Shown here: positions 1 to 64,000 of the stretch, piece after piece | How the letters are laid out: each line of letters starts with the position of its first letter | Position numbering within the stretch: position 1 is the stretch's first letter | NCBI GenBank assembly: GCA_964019335.1 | Contig: OZ025658.1 | Location: 372,001-436,000 of the forward strand | Reading direction: 5' to 3' | DNA from: Diplonema japonicum | Taxonomy: Eukaryota; Protista; Euglenozoa: Diplonemea | DNA: 64,000 nucleotides | Made by a program: the position numbers and the translations under genes | Notes under the pieces: generated by a model | The model's database searches: none | The model's input: the letters and a program-made list of their open reading frames with translations, nothing else | What the model was told of the DNA's origin: nothing

Positions 1-888
1 CTGTCGCCTGGATAGTGTATCTCATCGACGCCTTTCACAGCGGCTTTCCGCTTGGGGACTACCTCGGGTTCCAAGCCGAGGGCGGAGGACAGTTTGTTGA
101 TTTGTCGTGACTGTCTTGCGATGGTCTCAGCGTGTTCTTCCTTTTTGGTGGAGTATTTCTCAACCTCCTTCTCGAGGTCCTCCTTTCTCTGTTTCAGTTT
201 CTGAATGTGTTCCTCGTACTGTCGTATTCTGGTTTGTCTTGCGGCGGTCGTGCCGTTTTTTTCCTCTTGTCGTTCCTCAAGATACGCTTCCCAAGAGTCT
301 TCAAGGCCTTCAACGTGAGCTCGGAAGGTGTCCTTTGCCTCTCGGAGCTTCTTTGTCTGCGATTGCATTTTTTGCTTGAGAATCAGGTTTGATTTTTGAA
401 GTTCAATTGATTTCAATTGAAGTTTTAACTGCATTTCTCGCAGCGTGGCTGTTAAAGGACGGACGGCTTCTGCAGCATGTTCGTACTCTGAAGTGATATC
501 CTCTGTGTCGAGCATCATGGGGGGTATCGAGTCCATTGCTGCCTTTCGTCTTCTGCACTCTTCTGCCATGACGCGGAGGNNNNNNNNNNNNNNNNNNNNN
601 NNNNNNNNNNNNNNNNNNNNNNNNNNNNNNNNNNNNNNNNNNNNNNNNNNNNNNNNNNNNNNNNNNNNNNNNNNNNNNNNNNNNNNNNNNNNNNNNNNNN
701 NNNNNNNNNNNNNNNNNNNNNNNNNNNNNNNNNNNNNNNNNNNNNNNNNNNNNNNNNNNNNNNNNNNNNNNNNNNNNNNCAACACTGACCCCTCGCTTCC
801 TTCTCGGCCTCATTCCATTCACATTACTGAGATTGCTCGCTGGGTGCACCGATCCAGGCGATCCTGGAGGGGTTGTCGTTCCTACCAT
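1..888 (-). CDS. Coiled-coil hypothetical protein, partial (runs off window start, interrupted by N gap)
   Basis: ATG at 888 (MVGTTTPPG...). After the gap, a minus frame is open from 578 to position 1 (LRVMAEECRRRK...IQKLKQRKEDLEKEVEKY...) with heptad-like E/K/Q/R content. Confidence 0.6.
580..779. other. Assembly gap (200 N)
   Basis: Run of N characters. Confidence 1.
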
Positions 889-1101
889 TTTCCCCTGTTT
901 CTTTTTTTTGTTTCCGTCAAGTGCAAAAAAATATATATATAAAATATAAAAAAGATTTACCGGATGGGGCAGTGTAAACTACACGCGAAAAAAAAGGGGT
1001 AAAAAAAAGAAAATGAGGGGATGGAGAGAAAGATAAAGGAAGTGTGTAAATGAATGAGAAAGAGAGTAAGGAGGAAAAAAAAATCACTACTAGGGGGTGC
1101 T

Positions 1102-1204
1102 TCACACTACTTTATCAGCCGGTTCCTCAAATTCTGCTGCGATGGGCTCACCTTTCATCGTCTCCCCTGCATCGTGGATGGTCACAGGAATGAACTCCGG
1201 CTAT

Positions 1205-1262
<58 letters not shown>

Positions 1263-1382
1263 CCCTTCTTCTTTCTCCCCTACCTCCTCTTCACCCCGCT
1301 TCATGTAACGCAAGCACGCTATCACCACTACTAATGGTGCTGCAAGACAAAAGCAAAGAATCGCTATGTGGTAGTCCCTCAT
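1102..1382 (-). CDS. Small single-pass membrane protein, 65 aa, 2 exons (intron 1201-1283)
   Basis: MRDYHIAILCFCLAAPLVVVIACLRYMKRGEEE|PEFIPVTIHDAGETMKGEPIAAEFEEPADKVV*. The intron is GTAGGG...poly(A)...CCTATAG, and removing it restores the frame. Confidence 0.65.
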
Positions 1383-1639
1383 GGTTTTTTTTCTTTCTTT
1401 TTTTCTTCCCTTTTTTTTGCTACTTTCCCCTATATAAAGGTGCAAGGGTGTCGTATTAAAAATAAAAATAACATCAAAAAAAAAGAAGGAAAAAAAAAAC
1501 CTCACCCGGCAGTGTAATAATCCAAAGGGCGCAAAAAAAAAAAAAAAAAGAGGGGGTAGCAAAAACGGAGGGGGGTTTTTTAAATGTTTTTTTTTTTAAA
1601 AAGAAATTCCGCCCGGGAAAAAAAAAACTATTCTTTTAA

Positions 1640-2395
1640 GGTATGCGTTTTTGCGCTCACCGGCCGAGCTGCGCTTAGTCCCCGTTGTCCCCGTTCTGGG
1701 GGCACTGGCGGGTTCCTACTGCGGTGGTCAAACTGCGGGGCAGCCTTGTCGGTGTCTGCGACAGGTACCTGTCCCGCAAGCCTTCGATGCTACTCATGGT
1801 CCGTTCCAGGAGTACTGGCCTCCTGTCATACCCGTGTGTGGTCGGTCCTCCGAGCAGCGTAGGGAGTAGACGCGCTCCACTCGCGCCGCTGGGAACGCTA
1901 CCCCTCTGCCATCAGCGTGGTACAGGTCCTGGACTCGTCTCAGCACATACCGTAGCCTCCTTGCCTTGACGCCCAGGTCCTCCACCTTGCCCACTTCCCC
2001 GCCGTCGTCCAGCGGCAGCTCCATCTCCCTCTCGAAGTCGAGGGCCAGCTCTAACGTCGTCACCGCCGTGTGCCGACCAGGCGCGTCATCCCACAGCAGG
2101 CCTCCCACCACCTCAGCACCGGCCCCAGCAGCTTGTCCATCACTGTTCCTGACGCTCCCAGCCTTCGTAGCTCAGACACCGTCGGCGTCGGGTGCGCCGT
2201 CCCCGTCACGACCGCCCGCCACGGGTAAGCTTGTGTCTGCAGTGCGCGGTTCGCATCCACCGCTGCATCCCTCCGCGTGAGTACCTCCAGCAGGTACTTC
2301 TGCACCAGTAAGGCCCTTGGCTTGTCTTGAGGAGGAGGTCGCTCCCACCGCACTGGACGTCGATGATAGTGTTTGTGTTGATGTTGCCATAGTGT
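1640..2395 (-). mobile_element. 5'-truncated non-LTR retrotransposon fragment (C-terminal domain only), related to the LINE at 29626-36301
   Basis: VQKYLLEVLTRRD...AYPW and LLWDDAPGRHTAVTTLELALDFE...VKARRL align with TQYYLLEVVAKRD...THPW and LKWYDGPRKTTVTTMELVLDFE...KKARSF of the large LINE. GC-rich island, frameshifted. Candidate 9-bp TSD ttcttttaa at 1631-1639 and 2396-2404. Confidence 0.8.
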
Positions 2396-2447
2396 TTCTT
2401 TTAACCCAAATTCAGAACCCCTGAAAAAAAAAAAAAAAACTCCAAAT

Positions 2448-2890
2448 TCACGGTACGTCTGTTTCACTTAGAATCTCACATCTGCCTGTGCCCTTCATGG
2501 TGGCGAGGACTATGGTGGCATGGATTTTCACCAAGGTACCGTTTAGCCTGTTTTTTTTTTTTTTTTTCCCCTTTTTTTTTTTTTTTTTTTTTCCTTTTTT
2601 TTTTCCTCTTATTTTTTTCTTCCCTCGCACCTGAAAGGTTCTCCCACAAAACTGAACGTCCCCGCCGCATCATCGAACTTTGCATTTTCTTTCTTGATGG
2701 TTGAATTCAAGGACGTCTCTCCCTTCTTCCCAGGCCTCGGGGGAAAGTTCACAAAACAGTGATGAACATCAGCACCTCCAGTGCTGACATGGCGTCTGAG
2801 ATCTTCTGCGTCAGGGTTCCCCTCCGAGTCTAGGTACGGAGCACGGATCTCCGTTTCACGAGAAAGGCGCACCGCAAGTTCATCAGGCAT
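2448..2890 (-). CDS. Hypothetical protein, 119 aa, 2 exons (intron 2548-2630)
   Basis: MPDELAV...GEPFR joins to LNGTLVKIHATIVL...TDVP* across a GTGCGA...poly(A)...AAACAG intron. Confidence 0.7.
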
Positions 2891-3107
2891 TCTTTTTCTT
2901 TTTCTTTTTCTTTTTGTAACCTGAGGCGGGTTGACAACAAATAATAAAAGAAAAAGCTATAAATAGGATTTTTTTTTTTTTGTTTTTGCAAGAACGAGTC
3001 TTTTGACTCGTCTAAACAAAAAGGGGAAAGTTGGTAACATTGTTTCGGGTTTTACAAACTTGTTCTCCATACAAATAACGGTCAGTTCTTCTCTCGTTTC
3101 ATTTCCC

Positions 3108-5273
3108 TCAAACGTCAAGTAGTAACCCCACAGCCCTTCCTCTGTTTAAAGGCACTTTTTCCATCACCGATTGGAATTCTCTCCATTTCACCACGAACTC
3201 CCCGCCCCCTTCCCCCTCCGCTTCTTTCTCAGCCTCCCTGTACTGTTTCTCACCAATGTCCGCCCCTCCGAGCTTGCCGATATAACTCCCCAATGCAAGC
3301 CTCAAAAGCGTAGGCGGCCGCTTCGTCTCGTGCAAACACGTTGCACAGACCACGGCCAAAGGTGACAGTGCATTAGGAAAGAACGGAAGCGACAAGATAG
3401 ATGAGGTCGACCTAGGGTAATAGAAACAATTTTGCAACGTTGGAATGAACACAGGCCGCACAACAGAGGAATAGTCAAGCCCGGGCAACAGGTCAATACA
3501 AAGGGAAAGCCCCGCGTCGTCCCCTTCAAAAACGGGGAGAACAGATAATGCAGCAGGAATGGCCGTTTTAAGAGCAACAAGACACCCTGCACATTCCTTG
3601 TTCCCGTTTTGGAAACCGGTTTCGACTAACCGCATAAGGTCACCATGCTTGACCCAAGACATCACCCTGGCAAACTCATCGAGGATCGCATCATTTTCCA
3701 TGTTCGCTGCCACTAGGCTGCCTATCCAGGTTTCATTTTGCATTACTAACTCTACGTTCCTTGACGCAGACAGATATTTCAAACCTGTTAATGGGTATTT
3801 TCTCACCTCGATGAAGCTTATTTCCATCTCGTACATAGTCCTCGCGATTTTTTCGACGAAAGGTTCCGGCAGCGCGGGTTCGTTGTAGTTGGATCGCAAG
3901 ACCCCTTGGAGCCCTGTTATGACAATCGGTTTGTTTTCGGGGTTTTCCTCTAGCCGCATTGGTCTTGCTGCGATCGACAGAACCTGGACCAAAGCGGGTA
4001 AACTTTTTTCGCCATTCATCAATATCCGGACCCAGAAGCTTAGATCCTGCACAACACAAACCGCAGCCAGCATTTCGACACAGTGAAATACGTATGAGGA
4101 CGGCCTGGGTGATTCGAGCTGTTCCTTGCAGATTTTCAATAATCCTTGCATGGTAGCTGGTAGTGGCAGGGCCCATCTCTCCCTGCGAGAGATGAACGTC
4201 GATGTCAGTAAGAAGATCCCATCGACTGGTGTTGGTGTTGAGGAGCTGACCCGGACTACCGACGCCAAGCAGGTCTCAACACCCAACATCTTTGTAAGGT
4301 CGAGCATGACAGTGGAACAAGCGTCAAGTAGGCTCGACGAAAAATCTGGATCGTGATGAGAAGCCACGAGGGACCCCATTAGGAATCCTGTTATGCGGTC
4401 CAGTTCTGTTTTCAAAAAGTTCTTTGCGATGAAACATTCGCAGACCACCTCTGCAAGGCTTTCAGCCACCGAAGATATTATTTCCAAATCTGTGAAGTCT
4501 CGGCTGCTTGTCATAGTGATGAGGACTGTTTCACCGCACGCTTTCAAGACACCGTCTGAGTGTTCCAGCATATCAGGGAGGAAGCACCGCGCAATTTCCG
4601 CCAGAATACCCACACAGCTGTTGGTTTTGAATATAGAGTGGCTTAAGACGGTCGGGATACTTCGCAGATCTAACATGTTGACAACAGATTCATTGAACGG
4701 ACAGTCGCAAACTCCAAGCGACTCTGTAAGCAGGCCTGGGATCTGCGTTTTAAACCAGTTGCACTGATGTCCTGATTCTGTTTGCAGCTTCACCCATTTT
4801 GACAGTGTGAGCCAGTCGCCTAAGAGCAGCGGTAAGAGCGATCGGTAGAACGCGTCTGAAGAGAGTATCTGGTAAATGTTGTTTTTCGTATCCGTCGATA
4901 TCCTGAGAACGGGGTCCGTGACAATGCTGGGCAGTTCGATGACTATCTCCTTTTGGATTGGGACGGGAAAGCTTCCGAGTTTTTCCAATGCCGAATCGGC
5001 ATTGATCACTATGTAGCATGCAAGAACAGGCCCCCTGAACCCTTCAGGCAAACCGACACCCTCCGGGCCCACGCACCCTGGTCTTCTCATTGCAGCTCTC
5101 TTAATCAATACAGACGCTGCCCTGTGCAGAGTGTCTGTTGGGTCCACACCTATCTTCACTAGCTCTCGAAGGCCGTGCATATCATGAAGAGCACGCCGCA
5201 AATACAAATCTGCGCCCCCCACGTCACCCGCACCGGTGGAGATGGTTTGCAACGCTTCTCTCAGTTGCTCCAT
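3108..5273 (-). CDS. Alpha-helical (ARM/HEAT-like) protein, 721 aa, intronless
   Basis: Long Leu-rich ORF from the ATG at 5273 (MEQLREALQTIS). The N-terminus loosely resembles karyopherin-type HEAT proteins; the family assignment is weak. Confidence 0.7.
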   Translation of the reverse strand: MEQLREALQTISTGAGDVGGADLYLRRALHDMHGLRELVKIGVDPTDTLHRAASVLIKRAAMRRPGCVGPEGVGLPEGFRGPVLACYIVINADSALEKLGSFPVPIQKEIVIELPSIVTDPVLRISTDTKNNIYQILSSDAFYRSLLPLLLGDWLTLSKWVKLQTESGHQCNWFKTQIPGLLTESLGVCDCPFNESVVNMLDLRSIPTVLSHSIFKTNSCVGILAEIARCFLPDMLEHSDGVLKACGETVLITMTSSRDFTDLEIISSVAESLAEVVCECFIAKNFLKTELDRITGFLMGSLVASHHDPDFSSSLLDACSTVMLDLTKMLGVETCLASVVRVSSSTPTPVDGIFLLTSTFISRRERWALPLPATMQGLLKICKEQLESPRPSSYVFHCVEMLAAVCVVQDLSFWVRILMNGEKSLPALVQVLSIAARPMRLEENPENKPIVITGLQGVLRSNYNEPALPEPFVEKIARTMYEMEISFIEVRKYPLTGLKYLSASRNVELVMQNETWIGSLVAANMENDAILDEFARVMSWVKHGDLMRLVETGFQNGNKECAGCLVALKTAIPAALSVLPVFEGDDAGLSLCIDLLPGLDYSSVVRPVFIPTLQNCFYYPRSTSSILSLPFFPNALSPLAVVCATCLHETKRPPTLLRLALGSYIGKLGGADIGEKQYREAEKEAEGEGGGEFVVKWREFQSVMEKVPLNRGRAVGLLLDV

Positions 5274-5459
5274 TTTTTTCCCTCTTTTTTTTCTCTCCCT
5301 GCGGTGTGTCGTTATATATGGAAAGGGGGAAATTTTTGCACTTTTTTTTTTAAATCTGTGTTTATATTTGCGGTAGGGGGAATGGGGGGGGGGGGGGGTG
5401 GGAGAAAACAAAAAAAATTGTTCCTGCCAGTTTACGGACGGTTACCCCTCTTTTTTTTT

Positions 5460-6123
5460 TTTTATTTCACTCTTCAGAAATTACTTCACGCACTGGGGGG
5501 CCCATTACTTCACGCTAAATCTCATTACTTCACGGTGAAATAATGGCCTGTTTTCCGTGAAGTAATAGGGGGTTTCCGTTAATAATATGCCTCGGTAGGC
5601 CAATTTTTGCCTCGGTTCGGTTCCCAGTGGGGCTACTTTTTCCTCTCAGTTTGCTAATTTCCCCCCAGGTTCAGCTCAATTGGCCAACTTTTGCCTCGGC
5701 TACTTTTTCCTCCCAATTTGCCCACTTTTGGCTAGGCCTTGTTCCCAGTTTCTGGGGGTAACTCTTCTGTGGGTAAGGGTAACTTAGTCAGCTTACCCAA
5801 GCTCCCCAAAAGACTTCAAAATACCGAAGCAGCAGAAAAAAAGGAGCCAGCGGCCGCGCCAGGTATGGGAAGGCCTGATTAGAGATGGTGACAGTGGCAA
5901 TGCCAGCAACAGCGGCAGCTCTTAGTCAACAAAAGGAGGGAAAACAACTTGTATTGTAACCTTTGTAACCCCTCTCTTGTTGTACCCCTTGTCACCCTGT
6001 TGTGCCCCTCGTGGTGAAGTAATTTCTGAGTGTCGTGAAATAAAACCACTTACCTACCGCCAAGTAATGCTTTACCGACCTCTCGAGGTAACGGTAAAGT
6101 CATTACTTGTTGGCAGTAAATAG
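5460..6123. mobile_element. Putative non-autonomous DNA element with asymmetric inverted repeats and a terminal hairpin
   Basis: Imperfect ~30-bp IR: 5460-5489 (ttttatttcac..tcagaaattacttcac) versus 6014-6045. Motif attacttcacg occurs three times plus an inverted copy near 5556. Hairpin 6061-6109 (caagtaatg/cattacttg, ctttaccg/cggtaaag, acctc/gaggt). Confidence 0.6.
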
Positions 6124-6358
6124 CTATTATCCTTCTTCCCCTTGGTTTCTTTCAAAAGAAAATTCGCTTTGTTTACCTCTCCTCCCCCTTCACAGATCGT
6201 GGTTGTTTTGTTGTTGTTTTTTTTTTTCTCTTTGTTTTGCGTTGTCCTTTTTTTTTCTCTCATAAGGGATAGTTTATATTTAAAAAAAAAAGAAGAAGAA
6301 AGGCCGTCTCTCTATCTTTTTTTTTTTCCTCCCTTATTTCGTGTGTTGCCGGTTCATA

Positions 6359-6380
6359 TCACAGCATTTTAGGTGCCTGA

Positions 6381-6412
<32 letters not shown>

Positions 6413-6636
6413 AATTTCCCCCCCATCCTTACCTCGTGGTCCACCTCTTCAGCCCACTCACACAAAACGCCTAAAACTTTTTCAGCAGGGCACGTGTGTG
6501 TGACGGTAACCTTTTGTGAATCGAGGTCACAATCGATGTTTTGAACTTCCTTCCCGAGTTCGTCTGTAAGAGCATCCTTCACCCCACCTACACAGTTCCC
6601 GCAAGTCATCATCACTTTGAATACGGTAGTAGTCAT
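6359..6636 (-). CDS. ATX1: Copper chaperone, HMA domain (intron 6377-6432)
   Basis: MTTTVFKVMMTCGNCV carries the MxCxxC motif, plus DLDSQKVTV. Splicing gives the C-terminus ...DHE|APKML*. Confidence 0.85.
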
Positions 6637-8397
6637 GTTGCTTTCTTCTTAAGAGTCTTACTGTAAATTACTTTGATGTTTTTTGAAGGCCGGGGGGGGG
6701 GGGGGGGGGAATAAGAAAAAAAATAATAGAAAATCGACCTTTTTCTTTCAGTTTTTTACGGTGTGTCACCATAAAGAGAAAGGAGGGGAGGGGGAAGGGA
6801 AAAAAAAGGAACTTAAACGGAAGAGAAAAAAAAAGAAAAGGTGGGGGGGGGGGTAACGTTTGCAGCAAAGAAAGGAGGGTAGAGAGAGAGAGAAGTAACA
6901 GAGGGGGGGCAAAAAATATTAATGGTCAAAAACCCACCACACAAATAGAAAGGGGAGGTAAAAGGAGGGGCAAAAAAAAGGGGGGGGGAAGGGGGATCTA
7001 CCGCCCTTCCTACAAGGAATAGAACAAGAAAAGAAATGAAATTAAAGATGAGAGAGACGTGGTAGCGACATCAGAAAGAAAAAAAAGGGGGGGATCTGTA
7101 TTTGGTCCCTGTTTTTCTTTTTTTCCCCCCTTCTTTTTCTCTTTTTTTTGTTCTCTCTTTTTTTTTTTTTGTTCCCCTACGTGTGACCCATGTATTTTCG
7201 AGAGATTTCATGATAATTTTTTTGCACAAAACATTAGTTACCACAGTTAACATAACATGACTGTGCGAGGGAAAAATAATAAATGGATGAAAAAAAAAAT
7301 AAAAAAAAGGGCCCCGAAAAATCTTTTTCGGGGTAAATGTGAAAACGTGTAAATTATGTAAAAAAAAAAAAAAAAAAAGGAAAAAGTTTTTTTTTCATCC
7401 CTTCTCTTTTTGCTAAAAAGAAAAAGTATGCCATTGTTTTTCCTTTTTTTTTCTTTTTTTTTTTCCTCAAACTGAAACTTGCCGTTTTTGGTTTTATTTT
7501 ATTTTTCCCGCTCGGACAAAGACACCTCGTAAAGCACACTTCTCCGGCACAAAGTAGCATAGTTATCAGCAACATTTTTTCCTTTTACCCCCCCCCCACT
7601 TTTTTTCCGAAAAAAAAAAGATTGAAAGAAAAAGAACGGGGGAAAAAAAAAAGAAAGTGAACTAGAAAAAAAAAAGAGAAAAGAAAAACTAAGAAATCCA
7701 AGGGTTCCTTCAACAGGTTCGATTTCTCTTCTTCTTCAAGCAGAAAAAAAAAAGAAAAAAGAACCTTGGTAAAAGTTTACCCTATTTTTTTCTTGTATTT
7801 TTTTTTTTTTTAAATTTCCCTCTTCTTTTTTCCCCCTCTTTTTCTTATTCTTTCTTTTTTTCTCTTTTCTTTCATTGTGTAATGTATCACCCCCCCCCCC
7901 CCCCCACCCTCAACATCAATAAAAACTGTGTTCTTTTTTTTAAAGGGAAGGAAAGGCATTTTTTCACGAGGATGCTAAGAATCTAAAACGGAATCAAAAA
8001 AAAGGGGGGGGTTCTCCCTCCCCCCATTGGGTTCAGGGGGAGGTGCCACTGTGAGTAGCGAAGAAGCGAGAATATGGGGGAAAGAAATAATAGCACGAAT
8101 AGAAAACAACAACAAAAAATTAAAGGAAAGGCAGTAAAAGCCCGTGAATTTTAGTTTTTTTTCCCCCCTCTTTTTTTTTTTCCTCGTTCTGATTTTTTTT
8201 TTCTTCTTCTTTTTTTTAAAAAAAAAAAAAACACATTCCCCTATATTCCTTGCTTTCACAAGAAACAGGCCAGAATTCGGACGGACTTTTGAACCAAGAA
8301 GACAAAAAAGGCTTTTTTTTTTCCCCCTCCCTCCCTTTTATTTTCTCTTTTTTTTTTTTAAAAAAGATGTGGGCAGGAGATGAAACAAACCAGCGTG

Positions 8398-8428
<31 letters not shown>

Positions 8429-8436
8429 GGGAGATG

Positions 8437-8480
<44 letters not shown>

Positions 8481-9113
8481 AGAGAATGTACATTTGCCAC
8501 TAAGAATAGCATTCGTGAAAGGGCAGAAGTGCACAGGTCCCCTTTCAGGACTTTGCTCCTGCCCCCTCTTTAAAAAAAAAAATGATTGAGGTAGAGACAA
8601 ATTCAAGTTTACGTTTTCTTTATGAACATCCTTTCTGTTTGCTGCTACAAGAAAAATGGAACGTTTTTTTTTTTGTTTAAAACAAGTCGGGGGGGAGGAA
8701 AAACAGCCCAATAGTTATCACAATCTCCTTTCTTCTTCTTCTTTTTTTTCTTTCCAATAAAAAAAAAAAGTAAATCTCTCCTTTTTCAATTATTTTTCTT
8801 TCCCTTCATGTGTATAGATAAAGAGAAACAAAAAAGGGGAGAGAGAGAGGGTAAAAAAAAAAAAAAAAAAGAAATCCCTCTGTGTGTTTTTTTTTTTTTC
8901 TTCTTCTTCTTCCTTTTCTTTCTTTAGTTCTATTTCTACGCACGTTTTCATTAGGTTTCGTTCTTCTTTTTTTCTCCTTTTTTTTTTCCCGTTAACGAAA
9001 TAGTGGTTCGGCAAAAAAAAAAAGTCACTATTGATAGAAAACGAAGTAGTTAGCAACAGCCCACCACAAAAAAAAAAGTAGATCTTTAGCATAGGCATTG
9101 GAAGAGGAAAAGC

Positions 9114-11174
9114 TTACGAGTTAATCCAGTACAGGAGTTCACGCGTAGCCCGTCCTCGCTTTGCCGCAGAAATGTGGATATTGTTGAAAAAGTCATCAGT
9201 GACACGTTGAGTGTCTACATCAGTGAAGCCCTTCAGATCTGACAAATCGTCAAGTTCACTGTTGATGAAGTCAGTGAAGTCCTTTGCGAAGGGTTCGAAG
9301 AACTCCAGGAAGGGGTACCTCTCCCTCTCGTCTGCCAACTCTTCCTCACCAGATTGCGGGAGGGGTGTTGACCTAGGCGAGCACCTCCCTGAAGTGGAGC
9401 TGGTGGCAGCACCGCCTTCAGGCGGCTCACCTGGGTTATCAAACATGATGAACTGAGTGTGCTGCTGGCGTTTCCCTACCTTATGTATCAGCCCAAAACA
9501 CTCCTGGCAGAACTGCAGCCTCTCCGCAGGGCACTCCGTGCACTTCACGCAGGCCAAGTATAGTTCGCACTCGCAGCACTTGGTGCCCGCCATCTCCATC
9601 ATAGCTTGCTCGATCGCCGCCTGCTTTGCCTTCTTTCTCCGCAGCCTCTCGCGCTGGTGCTTGTCCGGCTTATTCCTCTTCTTCTTCTTCCCCTCTGTCG
9701 GCTGTGTGGGGAATTCCGTGAGCGACTGCATCTCCTCATCAGTAGGCCCCGGCCACAGCTGCGACCTTGGCAACGCAGGGGGCTGCTGGCTGTAGCCCAA
9801 GAGATTCGCGGTGACTTGCCTTAAGACACCCTCTACTTGCGGTCCCTTCATGTCCAGATTCGTGGGCGACTGCGGTGGGATGGAGGAAGGGGCGTGCGGT
9901 GCTGCACCCGACGATGCCAAGGGGTGCTCCTCGTGCGAGCCAGGAGCTGGCCACTCCACGCTGTTGGAACGGGGGGAATACGAAGCGCTGGGGCCGTAGT
10001 TGTAGGCGGGCTCACCAGCAGCCCACCCGCTCAGCCCGCCGGGTGCCTTGGGGTAGACATGGCTGCCACCACCCATCGCCATCTGCTGGTGCAGTGTGTT
10101 GTACGGGTTGTGCTGGTACATCGACGAGTTCCCTGTCCCGGGCGTCGAGGACAGCGACATCAGTGACGGCACACCACAGCCGCTGCCGAGCCCCATCCCG
10201 CACCCACTGCCTAGCCCACTACCCAGCCCACCGCTGCCCATGTCACTGCCCCTCATTGACGACCGCTCGCTGGGCCCCCCAGACACCACGCTGAGCGCCA
10301 TCTGCCCCGACAACTTTGGCACGTTCACTTGGTACGTGAAGTTCAACAGACACGGTCGCTTCAGAGCGAAGGTGAGATCGTTAGCCAAAGAGCGCGTGTG
10401 GACTTCTGTGCCGGGCGAGTGCCTGCGTGGGTTGTTGCATTAAATACTCCTCTCCAAGCCATACCCGTTCACCCAGAGCTGGAGGATGTCTGTGCTCTGC
10501 TTGTACCCGTGGGCGTGCATGGCGCACCCGTTGATGCCGACCCCGTCAAGGGACTCTTTGATGACAGCCAGGGAGAAGTTCAGCCACAATGCCGGGCGTT
10601 CCTGTGAGTGGTAGGTGTCTTGCTGCACGTGGATACCTGTGAAGGGGACTTGGTGCACCACCGCCCGCCTTCGGCGTTGAAGTCGTCCTCTGCCATGGGC
10701 GTGATGCCCTTGCGGAAGAGGCGCAGGCTGCTCACAGACTCCAGTTCCTGCACAGGGATGTGGGACCAGATTCGCATGAAGGCCTCTACAGTGTCAAAGC
10801 AACCGAGCTCGAGGAGGTTGGACTCGTCCGTCAGGACGACATCCCTCTGGGGGCCGATGTAGTCGAAGGAGAGGACCCACTCTGTCGAGAGACGCTTGCC
10901 TCGGTTGATGGCAAAGAGCTGTGTGTGTGTGTGTGTGTGTGCCCTTGTCCGTTATCTCTTTTCATACATTGATAGATGACGTGAGCGAGTTGTGCATATT
11001 AGTAATGTCATCCTCGCACTTCAGCTCCTCAGGGTCCATCCTCGTAGTGAGGTTTGCGTACATCATCTGCAGCCTGGTGCCCTGCTCTAGCTTCATCCCA
11101 TCCTTCAGCACCACCGTCTGCCCATCCTGTTTGGCGAGGCCGCTGAATTTTTTGTCAACCCCGGTCGCAGGCAT
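9114..11174 (-). CDS. eIF4E-like domain + low-complexity linker + B-box zinc finger, 644 aa, 4 exons (introns 10919-10967, 10602-10636, 10423-10464)
   Basis: Spliced product contains LSTEWVLSFD...FDTVEAFMRIWSHI...LRLFRKGITPMAEDDFNAEGGRW...LWLNFSLAVIKE...INGC...DILQLWV (eIF4E fold motifs) and CCECELYLACVKCTEC...FCQECFGLIH...H (B-box). Confidence 0.8.
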
Positions 11175-11338
11175 CTTTTTTTTTTTTCCTCTTCTTCCCT
11201 CCCCTTCTTTCCTTTTTTTTTTTTTTTTTCCTTTTTGCACAACAAAATTAGTTACGTATTTTTTGTCGGATTTAAAAAAAAAAAAAAAAAAAAAAATCGA
11301 GAAGAATTGTTTTTCCTTTTCTTCCCTTTTCGTTGCCA

Positions 11339-12263
11339 TCAAGCAAATGCAGGGACCCACCTTCCAATCTGATACCAGGGTGATGATGACACACTGTGCG
11401 CAGGGTTGGATTGTGCCTGTTTCGCGGTGACGTTGTTGTGGTGTTTGATGGCCTCTCGCATTATAATACGGTCGTAGGTCTCAGGGATGTCAAGCTCACG
11501 CTGGATGGACTTGAGGAGTGCGTTGCACTTCAGGACCAAGACCATCTCCTTGGGGATCTCCCCCATGACCTCAAGGAGACCGAGGGTCATGTCGGTGCCG
11601 GACACGTGCGGGATGAAGAGGGACTTGGACATTAGTATATTGGACAGTATTTCAGGTTTCCTCACATTCAAATTTTCACAGGCCTTTTTGACAAGGTTTT
11701 CTTGTGCGGTCCCGATCCCAGTCCAGAGCATTGCGTAGTTGTCGATGAAGTCCTGTGTGAGGTTTTGGTACAGCCCGTGGTCTAACCATTGCAACCGCCA
11801 GCCCTTGCCCTCGTCCGTTGGTTCTACGAAGATATTGGCGGGGTGCGGGTCCGCATGCAGATGTCCTTCCTTGAATATCGACCTTGCGACAACCTCAGCT
11901 ACTCGTTCTGCGATGGCCTCCTTGTCCAGCCCTAGTTCTTCGTACTTCTCCTTCTCGTCCACGTTAAACCCCTCGATGTACTGCATCGTTAGGATCTTCC
12001 TCGAACATGTTTCCCACATCACACGTGGCGCCGTCACGTCGTCCCAATCGCTGAAGGTCTCCCTGAACCTCATGCACTGCTCACCTTCTTTTATGAAATC
12101 GACTTCTTGTTCCAGAGTCTGTGTTTATTTGTGTTTTTTTACCCCCCTTTTTTTTCTCAACTTACATTTTGAAAATAACTATGTATCCAAGCAAGGTCCA
12201 CACCGAACTGCAACCCGACCGCTTTCGTCAGGTATCGGAGAATCGTTAAATCTGCTGACATCT

Positions 12264-12299
<36 letters not shown>

Positions 12300-13104
12300 T
12301 TGTGTTACGTAAGCGAGAAAAGGGGAAAAAAGACAACGTCCAAACCCCCCCTTCCCTTCCCTTCCCTTCAAAAGCACACACCATAGCTTCAATATCACGA
12401 TACTGCACTTTAACAGCGAGCTTCTCGCCGCTGTGCTTCTTCTTGGCGACGTGTACCTGTGCCAGCGACGCGGCTTTGATGGGCACAATGTTGAAATCAT
12501 CGAAGAACTCCTCGGGATGACCCGAAAGCCCTCCTAGCTCAGGCCCGCGCGTGAAACAGAAAAGCATCTCCACCATAGACATCGTGTTGGTGTGGTCCAG
12601 ACAGGGCTTCATGGCTATGCACCATTCGAGGGGAAGAACGTGGGGGAGGGTGGAGATCAACTGCCCCACCTTCACATAGATGCCACCTAGATCCAGGAGG
12701 TCTTCTAGAGTTCGTTCCGCGGCTACTTCATGACACCTTGCTCTTTGACGTGCTTGCTGTGATTCGTCAGTCAGGCTGTCGATTAGTGCGTAGTACAGGG
12801 ATAAGGACCAGGTCCTGAAGAAAACCCGCCTCAGCCTCTTCACCGCACGCAGGTAGCCATAAAAGATGTAATCGTATGCCGCCACCATCAGCAGCGTCAC
12901 GGCCAGGATGGTCATTGACATCGGGTTTAGGAATATTCTAGACAGCAACCCCACCTTCCTCACGTTTGCCTTGTTGCCTCCAAACGGGAGGCGGTTGTCA
13001 CCCTTTTTCACGGAGCTTGTTGTTGTTGTTGTTGTTGTTGAGGCCATCCATCTTCGCGATGCTGTGCTGCTCGGCAGCCTTCGCACCGTACGGAGCAACA
13101 ACAT
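11339..13104 (-). CDS. ADCK1: ABC1/UbiB atypical kinase, ADCK1-like, with mitochondrial-type N-terminus (introns 12262-12381, 12119-12165)
   Basis: GGIYVKVGQ, AASLAQVH, AVKVQY, EVDFIKE, HADPHPANI and LDHGL motifs. Spliced length 532 aa. Confidence 0.85.
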
Positions 13105-13254
13105 TTCTTTTTTTTTTTTTTTTAATTATTACCTCCGTCCTAAGGGGATGGTGGTCTAAAGAATATGGGGGAAAGGTGGGGAGTAGAGGGGGGGGGGGGG
13201 GGGGGGGGGGGTTAACACTTTTTTTTAGTGGTATTTTTTTTTTTCTTTTTTCTC

Positions 13255-13706
13255 TTAGATTTCTTCGTTGTCAGTTTCACCATAACCCGCATCTTCACCG
13301 TAGCCCCCGTCATCGAGGTCGATGCTCATAACTGTTAGGAACTCTGTTTCGCTGAGGCCGCCGTCCTTGTCGGTGTCGCCCTGGTGGATGAACTCAGTAG
13401 CGGACTCGGAGAAGTCGTCCGGTTCAAGACGGGAGAGTTCCTCTTTCGTTTCAGCATCCATGCTGTCCATCTTTTCCTGCACGTCCATCTCCAGCCACGT
13501 CGAGAACTCAGCCTTGTCCAGAAGGCCGTCTTTGTTGGCGTCGTACTTTGCGAAAATCTCCGAAACCTCCTCGGGGGTGAACCTTTTTTTTTTTTTTTTC
13601 TTTCTTTTTGTTTTTCTTTTTTTCCCCCATACTCTGCAAAATCTTCATCCTCCCCGCGTACTGCCAACACCGCCATTATTGCCAATATTGTTGTAAGTTT
13701 CATCAT
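13255..13706 (-). CDS. Secreted/ER EF-hand Ca-binding protein, 133 aa (intron 13583-13632)
   Basis: Signal peptide MMKLTTILAIMAVLAVRG; EF-hands DANKDGLLDKAEF and DTDKDGGLSETEF. Intron GTATGG...poly(A)AG restores the frame. Confidence 0.85.
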
Positions 13707-14467
13707 TTTTTTTTTTAAAACTCCCTTTTTTTTTTTTATTTACAGAAATGGGAAAAGGTAGAAATAAAGAAACAATTCTTTTTTTTTGAAGAATGGATGG
13801 GGAGAGGGGATGGGGAGGAGAAAAAAGTGGGGGGGGTACGGTGTATTGAAAAAAAAAAGAGGCGGGGTTGGGGAGGAAAAAAAATGAGCAAAAAAAAAAA
13901 AAATGAAAAACGTGTGTGGGCTATATTTTCCTCGCACGGAGTACAAAATATGGGGGTAAGGGGCGGGTAAGGGAGGGGGGGGGAAACAGAAACAATTTTG
14001 CTGGGATCAAAAAAAAGGGGGGGGAAGATTGCAAAAAAGCAACTTCTCAACCAGTAAATAAAGAGTGACGGAGGAATGGAGGAAGGAAAAAAAAAAAAAA
14101 AGAAAAGGTGAAAAAGACAGGAAAAAAGGGGAAAGGAAAAAAAAAACTTTTTTTATCCCTTCTTTTCGCGCTGCAGTTTCCTCTTTTTTTCTTTCTTTTT
14201 TTTTTTTTTTTTTTTTTTTCTCACTCTTAACCCAACTTAGCCTGGAGCCTTGACAAAAAAAAAATCGTTTAAAATTTCGATCTGCTCAGAAGGGCTGATA
14301 TAAAAAAAAAAAAGAAGAAATATTAAATACCCCTCGGAAAAAAAAAAAAAAAAAAAAAGGCTACTTCGTTGCTTCTTGGGCACATATTTCATTTGTTGCC
14401 TAGAAAAAAAGGCTTTTTTTTTAATAAAAACCAACCCAACCACCCACTCACCCCCTGTTATCCCGGG

Positions 14468-14499
<32 letters not shown>

Positions 14500-14811
14500 T
14501 GCACGAAGAAGTTTCGGGGGGATGGGGGTTTTGTTTTCCTTCTGCTCCCGGAGGGGAACGGGATTTCCATATGAAAATAAAAACAAATAAAAAGAGGGGG
14601 GCTTAAATAAAAAAAAAAAAGGTACAAGACATTGAATAAAAGAAAACCCCAAAAGAAAAAAAAAATTCGAAAAAGAAACCCCAGAGAGAGAAAAAAAAAT
14701 ACGGAGAAGGAGGGAGGGAGAAAAGGGAGGGAGAAAGACACTAAAAAAAAAAAAAAAAAATGGGGCTTTGATTGCAAAAAATCTTTTTTTTTTTTGATTC
14801 ACCCCGTGCTC

Positions 14812-17800
14812 CTAACGCCTTTTGTGCGTAACATCGTGATGTCTTGTGGTAGGAGATGCGTTTCTTTGAGGGGACGCGTTACGAGAAGTTTCCTCATCAC
14901 CGTACCAGGTGGAGAGGAGGAGTTCGCGCTGCTTAGAAGGAACCTGGATATCTCTCCACGTCAATCTGCGGCCATCAGGGATGAAGAACTGGGGTGAGGT
15001 CCCCAGATGCTGGAGTTCGTAGCTGGTGAAGAGATTTGCGATGATCCACCTGGTACCATCCTTGCATGTGTCTACTTCAGAATTCACCTCCCTGATCTCG
15101 TCAAGGATCTCCAATCTAGGCAGCTGCCTCTTCTTTGCCTCCTTAGCAAAGGACGACAGAGTCTGCGGTATGTGTGCCAGCAGTTTGTACAGCTCGTACA
15201 AAGACCTCACCAAAGTCGGCCTCGACTCAAACACGAAGGACAACGCCCTCAGCTTGTGTGCAAGTGCTGTAGACTCCGTCAGCAGTGTCCTGTTCTCCAC
15301 CTGCAGCTCTCTGTTCAGCTGCGACAGTTCGTTCCACTTCCTCTCCCTCTCCTTGTAGTATGTCACCAGTTCTGTCACATCACCGATCGCCGCCTTCTTG
15401 ATCAGCTCCTGCGTCAGGATCTCGTTTTCTGCACTTGATTTACCTGTTATTTTTGTTTTGTTTTGTTGTTGTTGTTTGCAGCATACCAAGCTGGTCTGTA
15501 AGCCTCTCGATCCTGTTGTGGAGGCTGTTGTGCACGTTGCCCTTATTCAGCAAGTCTTCCTCCAACTGCGACAGCAGCCCCTTCAACTTGTCCACTTCGT
15601 AGGCCCTTTCCTTCGCCAGCTGCGACATGTTCGTTTTGTGCTCGTCGGCCAACACCCTCTCCTTCGCCTTGAGCTTGTCCTGCTGATCCCTCACGACCAC
15701 TTCGGTGTCCTTCAGCTTGTTGTTCGCTTCGTCGAGGGCTGCCTGCAGCGCCCTGAAGTAAGCAGGGGACGGGGCGGGGTACCCCAGGCCCCTCATGGTC
15801 TTGACGTCGGCGGCGCCGTGCCACTCGTCGATCTCGTTTAGCAGCTGCGCCAGACGCGACTTGTCGCTGGCAAGCAGGTCGAGCCTGTCGTCGTTCCTCG
15901 TGCTGTCAAGGGAGTCGATGCCGTCGCCGCCAAGCACGTCGTTGCGCAGCCACTTGCCACGGTTGAACACCCTGCAGAGGCTCTGGCACTCTTCCACAGG
16001 CACTTCGTCCGCAAGCAGGCCGGCGTCGACCTCCTCGCTGCCCTTCCCATGCACACCCGAGTTGAAAGCCTTCGTGAATTGATCATCCATGCCATCATCG
16101 GCGCCTGCCTGATGCAGCTCCTTGTCGCGCTGTTCCCTGCCCTTCTTGAAGGCCTCCACGTACTCCTGGCTCTCGGTGTCGGGGACGACGTTGTCCGATG
16201 CCTGCAGCCCATCAAGGAACGCCCTCCTCATATCCGCCCTGTGCAGTGCGTCCTCGTCGCTGAGGCCGTTCACAGCCGCGTACTCGGCTGGCACCACGGA
16301 ACCAATGGCCCCTTGCCTGCCCTTCAGCCACTGCGTAGTCAGCTCCTCCCTGAATGCAGCATCTTCGTCATCTAGAGCATCCTGCTTCCTGTACTGCTCA
16401 GGGAGGGGTGTTACGAGGGACGCCTTCTCACCGTCCTGGAACGCGTCGCGCAGTCTCTGGTTCTTGATCCTTGTGGCCTCGTCCATCTCCTCTTCTTCTT
16501 CCCTGCCATCAAAGGAGTTCCTCGAGGCATCGAAGTCCTGTGCGCTTCGCAGGGCGGCGTTCAGCTCCTTGAGCCTTTCCTCCTTCTCGGCGATAGTCGA
16601 ATCCAGAGCAATCGAGTTCGACGACGCGGCGATCTTGGACGCTTCCTCGAAGCCGCCCAGGTTGTCGATCAGCTGCTCGTACTCGTTGACAGTGAGCTTC
16701 AGGGTCTCGTTCTCATCAGACATACGGTCGTTGCCGTTCTTCTCCTTGCGCAGCTCGTCCCTCAGGCCCTGCAGTGTCTCCTCGAGCTCCACGGTCAGCC
16801 TGTTCATTTGGTGGTCCTTGCCCTGCTGAACAGCGGAAGGGCCCTCCTGCTGCGCCTCGTTGAGGGCTTCCTCAAGCGCCATCCTCACGTCGTCAGAGAG
16901 GTCGTTGTTTTCAAGGGCCTTCTGCACGCTAGGGATGGCCTCGCCTTCGAAACTGTCCTGCTGCAGCTTGGATTTCGAGTCGGGCGACACAGCGGCGTCC
17001 TTCGAAACCTCGTCCAGAACCCGTGCGAGGTCGGCCTCTCTGCCGTAGTACCTTGCAAGGGCATCCCTCACCTCACTCTCCGCTTCCTCAGGGAGCACGT
17101 TGGCGTCAACCACGTCGTGCACGTCAACAACATCCTCGCAGTCGATGAGGGCCTGCTTTACCTCGTCGTCCATGTCGTGGGTCTCAGCAACTTCCTTCAC
17201 TGCGTCTAGAAGTTCCTTCAGCCTACCCTCGCACGCCTTCTTGGCACGCTCGATGTTGTCCTTCTGGTACTCGGGGAGGTCTGTGGTCAGCACGTCCTCG
17301 GCAATCCTCACGTTCTTCTCGATGTTGTTGGTCTTCTTGTCCGCCAACGCCCTGCGCGCTTCCAGAGGCATGTTGGGGTCGCGTGCTGCCTCATTCACGA
17401 TAGCCTCCAGTGACTTCCTCTGCAACTGCTTCCTCTCTAGCACGGCGTTGAGCTTCTCGACAGCCTCGTCAGGGAGCTTGCCCTTCTCGATTGCGTTCCT
17501 CACAACGTCCTCAAGCTGCGCGTTGAAGTTCTCGTGCGCGGCAAGAGCAGTCGCGATCTCAGACCTGGTGGTCGGCCTGATGCCAGCGTCCTGCAGGAGG
17601 AGTCTGACGATCTCAGACACGTTCTGCTCGTTCCTCAGCTTGGCCTTGTCCCTGGATTCATCAGCGAGGTCCTCGTCGTTCTCCGCAGTGCCAACTGCGT
17701 TCAAGAGGGACTGGTTGGTTTCCTCCACAGGGAAGAGTGCCTCCTGCAGGATGTCAACCATCGAGTCCGACAGCTCGCAGGTGTCGAGTACGTCCTTCAC

Positions 17801-20800
17801 AGCCTCCCTCAGGTCCACGTTCGCGCCGTCGGTCTCCTGAAGCGCGTCGTTCAGGGCACGGCGCTGGTACTCGGGCACACCCTCGGCACGGAGCGCGTCA
17901 ATGGCGCTCTCGGTGACGGTGACTTCATCCTCGTTCAGGGCTTCCCTGAGCACCTTACGAACGTCAGCGGGGACAGTGGGGTCGTGGGCAGCCAGCCTTG
18001 CAGCGTGGTAGAGCTCCTTGGTCTTCCCAGTTGCCTCGGCAACGGAGCCATTCAGGATCTCCTGGATGTCACTCGGCATGGTGGGTGACATGGCCTGCGA
18101 CCTGGCCGCGTCAGCCAGTGTGAAGTACCCAGAGTCAGTCTCGGCAATGGCGCTGTGCAGAGCGTGGCGAGTAGCAGGGTGCACGTTCTTGTTCTTCAAC
18201 ACCTTCCTCACTTCAGCAACAATCTGATCAGCGCAGGAGTCGTTGGCAATGACAGCAACTCTCAGCTGCTTGCGAGCGTCAGCAGGCACCTTGTGGTTGT
18301 GGCTCTCCTGACGTGCAACATTGCGAAGGTTAGCCGCTTTGTTGTCGGCTTTGACGAGGGCACCGTGGAGGAGGCGCCTGGTATCAAGTTCGGCTTCGTT
18401 ACCTGCAAGCAACTCCCTGATCTTAGAAGTCACAGCCTGAGGGTTCTCACGGTCAAGACCATCGAAGACCTCCTGGTGGGGGGCAAGCTTGTCTTCGTTA
18501 CTGTCGATGGTGTCCCAGACGTCGACGGCGCGGTCAGCGTTGGTGTTCAGAGCTGTAATCAGGTCCTCACGCACCTTCTCAGGGATGTCGTCACGCTCGG
18601 TCACCATGGCAACGGCCTCTTCCAACGAGGTCACCTTGTTGTCGACACTCCTGGCAATACTCTTCAGGACCTTGCGGTCATCAGCGTTGACTTCTTCGTT
18701 CTCGCAGATGTCTGAAAGGGCAGCAGCCATGTTCGTAGCCCTCGACTCGCAGGTGATGAGGGCAGGCTCGAGGTCCTTAATGGCCTGCTCGGAGATGCCA
18801 CCCTCGGCGACGCAACCCCCGACCGTTGCACAGAGTTCACCCTGCTTGCTCTCAACAGCCGTCAGACCAGTCTTCAGGTTGTCAACAACAACACCAGGGG
18901 TGCCATCGTGGGCAATGGCGTACCTAACGGCGTCGGCGAGGAGGTCTTCCTGCGACACACCCGAGCGGTAGATGGCACTGCGAAGGTGGCGACGGGAGTC
19001 GGCGGGGAGAGTCAGGTTGTCAAGTGTGCCGCGTGCAGCATCCTCAGTGGCAGCAGTGCGACCCTGGTGCACATTGTAGGCGGTGAGCAACACCTTACGG
19101 TCCCCTGCAGGTGTGTCAGCATTCATGGACTTGACACGCACGGCAGTGGGCAGGGCGTTGCGCGGCCCGTCGACAGCGTCCGCAAGTTCCTCGAACTGCT
19201 CATCCATGACGGTTTGGGCAAGCTCATTGCCACGGTTGTCGTGACCGTCCAGGGCAAGCTGGAACTCCTCACGCACATCGTCAGGGAACGCGTGCTCAGA
19301 TGCAAGAAGCTCCCTGACAGCCTCAGGCACGTGGTGCGGTCTGCTGGGGGATGCAATTCTCTCGTTGAGGGCAAGCCTCTGCTCCCTGGAGAGAGCGGCA
19401 TCGTGGATGACGTTCTGCACCTGCTCGTAGAGGGCGGCAACGTTCCTGTCGTTCTCACCAGTAGCCTCCCTGAGATCCTTCTTCACGTCCTCCGCCACGT
19501 TTCCAACAGTGCTGGCCCTCCTGATAGCATTCTGCAGCCTGTCCACGTACCCGTTGGTGCTGTCGTCATCCTTGGAGTCAAGTGCCTCTTCGAACTTCTT
19601 GCGGACATCGGACGGGATGCTATCGGAGACGGATGCCTTCCTTACTGCCTTCTCAAGGTTGTTGGCGTTAGCTTCATCCACCTGATCGCAAGCGTCGATC
19701 AGCTTGGACTTGATTTCCTCGGGGAGGGATGAGTCGTTCACAGCAGCCCTGATGGTGTCGGTCGACTGCTCGGTGTTGTTAGCGAGCACGTTAGCAAGCT
19801 CCTTGCGGACGTCGTCAGGCATGTCCTCATCCATGATACCGGCCACCGCGTCGGAGAGGATCTGGTTGGCGTTCGCCGTCGGGATATGATCGCTCTTGGC
19901 AGGCGAGCTGTTGAGCATCCTGTGCTTGGACATAAGTTCCCTGAGGAAGGCAACTTCATCTTCGTCCATGTCCTCCCAGTCGGGCAGGTTCACAGCACCC
20001 TCAGGGCCGCCCTGGAACTTGTACCTGTCATTGATGCCCATCACCTTCTCCTGCTCCTTCTCTTTAAGCTCGTCCAGCGCAGGAAGTTCGGGGACGATCT
20101 CCCCACCGATGGAGATGAGACCGTGCTCCTTCCTGAAGTTTTCACGGTCGGACTCGTTCCTGTGCTTAGCAATCACGGAGAGGACCTTGTCCTTGTTCTC
20201 AGGCGACAGGTCGTCGATGTTGACCTCGCCGAGGCCAGTGACCTTCACAGTGTGCGGTGCACCCAAGATCTCAGGGTTGGCATCGTCGGAAATGAAGTTC
20301 TGTGGCTGTTGTTGTGTGTCCATGGGCATACCTGGATCATGTCCAGCTCATTCTGGTTCAGTGTGTCGGGGTCAAGCCTCACAGAGCGCTCAACACCGAA
20401 CGAGGCAATCTGCTCCCTCAGCTTGTTGAGGTCGTCCAGGGTCTGCTTGTGCTCGCTCATAACCCTCTCGTTCTCCGCCTTCAGGGCGTTGTTCTCCTTC
20501 TCCAACCTCTCAAGGAGCTCCATCATCTCCCTCCTCTTGTCGAGGTCATCGGTCATGCTCGGCCTACGCACGCTGTCTCCGTCCTCCTTGTCGGACACGT
20601 TGACATCGAACGGACAGCCGGCGATCCAACCCTGTTGTGTTCTGTTTGTTGCTACGCACTGCATACCCTTTTGTAAGCATCAACAAGCTGCCTGTTGAAA
20701 CCTTCAGAGTGACCAGAGAGCGCGTTGGGCATCTGTGCTGGTTTAATTGCTGCTGTGAAACATACCTCGCCTTGACCCAGTCCTTGAAGGAATGCATCCC

Positions 20801-23282
20801 TCAACTCAGAGCGGAGACTCTGCACGTTCGGGGCATCTGGGCTGTAACTCTCAAGGTACTCATCAGGGATGATCGAAGGCGACTTCTGGCCCTGCGTTGT
20901 GTGTTTGTTGTCTATGTTTTCATTTTCGTACCTGCTTGAAGGCGTTCCTTGCAGCCTCCCTGCGGATCTGTGCCATGGCCTCAAGGTCAGACACGCTGTC
21001 CTGGTACTCGGTGGGCAGCTCGACGTTAGGGCCAAGGGTCAAACCGTACAGGAAGTGCTCACGGAGCTTCCTGCGGCGTTCCCTCTCCTCGGTGGGGAGG
21101 CCAGCCTCGTCGTTGAACTCCTCGGGGATCTGCCCAGTGGCGTAGCGGCCCCTCAGGAAGGAAGACCTCTGGAAGGCCCTGTTCTTGCGGGTGTCGATGT
21201 CGAGGCTGTCGCTGTCAACGTACTCCTCAGGCACTGCGGCGTACTTGTTGCCAAGACCCCTTGCGAAAGCAACCCTGCGGTCGGTGGTGTGCACGTCGCC
21301 AGGGAAAATGCGCTCGGCATCCTTACCCCTCAGGAAAGCATCGCGCTGTGCCCTGTACTGCTCCATCTCGTAGTCCGATGCACCCTCTGGCTGCTTAGGG
21401 ACGTTCTCAATGTTCCCGTTCACAAGGCCCTCCACGAACTGGCCCCTTGTACGGCGCTTGCTGTCGCGCTCGTTGTCGGAGAACTTGGCGTCATCCAAGT
21501 AGTCGATGGGCACAATGGGCTGTGCTGCTGTTTCGCGCCACTTCGGGAACCTGTATTTTGTATTGTGGCCAACCGGTGCCCCGTGCTGCATACCTGTCGT
21601 CAAGGAAACCGCGCACACGCTCGGCACCTGCAGTGTCACCGTTGCGGTACGCCTTCTCGAGGGCAGCCTTCAGCCTTGCCTCGGTGGCATCAACAATGGG
21701 CCTGTCGTCGCCGGACAGCGGGGCGTTGGCTTTCCCCTTCAGGAAAGCCTCCCTCAGCTTAGCACGTCTCTCCTTCTCGGCGGGTTCGAGGTCGTCCGAA
21801 TCCATGTACTCGGCGGGCATCACTGACCCAGGCTCGAGGCCCTTCTGGTAGGCAGCAAGGACTTCGGGGATGTCGAAATCGGAGTCGGCATGCGAGCCTG
21901 CCTGCTCCAGCTTGTCCTTGAGATCGAAAATCTTCTGGTTGGCCTCCTGGCACTGGCGGCGAAGTTCCCTGGTCAGCTGGTCGTTCTTCTCCTTGGCGGA
22001 GTTGTGGGTGAAGTTCAGCCTGTCCTTCTCGCCGTTGAGCTGGACGCAGATCTGCTCCATCTCAAGGGTCTTCTTCTTCGCATCCTCAACGGACTTCTGG
22101 GCGTCTTCAAGTTGCACCAGTGCTTCTTCCAACCTCCCGTCGGAAGCTGCGTTGACGGCGTTGCGGTATGTGCATTCCGTGTCCCACAGGTTGATGATGC
22201 CGTCGTTGCTTGCAGACCAGACACGTGACACCACAGCCTGGTGGACAGGCAGAAGGGCGTTGATGCAGCCTTCGTGGCACTTGTACTGGCCCTTCTGCTC
22301 GAAGGTCTCAGGGTCCCACACGAAGCAGATGTTCCACGAGCTGCTCCACATGAGCGAGCCGATAAGAGTGAGAGTGTTGATCTGCCCGGTGTGGGGCGAA
22401 TCAATCACCTTGACGCACGGGTTGTGCTCGTCGTCGGTGTTCCACACCCTGATGGTCTTGTCCTCGCTGGCGGACCACAGGTTCTTGCCACAGGCAAAAG
22501 CCAAGGCGTGAACACCACCGGTGTGGTGCTCGAAGGAGTTCAGAAGCGCTCCGCTCTTGACATCCCAGACTTTGATGCTGTTGTCATCGGAACCGGAGAA
22601 GAGCCTCTTCCCGACGACAAGAAGCGCACGCACGTTGTTCTTGTGGCCGTTGAACTGGGCAACACGCTCCATGCGGGGACCGTCCCACTTGACGATCGTG
22701 AAGTCGGCAGAGCCCGTGAACACAAGACGGCTTCCGGGGGTGTCGGCCATGGCGTAAACGCCGCCCACGTGCTCCTTCATCTCCTTCACGAGCTCCATAG
22801 TGTCACTGTTGAACACACGCACAAAGCTGTCAGAGGTACCCACCCACACGAGGTTGCCGTTGACAGGCCCAAGGACAGACCACACAAAGATGTCCTTCTT
22901 CTTCGTAGAGCGGAAGAGACGATCACCGGTCTGTTTGTATATTTTTTTTCTTTTTTCCCGTAGCACATACGTGGAAGTCCCAGACGGAGAAGCATCCCTC
23001 ACGTTCACCGATCCACACTTTCTCGTTCACCACCGCCATGCATCTCACACCGCTGAGCCCCTCGTCCTTCCCAACAGACTTGATGACAGAGGTGCCGGAA
23101 AAGAAGAAGTTGTCTTTCTCAGAATCGAACTTCTGTGCAGGCGAGTTCCTCTTCACCCACTCCCTTGTAGGATTGGTTTGCAGCTGAGACACGGTCCTGC
23201 CGGGAGGCTGCCCAGGCCTCACCGCCTTCTGGTTTGACTCAGAGGACGCATAGTACGACTGTGGTCCTTCGGAATTGGCCAT
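14812..23282 (-). CDS. Giant WD40 + helical-repeat + coiled-coil protein, ~2734 aa, 8 exons (introns 22931-22970, 21551-21593, 20892-20931, 20733-20765, 20632-20666, 20300-20331, 15444-15486); probably cytoskeletal/flagellar
   Basis: Seven ORF-track fragments join in frame through 32-43-nt GT-AG introns. WD40 repeats (SGSDDNSIKVWD, SASEDKTIRVWN), degenerate LPxDVRxxLxxAL helical repeats and coiled coils. Confidence 0.85.
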
Positions 23283-23433
23283 TTAACGCCGCCCGATGAG
23301 GGTAAATGTATCTTTTTTTTTTCGAGATAAAGGGAACCTCCTGTAAGGTGCGCGTGAGTATGAGATAAACATAGGAAAGCGAAGGGAAAGAAAAAGAAGA
23401 AAATGGGAGATAGACATGGGGTAACTAAGCGCC

Positions 23434-25410
23434 TCACACATCATCGAAGAAGTGATCAACCTCGTCGTTGACGCTCTGCTGCGTGCGTTCGTTGAAGCTG
23501 CCGTAGCTCTCGTTGAATTTGATGTGCTCAACAATGTCCTTCTCGGAGACGGTGGGCTTTACGTTCATGAAGGCCTGTGCAAAGTCACGCAGTACCACAG
23601 GACGAACCTGCTCGGAATCAACGTCTTGCAGCTTTGCTCCCTCCTCACGCAATGGCCACAGGGCAGCTTCTCTACAAAGTATTGTCAGGTCTGCACCGCT
23701 GTACCCTTTGGATTTTTTAACTATCAAGCTAAGCTGATCCGCTTCGATACTGTTAGGAACACCAGCCAACGACTTGGATATCAGGATTCCTCTAGCAGTC
23801 TCGTCGGGCAAGGAAATGAACAACCTCTTCTCCATCCGTCTTCGTGCTGCCTCGTCTAGCTCTTGCGGCCTGTTCGTGGCGCCAACTATGAGGATTCTGT
23901 CGTTAGCGCCAGTGCCTGCACCATCAAGCTGCACCAAAAATTCTGTCTTCAACCGCCTTGTGTGGTCTTGTTCCCCGTCACACCTCTGCGTCAACAAGGA
24001 GTCCACCTCATCAATGAAAACAACAGAAGGCTGTTTTATCGACGCCACCGCGAACAGTGCTCTGACCATTTTCTCACCCTCACCAACCCACTTCGACATC
24101 AGTGTGCTAGCTGAGATGTTGAAGAAGGTGCTTTGACTCTCCGATGCAATGGCTTTCCCGATCATCGTCTTGCCTGTACCCGGGGGCCCAAATAGGAGAA
24201 GGCCTTTGGTGGGTTTCCGGATGCCCTTGAACAGGTCTGGCCTTTGCAGCGGCCAGATGATTGCCTCATACACAGCACGCTTCGCATGGTCGAGCCCTGC
24301 AATGTCTGACCATGCAACATAACTAGATGTCAGGATCTCGTTGCACACTGTCTCCAGCAGCTCGGGCTCGATGTTCTTCAGCCTGTCGGGGATGTTCCCG
24401 TCTGCGTCCAACAGCTCTGGGGGTATCTTATCCACCTTGCTGTTCTCTTCTTTCTTCTTCTTCTCCGCTGTGCCCGATGGACCGTTCCCGTTCCCATTCC
24501 CGTAGCTGCTTTCTGGCTCAGATCTCTTGAAGGGTGGCACGAACGCGCGTTTCACTCTGTTTTGTTTTGTTTTTTCCATGACATTGTCCTTCAATACCCA
24601 AGAGTCTTTCCCTTCGAAGGACGGTCCCGCCCACCGCCGGATCCAAGCTTCCCTCGCTTCATGTCGTCAGCTTCCAACTGGCGGCTGGCTGTGACGAACC
24701 CGTTGCTACGATCCTGTGCATGGGGTACGTTTTCTTGTTATTTCCTCAAGTAAAATATCAGATACCTCTTCGGGCTGCTGGGGTACCTGCGGGGGGCAGT
24801 ATGGTTTGCGAGGCTCATCCCTTCTATCATCTATTGAAGGGGGCGGTTTGCTAACAGGGGGACGGGGATAACTAGACGCAGCGGAGGACGCTACAAACGG
24901 TGGGTTCGCAGGCCCTCCTGTTGCGTTGTTGACGGAGCTAAAAAGTGTGGAAGCAGGGGGCGCTGACGAAGAAAGGAGGGGATTGGCACGGGGTTGAGGT
25001 TGGGGTTGGGGTGGGGGGACAACCCGTCGGGTTTTGCACGGTGGCTGAGAGTCGAGCGAGAGGGTGCCCCCGAAGCATGTTTTGTAGATAAAATCTGCTG
25101 GTGCAGCAGCAGCGTCTTCGGTTATGCAGATGCCCAGCTTGTTAGCAGAGAGGTTGAAAGGTGAGTCGTGAACGTTTGTCTTCATCATCACCTTCTCGTA
25201 CCCTTCTGTGAAGTCATCGAAGTGATCCTGGAACACTTCCATCCCCTCCCTGCCCGCTACCACGGATGACGACATCAGGTACCCCAACACCATGCGCCCA
25301 TTTGCCATGCTTTGCTTCGCATCACCATGCCCAGCCAACCCCGCCACATCCTGTAGCCATGTTGCAGTTTCGCGATGGACGTCGCTTAATTGGGAAAAAA
25401 CCGTGTCCAT
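23434..25410 (-). CDS. FIGNL1: Fidgetin-like AAA+ ATPase (introns 24714-24765, 24557-24597)
   Basis: WSDIAGLDHAK, GLLLFGPPGTGKT, FIDEVDSLL and GATNRPQELDEAARRR. Spliced N-region has GFVTASRQL and KTLGVKRAFVPPFK, typical of FIGNL1. Start codon uncertain. Confidence 0.9.
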
Positions 25411-26131
25411 GGCGCTGCGCACCTGTGTCCCCCTCCTGTCCCTGTTGATGAATGAGAAAAAAGGAAACGGAGAGAAGAATTAAACAAAATAAAAAATTAA
25501 AAAAAACCTTGGATATAAAGCTCTGGAGAAAAAAAAAATTCAGTGTCTGAAAGACTTTCGTCTCACGTAACAAGCTGATTCTGTACGGAACACATATTCA
25601 TAGCGGTCCGTCAGAAAAAGGAAGAAAAAGCGACAGACAAGAGACGCTACGAGTTCGCATCACTTCAAATAGGGAAGATGCGGTGGCATTACGACCGCAC
25701 CACATGAAGCGATTGATGCGTGAGCACGCCGTGTTGCAAAAATACTCAAACATGGTTTTAGTGGAATAGAGGTTAAACAAGAAAGGAACTAGCGGGTGAA
25801 AATAAATATAACCTATAATAAAATAAAAAATACTAGATAGGAGCGGGAAAAAAAGTTTGAAATATGAGTAAATTATGGAACTTTTTCGAAAAACCGATTT
25901 GAAACTTTTTCCGTTTCATATTAAGTTTAAATACGGTGAAATAAAAATTTCAGTGACCCTTTGCAACTAACTGCTTCTGTAGAAGAACAGTTCGTGTGGT
26001 AGTGGTCACTTTTTTCAAGAGAAAAAAAAAAGAGAGAAGTGGAATTAAAGTCGTTTGGAAAACCTGCGCTAGATGCGTTGTATTTCACCAACAGGGAAAA
26101 GAACAAGAAGAAAGTCATGGCTTGAGCCCGT

Positions 26132-28606
26132 TCACACACTGAGAGGCCCTGTAGGATGCATCTCACTAGTGTTATTGAAGGTTGTAAGTCTAGCCCGTTT
26201 CTTGTTGCCTTTGTACCAAAAATAGCCACCAACTAGAACAACGACCACCACCACGTACCCCACCACGGCAATGACGATAAGCGCGGCTTTAGGACCGCTC
26301 CCAGCAGGTGTTGCGGGAGCATCCGTCAAAGGAGCAAGAGTGTTTGGTGCTGGCATCAGCGAAGCCGGTGCTGGTGTTGCTGGCGCTGGTGTTGCTGGTG
26401 CCGGTGTTGCTGGCGCTGGTGTTGCTGGTGCTGGTGTTGCTGGTGCCGGTGTTGCTGGTGCTGGTGTTGCTGGTGCTGGTGTTGCTGGTGCAGGTGTTGC
26501 TGGTGCAGGTGTTGCTGGTGCTGTCGTGTTGGGTGCCTGCGTTGAAGGATTCATAGTAGGGATGCCAGTTTGAGGTGCTGACGTGTTCGGTGCCAGAGTT
26601 GCAGGTATGTCTGTCGGTGCAGTTGTGGTTGGTGCACTTGTGGGCTCAGGGGTGTTTGGTGCGCGTGTTGCAGGCGCGTCTGTGGGAGGCGAGAGTGTTG
26701 GTGAAGCTGTTGGCGCGATGGTGTCAGGCGCTGTAGTAGGCTCCGCAGTGAAGTCCCACAACCTCAACGCATCCAAACCCTCACCTGCGAGGTACAGCAA
26801 ATTATCCACCACTGAAAAACCCCTCCCCCACCGTCTTGTGTAGCTTTCTCCGAGCGTAGGTGCTGAAGGTGTGCTCACATCAACCAACTGGATACCCTCC
26901 ATGTTAGAACTGAATTGAGGCCTGGTGGAAACCACAACCAAGTCACCTGCCATCCCAATATTGTTCTGAAAACTCGACCCCGAGATCAGAACGGATCCCA
27001 CGAGGGTAGGGGTGGATGGGCTGCTCACGTCCACCACGTGCAGACCCTTCGAGTCGGCAATGTAGGCTGCGATGTCATTCACAAACACTACGGGGGACTC
27101 TCCAGGTGTTGCTCCGCTGCCTATCAAGGTTGGGGCGCAAGGGTTTCCAACATTGATGAGGAACAAGTTCCCCCGGGCATCGGTCACGTGGGCGGTGCTC
27201 CCAGACACAAACACGTCGTGCGCAGTGTCAATGGAGTAATTCCCGAGGGGGGTGATGTGTGAGGGCAGGGTCACATCGAACATCAGCAGCCCGTCCACGT
27301 ACGACGCAACATAGGCAACGGTCCCCACAACCTTCATGGAACTGGGGCAGACCTTCTTCGAGGAATAAGGGTACGTGCCAATAAGCTGCACCTTCTTCGG
27401 GTCGCTTACATCGAACACACTCAGAACAAAGTCCGAGCACCCCAGAATGTATACCGTTGTGCCTGTCACCTGCACAGCCGAGACGGCCACTGCAGTGACA
27501 CCGCCCCCTTCGTAGGTACTGACAACCGTAAGGTTTGTGGGGTCACTGATATCCACCACTTGCAAGACATTGTCCTCGTCCGAGACGTAGGCAAAGTTAC
27601 CCGAGACAGCGACGTCCGCGGTGTCACCCCCTGGAGGGTCGTACATCCCCAGAACCGAGGGGTTGGATGGTGTCCTGACGTCGAAGAACTCAATGTCGTT
27701 AGCAGCTACGATGTATGCGGTGTTTTCGGATACGACAACACGGCGCGGGATAGCCGCGGTGGAGGTGGGCCGTTCCGATAGCTCGAGCAACGCTTGGGGG
27801 TGCGTCACATCCAAGATACTGAATTTCCTGTTTCTGTCGGTTATGTATGCGGTGGTGCCATCGACGAACACACTTAACGCACTATGCGGGTACCGTCCCA
27901 CCTGCGCAGGGGCAGAAGGGGTAGCTATGTCGACGATGACGAGGCCATAGTCCGCAGCGGCAACATAGATACGCCCACCGGAGACCTGCATGTCGGTGAC
28001 TTGGATGTCATTAGTCGCAACACCAGTGAACGTGAAGTCCATGGCTCCCAACAGAACAGGGCTCGCAGGGTTGCCAAAGCCAATGATTTCCAGGTGTGTT
28101 TTGTTGAATGCGTACACAGTGGTGCCCTCTGCATCGAAAACGTCTTCATCCCCGTCCCCGGTTAAGTCGTAGGCAGCTAGCACTGTTGGGTTGGTGGGGT
28201 CTGTCGTGTCCACGGCTAGCACAGCATTCACGGCGGAGGTACGGAATGTCCTCACGTACACGATGTTCACAGAGGCAGGGGCACGCACGTTTCTGGAGGG
28301 CATGTCAAGATGGCCCACCACAGTTGTGCCACTCACAACAAACAACCCGTGGCTGTCAGCAAGGAAGGCGGTGGTCCCCACTACGTCCACAGCCTGCGTG
28401 AAAGGCTGGTTGGAGTAATGCACCCTCGCTGACACATACGGTTGGTCGAGCGAGCTCACGTTCACCTTCACCAACCCAGACCGGCCTGCGGCCAGATATG
28501 CAGTCTCCCCTACAATTTTAATTCCATTCATGGTGTTGATGGCGCCTGTGTGCCCCAACAGCGTGATGTCAGCCACCGCCACACACATCGCGACAAGCAA
28601 CATCAT
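26132..28606 (-). CDS. Type I surface protein with LVIVD-repeat beta-propeller, Pro/Thr/Ala stalk and C-terminal TM
   Basis: Signal peptide; repeats such as AYVADxxxGLxIVDVSxPxxP; (TPAPA)n stalk; TM ALIVIAVVGYVVVVVVLVGGYFW. Intronless. Confidence 0.9.
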   Translation of the reverse strand: MMLLVAMCVAVADITLLGHTGAINTMNGIKIVGETAYLAAGRSGLVKVNVSSLDQPYVSARVHYSNQPFTQAVDVVGTTAFLADSHGLFVVSGTTVVGHLDMPSRNVRAPASVNIVYVRTFRTSAVNAVLAVDTTDPTNPTVLAAYDLTGDGDEDVFDAEGTTVYAFNKTHLEIIGFGNPASPVLLGAMDFTFTGVATNDIQVTDMQVSGGRIYVAAADYGLVIVDIATPSAPAQVGRYPHSALSVFVDGTTAYITDRNRKFSILDVTHPQALLELSERPTSTAAIPRRVVVSENTAYIVAANDIEFFDVRTPSNPSVLGMYDPPGGDTADVAVSGNFAYVSDEDNVLQVVDISDPTNLTVVSTYEGGGVTAVAVSAVQVTGTTVYILGCSDFVLSVFDVSDPKKVQLIGTYPYSSKKVCPSSMKVVGTVAYVASYVDGLLMFDVTLPSHITPLGNYSIDTAHDVFVSGSTAHVTDARGNLFLINVGNPCAPTLIGSGATPGESPVVFVNDIAAYIADSKGLHVVDVSSPSTPTLVGSVLISGSSFQNNIGMAGDLVVVSTRPQFSSNMEGIQLVDVSTPSAPTLGESYTRRWGRGFSVVDNLLYLAGEGLDALRLWDFTAEPTTAPDTIAPTASPTLSPPTDAPATRAPNTPEPTSAPTTTAPTDIPATLAPNTSAPQTGIPTMNPSTQAPNTTAPATPAPATPAPATPAPATPAPATPAPATPAPATPAPATPAPATPAPATPAPASLMPAPNTLAPLTDAPATPAGSGPKAALIVIAVVGYVVVVVVLVGGYFWYKGNKKRARLTTFNNTSEMHPTGPLSV
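26364..26523 (-). repeat. 15-bp coding tandem repeat (~10 copies of TPAPA/PATPA)
   Basis: gctggtgttgctggt[gc]c units on the plus strand. Confidence 0.95.
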
Positions 28607-28864
28607 AACGTTTTGTTCTTTTTTTTTTTTTTTTTTTTCCTTCTCCTTTTCCTTGACCTGGAGGCGTTTTTATTTTTACTTTAAAATACAAGCCGAATAT
28701 AATCAAAAAAAAAAGCCTAACTTCTTTTTTCGTATTCATTTACATTTTCTTTTTTTTTTTTGAATGAAGGGGATACAATGGGGGAGGGGGTTTAATAATC
28801 GAGGAACACATTTTTTTATAAGAAAAAAAAGGGGGGAAATCGCTGTATCTAGAGAAAGAAACGG

Positions 28865-29458
28865 TCACACAAACGGTGTGGCAGGAAGCGAGTATGGATC
28901 GGGGAAGTCCAAGGCTTGGTTGGGACGTGAGTCCAGGGGTATTATTTGAGGAGCAGCGGCAACCCATCGCCTGGTGAGCTTGTCGGCGGTGTACCATTTG
29001 TGAGAAGCATCATATGGGGAAGGCGACGGTGTTGGCTTGGTCTTCAAGAGACCCTTTTTGGAAGACATTAATGCCGAGGACTCGGACACAATCCACCCTT
29101 CGTCCCAGTACAGGACTGCCCCGAGGGTAGATTCTTTATAGTATGGATACCCGAGATGCTGGCCTGAGAGTGCGTAAGTACCCGTTATCCTAGGGCGGTC
29201 AGTGGTCACGTTCATGCCGTCCGGCACCACATCTAGTAAAACAGACCCCACGTTCCACCGAATACCATCGACATGCAGCAATACCCAACTAGCTCCTTCT
29301 GTTCTAGCAATAAGTTCGCCGTCTACCGTCACGTACAGCTCTCCTAAATCTTCCTTCATTTGGATACTGCCATCGGTGCTGCCCCACATGCCCTCTATAT
29401 CCCACAACATGCCGTTCAGTCGGGGGTGTATACTACATTGTATGTAAAAATGCGGCAT
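28865..29458 (-). CDS. Hypothetical protein, 197 aa (aromatic-rich, two related beta-type repeats)
   Basis: ATG-initiated ORF preceded by an A-rich leader like neighbouring genes; G.Y...G...G.P.Y....LYW...W pattern. Confidence 0.65.
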   Translation of the reverse strand: MPHFYIQCSIHPRLNGMLWDIEGMWGSTDGSIQMKEDLGELYVTVDGELIARTEGASWVLLHVDGIRWNVGSVLLDVVPDGMNVTTDRPRITGTYALSGQHLGYPYYKESTLGAVLYWDEGWIVSESSALMSSKKGLLKTKPTPSPSPYDASHKWYTADKLTRRWVAAAPQIIPLDSRPNQALDFPDPYSLPATPFV

Positions 29459-29481
29459 TTTTAGGGTGTTGGCATTCTCTT

Positions 29482-29521
<40 letters not shown>

Positions 29522-29594
29522 CAGTTTTTCAGAAGGGAAGAAAATACCAGAAAATTGGAAGAAACTGTCGCCCCCACCCCCACCGCCCCAGGTG

Positions 29595-29625
<31 letters not shown>

Positions 29626-32600
29626 TGAGATAAAGGAGGTTCCTGTTTTGGAACGTCCCCCTTGTCTCTACTTATCTACCCCTTTCTCCCTTCTGGGGCC
29701 TCGGCCTTTCTTTCTTTTTTGGCTGTGTTGCCTTCCTCAAAGTATCCTCCCTTTCTTCTTGCCACTTTCTGCCCAGTTTCTTAAGGTCCTTCTTGGTTTT
29801 CTCTGATGCAAAAACTGGCCTTCTGTTCCATCCCAGACTCTTCTTCGCACCTATGGTTCTAAGCGCGTGGTTCTTCTTGCTCTCCGCTGGGAAGATCCGC
29901 TTGCCTCTGACCTTCTTCTGTGTGCGTGCTGTGTCCCACCCTTCTTGGATTCTTTCCAGGAGGCCGTGGAAACTCCGCGCTTTCTTCTGTATCATGTCTA
30001 GATCACCCTTCTTCCCCGTGATCGGCTCGACGCCCAGCGTGTTCTCGAAGTCTAGTACGAGTTCCATTGTGGTGACTGTCGTCTTCCTCGGTCCATCGTA
30101 CCACTTCAGCTTTTTGAGCCACTTGACGATGTCTTCACCGTGCTTCATCATCAGGCTCCCGCTCACATGCTTCCTCAGCTCCTTCCATTCAGGTGGCGCA
30201 TGAGCGTTTCCTTCCGTTATCTGTTCCCAGGGGTGCGTCGTGTACGTTTCTAGCTTTCTCTTGTCCTGGAGAAGCTGGTCCCGTTTTGCCACCACTTCCA
30301 GCAGGTAGTATTGCGTCTTCCTCAGCCGGTGTTGGTGTGTTCGGTGACCACGCGGGAGCGTTCCATGTAGCTGCATGCAGATTGGCATTTCCGTCTTGTT
30401 GGCCACTACTTCTGCATGTACTTCCTTCTGTTGCACCTCCTTACACTGCATTCCCATAATGCGTGTCGCAGCATGTTGCTCTCGTCCTCCTCCGCATCGC
30501 ACGCGTCGCATGTGACCTCGTCTGTTGTTGGTCTCTTGTTCACACGCTCGTGTGTCTCGTCCCCTTCCTCTTCCGAGCTGTCCTCGCTTTCGCTCTGCTC
30601 GCCCTCTGGGGGTGGTACCCGTCTGGTGATTTTGTCCTGGTACCACGCCTTTGGGTGGGTGTAGAAAACCCCTCCCGCCACGATCCTCCGGAGGTCTCTC
30701 GCTGCCATTGCTCCTTGTGGTCCGAGTCTCATCAGCTCTCGCCACAGGTCGTTCGTGCGTGGGTCTGCGCCCCGGTCTAACCCCTCCATCGAGCGTCTTC
30801 TGTCCTGTATGTGTTCCGCACGTCCCGACCTTAGCTTTTCTCGCACTACATGTGCGAATTTGTCCTTGTTCTCAGCTAGCATTTCGGTGAACTGCCCCCA
30901 GTTTGTGCTGATCTTCGGGAGCCACCGCTTCATCGCGTTGCCTATCGGGCCCAAAGGTGTCGTTCTTGTCGGGTCTTGGTACCCTTTGGCAAGTCTCTGG
31001 CACCGCTCCCACACCTCTCCCAATTTTCGTCTCGTTCTGTATATGGCTGCTAGTGCTCTGTAGGGCGCTGCTACCTCTGGGTCGTGTGTGTGTCCACTGA
31101 ACAGGTTTGACAGCACCGCCGCTGGTGATCTTGTTCTGTACCTCGGTCCCCACAAGGCGTATGTCGCGGTTGATGTGAGCGATTTGAGGTATCCTTCCGA
31201 CGGCGGCGCGAATGCAACATCATACAGACAGCTGGGTAGCACCGTTGTTCGCAGGACTTCCGCTTTCTGCCAGAAAGAGAGCTGAGTGGTCGCGAGCCTC
31301 CGTAGCGTGTCGCCCGCCGCCCTGGCCCTGGTGTTGTCCGTCTGCGTCTGACCATCCGTGCGTATCCTCGCCCCCAGGATCTTGATCTTGTTCGTGGACC
31401 GTAGCTGCCTTCCTGCTACCTCTATCCCTGGTGCCTTCGCTCCTGCTGCGAACACTTCGGACTTCTTCGTGTTGAGCTCCATGCCAACTATGTCGCAGAA
31501 TGCGGATGCACTGTCCGTGGCTTTTTGTAGTACTTCTGCTAGTTTCGCCAACAGGTATGCGTCGTCCGCATACGACAGAGTCTCCGCTCCCGTTCGTTCC
31601 TCCACACTCCTCATCAAGACCGCTAGTAGAGCGTTGATCATGATGATGGAGATCGGGCACCCTTGCAGGATTCCGTTTGTGGTTGTGAACTCCTCGCCTA
31701 CTCCTGTCGCGTATCTGAATCTCCTTCTGAGACCCTTGTACATCCCTTCTAACGCTCTCAGGATACCTTTGTCCATTCCCATCCGTTCCATCAGCTTCAG
31801 CACCAGTTGTTGTGGAACTGTGTCAAAACACTTGGCGAAGTCTAGTGCGACACCCAACAACGGTGTCTTGTCCATCGCTGCTTCCTCTATCCTGGTGCAG
31901 ATGTCCATGAGAACGTCCTCTGTCTGGCCCTAAACCCGTGTTGAGTTTTGTGGATCCAGGATTCTTGCCATTCGAGAATATCACCAAGCCTTGTGCACGC
32001 CCATAATCTGTACACTGCCGACGTGACTGTTATGGGCCGATGCTCGAGTGGTCCTGCGTTCTTGGTCTTCGGGATAAGGGTCACCAGAGCTGTCAACGCC
32101 GACTCCGGCCATTTTCCTGTCTCCTCTACCTCATTGAGGAAAACAGCCCATGCGTCCAATATGGATACTGGTAGCCTTCGTAGCTCTGCCATCCGCCAGC
32201 CGTCTACCCCCGCTGCGCTTCTGGCCGTCTTTTTCTTCAGCACCTGCTTCAGGCGTATCCCAGTGATCGGTGTCCACACCATGTCTCTTTTTTCGATGTA
32301 CGCACCGTACTCCTTCTCGAATGTTGCGTACGCGGGCTGGGGCTTGTCTCTGTATTTCGCAAAGACATGTTCCCAATGTTCCCTCATTGTCCTGTCCAAT
32401 TCCTGCGGGTTTGCAATCGTGTCCTTTTCCATCTCCACAGTTGCTGTCCCCCGCTTGTCCTCGATTCCTTTCGCGCTGTCCACGAGCTCTTTCGTCTCTT
32501 TTCCTTGTTCGACTGAGTCAAGGTAGCTCCTGTGCCTTGCCGTGCGCTGTTCCTTCACCATCTCCCGTTCGCGTCTCTCCACCGCCTCTGACATGATCTC

Positions 32601-34159
32601 TGCATCCGCCACCATGTCCTCGATGTTGGCCTGCGTCGGGTCAATGGGTAGGCACTTCACGCGCGTGTGTTCGAGCTCCCCGTTCAGGTTGTGGATTGTG
32701 TTCACCGTAACCTTACTGAGCTGCCCTCCTCCTCTTTTCTGCAACATGTTGAGCTGCGTCTGAATGGCTCTCAGCCTGCCTCGCATTTTCTCCAGCCGTA
32801 CTTGCATGATCGACGCTGCCCCACACGAGCCAGTTGTTGTTGGTGCACATAGTTGTCTCTGTTGCGGTTGTCTCACCTTGCCGCGGCCCCTATAAGGTGC
32901 CGTGCCGACGGTCTCGTCCCCCAGAAGTATCTTCTCGCTCGCCTCAGCTAGCGCGAGGTACGCCGCCTCCGGGTCTTTTCGCATGTGTTCCCTGAAATTG
33001 CTCTCCTGGAGTGCCTTACTCCCCTCTTCTTCTGCTGGTTCCACGCCTCCTGGGATTTCTCGGGGTATCATGTATCTCTTCACAGTCTGCTGGAATCTCG
33101 CAAGTCTCAGCTCTACCGTCAGAGTCATATGGTCCGCCCCCTTTACATCCCTGCTTGTTCTGCAGCCCTGTAGCGCCTGTGCTGCGAAAGCGTTCAGGAG
33201 GATGTAGTCGATCCTCGATGCACAGTTCTTCCGAGTGAAGGTTGGCATCGGGTCTTCTCCTTTTCCCGCTGCGCATGCTCCTGCCGCATCAGTCCATCCG
33301 TTCATCAGCGCGTGATGAAGCTCATACGATCGTTTCTCGTCCGTGTTGAGGTCGCCTGCCACAATCACGGGGACGTTCCCGAGCTCCATCGCCTTCTTCC
33401 TGAGGACGTGCTGCAAGAGTCGTTCTCGTTGCCTCCTTGGTTCCTCTCCCTCCCCTGCTGGGCAGTACACGGTGATGATGTGCAGCCACATATTTTCCCC
33501 GTCTATGCTGACCCTTGTGTGTTGCCACCTACTGTTGATGTCTTGCTTAGCGTCATCCCTCTCGAGTGCTGTTCCCAGAGCTGTTCGTGGCTCGCGTACA
33601 AAAGTCGCCAGGCCTCCTCGTCTTGCGATATCTATAGATATCAGACCTTCCTTGATCCTTCCCTGTTGCGGGTCTGCCCACATAGGTCTGTATTTTCGCT
33701 TCTTGTTCTTCTCTGTCGCGGATTTCATTGCGTGTGCCACCTCTTTCTGTCCTGCTGCCGTAAGTGCAGTCTCTTGTAGGCAGATCACGTCGACGTCGAG
33801 CTGCATGACGCTTTCCAGCCTGTTCCTCAGAGACGCTACATTTGCAGTTGCGAGATGGAAAACCTGTGTCGGTGGCTTCTTGGTACTGCCTGTTTGTTCA
33901 CCCTCACTACTTAGGACTTTAAGTGTGCGGTTACCAGCCTTCTCATAGGGGGTATGGCGCCCCTGACTCGCCCCCGTCCCAGTGGTCAGGACACCCCTTC
34001 ATTCAGGGCCGGGTAGATTTCCCCGTTGTTGTAGAGTCGAAGTCTGGCCAGGTGCTGTAGCCTTCTTGTTCCGAGTACCAAGTGCCACCTTCAGCAGGTC
34101 CTCCATCTGCACTACCGTGGCCTCCGTCTTGCCCAACCAATCCATCATGTGTAGCGGCG

Positions 34160-34500
34160 CGAGTACAGCGTCGTAGTGCTGGGAATCGTAAGCAACTATA
34201 ATCGTCTGCTTCGCCCCGTCTGGCTTCGTGGCTCGCACCATTCTCTTTTTGTGGAGGATCCAGATACATGTCTGGGTTGCCCATCCTGCCGCTCCGAGGG
34301 TGTAGTAGTCCCCCCACTCTCCGTCATGCTCAATCCTTCTGAGAGAAAGGGAGTGTTTCCTTGCTTCTTTGTAAAACTCCGGGTTCGTCGCGATGTACTC
34401 TGCTGCCTGTGCGCGTACTGCTGGCGTTCCCTGCTCCTCGCGCCCTAGCAATTGCAGCGAACTGGCAATTTCCGTCCCCTTCCACTGGCATGTATCTCAT
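34160..34500 (-). pseudogene. OTU-family cysteine protease domain inside the LINE
   Basis: MRYMPVEGDGNCQFAAIA (catalytic D..C), then after a frameshift VRAQAAEYI...GEWG...IIVAYDSQHYD (catalytic H). Confidence 0.85.
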
Positions 34501-36261
34501 GAGCAGCTGTTCGGCTGTGCTTCGCAGGAGTTGCCTCTCCGTTCCCTCTGTCCTCCCGCCGCCCCTCCATGCTCCTGCGTTTCATCGCCTCACGCACGCG
34601 CGGCATACCTTGCGGCTGCATCCGTCAACCTGGCACCTAAGCTGGTACCGCTTCTTCGGCTGCTGCTTCTCGCAGCCGTCGCACCACCACCTCCCCTGCT
34701 TCTTCTCGCCCTCGTCGCGGTCTGGGTAGATGTGGGCGTGCCTGTCCGTGTCCCTCTCCCTCCGCCTTCGCTCGGTGTCCCTCGCTAGGCTCCGGCTCTT
34801 CGACTTCGACGACGCCCTCGACTTCGTCTTGGCCCTCGAGGTCGTCGTCTCCGCCGCGTATCCTGCCGTGGCCTGTTCCTCGGGCTCCACCGACATCCTC
34901 ACCCCAGACGGGGATCTCATCCTCGGCTTCGGTGATGGTGATCGTGATGCCGATTGTGTGGGGGGTGTCGTCTCCCTTGTTGACTTCCCTCCAACCTTCC
35001 GTTTCTTCTCTGTTGGCTTCCCAGAGAGCTTCTCCAGCATTGCCTTCAGTTCTTGCACTTCCTTTCTGAGAGCTACCACCTCCTGTTCGAGCATCTCTTC
35101 TTTTTTCGTAGGGCCTTGCAGTTGCTGCTGCTCCTTCTGTTGTTGTTCCCGCGTGTGCTGCTTTCCTTGTTGCTGTTGTTTTTCTTGCTGCGGGTGCTGT
35201 TGCTCAGGTGCTACCTTCCCAGCTTCGACCCACGCATTCTGCCCGTGTGTCTTCCCGTATAGCGCCAGGAACTGGCGCTTCGTGTACGTGCGCCCCGCGT
35301 ACTCTTCCGGGTCTGCGGGGTCCGTCCTCTTCTCCTCCTCCTGCTTTCGCACTGCCTTCGGCGGCGGCTTCCCTGCCTCCCACACCTCCGCCGTTCCTCC
35401 CTGCCATTTTATCTCCCCGAAACTTGGGGGTGCCTCCGCCTGCAACACAGCCACTGTGCCCCCCTGCTTCGGGATGGTGCGGATGACCACCGCTTTCCAC
35501 CCTGCTTCTTTGACAACCTCCTCGATGGTGGTTGTGTCCGCGCCCTTCGGGAGACCTCGGATGTCGTAGGTGGTCTTTCTGACAACCCCGAGGCCTTCCT
35601 TCAGGAGGTACTCCTGCACTTCCTCCCTTCTCTCGCTGACCTGCAGGCCCCATCCCTTGCCGTTCAGCGTCAGTGTCGCCGAGGGGGTGATCCGTGTCAT
35701 CACTGCCCCAAGTACGTTTTGTGCCAGCCAGTGCTGCCTTGTGGACATCCACAAGGCCCCCCTTTCCCTCCTCTCGATCTTCCAGGGACCGTCCTCGTTC
35801 CCTAGCGCGGTCCCCCCTGTTCCGGTGCCATCCAGATTAGGAAATCCATGACAGATTCCCCCTTCTTGCCTTCCCTCTCCATGTGTGGCCCTACGTGCAT
35901 TCCCGTCAGGCCCGCCTTGCCGAGAAAAGCCATCACACTCTTTCTCGGGTCTTCCTTCGCCGCTTTCCATGCCTCGTCTCCTGCCGCCCACTCAGCCATG
36001 ATGGCCCTGCAGGCGACCTCCTCCTTTGCGCCCTTCACCGGCGCCTTCTTCCTTTCCCCTCCTTTCCCGCTGGCCGCCTCCCTTGGCGCCACCAGCCGCT
36101 GCACCGTCACCGTCCCGCCACTCACCTTCTTCCCCACCCTCTCCGCCCAGTTTGGGCCCTGCCCGTCCCGGCGCGTCTGCACCGAGCTTTGCTCGGTCCC
36201 AGGGGCACCGCTTGGAGGTGCGCCGGGTTTGCTTGCTGATTGCTCTGATTGATGTTCGCTC

Positions 36262-36301
36262 ATGTTAGTTCCGCCCCCTGGATGTTAGTTCCGCCCCCTG
36301 G
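36262..36301 (-). repeat. Two perfect 20-bp tandem units at the LINE 5' end (CCAGGGGGCGGAACTAACAT), abutting the ORF1 ATG
   Basis: Plus strand atgttagttccgccccctgg occurs twice, at 36262-36281 and 36282-36301. Confidence 0.95.
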
Positions 36302-36330
36302 AAAAAAAAAAGAGAATTTTTGTTCCCTTT

Positions 36331-36564
36331 CTATGTTTTATTGATCAATTGTTTCCCTTTGTGTAAAGGAGGGATCTCCATTGAGTCAAGTGGCTTTGGG
36401 GACTTTATCTCGGATTTCCCCACCTTCGCGCCTTTCACTTTTGTGGTCACCACGATCTGCTTATTTGTTGTGATTATTATCTTATCTCTTCATACGTCAC
36501 CGTGGTCAAAGAGCCCGATCATGTCCCACTGTTTGAACAAGTTGAAAACGAACGAATTTGGCAT
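36331..36564 (-). CDS. Small hypothetical protein, ~64 aa (intron 36457-36495); may have an upstream exon
   Basis: MPNSFVFNLFKQWDMIGLFDHGD|IVVTTKVKGAKVGKSEIK...NKT*, joined by a typical GTATGA...AAGCAG A-rich intron. Confidence 0.5.
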
Positions 36565-36675
36565 CTCCTTATTGTTCCTCCACGCTTCCTATATCAGCAT
36601 CTTTTTCTTTTTTGCTATCCTGGACACAATGCATTATTACACACAGAAAGAGGTGGGGGAGGGGGAGGGGGGGAT

Positions 36676-36984
36676 TCAATCTAAAGAAACAGGTACAGAC
36701 GGTGGCACCAAGCCACTTACATCGAAAACTTCATTTCGCACAAGGTACAGCTGACAGTTGTCATATAAAGCACTTGCATTGGGGACAGCTGTCCACTTTG
36801 CAGTGAAGGGGTCGTAAAGTAGGGCACTGGAAAACTGCATCTTTCCTCCCGGGAATCTCTCGTTGAAGACTCTTTCAAACCTTTCGAGCACTAAGGCCAT
36901 TGAAGGCCTTTCGTAGAACCTCTCCTGGAGGTTAGCTTTTTCCCCGCAACTGTCTGCGGCAACGTTAACCCTAAAACCAACCAT
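36676..36984 (-). CDS. Stand-alone BILBO1 N-terminal (ubiquitin-like) domain protein, 102 aa
   Basis: FRVNVAADSCGEKANLQERFYERPS...LYDPFTAKW...LYDNCQLY matches the recalled trypanosome BILBO1-NTD pattern (FLVQVAADIFNNKVNFELSFPSRPS...MYD...KW...DYCQLY). Confidence 0.75.
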   Translation of the reverse strand: MVGFRVNVAADSCGEKANLQERFYERPSMALVLERFERVFNERFPGGKMQFSSALLYDPFTAKWTAVPNASALYDNCQLYLVRNEVFDVSGLVPPSVPVSLD

Positions 36985-37105
36985 TACTATTTCTTTTTCT
37001 CCCCCTCTCAATGGAATTAAAGAGCACCGGGAGGGGGAATACCAAGAAAAAAAAGAAATGCATCTCCGTAAGGAGACGAGACGGGGGGGGGGGGGGGGGG
37101 GGAGG

Positions 37106-40100
37106 TTAGTTAAACAACGGTAAATAGTCAGCCTCAGGTTCTCTGCCTCTGTTGGTTTTGCAGTGTTGGCAATTACACTGTTCTCTGGTCATCGGAGACC
37201 CGAACAGTGGTTTCTTAACGCTGCGCAGCTGTCGCACTGTTGTGTATGCGAAGTGCTTTGAGCCTGTGATTTGTTTCTTGCGCTGTTGGACCTGCTTCAG
37301 GTGTGCTTCGACGTCGCTGCTGCTGCGCTGCACGGGCAGCGTGCACTCATCGACCAGCTGCCCACCGTCGTACTTCTTGCGATATTTCAGGTATTTTGCA
37401 GCGTTCTTCGCGATCGACGTTTCCAGACTGTCCGTGCTCTGGCTGTGGGAATGGGTAAAATTATGGGGAAAACAACGTACACGGTAACCAAATAACTTTT
37501 TTCCACCGTCGCCTTAAACCTCCAACTTTTTTTCCACCGTTCACGGTAACCACAACTTTTTTTCCACTTTTTACTGTAACCACCAACAATTTCCCTTATG
37601 CAACCACTAACTTTTTTTTCCACCGTCCACGGTAACCTCCGACATTTTTATGCCTCATTGGGGGTTTAGTACGAAATGTAGCGAGGGGGGCAAAACATGA
37701 TGTCATAGCAAAATAAAAGGAAAAGAGACCTTTTAAGAGAAATAGGTGACTACCCTGAAGGCTGGGACTACAACCGGGACAGCACTTCGAGGAGTGATTG
37801 TGGCTGTGGCGCAGCGGTTGAGTAATAAAGGTTTTTACAAGTTGCTGCATTTATTTTCCCCTTCTCTCTCACTTCGCTTCCTCTTTGCTGGCCTGCCTAT
37901 CTGTGACTTCGTGACAACAGGGGGCTTGAGGTCATCCTTGGCATATCCTTCACAGGCAGGGGGGCGAGGGGTGGAGAAGTACATCAGACGCCAGATACCT
38001 CGGCTTTGGCTTTAAATCGTCTTGAAAATCGCCCTTGCCAACTTCCAGGAGAAATTCTTGGTGTCTTTTTTCGAGCCCTGGTTGTGCCTACACGTTTTTC
38101 CCAAGTGCACACACACCTCCACCGTGTACGTTGTAAAAAAAGTTGTGGGTTACCGTGGACGGTGGAAAAAAAGTTCTTACTTACATGGTTTAGTGGAAAT
38201 AAAAATAGGTTACCGTGGAGAGTGGAAAATTTTTATAAAAAACCATTTGAGTGGAAAAAAAGTTGTGGGTTACCGTAAACAGTGGTGGAAATTCTGCTTA
38301 CAGACTTGAGTGGGAAAAAGTTATTTGGTTACCGTGTACGTTGTTTTTCTCTAAAATTATTTATTTATTTCTTTCCCCTCCCCCCTCTCTTGACATACAA
38401 TAGATCGCTCTTTTCACTGCTTATGTTTAACGCGGGCAGTTCCACATTGTTGGCCACATTGTCCAAAAAATCACTCTCTTCCTCATACTTCTGAGGGTTG
38501 CACGCCTTGTCGATGTCAAGCAACGAATTCACCAGATCCGATCCAGCCCCAACCTGATTTTTATTTCATTTTTTTTTCTCCCACCCATACAGAATCTGGA
38601 AATATATAACAGAACCTATGCCTAAAGGGGATCCACCTCTCCGATGATGCAGGCTCGATGTACACAGGGCTGCACCCCATGTGGACTTCATGGGGGAGGC
38701 CTTCTGGCCATGACCCAGGGTATTCTTTTACCGAGCCGAATTTCGCGTAGATCTGACCTGTGGTCTTGCTCACGACGCAGATGCCGGAGTCATTTGAGGC
38801 AACCACGAGCACGCTAGAAGACGGAAGGACTTGCATCTGAGTGATGACGCCGGGTTGTTGGAGGGAGAAGCATTTAATGAGCTTTACGTTTGTTCTGTTG
38901 TGGTACACCCTCCCGCTGGGGCTTCTGCGGGTCTTGCGGCCTTCGTCTTCAAAAGTGTGAGAAAGCAGAGCTAGCTTGTTGGACTGCTTCTTGGTTTTCT
39001 TGTCATCTTTTGTGGTACGTGTCGTTGCGGGTTTTGACACCTGCCCCTGGTCCCTGCAGTCACGCAGGCACTGCCCGATGTCAAAGATGCTTATGATGTT
39101 GTTCCCGTCGCCGACGTAAATGTACTGTTTGTCCTTGTCGTAGTCCAGCACGTACGCTACCTCACCGGGTGCATATGAAGCTGGGAAGCACGCTGTGATC
39201 TCTAGGAAGTGGCTGTCACGTATTTTCCACACCAAAGCGTCCCCGTCACCGTGCAGGGTGACGATCATGTCGGAGTCGATGCTCACCACCGCCTCTGTCA
39301 CCTCCAGAAGCTTCGTCTGTATCTGCGTCCTGAATTTTGTGAATGCATGTGCCCCCGGCACCTGTTGCTCCGATCCCGCAGCGTTGCATAGCTTCTTCCA
39401 GTTCATGGACGGCCTGTGCTGCGGTGCTGGCAAGTCTTCCGGCTTCACTTCGTCCGCCTCGAAGGTCTTAAACGACATGCTGACATCGGACTTGTTCACA
39501 GACAGCAAGCTCATATTGTTCAGATTATACAACAGCACTGTCCCCACGGCAGTCCCAACCGCTATCTTGTTTGGTGGGAAGAAAGCTATCGAGTGCACGG
39601 CTGCATTCTGCGTAGACAGCGACATAACACCACGCCCCTCTGCGACACGGTGCATTGAAGGTGGGATAGGGAGATCCTGCCACACAAGGCATTTCTTGCC
39701 GTGCCCCCCTGAAACGACATACGACTGCGACTGGCTCTGCCCAGGGTGTGTCACCACGTGCAGGAGGGCGACGACTTCGGCCATATCGCTGTGGTGACTG
39801 ACAAAAGTTTTCAGCTTCTTCCCGTTCAGCGACCACATCGAAACGTCGCCGTCGTCGCACCCGATCAGCAGGCGGCGCTGATCCCCGTCGAAGCACAGTG
39901 CGGTCACACGCTCGTTTTCGCTGATATCAAATGGTGACCACTTTGCCAGCCTGTCACCCGTATTCACGTCCCACACGTGAATGTACCGCTCATCACAAGT
40001 GAGGACTTGCTTCATCCTCACGGAGAACAGCAGACCCACGATAGGGGCCAGGTGGCCTTGGTAATTAGCGTGCCACGACGTTCCTGACTCTAGCTCCGCC

Positions 40101-41770
40101 TGCGTGTTGATGTCACGCCACACAACAGGGGTCCCCGAGCATGCAAGGATCGAGCTTGTGTTTGGGTCGTACCCAAGTCCCGTGCACTTATCCTCGGGGT
40201 ACCTGCGTTCCTTGTCTGTGAGCGTTTGGATGCATCTGAAGGTGCGGATGTCCCACACCTTGAGGATCTTGTCCTCCGAGAGGGTAATAAGCTGGGAGTT
40301 CTTGTCGACGAACTTCACAGCGACAAGAGCTGCGCGGTGCTCTGTCAGTGTGCACATCTTCTGCCGCGCTTTGGGGTTCCACACGATGGCGTTCCTTGAT
40401 ATCCCACAGCTGCACAACAGGTTCCTCTGCGGTGTGTAGTCGAAGAAGTGGACACCGCGCCGCGCATCGTCACCATCGACTTCCATCCGCAGGTAGCTCT
40501 TTCCTTTCGTAATGTCCAGCACTTGGATGCTATTGTCGAGGCTGGAACTGATGAATCCTTGCAGCTGGGGTGCCACGAGCATGTGGGTGACCCAGTCGGT
40601 GTGGGGCTTCCATTTCTCAATGCAGCGGACCTTAGCGCCAGGTTCTAGATGCTGTACCGTGATGGCTGAGGACCTGTCTTCGCTATTTGACTCCTCGCGG
40701 AGAGCCAGGTTGTATAACTGAACGTTTCCCTCCTCCAGCCCCATGATGAAAGGGTCGCTGTAGCGTTCGGAGCACAACGAGTGCATGCTCTCCATGCACA
40801 AGACGTTCTTGTTGAGATCGTCCATCAGCACGACATCAACGTGGTGCCGTCCAAGGCGCGAGATCTTCTTTGACTTGTCAGGCATGAAGGCCATCTGTGA
40901 ACTGTACCCCGACCCGCGCTCCTCCATGATCTTCGAGTCGGGATCATACTCGCATGTCTTCACGATCCTGTTGGTGCGCTTTAGATCGTTAACAGTGATG
41001 CGCTGCCCTTTAAAGGCTCTCTGAAGGCTTGGTCCTTGTTTGGAGCCTGTTTTGCTGCCACAGCTGTAGATAAAGGTAAGCCTGTCGAACTGACCGACGA
41101 CAAGGCGATTGGTCTCGGGGAGGTAATGCAAGCTGTGCACCATGCTCCCGTCGCCATGGTGTATGATGCCCTTATCGCGCAGGGTAAGGCTGTCCCATCG
41201 GCGCACGGTGCCGTCAGAGCCCGCGGTGTAGTACTCGCCGAGGAGTGGGTTGCAGGTAATCTTGTTGATAGCTGACTGGGCAGAAGAAGGGACTTCGGGG
41301 CTGATTCCGCGCGTAATGTAGAGTGTAGGCTTGTCATTGTCCGTCGGGCCGTGCGTGGTCTTCATAAGGTAAGACGAGAACTCGTCCCAGTCCACGTGCC
41401 CGTTGGCGTCCTGGTCGATCGTCATGAACCACGTCTTCATCTGCGTGGGGTCCGACGATGGACAGAACACAGGCCCGAAGCACTCCACAAACTCTTGCTC
41501 TGGGAACCCTCCTTCGCCTGGCCATCCCTCGAACAACATCTTTAAGTCCAGTAGTGTGTCGAACGGCAGCCCCACCGAGTGCTGGTTCACCCACTTTGAA
41601 GCACCGCACTCCATCGCGTACTGGTTGTTACTGTAAATCTTACTCCGCGGGCGTGATTTCTTAATTTCCTGTATCTTCTCAAGCATCTTGGTGTGTATGC
41701 CTTGCAGCCTCCAGGCCATGTCCTCCATCGTGTCGCTCTCCCGTCTGTCTAGCCATGACCGCCGCTGCAT
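37106..41770 (-). CDS. EF-hand + WD40 protein (WDR49/EFCAB8-like), ~1223 aa (introns 38554-38590, 37443-38398)
   Basis: EF-hand IDQDANGHVDWDEF; WD40 repeats TLSEDKILKVWD and others. Splicing joins the main ORF to 38399-38553 and 37106-37442 in frame. Confidence 0.85.
37465..38351. mobile_element. Mutator-like (MULE) non-autonomous element inside intron 2 of the WD40 gene
   Basis: ~40-bp TIRs (G[G/A]G[G/A]AAAACAACGTACACGGTAACCAAATAACTTTTT), G...C ends, perfect 9-bp TSD taaaattat at 37456-37464 and 38352-38360, and subterminal arrays of ccaccgtccacggtaacc-like motifs. Confidence 0.9.
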
Positions 41771-41890
41771 CACATCTTCCTGTCCGCCCAAGCTGTGATT
41801 ATTGAAACGATCCAAGAGATTAAAGTATCACTAATAAAAAGAAATCCCTCCCACGAAGCAGATACCATCAGGTACACAAGAAAGGCCCCC

Positions 41891-42787
41891 TTACGCAGAC
41901 CGCAGGCTATCGTAGATGACGAGGACCAGCGCGCTGGTTGTAGACCGCAGGATGTTGACGGTGGCACCGTGGTAGAGGGCACGGGGACCCTCGTCGGCGA
42001 GGATGCGTCTGAGGCAGTCGCGGCCGTTCTTGTAGAGGACCTCCTTGGCGCCGGGCTGGAGGATGACCCTCCGCCTGACGGTGTCGAGGGGGTAGGCTGC
42101 AAGACCGCCAAGGGTGGTAACCGTCTGGGCGAGGAGAAATTTCGAGGTGAAGCCGGAGTCCTCTGGGAGGAAATTCTCCTTACCAATAGCGTAGCCACCA
42201 AGATAAATAGCACGGAATATCATGACAGAGGGAACGGTGACCCAGAAGCCACAGTAAAGCCCGTGGATGGGACCGCCTAGTTTGAGGGTTTTGCTTGTGC
42301 AATCGATGAGGCCTCGGTACTGGCGGGTGTATCCTTTGCCGAGGTCGGTGGCGAGGCGGGTGCGGACAACATCGAAGGGGTGCAGAAGAACAAGGGCAGA
42401 GACACCCGCAGCACCGCCAACAAAAAGCTCAGCTCCTGCGCGTTTGTATGGCTGTGTCACAGGATCGAGGTCTGGCATGAACAAGCTGAACCAGTCACGA
42501 AACAGGAAGTTGAATGCGTGTGTTGGTGCGTACCGCAGCACGTCTGTAGTGTTGCCCCTCCACAGCGCAGTCACCCCCTGCTCTTTCGCCACGCGTACCA
42601 TTGTCCCCAACCCCCCCGAGAACCTCTCCACCTCCCCACTCATCACACTATAGTTGCACACCTGCGTCTGCAACAGCAGCTTCGTCCTATCCAACGGTGC
42701 TACCGCCGTCTTGCTGATCGCCGCCCCCGCCAACCCCGCAGCGAAGGCATTCAGCACATCGCTCAGACTCTCACCCATGATGGTCAT
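41891..42787 (-). CDS. Mitochondrial-carrier family, ADP/ATP carrier-like
   Basis: Three PxDxxK/R signatures; KTAVAPLDRTKLLLQTQ, LWRGN, RYAPTHAFNF, YPLDTVRRR. Confidence 0.9.
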   Translation of the reverse strand: MTIMGESLSDVLNAFAAGLAGAAISKTAVAPLDRTKLLLQTQVCNYSVMSGEVERFSGGLGTMVRVAKEQGVTALWRGNTTDVLRYAPTHAFNFLFRDWFSLFMPDLDPVTQPYKRAGAELFVGGAAGVSALVLLHPFDVVRTRLATDLGKGYTRQYRGLIDCTSKTLKLGGPIHGLYCGFWVTVPSVMIFRAIYLGGYAIGKENFLPEDSGFTSKFLLAQTVTTLGGLAAYPLDTVRRRVILQPGAKEVLYKNGRDCLRRILADEGPRALYHGATVNILRSTTSALVLVIYDSLRSA

Positions 42788-43242
42788 TTTAAATTAGATA
42801 AAAGCCTCCCTCGCAGCCACCCTTTTTAAACTGGTTTTCAGTCACACAATAAAGTTAATAAAAAGACCATTTTGTTACCAACAAATAGTGAGTCATACGT
42901 TTAACTCAAGTTGCAAAAAAACGAATAACAGAAAGAAAAATCGGCAAATGAATGACGAAGCTACCCATTTGGGGGTGGGGAAAGGGGACGGGACAACCGG
43001 AATGGGGGAAAAACATAAAAAGGAAGAAGAAGAAGAAATAGGTGATACTAGATAGAATTATCCCCTCCCTACCCAGCCAGGCGATGCGTTGCAATGAACT
43101 CACCAGCGAATGAGAATAAAGCTCCTTTCCATCACTTCCTTCTTCTTTTCTAGTGAGCAAATCAAAGTCAAAAAAGAATGAAAGAACAAGTGGGGGGGGG
43201 GGGGGGAGAAATGGAAAAAATCCCCTATTCTTTCGATTTCGT

Positions 43243-46200
43243 TTAAAAGCGCAAATGCTGACGAGCCTTAGTCCTCTTTGTGGTCCCGAAGAGGGGGTCA
43301 ACCGTAGAGGTTGGGTCAGTGTTAGGGGAAAAGTTCAGTGACGCGGCGTCCTCAGCTCCAAGCGAGCGGCGAAAGTCAAACGAGGATTGTGAGGCGTGCG
43401 AAGAAGGGGGCTTGCGGCTTGAGGGGGATCCTACCGAACCTTCTGTTTTTTGCAGGATATCCCTATCGGCACTCACTTGGAAAATCTGGTGCAGCATTGT
43501 GTCACAGACATCGCGGTCTTCTACCACGATCCCATCCCTGAGCACTAGCATGCTGTCGCTCTCCGTCACCACGTCTAGCTTGTTGGTCACGACCACTACC
43601 GTAGCCCTGCGGAACCACTCCTTCAGCACCCTGTGTACCATCTTTTCTACCTGCACGCTGCAATGGCACAATGCATTGTCCATCAATATCAATCGCAGAG
43701 GAGGCACTTTCTTGTACTCTTCCCGTGCCATCCCTCTCAATACTATCCGTGCCACGCATAGCAACTGCTTCTCTGCATCGCTCAACCTCCGTCCCCTTTC
43801 CCCTATGTCATAATGAAGTGGGTACCCTTCCAACTGCACACTTCTCAACGCCGCAAGGCACATGTTCCGTGAGTACTGCCCCGTGGGGTCCAGGTTCATG
43901 TGTATTGTCCCGTCCAGAAGGAGCGGAACCTGTCCCAGCAGCGCCACTGCTTGCCTGATGCACTTCGTACTCAGTTTGTCATACGTTTTCCCGTCCAGAG
44001 TGATGACACCCCCCGATGGCTCCTGTAGGTTCAATAACAATTCCATCAGTGTTGTCTTGCCGGAGCCCGATTTCCCCACCAGCGCCACCCTGTGCCCTGG
44101 TGAAATCTGGAAGTTTACATTCGACAAGGTTTGATGCAAGGCCCTCTGCCTCCACTCCCCAGTGTGTGGGTGGATGTGTTTTGTGAATAACGGCATGCAC
44201 TTCCCCTTCTCGCTCGTTGACCCGCAGCAGGACCAGTGGTCTCCAGGTATCTCACCCCCATGTCTGCACAGGATGCCATCAAACGCTTTCGGATATGAAC
44301 ACCACTGTTTGCAAGTCCCTGAGGGCGAACCGATGGAGACAGACACCTGCTGGAAAGTCACTCTGCCTGTCTTGGGGTACAGCTTCGGTCTGTAGGGGCC
44401 CTCATCGATGATGTCGCTCTTGAGCATACTGTACTCGTTGACCCTCTGCACCGAGAGCAGTGTGGCCTGAAGTTCAGAGACAGTAGTAACCAGTGATCCC
44501 ATCCACTGCGTGATGGAGTACGAGTAGAACAGGGCAAGGCCTGCGAGGGCCACATGGCGGTCACCATGCTTGTGGTTTGCAACAGCAACAGTGCTACACA
44601 CAGTGACACATACATAGCCGGCCAGTTGCAAGCGAAGGCGAAGCCAGCAAGAAACAGCGCAAATGGAATACTTAACGCGCTGCGACTGGGCCAGAACATC
44701 CTCGCACATCTGCAGCACGTATCCCACATTTACTTTCAGCGAAGCCACTCCTGTGCTGATCTCGTCGTTGTGTGCTTGTAGCTTTGTACTCGTCTCAAAG
44801 TCAAGCCTCTTGAGCTCTCTCATTGTCTCTTCGAAGTATTGTCTGACGATGACGAACAGCACAACAACAGGGATGACTCCGAACAGCGTGTACAGGTTGA
44901 AGAGGCCCAGGACACACACTGCTCCCAGCAAGCGGAAGCTCTGGGTGGCTAGCTCGCCTAGGTGTAGAGGTAGGTCCTCGTCAATCACAGAGACGTCATC
45001 TGACAAGCATGTGAGGAGACTGGCAACATGATTGGCCTTGAAGAAGGCCACAGGCGCGGACATTATGGAGTCCAGCAGCAACGTGTGTAGCAGCTCGCTG
45101 AGCTTGATGCCACCGTAAGCATGAACGATGCATTTACACAACGCAGCTCCCGCATGGCCCACAGCTACAACACCCAACACAAAGAGGTATGTCCAATCAC
45201 TGTAACTATCCGAGTCTATCCAGTGACAGACCCACCAATCTGCAAACACATGTGTTCCTTGCATAACTATCAAAGCACCCACCACGAGACCTGCTGTGAG
45301 CTTCCCAGTCTCCTGGCAGATGAGTGTCCACGTGCCTTTCATAACTACTCTGGGCTGTTCGGGGATGTCGACGGCAGTGTTGGTGTAACGCTCGAGTTGA
45401 CACTCTCCGTCCCACGACCTTGTGGGTGTGGCTGCGACGTGGTGCTCGGAAGTATTGCAGGTCGCAGCCAATAGCAAGGCGGCGGCAACTACGGATTGCC
45501 GAATGGTGTCGGAGATCTCTTCAAGGATGGCAGATGGCTCGGCTGTGCAGTGCTCACCCGAAGTCATCTCGATGATGGTAGTGCAGTCGCGCAGGAGGCG
45601 GAAATTGCGTGTGGCTACTACAACGGTATTACGGTGTGCACTTAAGTACTCGTGCAAGCAGCTCGCCTCCATTTCATCAAGGTGCTGGTAGGGGTCATCC
45701 AGGAGGAGAAGGTCTGCACACATGTACAGACACCTCGCGAGGCATATTTTTGCAGCCTGCGCAGTCCTGAGTGTGGGGTCTTCAGGGCTTACAATTACAT
45801 TACAATCCGCGAAGCACTTCTCAAGAGAGACAGCGTCGGTCACCTCCAAGAAGAGCTTCTCGTCGTATGCCTTGCCGACAAGGATGTTATCATAAACACT
45901 GCCCGAGAAAACACAGGGTGTAGAGGGGGCAAACGCGATGCTACCCTTTCTGGAATACACCCCAGACTCCTGAAGCATCTCTCCTGCAAGGGCCCAAAGA
46001 AAGCTCGATTTCCCTGATCCTTTCCTACCGATGACACCCACATACTCACCGCTCTTCAGAGTGATCGATATCGTGGTGGACGATACCTGCGTGCACACGT
46101 CAGACCACGAGAAGGTGCCTTTGGCCTCAATACAGATGCCCACAGGGCACGTGATGTCCGCCCTTACAGGCGGGATACTAAGGTAGCCCTCAACGGCATT

Positions 46201-47864
46201 CACAGAACGGTCGATCTCAGACCGTCTCGTGATGTCGTAAGGGAGCACATTGAGGGGGTGGATGAGGAGGTCGAAGAGCACAAGGGAGGAAACAACCCTC
46301 GCGGGGGATAAAGCGTTCGACTCATAAAAGCCTCTGTACGACAAAAAGATGCACAACGAAACCCATACAGGCGTCGTGTACCAGAGGAAGGCACACAGCG
46401 CGTCACAGTACTGCCTCCTCTGCAGGGCCGCCAGTTCTGTGATCCGTGCATCTTGTACCATCTCTTTGCCAAGATTTGTCCACCCTTGACACTTTAGTGC
46501 TGACATGTTGCCGAGTAAGCTGCTCACCTTTCGGACACGCGTTTCAGACTTAATGTTAATGTCACGACTCTCCTTCAGCACGTAGAAGGCAGCCTGGGTG
46601 TTGGCAGCCAGAATCAGCAGGACAACCCCAATGCCCGTGAGGAATGCCCAGTCCACCTGAAGATACAAAAGATAGAACCCGAGACAGATCTGCGCGAGCT
46701 TGACGGGGATCTCAAACGTAACACGAGGAAGCTCTGTGATGTTGCTGCAGTCGGTTGAGATAAGGAAGGTGGTACTGGTGGCACGCACCGCCTTCTGTCG
46801 CACGGCCTCTGGGAGGCGGAAGGTCTGCTTGTTGACGAGGGCAAGGAGCACGTCACGTATCTTGAGCATCAGAAGCCTCGCTTGGTACTCTTGATACTCG
46901 CGAAGCACTGCTGGGATCACCACCACAAGCGAGAGCCCTATGACATAGAGGCTCCCCTTCCACGTTGCACCATCCATTGTGAGGTAGTCTAGGAAGGAGC
47001 GTAGCAAAAGCGGAAAGCAAAACACAGACAGCCCAACCAACAGCCTGTAGAAGCCGACCATCAGGTAGCTGCCTCTGAACGTCAAGAACAGCGCCCGCCG
47101 CACGTCGAAAGCATGTGTCAAGAGGTGCACCTCGAAGCTGTGCTGCGTCTCCTTCATGTCCAGCTGCGGGTCGAGCGTGTCATCGATCTCAATCACACGC
47201 TTCGCACCGAGGTTGAGCAGCTGCCCTGCCCACATGAAGAGCTGTGTGAGGTTGTGTCATTCATCATTGCGACATACCCACTTGCTGGGGAGCGACACCG
47301 CAGCATCGCTTCTGTTCGTCAGCAAGCAGAACAAGAGAAGGCACAAGGCCGACTCTGCCAAGTGAATGAAGGAGGGCATGTCCCATCCACCGGGGAGTCG
47401 CGCGGCGCTAGCCCATGTGCTTGGGATCCGTGCGGCCATGACCAGGAGGCAAGCAGATTGAAGAGATGCGCCTTGCCAGGTGACAAACATAGTGGCCCAG
47501 AACACAATGGAACTAGACCAGCCGAGCCAGTCTCCAAAGGTGAGGCTTCGTGTCCCGAAAAAGATGAAGAGAGGTAGAGATGCTTGTATGAGAAGGCAGG
47601 TTGTGATGAGCTTATAGTTGAGACCTTCAGGGCGGCAGCTGTGTGGAAAGTTTATTTTGTCTAAAAGTGTGGCAAACCATTGGTTTCGCGTGGCCACAAG
47701 GTACATCCCAAGACAGCAGTAGACAGGAACTGCAAGCTGTGTGGGTTTATCTTATTTTAATTCTCCTTTTTCCATACCAACGACGCTACGCAGTCCCTGC
47801 ACTGTAGCAACTCCGCATTCTCCCAAAATGCTTCATCCCCGCCACAAATATACCCAACCCACAT
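43243..47864 (-). CDS. ABCC/MRP-type ABC transporter (ABCC10-like, TMD0-TMD1-NBD1-TMD2-NBD2) with degenerate NBDs (introns 47737-47777, 47639-47677, 47242-47277)
   Basis: Walker A GRKGSGKSS and GKSGSGKTT; two TMDs; RELKRLD and WLRLRLQL motifs. Spliced length ~1501 aa. Confidence 0.88.
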
Positions 47865-48266
47865 CTTAGGATCTATCGACGAGATTCAAACTGTGTGCTC
47901 TGCACCATTCCACCCCCCTCCCCTCCCCTCCCTTTTCGTGCAATGTTTGGTTTGTGATCTATCTAAAAAGAGGAAAGGGTAAATTAAAAAAAAACTTTTT
48001 GTTTTCTATTTTCTTTTTGTTACCCCGCCCCCTTTTTTTTTTCCACGTGTAAAAAAAAAGGAAATTAAAAAAAAGAAAGAAGAAAGAAGGGGGGGGGGGG
48101 TGACCCTTTTTGTCCCTCCCTTTTTTTTTACCCCCTTCTCTCACTAGATGCGCAGGTTAGGACGACACTAAGGCGTCTTTCTTTTTTTTCCCCCCCGTTT
48201 TTTAAAAATCGCTACACCCCCTATTTGTTTTTCTTCGTTTTCTTTCCTCTGTTCCATTCATTTTGT

Positions 48267-49231
48267 TCATTTCGCAGCTTTTTTTGCAGCAAGCTTTTCA
48301 GCAGACCGCTTCTGGGAAGCGTCAGCAATGTCGCCAAGCTTTCCTATTTTTTTTTTTTTTTATTTCATCCCTCCCCTTCCCCCCCTAACAAACCTGTCTG
48401 CGAAAGCGCCTTTAAGCACGACACCACCAACGGGATATAATTATGCCTTCTGCGCGTGTTTTCAACCTTGCCTTTCGCTTTGGCGTCCTTTAGATCAGCG
48501 ATCTGGTTCCTGAGGAGCATTTCCTCTGTCTCAGATGGGTTGTCCTTCAGCTTCTCGGATAGCGTCGTGATTCTGTCCTTCGTCACAGCCAAGAGGGAGA
48601 ACATGAGCCCGTTCCCTTTGCTGTCCTGTGACTGCACTTCTGCGACCCTTTCCTGAAGGAGGGGGACTGCTTGTGCGATCCAATCATCACCAGCATCGCC
48701 TGCCATGATGGGCCCTGCTTGGAGTCCGTCAAGTTCGTACAAAAAGCCCTCTTTAGGGATATATGCGGTGAAGTGGTAAGCATCATCGTCAGGTGAAGCA
48801 GCAGTTTCTTCAAATTGGAAACACTGAGGTTTCGAAAAAGAGTTGTGGACTGAGCGAAGGACGTCTTGCGAACCCATGCACTCTCCCCTTTGTTCCGGCC
48901 CCAGGGGGAGTGTGAAGCTTTTGAACTCTTCCAGCTCCTTCCCGATGTCCACACCTTCGGCGTTGAGAAGGATGTTCACGATGGCCTGCGTCGCACATGC
49001 GTTCGTGACGATCTGCTTTGCAAAGTACACGCTCTCCGCATCCACGATGGCCACCTCGCGCTTGACGGGCTTCCACTTGAACAGAAAGATCAACCCATGC
49101 ACAGGGCCCATCCTTTTAATCTCCTCCACATCCAAACACGGGACCTCCGCCACCTCCACCTCCTTCACCCCGAACTTCTCGATCATCTCATTGAAGACAA
49201 CAGGATCCGACTCGATGGTGCACCATGACAT
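48267..49231 (-). CDS. UCHL5: Ubiquitin C-terminal hydrolase UCH37/UCHL5 (intron 48344-48393)
   Basis: WCTIESDP, FAKQIVTNACATQA, AYHF, LYELDGL and ENTRRRHNYIP. The spliced tail GKLGDIADASQKRSAEKLAAKKAAK* completes the C-terminal helix. Confidence 0.93.
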
Positions 49232-49450
49232 TGCTTTTTCTTTTTTTTTTTCTTTTCTAAACACACTAAATTATATTAGGAAAAATGGAAGAGGACGAAG
49301 AAAAAATAATAATAATATAAACACTACGGAGTGGAAGGGCAAAGGGGGTAGGGATTGGTAGAATGTTACATAAGAAAAAAAAACAAGAAACCGTGGTTGT
49401 AAAACAGAAGAGAAAACACTGAACGGGGGGGGGGGGGGGGGTTCCCACAT

Positions 49451-50029
49451 CTAGTAGGTACCCTTGCTGTTGATATGCTTGTAGTAGGCAGGGTCGTTGA
49501 GGACAGCACCGGCTGTGTACTCGTAAAGGTTGTCGAAGGGGTACTGTGGTGTGTGTAAGGTTGGGGGGGGGGGGGGGGGGGGTGTTGATATACCTTTCTG
49601 AAGTCGGAGAGCCTGACGTTGTTGAAATGGTCCTCGTCAGTTCTGAAGGTCTTGGCCAGCTTGCCCATGTACCACAAGTACCCGATTGCAAGCAAGAAGC
49701 ACCCACCGCACTGCAAGAGTGTGGTATATTTTCTACCCATTCTCTCGTGCTCGCCGCTCGCCCCGGGGTTGTAACTCACCCTAACCTGTTCCTGCCCGAA
49801 CCCTTGGGCCCTGTTTTTTTTTTTTTTTTCTTCTCTTCTTACCCCCCTTCAATCTTCTTGTCACATACATGTAGAGGTCATACTTCTCCGGCAGCTGCGT
49901 GTAGTTAGGTGCCTCCATCGGCAGCCAATACCACGGTGTCGTCACATCCATGTCAGCCTGTCCCCTGTACCTGAAACCCCGCGCCTGGCCCTTCAGGGCT
50001 GTCCGCACCACCATCGCCTGCTTGTTCAT
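49451..50029 (-). CDS. Small putative mitochondrial membrane protein, 156 aa (introns 49811-49868, 49544-49593)
   Basis: Presequence-like MNKQAMVVRTALKGQARGF and one hydrophobic segment (LLQCGGCFLLAIGYLWYM). Three exons join in frame to TAG at 49451. Confidence 0.75.
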
Positions 50030-50200
50030 TTTGAATGCCTGCCATGTTTTAAGAAGAGAGCAAAGGAGAAGAAGAAAAAGATCGCCTTGATGGCAAGAAA
50101 GGAGGGGAGGGGGGTGAATTGTGAGGCCAAAAGAATCGCAACCAGGGGCAGCCGAGAGCCATGTAAATAACTCCCCAGCACCGCTCATTGAAGAGGGTGG

Positions 50201-52168
50201 TCATCTCAGTCGGGAACGCTTTACAGCGACGGGGCCCCTGCGGAGGGGGTTGCCGAGCAGTTTTGTGACGGCGTCCGTAAGCACAGGAGCAGGAGCAGGA
50301 GCGGGAACAGAGTGTTGTGTTTCGTTGATAGTTTCTTTCGTCTTCGCTGTTGGCGGCTGGCTCACAGGCGGCGCTGTTGCAGGGGTTGGCTTAGGCACCG
50401 GTTTCTGCATGGGTGCAGGAACTGGTGTTGACCTGTCGGTGTCAGTGATTGCCGCTGCGGCAGTTTCCGGCGGCAGTTTTGCAGCCTGTGGTGTTATTGA
50501 CTTCTTTTTAAATTTCTTCTTCAAATTGCCTGCAGCTTCGTTCTTTGTTGTGTCAGTTGTGATGTTTCCAAAGGCACCCAAGGCAGCCTCAACTGCTTTC
50601 GCCCGCTCCGCTTGCATCTTTGCCTTCTTCCCCAACCACCTGGCCTCCTGCTCTGTCTTGGTTTTGACCATCCGTTCAAGGAAATTCTTCATCGCCGTTG
50701 GCAGCGAGGGCTGGAGGTTGAGCTTCCTCTCCACGTTTTTTATCTCTTCTTCCAGCTGCTTACGCGTTTTGCGCTCTCGTGTGCCATGTTCCCTTTGCTC
50801 GGTTTGTACAGTCGCGAGCTCCTTTGCGAGCCTTGCCTGCTCCATGAGAAGCCCTCGCTCAGCATCAAGCTGATCCTTCAAGGTCTGCAGTTCGCCCTGA
50901 AGACCGTCGCGTTCTGTGTGAAGCGCATCAATCTCAGTGCGGTAGACACACAGCTCCGTCTTAAATTCTTGCAGTTGCGTCTTGAACTTCTCAAGCTGCT
51001 TGAGCGTGCTGTCTAGCTTGATTGCGAAGTCGCTGTTACTGAGCATGGCAGCTGAAGCACACTCCACAACCCCAATTTCCTTGCTTGCCTTCCTCCGTCT
51101 GTTGTTCATGGTGAGACCCATGGACTCGATGAAGTGCAGCACCATCGCACGTAGGATGCGGTTTTGTTCTGCCTCTTGTCCAGCAATCGTGAGCTTCTCC
51201 TCCAGCGCAGCGAGCATGTTTTCTTTCACTATCATGCTGTCCTGCAGATCGGCGATCTGCTTCTTCATGTTCCCCGTCTCTTGTCTCTCTGCAAGGAGCT
51301 TTCCTGCAAATGCTGCCTCCTTCCGCTGCGCTGCTTGTTCCGATTCAAGCAGTGCTTTTTTCATTGCTGCCTCGCGTGCTTCCATACTTTGCAGCTTGGT
51401 CTCCAAGACGGCTATCTCTGTGGTGTGTGCTTCGTTCATGCCAGCGATCTCTTTGGTCAGTGAGGTGATCCTGGCGTCCAACGTGCGCAGCTCTTGCTCG
51501 ATGGTTGCTTTCTGTGCTTCGATGGCGGCGTACTCCTGGCAGAGTATGCTGTTCTGGTCTTGGAGCTTCGCCCTTTCGACAACGAAGTACGAGGACTGCT
51601 CTTCGAGGGAAACTATCTTTTTTTGCAGCTCGCGTTGGCTTTTGCGGAGCTCCTCAAGTTCCTTGATGCGCTGCTCTCTTAGGATGTCGGTAGGTGCTGC
51701 TGTGGAAAGTAGGGTGGAGTTAAGCTGCAGCGCACGGAGGGAAGACTGCAGATTGTCTCCCCGTTCCTGCTCCGCCTTGAGGAGTTGCTTGATCGACTCT
51801 GACTCAACGCAGTGCTCTATCGAGATGCGAAGTTCTGCCTGCAGCGCAGCGATGCGAGCTTCGTACAGCCGGATGAGGTCCTGGAACCACTCCCTCCCCG
51901 TAGCCTGCTTCATGTCAAGGGCTTCCATACAATCTATTACCTTTTCGGGCAGTTTTGGCAGTTTTTCAGAAACTCTTTTCAACACTGCCAAGCATTCCTC
52001 TGCACCTTCTCCTTCCCTTCGTTTCTCCTCTTCTTCCCTCCTTTCCCATTCATCCACCAAGGATCTCTCTTTTATTCCTCTGAATTTTCTCACGGGCGCT
52101 AGCAGCCTTGGCGTTGGTCTTAGCCCTCGCATTCCATTACTTTCTAGCACGCTGCGTACGTCGAGCAT
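50201..52168 (-). CDS. Coiled-coil protein, 655 aa
   Basis: Long ORF with heptad E/K/L/Q content and a Pro/Thr-rich tail. Confidence 0.8.
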   Translation of the reverse strand: MLDVRSVLESNGMRGLRPTPRLLAPVRKFRGIKERSLVDEWERREEEEKRREGEGAEECLAVLKRVSEKLPKLPEKVIDCMEALDMKQATGREWFQDLIRLYEARIAALQAELRISIEHCVESESIKQLLKAEQERGDNLQSSLRALQLNSTLLSTAAPTDILREQRIKELEELRKSQRELQKKIVSLEEQSSYFVVERAKLQDQNSILCQEYAAIEAQKATIEQELRTLDARITSLTKEIAGMNEAHTTEIAVLETKLQSMEAREAAMKKALLESEQAAQRKEAAFAGKLLAERQETGNMKKQIADLQDSMIVKENMLAALEEKLTIAGQEAEQNRILRAMVLHFIESMGLTMNNRRRKASKEIGVVECASAAMLSNSDFAIKLDSTLKQLEKFKTQLQEFKTELCVYRTEIDALHTERDGLQGELQTLKDQLDAERGLLMEQARLAKELATVQTEQREHGTRERKTRKQLEEEIKNVERKLNLQPSLPTAMKNFLERMVKTKTEQEARWLGKKAKMQAERAKAVEAALGAFGNITTDTTKNEAAGNLKKKFKKKSITPQAAKLPPETAAAAITDTDRSTPVPAPMQKPVPKPTPATAPPVSQPPTAKTKETINETQHSVPAPAPAPVLTDAVTKLLGNPLRRGPVAVKRSRLR

Positions 52169-52581
52169 CTATACTGTGATGGTGGCATGGTTTAGGAGGA
52201 CAAAAGAAACAATGCGAATCTTTCTATACTATTAACTTAAAGAATCCTTAAACAAACGAAAATCTACAAAAGAGAAGAAGACGCCTAACGACTACAGATA
52301 ATTTGACAATAGAAAAGAACGAGGTCGAGGGGGGAAGGGGGTTGTGTTGTGGGGTGCATAAAAAAGGTTTGTTGTCACCTTTTCTTGCAATTGCACTCCC
52401 TCTCTTTTTCTTTTTCCTTCGTTCCTTTCTCCCCCCCCCCCCCCCCCCTTCTCCTTGCTAAAAAAGTTCTCCTTCTTTTTTGTAACATGGGGGAGGGAGG
52501 GGGGATGACATCTCTTGTGTTTGGTTCATAAAGGATAACATAATAAAAAAAAATCTCTATTTGGTAAGCAAAGAAAAAGAA

Positions 52582-53474
52582 AAATAGTTTTATTTAACTC
52601 CACCAAAATTTTCATGGGTGGGAGTGAAAATAAGAATTCACTTTATTTCACTCCTGACTTTATTTTCACGCTCCGGCTGGGTCTAAAAGAAATTAGGCCC
52701 AGGAGTGAAAAAATTCTGATAGCGTTAAAATAAGAAATATTATTTCACTCCTGGGCCTAATTTAAGCAAAACCCTCCAAAAAGTCCTACCAAGGTTCCTT
52801 TGGGATGGGCAAGAACCCGACTGCACAAGAGGCGGACGCAGCAGGGTTCACCCCCTTCCAAGAGTCATACGAAAAGGAGTGGGCACGCTTTTGTGTGTTT
52901 CATAATTATAGGAAGGAAAAGAAGGGCCCGTCCGAAAGAAGAGGATTCTATTCTATATTTCAGCGACATGAACAAGCAAAGCCTGCTGCCAGTTCAGTCC
53001 GGGCGGCTCAAGGCTAAACTCGGTTGTGAAGAGGAAGTACAACAAGCAGTTGCAAGACCACCCCCGACTAAAGGTCCCCCTCAAGAGGTTCCAAGAAGGC
53101 AAGTCAACAAAAAAGGCGAAAATCTTTGCCCAAAAGCAAATAACAGAATTCTTTAGCACCGAGGTATGGCATCGTCCGCCACGCTTATGCAGCGTTGATG
53201 TTCGCAGGAAACATGTGCACTACCGAGGCACATATCCGACACCTGTTGTAATTGGTACCACCTGTACCTCCCACCCACTCAAATTTTGCTGTCGTTAAAT
53301 AAAATATCGTATTTGTGAATATAAGATTGATGATTTCACTTGTGGTGGCAGTTTTGACTCGTTAAACGTTATAACACTCGCTTCGCTCGTGATATAACCG
53401 TCTTACTTCACTCGTCAAAACCACTGCCACCACGCGTGAAATCATAGGATCTTATATTCACTAAATAAATAGTT
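52582..53474 (+). mobile_element. Crypton-like (tyrosine-recombinase) DNA transposon relic, internally deleted
   Basis: Frameshifted plus-strand fragments SYEKEWARFCVF...EEDSILYFSDM...RLKA...YNKQLQDHPRLKVPLKRFQEGKSTKKAKIFAQKQITEFF resemble the N-terminal SAM-like domain of eukaryotic YRs. Perfect 21-bp IR at 52690-52710 and 52743-52763; ~155-bp palindrome at 53311-53466; aaatagtt direct repeat at both putative ends. Confidence 0.65.
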
Positions 53475-53516
53475 ATTTTTTAAGGTGGAAACGATGTTCC
53501 ACAAAGAAGAAGAGGC

Positions 53517-54966
53517 TCACAACAAAGAAGGCAGGGCAGAAGGAGCAGCACCCAACAAGGGTGACAAATGCTGCAAAGGATTTGGACGAGGAGAGGGAGG
53601 CAACGAACCGCTAGTTCGCCGAGGAGACGAAGGCGGCTGGATAGTGATACCTTCATCGAGACCATCAGGAGTATCCGGCTCGGGGGTGTAGAGTCGCTGA
53701 CTCCGTCGATCCTCTGCGTGCATCGGGGTAGCTTCTGGGTTTTCATGCCGGCTTGGCCTGCCTACGGAATGGCGTTCACCCGTTTTTGTACAAAACATGT
53801 GAACTTTGATATTAAACCCACACTCCGAGCATAGCTTCTGCCCACCATGCTTCAGCCCAGTCTGTGGGCAAAAACTGTACCCCTTAAACGGCAAATTGCA
53901 ATCCTCACAAGTGGAAACCCCTTTGTCACTCGCGATGAGCTCCTCGTCTAGTTTAGTGACAAACGTCTCATATTTCTTGAAATCGTTGTCCTTCGTCACG
54001 ACGCCCAGCTTCGGCGTGTACACAAACAAGAACATCGATAAGCCCAGCAAGCACAGTGCCTGACTCACTACGAATAAAAACGTCGACGTTGGTGAACCAT
54101 GCGTGATGGCGAACTTCGCCCCCACCAAGATACAGCCATTCACAATAAGAGCCACCGTCCCCAACCACATGAAGACATGGGTTAGTTTATAGACCGGCTT
54201 GCAAAACTTTTCAAAATATTCTTTAAAAGTGTACTTGCTCAAACCCTTGCCCGACCCGTACAGAGCGTTGGGGTCTGATATCACATACTTCGTGATCCTG
54301 CTCTGCAGGTTCATCGCGAAGGAGACAGAGAATATCAAGCATGCCAACGCCACGCTGAGCGTCAGGCTGAACGCCACAACAAGTGTCTCTCCGCTACCCT
54401 CAGGGAGGTTCCCTTCGATGAGGACCGTGAAGCAACACCCGAACATCAGCGTGTCTACGATCATGATGGCCTGCGCACGTTGGCTTTCCTGCACCAAGGT
54501 GTCTCGGATGTTCTCCTTTCGACTGACGTTCTGGGCGTGGTCCAGTTCTTGGCGGAAGAGGCGCAACGTGTATTTCATGTTGTCCAGGTGCAGATGCCGT
54601 TGGACCCATAATGAGATGTGGTGGAGACGGCTGTGATGATTTTTTTTTCTCTTTTTTTTTTTTAAATCGTGTTTCTTTCTTAACATACTTTGTCAACGCA
54701 CGATCGCTCTTGTACAAGTCCCACGAAAACCGATGTTCCTTGTCATGGATCTCTTGCGCTTGTCGAATTGTCTCCCTGTGCAATTCGTTCCCCACCTTTA
54801 GCTCCTTGCCCGACAGCTCTACAGTCTTTTCAATCTCTTTGTCGTGCAGCTCCTGCTCCTGCCCCATGGACTGCCTGTGATGTATCTCACTCTGCACGGC
54901 CTGCACTATCATTGCCACTGGCTCCACCGCATCCATGGCGCCCAAGGTCGCCCTCAGCCATGCCAT
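53517..54966 (-). CDS. Four-TM membrane protein with His/Glu-rich coiled N-terminus and C-terminal Cys motifs; Orai-like topology (intron 54631-54688)
   Basis: Spliced 463 aa; TM1 QRAQAIMIVDTLMFGCCFTVLIEG ends in Glu; three further TMs; tandem CxxC...FCPQTG / FCTKTG motifs. Confidence 0.75.
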
Positions 54967-55271
54967 CCTTCTGCCCTTCCTACACGGCTTCCCCCCTCTT
55001 TTATAGCTTATGTACAAGGCGGGGAAAAAAGGAGGGCAAAATAAGTACGAATATGCGTGAGGCCGGAAGAAATATATGAAAGAAAAATGGAGCAGAATAT
55101 AAAAGAAGAACAAGAAATCCCTTGATCGCAGGTTGCTAAGTACATTGAGGGGAGGAAGAAACGCCGTCGCGTAAGGAGACAGCTTGTTGTTCCATGCCGC
55201 TGTGGCAACAGGGCAGTGGAGGGTGACAAAGAATTACGAGATAACGAAGTGTATATGTACACAAGATGTGA

Positions 55272-57119
55272 TCACACGTTGTCGCCAGTTTCTGACTTTG
55301 GCGACTCGACAGCTTGCGGGATGTCTTCAGAGGGGATGCTGCCAGTGCAGGAACGCGACTCGTACAGGTGGATGGGGATGCAGGAGGATTTGCGGAGGGA
55401 CCCCTCACCCATGAAACCGAGGTGGTTGTTCATTCGTGGAGGGCATCTAAACGACGAGCCGATGCCTTCTGACGAAGAAGCCGTGTCAAAGTCTCTGTCA
55501 GAAAAAACCAGGACCTTCACAAACCACACAAAAGTCGGAACCAAGGGCAATACGAGTATCAGCCATGACGTGGTGCGCCCTTCGTGGATGTCGCTCACCA
55601 CGGACACCAGCACCACACCGCAGATCAGCAATGGGCTCACTAATGTCATCACTTTCCACACCAGCACTTCCCTGTACGTGAAGCACAGCGTCCTCTCCAG
55701 TGTAGCCAGATCATGGTTCAGCACGTATTCCATCAACAGCAAAATTGGTAGAAGCTGTGCTGATGTGTGATGGTAGAAGGCGTTCAGCAGGCTGCTGTCA
55801 GATGTGAAGATGAAAGCCACAGAGCCCATCAGCATCAACACCGTAAGAAACAATCCTCTCACGCCCTTCCCGAACGGCCTGCACACCGACATCATGCTGC
55901 TGTCGATGACAGAGAGGACGCCTTCGTACAGCACCACCACACACCCCACGCCGGACAGCACGAGTGACCCGAACAGCATGAACCCCACAGCATGCCGCCC
56001 GGTGCCCATCTCCTTCAGCAGCCCACACAGACCCACGAACGCCACACCCAACCCTGCGCTCTCGATATTTTTGTCTTTTTCTATCAAATGTCCCAGACCA
56101 CCACCCACCACCACAGCGCACAATGTGGTGAAGGACACATTCAGCGCAATGACTTTGAAGAAAGCCTTGTATGCTGTGTGATATGTTGTGTTGTTTATTG
56201 CACCCACACCTGTCCTTCCATCTTCAAGAGAGCGTGAGAAGGTGATCAAATTGCCGGATCCAGGAGCACCAATAGACACAAGCGCCTGCAACGCGTGTCA
56301 TATATTGCAAGGACATACCTGGCCAACAGCTAGCCCCCAGAGACTGGTATCGAAGAGGCTCGCGTCCGCACGAAACAGGTGCTCGATACCTTGGATGCCA
56401 CTAGAAAGGGTAGTGGAACGGATTGTGAGCGTGACGAGGAGGGCGAGGGGGAAAGGGAGGAGGTAGCACAGTGCTTTGGGAAAGAGGGAGAAGTAATGCG
56501 TAATGTACAGGAGGAGGAACGTGGTTGGGACAGCGGCAAGGAGGTACCCGTTGAGAGGGGACGAGGTCGGGGAGGCGACCTTGGACCAAAATTCGAGCGG
56601 CTCGTCTTCCCACTGCGAGTCGCTGGTACACAGCACCACGAGGTACACACCGCTGTATCCGATCAGCACGGTGAAAAGCACAGCAAGGATGACACAGGCA
56701 AGACATGCACTGACGCCGACCCCAGTCCACCGCGTGTGCATGGCACGGAAGGCCTCGACTGTGCTCTGCTTGGTGCACATGCCAAGAGAAGTCTCGAGGA
56801 TCGCACCAGGAAGACCGATAACAAGAAGCCCAAGTATATAAGTCAGCAGGTAGACGACCCCATGGCGCAGCATGCCGTATGGCGCAAGCACGACGTTGAT
56901 GAAACTAGCAGCGTACAGCAGCAGGTGTACATCTTTATTAACTACTTTATCCTTCACAGAGTGCCCCATGTTGTTGCTGGAAGGGACATGCCATGCCATG
57001 GCTTCTAAGTTATCACAGCTGTCCTTCTCGTCCTCCTCATCTTCCTCTTCTTCCTCTACTTCATGTTCTGTTCTGATGAAGCAATCTTCGACTTCTTCAA
57101 CAAGCCGCCTTAGCGGCAT
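55272..57119 (-). CDS. SLC6/NSS sodium:solute symporter-like transporter (introns 56286-56318, probably 56174-56209)
   Basis: PY...HG..YLLTYILGLLVIGLPGAILETSLG, RWTGVG and WGLAVGQALVSIG..SGNLITFS are NSS-family motifs. Confidence 0.8.
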
Positions 57120-57740
57120 ATTTCTCCTGTTCCTCCCCGGTACCACGATTTCCGAGAACTTCCGAATTGTAGAAAGGGGAGAAAAAAAAAAGGTTGGTGT
57201 AGGTGTAAAGGGGAAACGAGTGGGCTGTAGATAAGATAGCACTCTTATTTACAGGAAAAGCTGTATGTGGTTTGTGTGAATAGCATGTGGGGGGGGGGGG
57301 GGGGGGGGAGGAAAAATGCTCTAAAAAAAAAGGAAATCGGGCGGCACAGGAAAGGGGGAATCAAACGAGGAGGGGGGGAGGCGGGGAACTTTCGTTAAGT
57401 ACATCCCGTCACACTCTATGAGGGGGGAAGCTTGCTGTTAAGGAGACGGAGTAGTCAAAGGGGGACCTTTTCTTAAAGGATCTAAAAAAGGAGACAAGAA
57501 AAAGAGAAAAAGAGTGAGTAGGTGGGCATCTCCGCTGCCGAAAAGCTATATTTAAATTCAAGATTCTCTGACATGCTCAAAAAAGAGTGAGGTTCGACAG
57601 ACAAGACTGTGGACAGGGGCTCTGACGGGATAAGAAACAAGGGGGGGGGGGGGGGTGAAAAACAACAATGTTAAATTACAATTTTTTTTCCCTTCAGTTG
57701 TATCTAATTTCTTTGTTCCATTCGTTTATTCGTTGCAGAT

Positions 57741-60700
57741 CTAAACCAGTGGGGGAACTGAAATGCTCAGCTGGATTGTGCCTGTCGCACCCTGGCCTTG
57801 CAAGGGGTACCTGATTTTTTATTTTATTTTATATGTTGCCCTGTTATCTCCCTTTATCTATACCAGTTGATACTAGGCGGGCCCCCTGGGGTGAGGGTCT
57901 GGAGGAACTCGGTCAAAGAGAGTAGGATCTCGCCCATTTCATCTTGGCTGAAGAGGTCCTTGTCGAAGCACTTCAAGAACAAATAGTCTGACTGTGTGAC
58001 TGCGGGGTACTTGATAGCTTCCCCCCATGTAGGGTCTGCTGTGTCGGGCACGTACCTAGTGCGCCTTAAGGTTCCTGACAGTGACAGCCATTCGTTTGCC
58101 TCGTTCATCTGCACCAGTTTGATCTCGCAGTAGGGTGCAGGCCTGTCGTGGACATTAAGCCCTTTCCCCGAAACCACCACCACTTCAAGGGGAAAGCTCC
58201 CTTCAGCCCTGATAGGCAGTGGCACCGGCTTTGTCACCCCTTTCCTCACCATAACGGCGCAGCCCTCCTCTGTCCCTACCCCGTTACGCTGGAACCTCAC
58301 TGCGCCCCCTGCACCGCTCGCTACCAACCCGTTCCGCACCACCTGGTAGGTCCTCGACCCCTGCACGGGAACAACTCCTTTTGTCCCAAAGCTGCTTAGC
58401 GCTTGTGGCATGTTCTTCATAGCGCCCCCCTTCGTGCGCTGCACGAACTTCACGCTCAACCTGCTCGCGTCCTGCACCTTGAGCGACAGCACAAACCCCT
58501 TGTCCACTTGGTGGTAGCACTGTGGGATGATGTACGTGTTGCCCTTCCTCAAAGTCGCCACTGCGGCAACCTCCGCACCTGCCATATAAACACCATCATT
58601 GGCCATTGCTACGATCCCGAAAGTCTCGTCTTTCTTTTGATGCACGACACCCACCGAAATACCTGCGCAGTGCCTATCGGCGTCGGTAACGGGCAGCCCT
58701 TCCGGTTCCTTCTGGTGCAAGGACACCCCCATCTCACATGGGTGCCCGTCGTACATGATGTGCACAATGGTGTCTGCTACGCCACCCTCGAAGTAGCCTG
58801 CCACGTTGACGAGAGTCGCGTCGCGCCACTGTGTGTCGTACGTTGTGATGCACGCGAAGACTTTAACTAAATCGTAGATGGAGATCCACTGCGTGCCGTC
58901 TGAGGGGTCAAGCCTGCACTCGACACTCACTTCAGGTGTCCAGATCGTTGACATTGGGGACCAGTCGCCCGTCCACTTTCCTATGCTGAGGGGCTTGATT
59001 TTGATGAGCTTGATGCCACCCGCCACCACCTTAGCTGTCAGAACAGCAAAGTTCGTACCCCCAACAAGTCCTGTTTCGCTGTGCACGTCGTTGCGTGTCG
59101 TCACCTGTGCCAAACACTTTCTGTCTAGCGCCTTCGCAACAACACCCCAAGCAACCTCCTCCATCCCCACGTTTGTGTTGAATGTGCTGCTGCTGCAGCC
59201 CGTGATGTTCCCAAACACGGTGCAGGTGTCGCATTCCCTGAGAGCGCTGTAACTACCTTTCATCTTTGCGAGTGCCTTCTCTACAACACTGGGCCATTTC
59301 TGCTCGATGCCCACGTTACTGTGCGCGTACATGGGCTCCCCCGACACGTTCACGGGGAAGTAATTGTCCACAGTCACAGTCTGCCACCATCCGGACTGTC
59401 GCAGCAACGCCTTGTATCCGTCGGTAGACCTGTATGTGGTGTGTTGTTTAGTTCTTTATCCTCATACGTTGCAACAACCGCTTTTTTCACAGCATCCGGG
59501 ATGAGTAGCGACACTAAACACAGAGCCTCAATGCAGGCCCTGCTTGTGAGGCTTCCGGCAACGATGTCCGGTGTGACCTCCTTCACAAGTGTCGTTCCGA
59601 CACGGCGCCAGGCCCAGACATCCTTCTGGATATCTGTCTCTTGCCACAACTTGTTGATGCTGATAGGGAGGGGAGGGAAGCTCAGATCAACGAACTTAAC
59701 GCCGTTCCTCTGGCACAGCGAATCAAGCTCGGCTGCAGTTATCTTCTTCAGGTCGCCGTTGCTGATCAGCTGTCTGATGGCTTGAATCTCCTGTCGCGTC
59801 TCTGGTTGCAGGGGACGGGGCTGGTTTTCCGAGTGCTCTAAAGGTCCATAGCTCAAGGACATTTTACTGGCAGATGTGCACCCCTCCACGAATGGCTTAG
59901 ATTCACCAGGGTAGACAGAAACTCCGTAGTCGTTGGGACCCTTTGTTGAGGTGTCTTTGTGCGCTGCGTACATAGGGGTGCCGCTGTCTGCAAATGTGTA
60001 CCGCAGGTTGAACTGCGTGTCGTGCAGCCCGTTGTAAAAGCTGAGGCAGTTCCCACCCTTGAGGGACTGCGTGGTCACAACCCACAGTCCGTGCGTCAGT
60101 TCTTTCCTTTCGCCTGTAAGCACGTTCGGTGAGATGCCTGCGTCAATGGCCAGGTCGATGTCTGTGTTGATGGAGGCGAGGCAGGTGTGCGTCGTGTGTA
60201 CAGTACGCTTCCTCTGCTGGAGTAACTGCTTCCACAGCGCAAGGTCTGGGTGCGGGTCATGTGCACCAAAAGTTACTAGCGTGGGTGAGGGTTCCGTCAG
60301 GCTTGCCTCTTCTGTTTCACGCGGTCGCGTTGTCCTTTTGGCAAAACCTTTGGAGGCGCTCCTCAAAGGCGGTTGGGCGTTCTGTTCCGGCGTTCTGCTC
60401 CTCGAAGGCCTCCTCCTTTCGGCACTGCGGCTGGCACTCGGGGCTCTTGTGCCTCTGTCAGGTGTTTTGCTCCTCTCGTGTCGCGAATTGCTTTCTTTCT
60501 TCGTCATCTGCGAACTGACACTCCTTTGTTCACTCCTTGGCTGGGAGGCGGGCGTGCTTGCTGGCTGTGCTTGTGGGGCCTGCGGTGTCTGTGTAGGCGT
60601 TGGTGGCGCACCTTCTCCCGCCACCCCATATCGCAAGAGCAATGCCGCTTTCTGCTGGGCATATTCCTGGCGTCGCAGCGACAGCTGTTGTTGCGTCTCG

Positions 60701-62025
60701 GTGAGTTCGTTCTCAAGCGCCATATTCTTTGCGGTCAACACGCTGATCTCTCTGTTCTTGTTGCTCAGCTGCTCTTCTTTCTGTGCTAACTGTTCTCGCA
60801 ACCAGAATAACTCTGCACTGTCTGTGTCTTCTCTCACGACATGCTGCTGGGGCGTGCTTGGAGCATCGGACTTAACAGGCGGTGACATGGCAATGCTCTT
60901 GCTGGGGGACTGGGAGCCAACCCGTGGCTCAGCCCCGTAGGAGGACTTGAATAGAACACCACTGGGTGACTCAATTGCCGCGGCAGCCGTTTGTGAGCTG
61001 TGCGACAAAGGCGGTGTGTCCGGGGCGGCGATGGGGGTGCTTGTCGGCAAAGCTGATGCAAGCGGTGCGACTCCTACGGGGTTAACCACGGCAGCGGAGA
61101 TATTAAGCTGGCTGGCGGAAGTTACTTGTGTTGCAACCACCTCAGGAACCTCGACAGTTGCGGTGCTGGCTTGAGGTGATGTTGCAACAAGAAAGCTATA
61201 TTCCGACTTGCTCGGAGCAGGGATACTGGCAGGAGAAGCAACAGGTGCAGCTTGAGGAAGTGCGGACATGTATGCCGTCGCGGACACGGGTGCCACGACT
61301 GGTGTAGGGACGGGTACGGGCACTGAAACAGATGTCGTAGGCATTGAAGCAGGGATGGGCACTGGGGCGGGGGCTGGAGTCGGTGCCGGGGTTCCAGAAG
61401 GTGTCGGGAGGGGTTTAGGAAGGGCGGAGGGTTCGGGAGTGCAAGCGGCGCGTGTGTCATCCGGCTGTGTGACGGAGGAGTAGTAGCGAGGCGGCGAGAA
61501 GGAGACGGGAAGCTGTGAGGCGCTGGTGCTTCTGCTGATGGCAGGCAGGTCACCGAAGCTGTTGATGGAAGCAGGAGTGCCGCCTCTGGGTTCTGGAAGC
61601 GACGAGGGAAACAACGAAGTTGTTGACATCAAGGTGCTGGAGTAGTCCTGCGTGGCGGGCTTGTAGGTAGTTGAAGGCGCAGCGGCACGGGGGGGGCTCG
61701 GCGTGTTCGGAGACGGTTCAGAAGCCTTTGAGAACTTCGGCGGCAAACACCCGCCACTGGCCTGCGAGGCGGCAGTTGCGGCCGATGCTGTGTCCCCTTC
61801 CTTCTCCCGCTGCGTTGTGGAGGTGCTGTAACTAGGCAGCGTCGGCGGTGTCACGGGCTGCCCCATCCCTGCAATAGACCCCATATCGCCTCCGTACCCG
61901 AACCCCATGCTTGTGGGGCTGGGGCTAGCGTTGAGGTGCATCTGTAGCACCTCTCGGCTTTTGAACACCTCCTGCTTCGCCCTCTCAATTGCATCAAAGA
62001 GCCTGTCACTGGTATCCTGAGACAT
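57741..62025 (-). CDS. Calpain-like protein (low-complexity N-terminus, coiled coil, DUF1935-like, CysPc, C2), probably non-catalytic (introns 59430-59467, 57811-57863)
   Basis: SFYN...YTF...VSVYPGESKPFVEG (DUF1935-like), KFVDLSFPP, GWWQTVTVDNYFP, WPSVVEKALAKMKGSY; C2 motifs PYCEI, DPTWGE, FDKDLFSQDEMG. Spliced ~1397 aa. Confidence 0.85.
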
Positions 62026-62564
62026 CTTATGTCTTGCCACCCCCTATTGTGATATATATTTTCTTTCGCACAAGCTCGAGATAACAATTTTTTTTTTCAC
62101 TTAATTCGCACTTCTTTCTTTTTTTTTTTTTTTTGTTTTTTTTTTTTTCACAGAACCAGCGTATGCTGGTGTTTTAGGGAAGGGATGGGGGGGATGTTTC
62201 ATTTTTTTTAAAAGGATTTTTTTTCTTAGTCACGGAGGCTCCTCGTCTGGAACATTAAAGGGCATTGAGAAGATCGTCAGGAACCCCCATCTTTTTTTTT
62301 CCCCCCGTTGTCCTCAGTAAAGGACAGTTTCAATTCCCCTCTCCCTCCATTGGCTCTATTATATCCACATATTAGAACCTACTCATATCTCTCCCCGTGT
62401 AATGGAACACAAAAAAGGAGGAGGTAAAAGTAAATACCACCTCTTATATCAAAACAATACCCCCCTTTTTTTTTTCTAACACTGTCCTTAGCTTTAAAAA
62501 AAACTCCCCTCCCTGGGACACATAAAACGGGGGTGGAAATTAAAAGGGGGGGGGGATCGCCTTT

Positions 62565-64000
62565 TTAATGCTTCCTCCTCAAGAAGAATATTAAACCAAG
62601 ACAAATAGCGCCCTGTAAAAAGTTTTTTTTTTTAATTAGTGATGATCGGCCATACCGCAGCCATTGTCAGAGGCAATACTAAAGATGCTTGAGGGGACAC
62701 AGGGTACTCTACTTCTTCCTGTGGTGCGGGAAATTGTGTTGGTTTAGGAGCGGGTTCGGGGGTCTGACAGGGCTCTGTCTGTTTCACTACTTGCTTGGGT
62801 TTTTCCTTCACCTCTTTTTTGGAAGGTTTTTCTTTAGGTTTCTTCTCCTTCTGCTTTTCCTTCTTCAAGGAGGCCTTCACCGGTTCTGGGGGCGGTTCCT
62901 GCAGGTCGTCCTCTGTGAGCATCACGTACACATTCTCGAACTGGCACTTGAAAGGGAACTTCTCGTTAAAGTCGATCTCCTTCACAATCCCTACTTCACC
63001 CTTCTTCAGCTTCGCCCCGTCTTTCCATGTCTGAGATTTTTTTTCGTCTTTTTGTTGTTCCATGGACATACCTTATTCCCCGGGAACCTGCCACCACCAA
63101 CAAACATGACTCGGTCCTTCACCGCGTAAGCTAGCGGCGGGGGCGGCTTTTCCCTACGCCGCTCCGACGTCTGCGGCCTCACAGGCATGTCATCTGTCTT
63201 CATCACGCTCACCTTCTTGTTGGGCACAGGCGCAGGCATGGCATACGTCTCTTCAAGCGTCGGCAGCTTCGATCTCAGGTACGTCTCGTACTCCACAAGC
63301 CTGTTTGTGGGCATCGTCGCAAGCCCACACGGCGCCTCTTCCTTCAGCACGGTCAGGAGGCCGTGGATGCTCTGTAACACCTCAGAAGAATAAGGAGGAG
63401 GTGCCTTGAGAGACGCTGGCAGCGGTGGCATGGGAGGTACACCAGGAGGTACATTCTGGGAACCCGTCACCGGCGTGTAAGGTAAGGTGGAGCACGCCAA
63501 GCAACAGTCCCAATTGCACAGCGGGCACGTGTAGTAGCCCTGCGGGTTGACGTCCAGCTCCTCCGTGTCGCACCGCCTGCAGAAGACGCTGCCGCACATC
63601 ACAAGCCCGCTCTGGCGGCAGACCATCTGAGAGCCCAAGGTAGGCTGGAGAGGGTGGCCTGAAGGACACTTAGGCTTAGAAGACTGATATGGGCTCATGC
63701 CCGATAGAGTAGGGCTCCTGTTATATATTGTGGGCGGGCTCCTAGAGTAGCTGGAGGGGGGTGTCATGGCGGGTGGCATAACAGGTGTCCTAGTCTGTGG
63801 GTGTTGGAGTGGTGTGAGGGTGCAACTGCTGGGTGTTGCTGCGTTGGAAGGCGGGGTAAGATCCACAGGGTTGCCCTTTGCATCGGTGATGGTGACAGAC
63901 TTCCTGCTGCCGAGCATGTCAGCTTGCCGTTGCCATGGGGTCTTCTCGCTCTCGCTTGCCTCAGGGGGCACGAACGGTTGTGCGTTTGCGTTCAGTTTAT
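62565..64000 (-). CDS. Tail-anchored protein with Cys-rich zinc-finger-like domain, partial (5' end beyond window; introns 63031-63071, 62613-62655)
   Basis: KCPSGHPL...FCRRC...YTCPLCNWDCCLAC. Splicing gives C-terminal TM ASLVLPLTMAAGAICLGLIFFLRRKH*. Confidence 0.75.

What the first reader, a model, noticed from the sequence alone, without database searches (positions are those of the whole stretch)
36240..36330. LINE 5' end looks like a trans-splice acceptor completed by its poly(T) target site
Seen: on the sense strand the junction reads TCTC-T10|CCAGGGGGCGGAACTAACATCCAGGGGGCGGAACTAACATG, where ATG is the ORF1 start. The duplicated target supplies a pyrimidine tract directly before the element's first AG. 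The repeat junction also forms ACTAAC-ATCCAG, a canonical branch-point-like motif followed by CAG. The 5' UTR is only ~38 nt, leaving little room for an internal promoter, and the element lies in the same orientation as all host genes. Inference: a promoterless retrotransposon that targets intergenic polypyrimidine tracts, is transcribed by the host polycistron, and is capped and released by SL trans-splicing.
Basis: partly seen in the sequence, partly recalled or inferred. Interest (0 to 1): 0.85.

Follow-up and report, generated by a model that had tools for sequence, protein, structure and literature searches.

The report
Ribozyme-headed LINE in T-tracts
The front end of this jumping gene in a marine protist is best read as a self-cutting (hepatitis-delta-type) RNA that frees the element from long host transcripts; it is not mainly a docking site for the cell's spliced leader, although the same two letters can occasionally serve as one.

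Summary
Observation confirmed. On the minus strand, T10 (36311-36302) is followed by two perfect 20-nt units (36301-36282, 36281-36262) and the ORF1 ATG (36263). The duplication is private to this copy: 14 other full-length copies have one unit.

The element is a young ~6.7-kb APE/RT LINE of a diplonemid. It ends in CATCTC plus a T-run and sits in T-tracts with T-tract target duplications. All 17 callable insertions point the same way as host genes.

The trans-splice reading is not supported as the main mechanism.
- The first 112 nt (36278-36167) form a complete HDV-like ribozyme fold, with 11 compensatory pairs across four sister families.
- No copy of this family carries the spliced leader (SL), and ACTAAC is not conserved.
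- U2- and SL-RNA chimeras joined at G1 show a discrete RNA 5' end there.

The AG can still be used. Two sister-family retrocopies carry the SL at this site, and both are one G short, which breaks ribozyme helix P1.

No RNA run of this organism was available, so SL use was not tested directly.

This scan had already found ribozyme-headed T-tract LINEs on other DNA of this genome.

The parts
36302..36311 (-). T10 tract directly upstream of the element: the 5' copy of the T-tract target-site duplication, preceded by TCTC.
   Evidence: All 15 full-length copies have a T-rich tract here. Paired flanks show T-tract TSDs, for example L002/L038 with TTTTTATTTTTT on both sides.
36282..36301 (-). Extra copy of the element's first 20 nt (CCA + GGGGGCGGAACTAACAT). 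This tandem duplication is private to this copy and carries a second P1 5' strand at 36298-36293.
   Evidence: 14 other copies have one unit. Contigs of 3 DNA runs bridge it.
36279..36281 (-). CCA at positions -3 to -1 before ribozyme G1.
   Evidence: Between the T-run and G1 the copies have CCA (5 copies), CA (4), A, AA, AAA, CCAA (1 each) or nothing (2).
36167..36278 (-). HDV-like ribozyme fold, 112 nt. P1 is 36278-36273 with 36206-36201 (G1.U wobble). J1/2 is 36272-36228 and holds the ATG. P2 is 36227-36220 with 36174-36167. P3 is 36219-36217 with 36209-36207. L3 is UCCAAGC, 36216-36210. P1.1 is C36215/C36214 with G36199/G36200. P4 is 36197-36191 with 36187-36181. J4/2 is GCAGAC, 36180-36175, with the candidate catalytic C at 36179.
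   Evidence: Weak Rfam hit to drz-agam-1 (16.9 bits, E 1.7). The nested core folds with z = -2.6. The core model finds 15 family copies and three sister families. In the pair count, 96.5% of cells are paired, 11 pairs change on both sides, 0 of 500 shuffles reach the observed values, and slid controls give 43-63%.
36261..36263 (-). ATG of ORF1, lying inside ribozyme junction J1/2. The ribozyme core is read as ORF1 codons.
   Evidence: In sister families C and D the ATG sits directly before P2.
29622..36301 (-). The whole LINE copy, about 6.68 kb: ORF1 region, then an APE endonuclease (ORF 33806..31887) and a reverse transcriptase (ORF 31908..30406). The 3' end is ...TTTATCTCATCTC.
   Evidence: Pfam Exo_endo_phos E 1.6e-11 and RVT_1 E 1e-18. 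The 3' end is identical in 30 loci. This copy lacks one base after 35811 that the contigs of the three DNA runs carry (all contig depth in X2 and X4, about half in X6) (table 4).
29596..29621 (-). T26 run after the element's last base: element T-tail plus the 3' copy of the T-tract TSD. There is no poly(A) tail.
   Evidence: The first 3' T-runs are 2-32 nt in 30 copies. L026 and L038 show a few tail bases (TTTTA, TTAT) before the duplicated target.

Best explanation
The stretch is the 5' junction of a young APE/RT LINE that inserts, in one orientation, into T-tracts of a diplonemid's unidirectional gene arrays. The poly(T) in front of it is the duplicated target. The element's first 112 nt (36278-36167) fold into an HDV-like self-cleaving ribozyme, and its P1 helix is formed by the very first G-run. 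Inferred mechanism: the promoterless element is read through by the host polycistronic transcription. The ribozyme then cuts at or within 3 nt of the T-tract/element boundary; the best-supported register cuts between A36279 and G36278. This releases an uncapped 5'-OH element RNA, as L1TcRz does for L1Tc in Trypanosoma cruzi. The RNA's short 3' U-tail pairs with the nicked A-strand of another T-tract for target-primed reverse transcription. T-tract plus (C)AG also resembles an SL acceptor and is probably used now and then. Because the SL ends in G, SL addition after that AG would rebuild an intact P1, which the ribozyme could cut off again. Only P1-broken RNAs would keep the leader. The 20-nt duplication is a private event of this copy, probably an RT template jump at the RNA 5' end, and is not part of the family's design. 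Shown here: sequence anatomy, copy comparison, covariation, chimeras, orientation. Inferred: self-cleavage activity, read-through transcription, and the interplay with trans-splicing.
For: Anatomy and family: 15 full-length copies, each directly preceded by a T-rich tract (a pure T-run abuts the head in most; in three a few other bases intervene). At least 40 3' ends carry CATCTC + T-run. Of 29 other inspected 3' copies, 11 are 99.6-99.7% identical over 1.65 kb and the rest are 5'-truncated.

Ribozyme: Rfam drz-agam-1 aligns P2, P3, L3, P4 and J4/2. A core model finds sister families B, C and D, which also start after T-tracts with (C)A-GGGG. Across 13 distinct sequences, 27 pairs are 96.5% paired. 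Eleven pairs have compensatory changes: P1 5:77 G-C to C-G, five in P2, five in P4. No shuffle out of 500 reaches the observed values, and register slides drop to 43-63% paired. G1.U, P1.1, the L3 UCC and the J4/2 C are invariant. Third-codon positions inside the core are invariant, although P2 and P4 code for different amino acids in different families.

Discrete RNA 5' end at G1: a complete U2 snRNA (138.8 bits) is fused to G1 of a family-B copy, with the T-rich tract lying upstream of U2. An SL RNA (exon plus intron) is fused to G1 of a family-D copy. Both look like template-switch chimeras.

No SL on any family A or B copy. In families C and D, the 27 copies with GGGGCTGG have no SL. The only 2 copies with GGGCTGG are the 2 SL-joined ones.

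Orientation: 17 independent insertions are in the same direction as host genes and none is opposite, using a codon-usage caller that scored 35:0 on the window. The sense strand of the window nevertheless has 36 T-tracts against 46 A-tracts of at least 10 nt.

Precedent: L1TcRz cuts at +1 of L1Tc, is proposed to release it from polycistronic transcripts, and L1Tc mRNAs lack the SL (PMC3185411).
Against: Self-cleavage was not assayed. The Rfam score is far below the family cut-off (16.9 bits against 37), and the genome-wide RF01787 search was uninformative. The whole 118-nt 5' region has no unusual folding energy (z = -0.19). The structure was derived from these same sequences, which inflates the pair counts somewhat, and only four families supply the covariation. 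Copies keep 1-3 bases (A, CA, CCA, or A-runs) upstream of the predicted cut. A G1-started RNA does not explain this. An alternative P1 register (CCAGGGG with CCCCUGG) would explain it but loses a compensatory pair. J1/2 is long (45 nt) and holds the start codon. No RNA data of this organism could be laid, so read-through transcription and the real RNA 5' end remain unobserved.
Confidence: 0.75

Rival explanations
1. First reader's model. The element has no 5'-end device of its own. The T-tract plus the first AG form an SL trans-splice acceptor, and SL addition caps and releases the element mRNA, which is both translated and retrotransposed.
For: T10-T37 followed by (C)CAG is a good polypyrimidine/AG acceptor by sequence. 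A real acceptor 320 nt upstream (CCAG|G at 36621-36620) has the same YAG|G form and is SL-joined in a relative's RNA contig. Two sister-family retrocopies start with the SL joined within 1 nt of this AG (L075, L096). Other LINE families of this genome are SL-headed according to earlier notes of this scan. Nearly all diplonemid mRNAs carry the SL (PMC10161547).
Against: None of 15 family-A copies and none of 5 family-B copies has the SL. Thirteen of 15 keep the A that the splice would remove. The two SL-joined copies are one G short of an AG| junction, and they are 2 of 29 in their families. The ACTAAC motif is not conserved and lies on the wrong side of the AG in normal copies. A covarying ribozyme fold occupies the site. 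The U2 and SL-RNA chimeras show un-spliced RNA ends at G1.
Confidence: 0.08
2. Dual route. Ribozyme cleavage makes the retrotransposition template, while a fraction of transcripts is SL-trans-spliced at the same AG to give capped mRNA for translation. The ribozyme later removes the leader, or competes with its addition.
For: The SL ends in G (SL 3' part followed by GT 157 times in the genome against 0 for the control; SL|GATAGC junction). SL + G2... therefore rebuilds GGGGGC, an intact P1 with U at -1. The only SL-headed retrocopies are the two with a shortened G-run, that is a broken P1, against 27 intact copies without SL (1 in 406 by chance). Position -1 is A in 13 of 15 copies and in all inspected C/D copies, so each new copy regains an AG.
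Against: No RNA evidence. The one-G-short junction can equally come from a mutated, ribozyme-dead source copy, or from template switching with GG microhomology. Only two events were seen. Cap-independent translation of ribozyme-cut LINE RNAs has been proposed for L1Tc (PMC3185411), so a capped form is not required.
Confidence: 0.3
3. An internal Pol II promoter in the first ~100 nt (Pr77-like, possibly combined with the ribozyme) starts transcription at or near A(-1)/G1. The 5' end would then be a transcription start and not a processing site.
For: The 5' ends are sharp and begin with (C)A, an initiator-like YA. L1Tc's first 77 nt act both as promoter and as ribozyme (PMC3383444). A discrete end at G1 in the chimeras fits a start site as well.
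Against: A promoter does not explain the compensatory changes in P1, P2 and P4. The strict same-strand orientation with host genes is not needed by a self-transcribed element. No promoter test is possible with these tools.
Confidence: 0.15

Closest known systems
L1TcRz / Pr77 of the L1Tc-ingi LINEs of trypanosomatids (PMC3185411, PMC3383444, PMC4035085)
   Same: An HDV-like ribozyme forms the first bases of an APE-type LINE in a euglenozoan with polycistronic transcription and SL trans-splicing. It cuts at the element's first base and is proposed to free the RNA from host co-transcripts. The element RNAs lack the SL.
   Different: The fold here is 112 nt with a 45-nt J1/2 that holds the start codon, and the core lies inside ORF1 (77 nt in L1Tc). 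The best register has G1.U, whereas L1Tc has C1. The element has a T-tail and T-tract targets where L1Tc has poly(A). The closest RT relatives found were only diplonemid. Homology to Pr77 was not tested.
R2 and other ribozyme-headed non-LTR elements (R2, RTE, drz-Agam families; PMC3774820)
   Same: Self-cleavage from a host co-transcript defines the 5' end. J1/2 length varies. 5' junctions are ragged with extra bases.
   Different: R2 has a restriction-like endonuclease and a single rDNA target. This element has an APE endonuclease and lands in any T-tract of Pol II gene arrays.
snRNA-LINE chimeric retrocopies (U6/L1 type; from my own knowledge, not read here)
   Same: A full small RNA (U2, SL RNA) is fused to the LINE sequence, and the whole is inserted at a normal target. 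This fits RT template switching.
   Different: Here the switch happens at the complete 5' end of a full-length LINE RNA, so the chimeras mark the RNA's 5' terminus.
SL-headed and ribozyme-headed T-tract LINEs and SINEs noted earlier by this scan in the same genome (s1-866996, s1-867015, s1-867043, s1-859342)
   Same: T-tract targets, T-tails, host-gene orientation, HDV-like heads.
   Different: This report concerns another family (A) with sisters B-D. It adds the overlap of the cut site with an AG acceptor, the rule that only copies one G short keep the SL (the '3-G rule'), and the U2 and SL-RNA chimeras.

Membership tests
HDV-like self-cleaving ribozyme | Nested double pseudoknot: P1, P1.1, P2, P3, P4 in the canonical order | tested here: met
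   All five helices can be drawn. 96.5% of 347 cells are paired over 13 distinct sequences, against 43-63% for slid partners.
HDV-like self-cleaving ribozyme | Helices kept through compensatory changes | tested here: met
   Eleven pairs change on both sides (1 in P1, 5 in P2, 5 in P4). No shuffle of 500 reaches the observed values. Only four families contribute, and the structure was derived from them.
HDV-like self-cleaving ribozyme | G.U wobble at the base of P1 next to the scissile bond | tested here: met
   G1.U is present in 13 of 13 sequences in the best register. An alternative register starting with C-G, as in L1Tc, cannot be excluded.
HDV-like self-cleaving ribozyme | Catalytic C in J4/2, and L3 C's pairing with the two G's after P1 (P1.1) | tested here: met
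   C36179 (alignment column 106) and the UCC of L3 are invariant. P1.1 is C-G in 13 of 13 sequences.
HDV-like self-cleaving ribozyme | Score above the gathering cut-off of a curated Rfam HDV-type model | tested here: not met
   RF01787 scores 16.9 bits against a cut-off of 37, E 1.7. There is no hit for sister families at E up to 5. The Rfam models do not score P1 and do not allow a 45-nt J1/2.
HDV-like self-cleaving ribozyme | Mg2+-dependent self-cleavage giving a 5'-OH product | not testable with these tools
   This needs in vitro transcription. Indirect evidence: a discrete 5' end at G1 in the U2 and SL-RNA chimeras.
APE-type non-LTR retrotransposon (LINE) | APE endonuclease and reverse transcriptase on one strand | tested here: met
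   PF03372 E 1.6e-11 and PF00078 E 1e-18.
APE-type non-LTR retrotransposon (LINE) | Target-site duplications and 5'-truncated copies | tested here: met
   T-tract TSDs in paired flanks. Eighteen of 29 3' loci are truncated within 1.65 kb of the 3' end.
APE-type non-LTR retrotransposon (LINE) | Poly(A) or A-rich 3' tail | tested here: not met
   All 30 inspected 3' ends read CATCTC followed by T's. The element works like a LINE but has a U/T tail.
SL trans-splice acceptor | Polypyrimidine tract followed by AG | tested here: met
   A T-rich tract followed by (C)(C)AG in 13 of 15 copies.
SL trans-splice acceptor | SL-joined RNA at the AG | not testable with these tools
   No RNA run of this organism is available. 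The one RNA-like run is of a relative and has no reads on the element.
SL trans-splice acceptor | Retrocopies of the family headed by the SL | tested here: not met
   None of 15 copies and no pattern match in the genome. Sister families have 2 of 29, both one G short.
SL trans-splice acceptor | Conserved branch-point motif upstream of the AG | tested here: not met
   ACTAAC lies downstream of the AG except in this duplicated copy, and is replaced by unrelated sequence in families B-D.
L1Tc/ingi clade | Pr77 hallmark sequence and ingi-clade RT | not tested
The best RT relatives are D. papillatum LINE proteins at 33-48% identity.

The most novel reading that the evidence does not exclude
The ribozyme's scissile bond and an SL acceptor are superimposed by design. 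Each insertion regains T-tract + (C)A + G1. SL addition after that AG restores G1 through the leader's own last G. One transcript could then be first a capped, translatable SL-mRNA and later, after self-cleavage removes the leader, the uncapped template for reverse transcription. Loss of one G in P1 would lock the leader on, and this would be the birth route of the SL-headed LINE families of this genome.
Probability: 0.2. Interest if true: 0.8.

Novelty: new variant of a known kind. Interest (0 to 1): 0.5.

Why it matters
Ribozyme-headed LINEs are known from animals and trypanosomatids. I found no paper reporting them for diplonemids; the D. papillatum genome paper (PMC10161547) does not contain the word ribozyme. 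This family shows how a promoterless element can live inside polycistronic, trans-spliced gene arrays. It lands only in sense-strand T-tracts, and it leaves a T-tract both before itself and before the next host gene. It also carries its own RNA-cutting head. The overlap of the cut site with a usable SL acceptor gives a concrete, testable link between the two kinds of LINE heads seen in this genome, ribozyme and spliced leader. So does the observation that only P1-broken copies keep the leader. The strict sense orientation, despite equally common A-tracts, points to selection or to a transcription-coupled step in target choice.

Tried and rejected
- Genome-wide search with Rfam RF01787 gave one irrelevant sub-threshold hit, and the control genomes also matched.
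- L016, an 86%-identical fragment, is a decayed 5' remnant without the P2 3' strand. It was not used for covariation.
- Purine skew proved a poor strand caller (74% correct on the window) and was dropped in favour of a codon-usage score.
- A simple longest-ORF caller left 27 of 45 flanks ambiguous.
Orientation therefore rests on 1.5-kb flanks.
- RNA test of SL addition: no RNA run of this organism was found. The RNA-like run of a relative has no reads on the element.
- A first regular expression for the fold found nothing.
- The multiple alignment of 3' loci was swamped by the flanks of truncated copies. Only the identity figures were used.
- TSD as the source of the CCA/CA bases was rejected, because the 3' flanks after the T-run do not repeat them.
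- TCTC as an obligatory part of the target was rejected. CTC precedes the T-run in only 4 of 15 copies, which is enriched and fits pairing with the element's own ...CUC-U tail, but it is not required.
- The exons of the small upstream host gene were read separately by eye.
Full report
**What is in the sequence.** Read on the minus strand, the window shows ...AAAAATTCTC, ten T (36311-36302), then CCAGGGGGCGGAACTAACAT twice (36301-36282 and 36281-36262). The ATG follows at 36263-36261 and opens a 153-aa ORF. Downstream on the same strand lie an Exo_endo_phos (APE) domain and an RVT_1 domain. The copy ends ...TTTATCTCATCTC at 29622, followed by 26 T. The stretch is therefore the 5' junction of a ~6.68-kb non-LTR retrotransposon. 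Every host ORF of at least 250 aa in the window is on the minus strand; the plus-strand ORFs in that list lie within or overlap minus-strand ORFs. Contigs of three DNA runs from two studies bridge flank, T10 and both 20-nt units without a difference, so the duplication is real.

**The organism.** Earlier notes of this scan call the genome Diplonema japonicum. I did not verify the species. Three results fit a diplonemid. The 38-nt leader found here, ACCAACGATTCTAAAGCTACAGTTTCTGTACTTTATTG, has its 3' part followed by GT 157 times in the genome, against 0 for the control. The best relatives of the RT are LINE proteins of D. papillatum at 33-48% identity. D. papillatum has unidirectional gene arrays and SL on essentially all mRNAs (PMC10161547).

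**The family.**
- The genome holds 15 full-length 5' ends of this family (A), 99-100% identical over the 130 nt compared.
- Fourteen have a single 20-nt unit, so the tandem duplication is private to the window copy.
- All 15 are preceded by a T-rich tract (T-runs of 4-37).
- At least 40 3' ends were scored out of 333 first-look candidates. All 30 inspected read CATCTC followed by T's, never A's.
- Eleven of 29 other 3' loci are 99.6-99.7% identical over 1.65 kb. The rest are 5'-truncated within that distance.
- Paired flanks show that the duplicated target is the T-tract itself. In L002/L038, TTTTTATTTTTT stands on both sides. In L013/L026 a T-run of 16 or more stands on both sides.
- A few tail bases (TTAT, TTTTA) lie between CATCTC and the duplicated target. 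The RNA therefore seems to carry a short U-rich tail that can pair with the nicked A-strand.
- CTC precedes the T-run in 4 of 15 copies, including this one. That fits extra pairing with the element's ...CUC end but is not required.

**Orientation.** I trained a codon-usage strand caller on the window's host ORFs. With each chunk's own ORFs left out of training, it called 35 of the window's 1.5-kb chunks correctly and none wrongly. On the 1.5-kb flanks of family-A insertions it gave 28 'same', 3 weak 'opposite' and 14 ambiguous calls. Counting only confident calls (score 25 or more) and each insertion once, 17 insertions lie in the host genes' direction and none lies against it. The sense strand of the window has 36 T-tracts and 46 A-tracts of at least 10 nt. 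The supply of T-tracts alone would therefore predict roughly half of the insertions to be antisense.

**What the 5' end is.** A permissive Rfam scan gave a weak match to the HDV-like ribozyme drz-agam-1 at 36237-36167 (16.9 bits, E 1.7). It aligned P2 (CCCGGCGC/GCGCCGGG), P3 (ACC/GGU), L3 (UCCAAGC), P4 and J4/2. The score alone means little. However, the strand that should form P1 (GCCCCU, 36206-36201) is complementary to the element's first G-run (GGGGGC, 36278-36273) with a G.U wobble at its base. The two G's that follow can pair with the CC of L3 to form P1.1.

I built a covariance model of the nested core only and searched the genome. It returned the 15 family copies and three sister families:
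- B: GGGGGCGGTATTATCATG...
- C: GGGGCTGGTAATTTGGG...
- D: GGGGCTGGATATTGGG...

Apart from three snRNA- or SL-headed copies described below (L063, L075, L079) and a few 5'-altered ones (L065, L076, L092), their copies begin after T-rich tracts with (C)A + GGGG.

On an alignment of 13 distinct sequences, the full double-pseudoknot gave the following:
- 96.5% of 347 cells are paired.
- Eleven of 27 pairs change on both sides: P1 pair 5:77 goes from G-C to C-G, and there are five such pairs in P2 and five in P4.
- No shuffle of 500 reaches the observed values.
- Moving the 3' partners by 1-3 columns gives 43-63% paired.
- G1.U, P1.1, the UCC of L3 and the C of J4/2 (36179) never vary.

The core lies inside ORF1. 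P2 and P4 code for different residues in different families, while third-codon positions of the P3/L3/P1 strand are invariant. That speaks for an RNA constraint. The nested core folds better than shuffles (z = -2.6); the whole 118-nt region does not (z = -0.19).

I conclude that the first 112 nt (36278-36167) are an HDV-like ribozyme fold. Activity is inferred and was not shown.

- The AG is A(-1)/G(+1) of the predicted scissile bond: A36279/G36278, and again A36299/G36298 in the extra unit.
- ACTAAC lies 11-16 nt downstream of G1 in J1/2. It comes to lie before an AG only through this copy's duplication, at a distance of 6 nt, and it is not conserved in families B-D.
- The short 5' UTR is explained because the start codon sits inside the ribozyme's J1/2.

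**Independent signs of a discrete RNA 5' end at G1.** One family-B copy is preceded by a complete U2 snRNA (138.8 bits), seven bases, and then G1. The T-rich tract lies upstream of the U2 part. One family-D copy is preceded by an SL RNA, exon plus about 87 nt of intron, then TA and G1. These look like template-switch chimeras made when the RT reached the end of the element RNA. They argue against templates that run on into upstream host sequence.

**Is the AG ever used for trans-splicing?** No RNA run of this organism could be found; the holders are DNA runs. One RNA-like run of a relative has no reads on the element. It does show what a real acceptor looks like 320 nt upstream: the SL is joined after CCAG at 36621-36620.

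The genomic record gives an indirect answer.
- No copy of family A or B carries the SL.
- In families C and D, 27 copies read GGGGCTGG and none has the SL. Exactly two copies read GGGCTGG. These are the two that start with the SL: L075 (38 nt) and L096 (37 nt, lacking the leader's first A), both ...TTTATTG-GGCTGG.
- By chance this association is 1 in 406.
- The SL ends in G. SL addition after the AG would therefore recreate GGGG(G)C, an intact P1 with U at -1, which the ribozyme could cut off again. With one G fewer, P1 is out of register.

So either a ribozyme-dead source copy was matured by trans-splicing, or only P1-broken spliced RNAs keep the leader. Either way the AG behind a T-tract can serve as acceptor, and ribozyme and leader compete for the same site. 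I rate regular use of this route at about 0.3, and its use as the main route at under 0.1.

**What remains unexplained.**
- A ribozyme-cut RNA should begin with G1. Yet 13 of 15 family-A copies and all inspected C/D copies have A at -1. Most often the bases are CCA or CA, and sometimes A-runs of up to 7.
- The 3' flanks do not repeat these bases, so they are not target duplication.
- They may be bases added by the RT.
- Alternatively the cut may lie at the T-tract/CCA boundary, in a register (CCAGGGG with CCCCUGG) that starts with C-G as L1TcRz does (PMC3185411). That register loses the compensatory pair 5:77 and is a mismatch shorter in families C and D.
- The private 20-nt duplication repeats CCA as well. 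This fits an RT jump from the RNA's 5' end onto a short second template, but the mechanism is open.
- The cause of the strict sense orientation is also open. It could be selection or a transcription-coupled step.

**Comparison with what is known.** The closest case is L1Tc of Trypanosoma cruzi. Its first 77 nt are an HDV-like ribozyme that cuts at +1 and is proposed to release the RNA from polycistronic transcripts, and its mRNAs lack SL and cap (PMC3185411, PMC3383444). R2 and other animal LINEs use the same device (PMC3774820). The differences here are a T-tail with T-tract targets where L1Tc has poly(A), a 45-nt J1/2 containing the start codon, a core inside ORF1, and the overlap of the cut site with an AG acceptor. 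In the papers searched I found no report of ribozyme-headed LINEs in diplonemids, nor of such an overlap. This scan has already reported ribozyme-headed, T-tract-dwelling LINEs and SINEs and SL-headed LINEs on other DNA of this genome. I reached the ribozyme lead before reading those notes, and they agree with it.

**Verdict.** The T-tract targeting and the sense orientation are real. The trans-splice mechanism is not the element's main design. The feature is a new variant of a known kind, a ribozyme-headed LINE, with an interesting and testable side link to spliced-leader addition.

Noticed in passing
window 36619-36331, minus strand: A small host gene lies directly upstream of the LINE. In a relative's RNA contig the SL is joined after AG 36621-36620. 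Exon 1 runs to 36496, a 39-nt GT..AG intron spans 36495-36457, and exon 2 runs from 36456. Read by eye, the exons give ATG 36564 to TAG 36333-36331, about 64 codons. The LINE's T10 target starts 19 nt after the stop codon. The exons were not joined for any search.
   Followed up: partly
L063:1253-1452 (G000 C82:395031-395230): A complete U2 snRNA (Rfam 138.8 bits) is fused through 7 bases to G1 of a family-B LINE copy, with the T-rich tract upstream of U2. This is an snRNA-LINE template-switch chimera.
   Followed up: partly
L079:1487-1611 (G000 C2:150558-150682): The SL exon followed by GT and about 87 nt of apparent SL RNA intron, then TA and G1 of a family-D LINE copy. This is an SL-RNA-LINE chimera, distinct from the two copies headed by the spliced leader alone.
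   Followed up: partly
L075 (G000 C30, about 604170-604260, minus) and L096/L099 (G000 C27, about 396650-396800): The only two family C/D copies with a three-G head (GGGCTGG) are the only two that begin with the spliced leader. The 27 four-G copies have none.
   Followed up: yes
window 38345-37475, minus strand: A high-copy element of about 870 bp (tens of times the unique depth in DNA runs) with inverted ends built from repeated CACGGTAACC...TTTTTCCAC motifs. It looks like a foldback/MITE-type DNA element. Many internal deletion variants appear in the read contigs.
   Followed up: no
window 35811, also 35236, 35815, 35900: The window's LINE copy lacks one base after 35811 that the contigs of the three DNA runs carry (all contig depth in X2 and X4, about half in X6), and it differs from them at three substitutions. 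This probably explains why ORF1 stops at 35802 and overlaps the next ORF.
   Followed up: partly
window, whole minus (sense) strand: Homopolymer tracts of at least 10 nt are very frequent between genes: 36 T-tracts and 46 A-tracts in 64 kb. Part of them are probably tails and target duplications of retroposons.
   Followed up: no
window 33806-34700, minus strand: Another first-stage note places an OTU-type protease between ORF1 and the APE domain of this LINE. My Pfam scan of the 469-aa and 150-aa ORFs there found no domain above cut-off. I did not look further.
   Followed up: no
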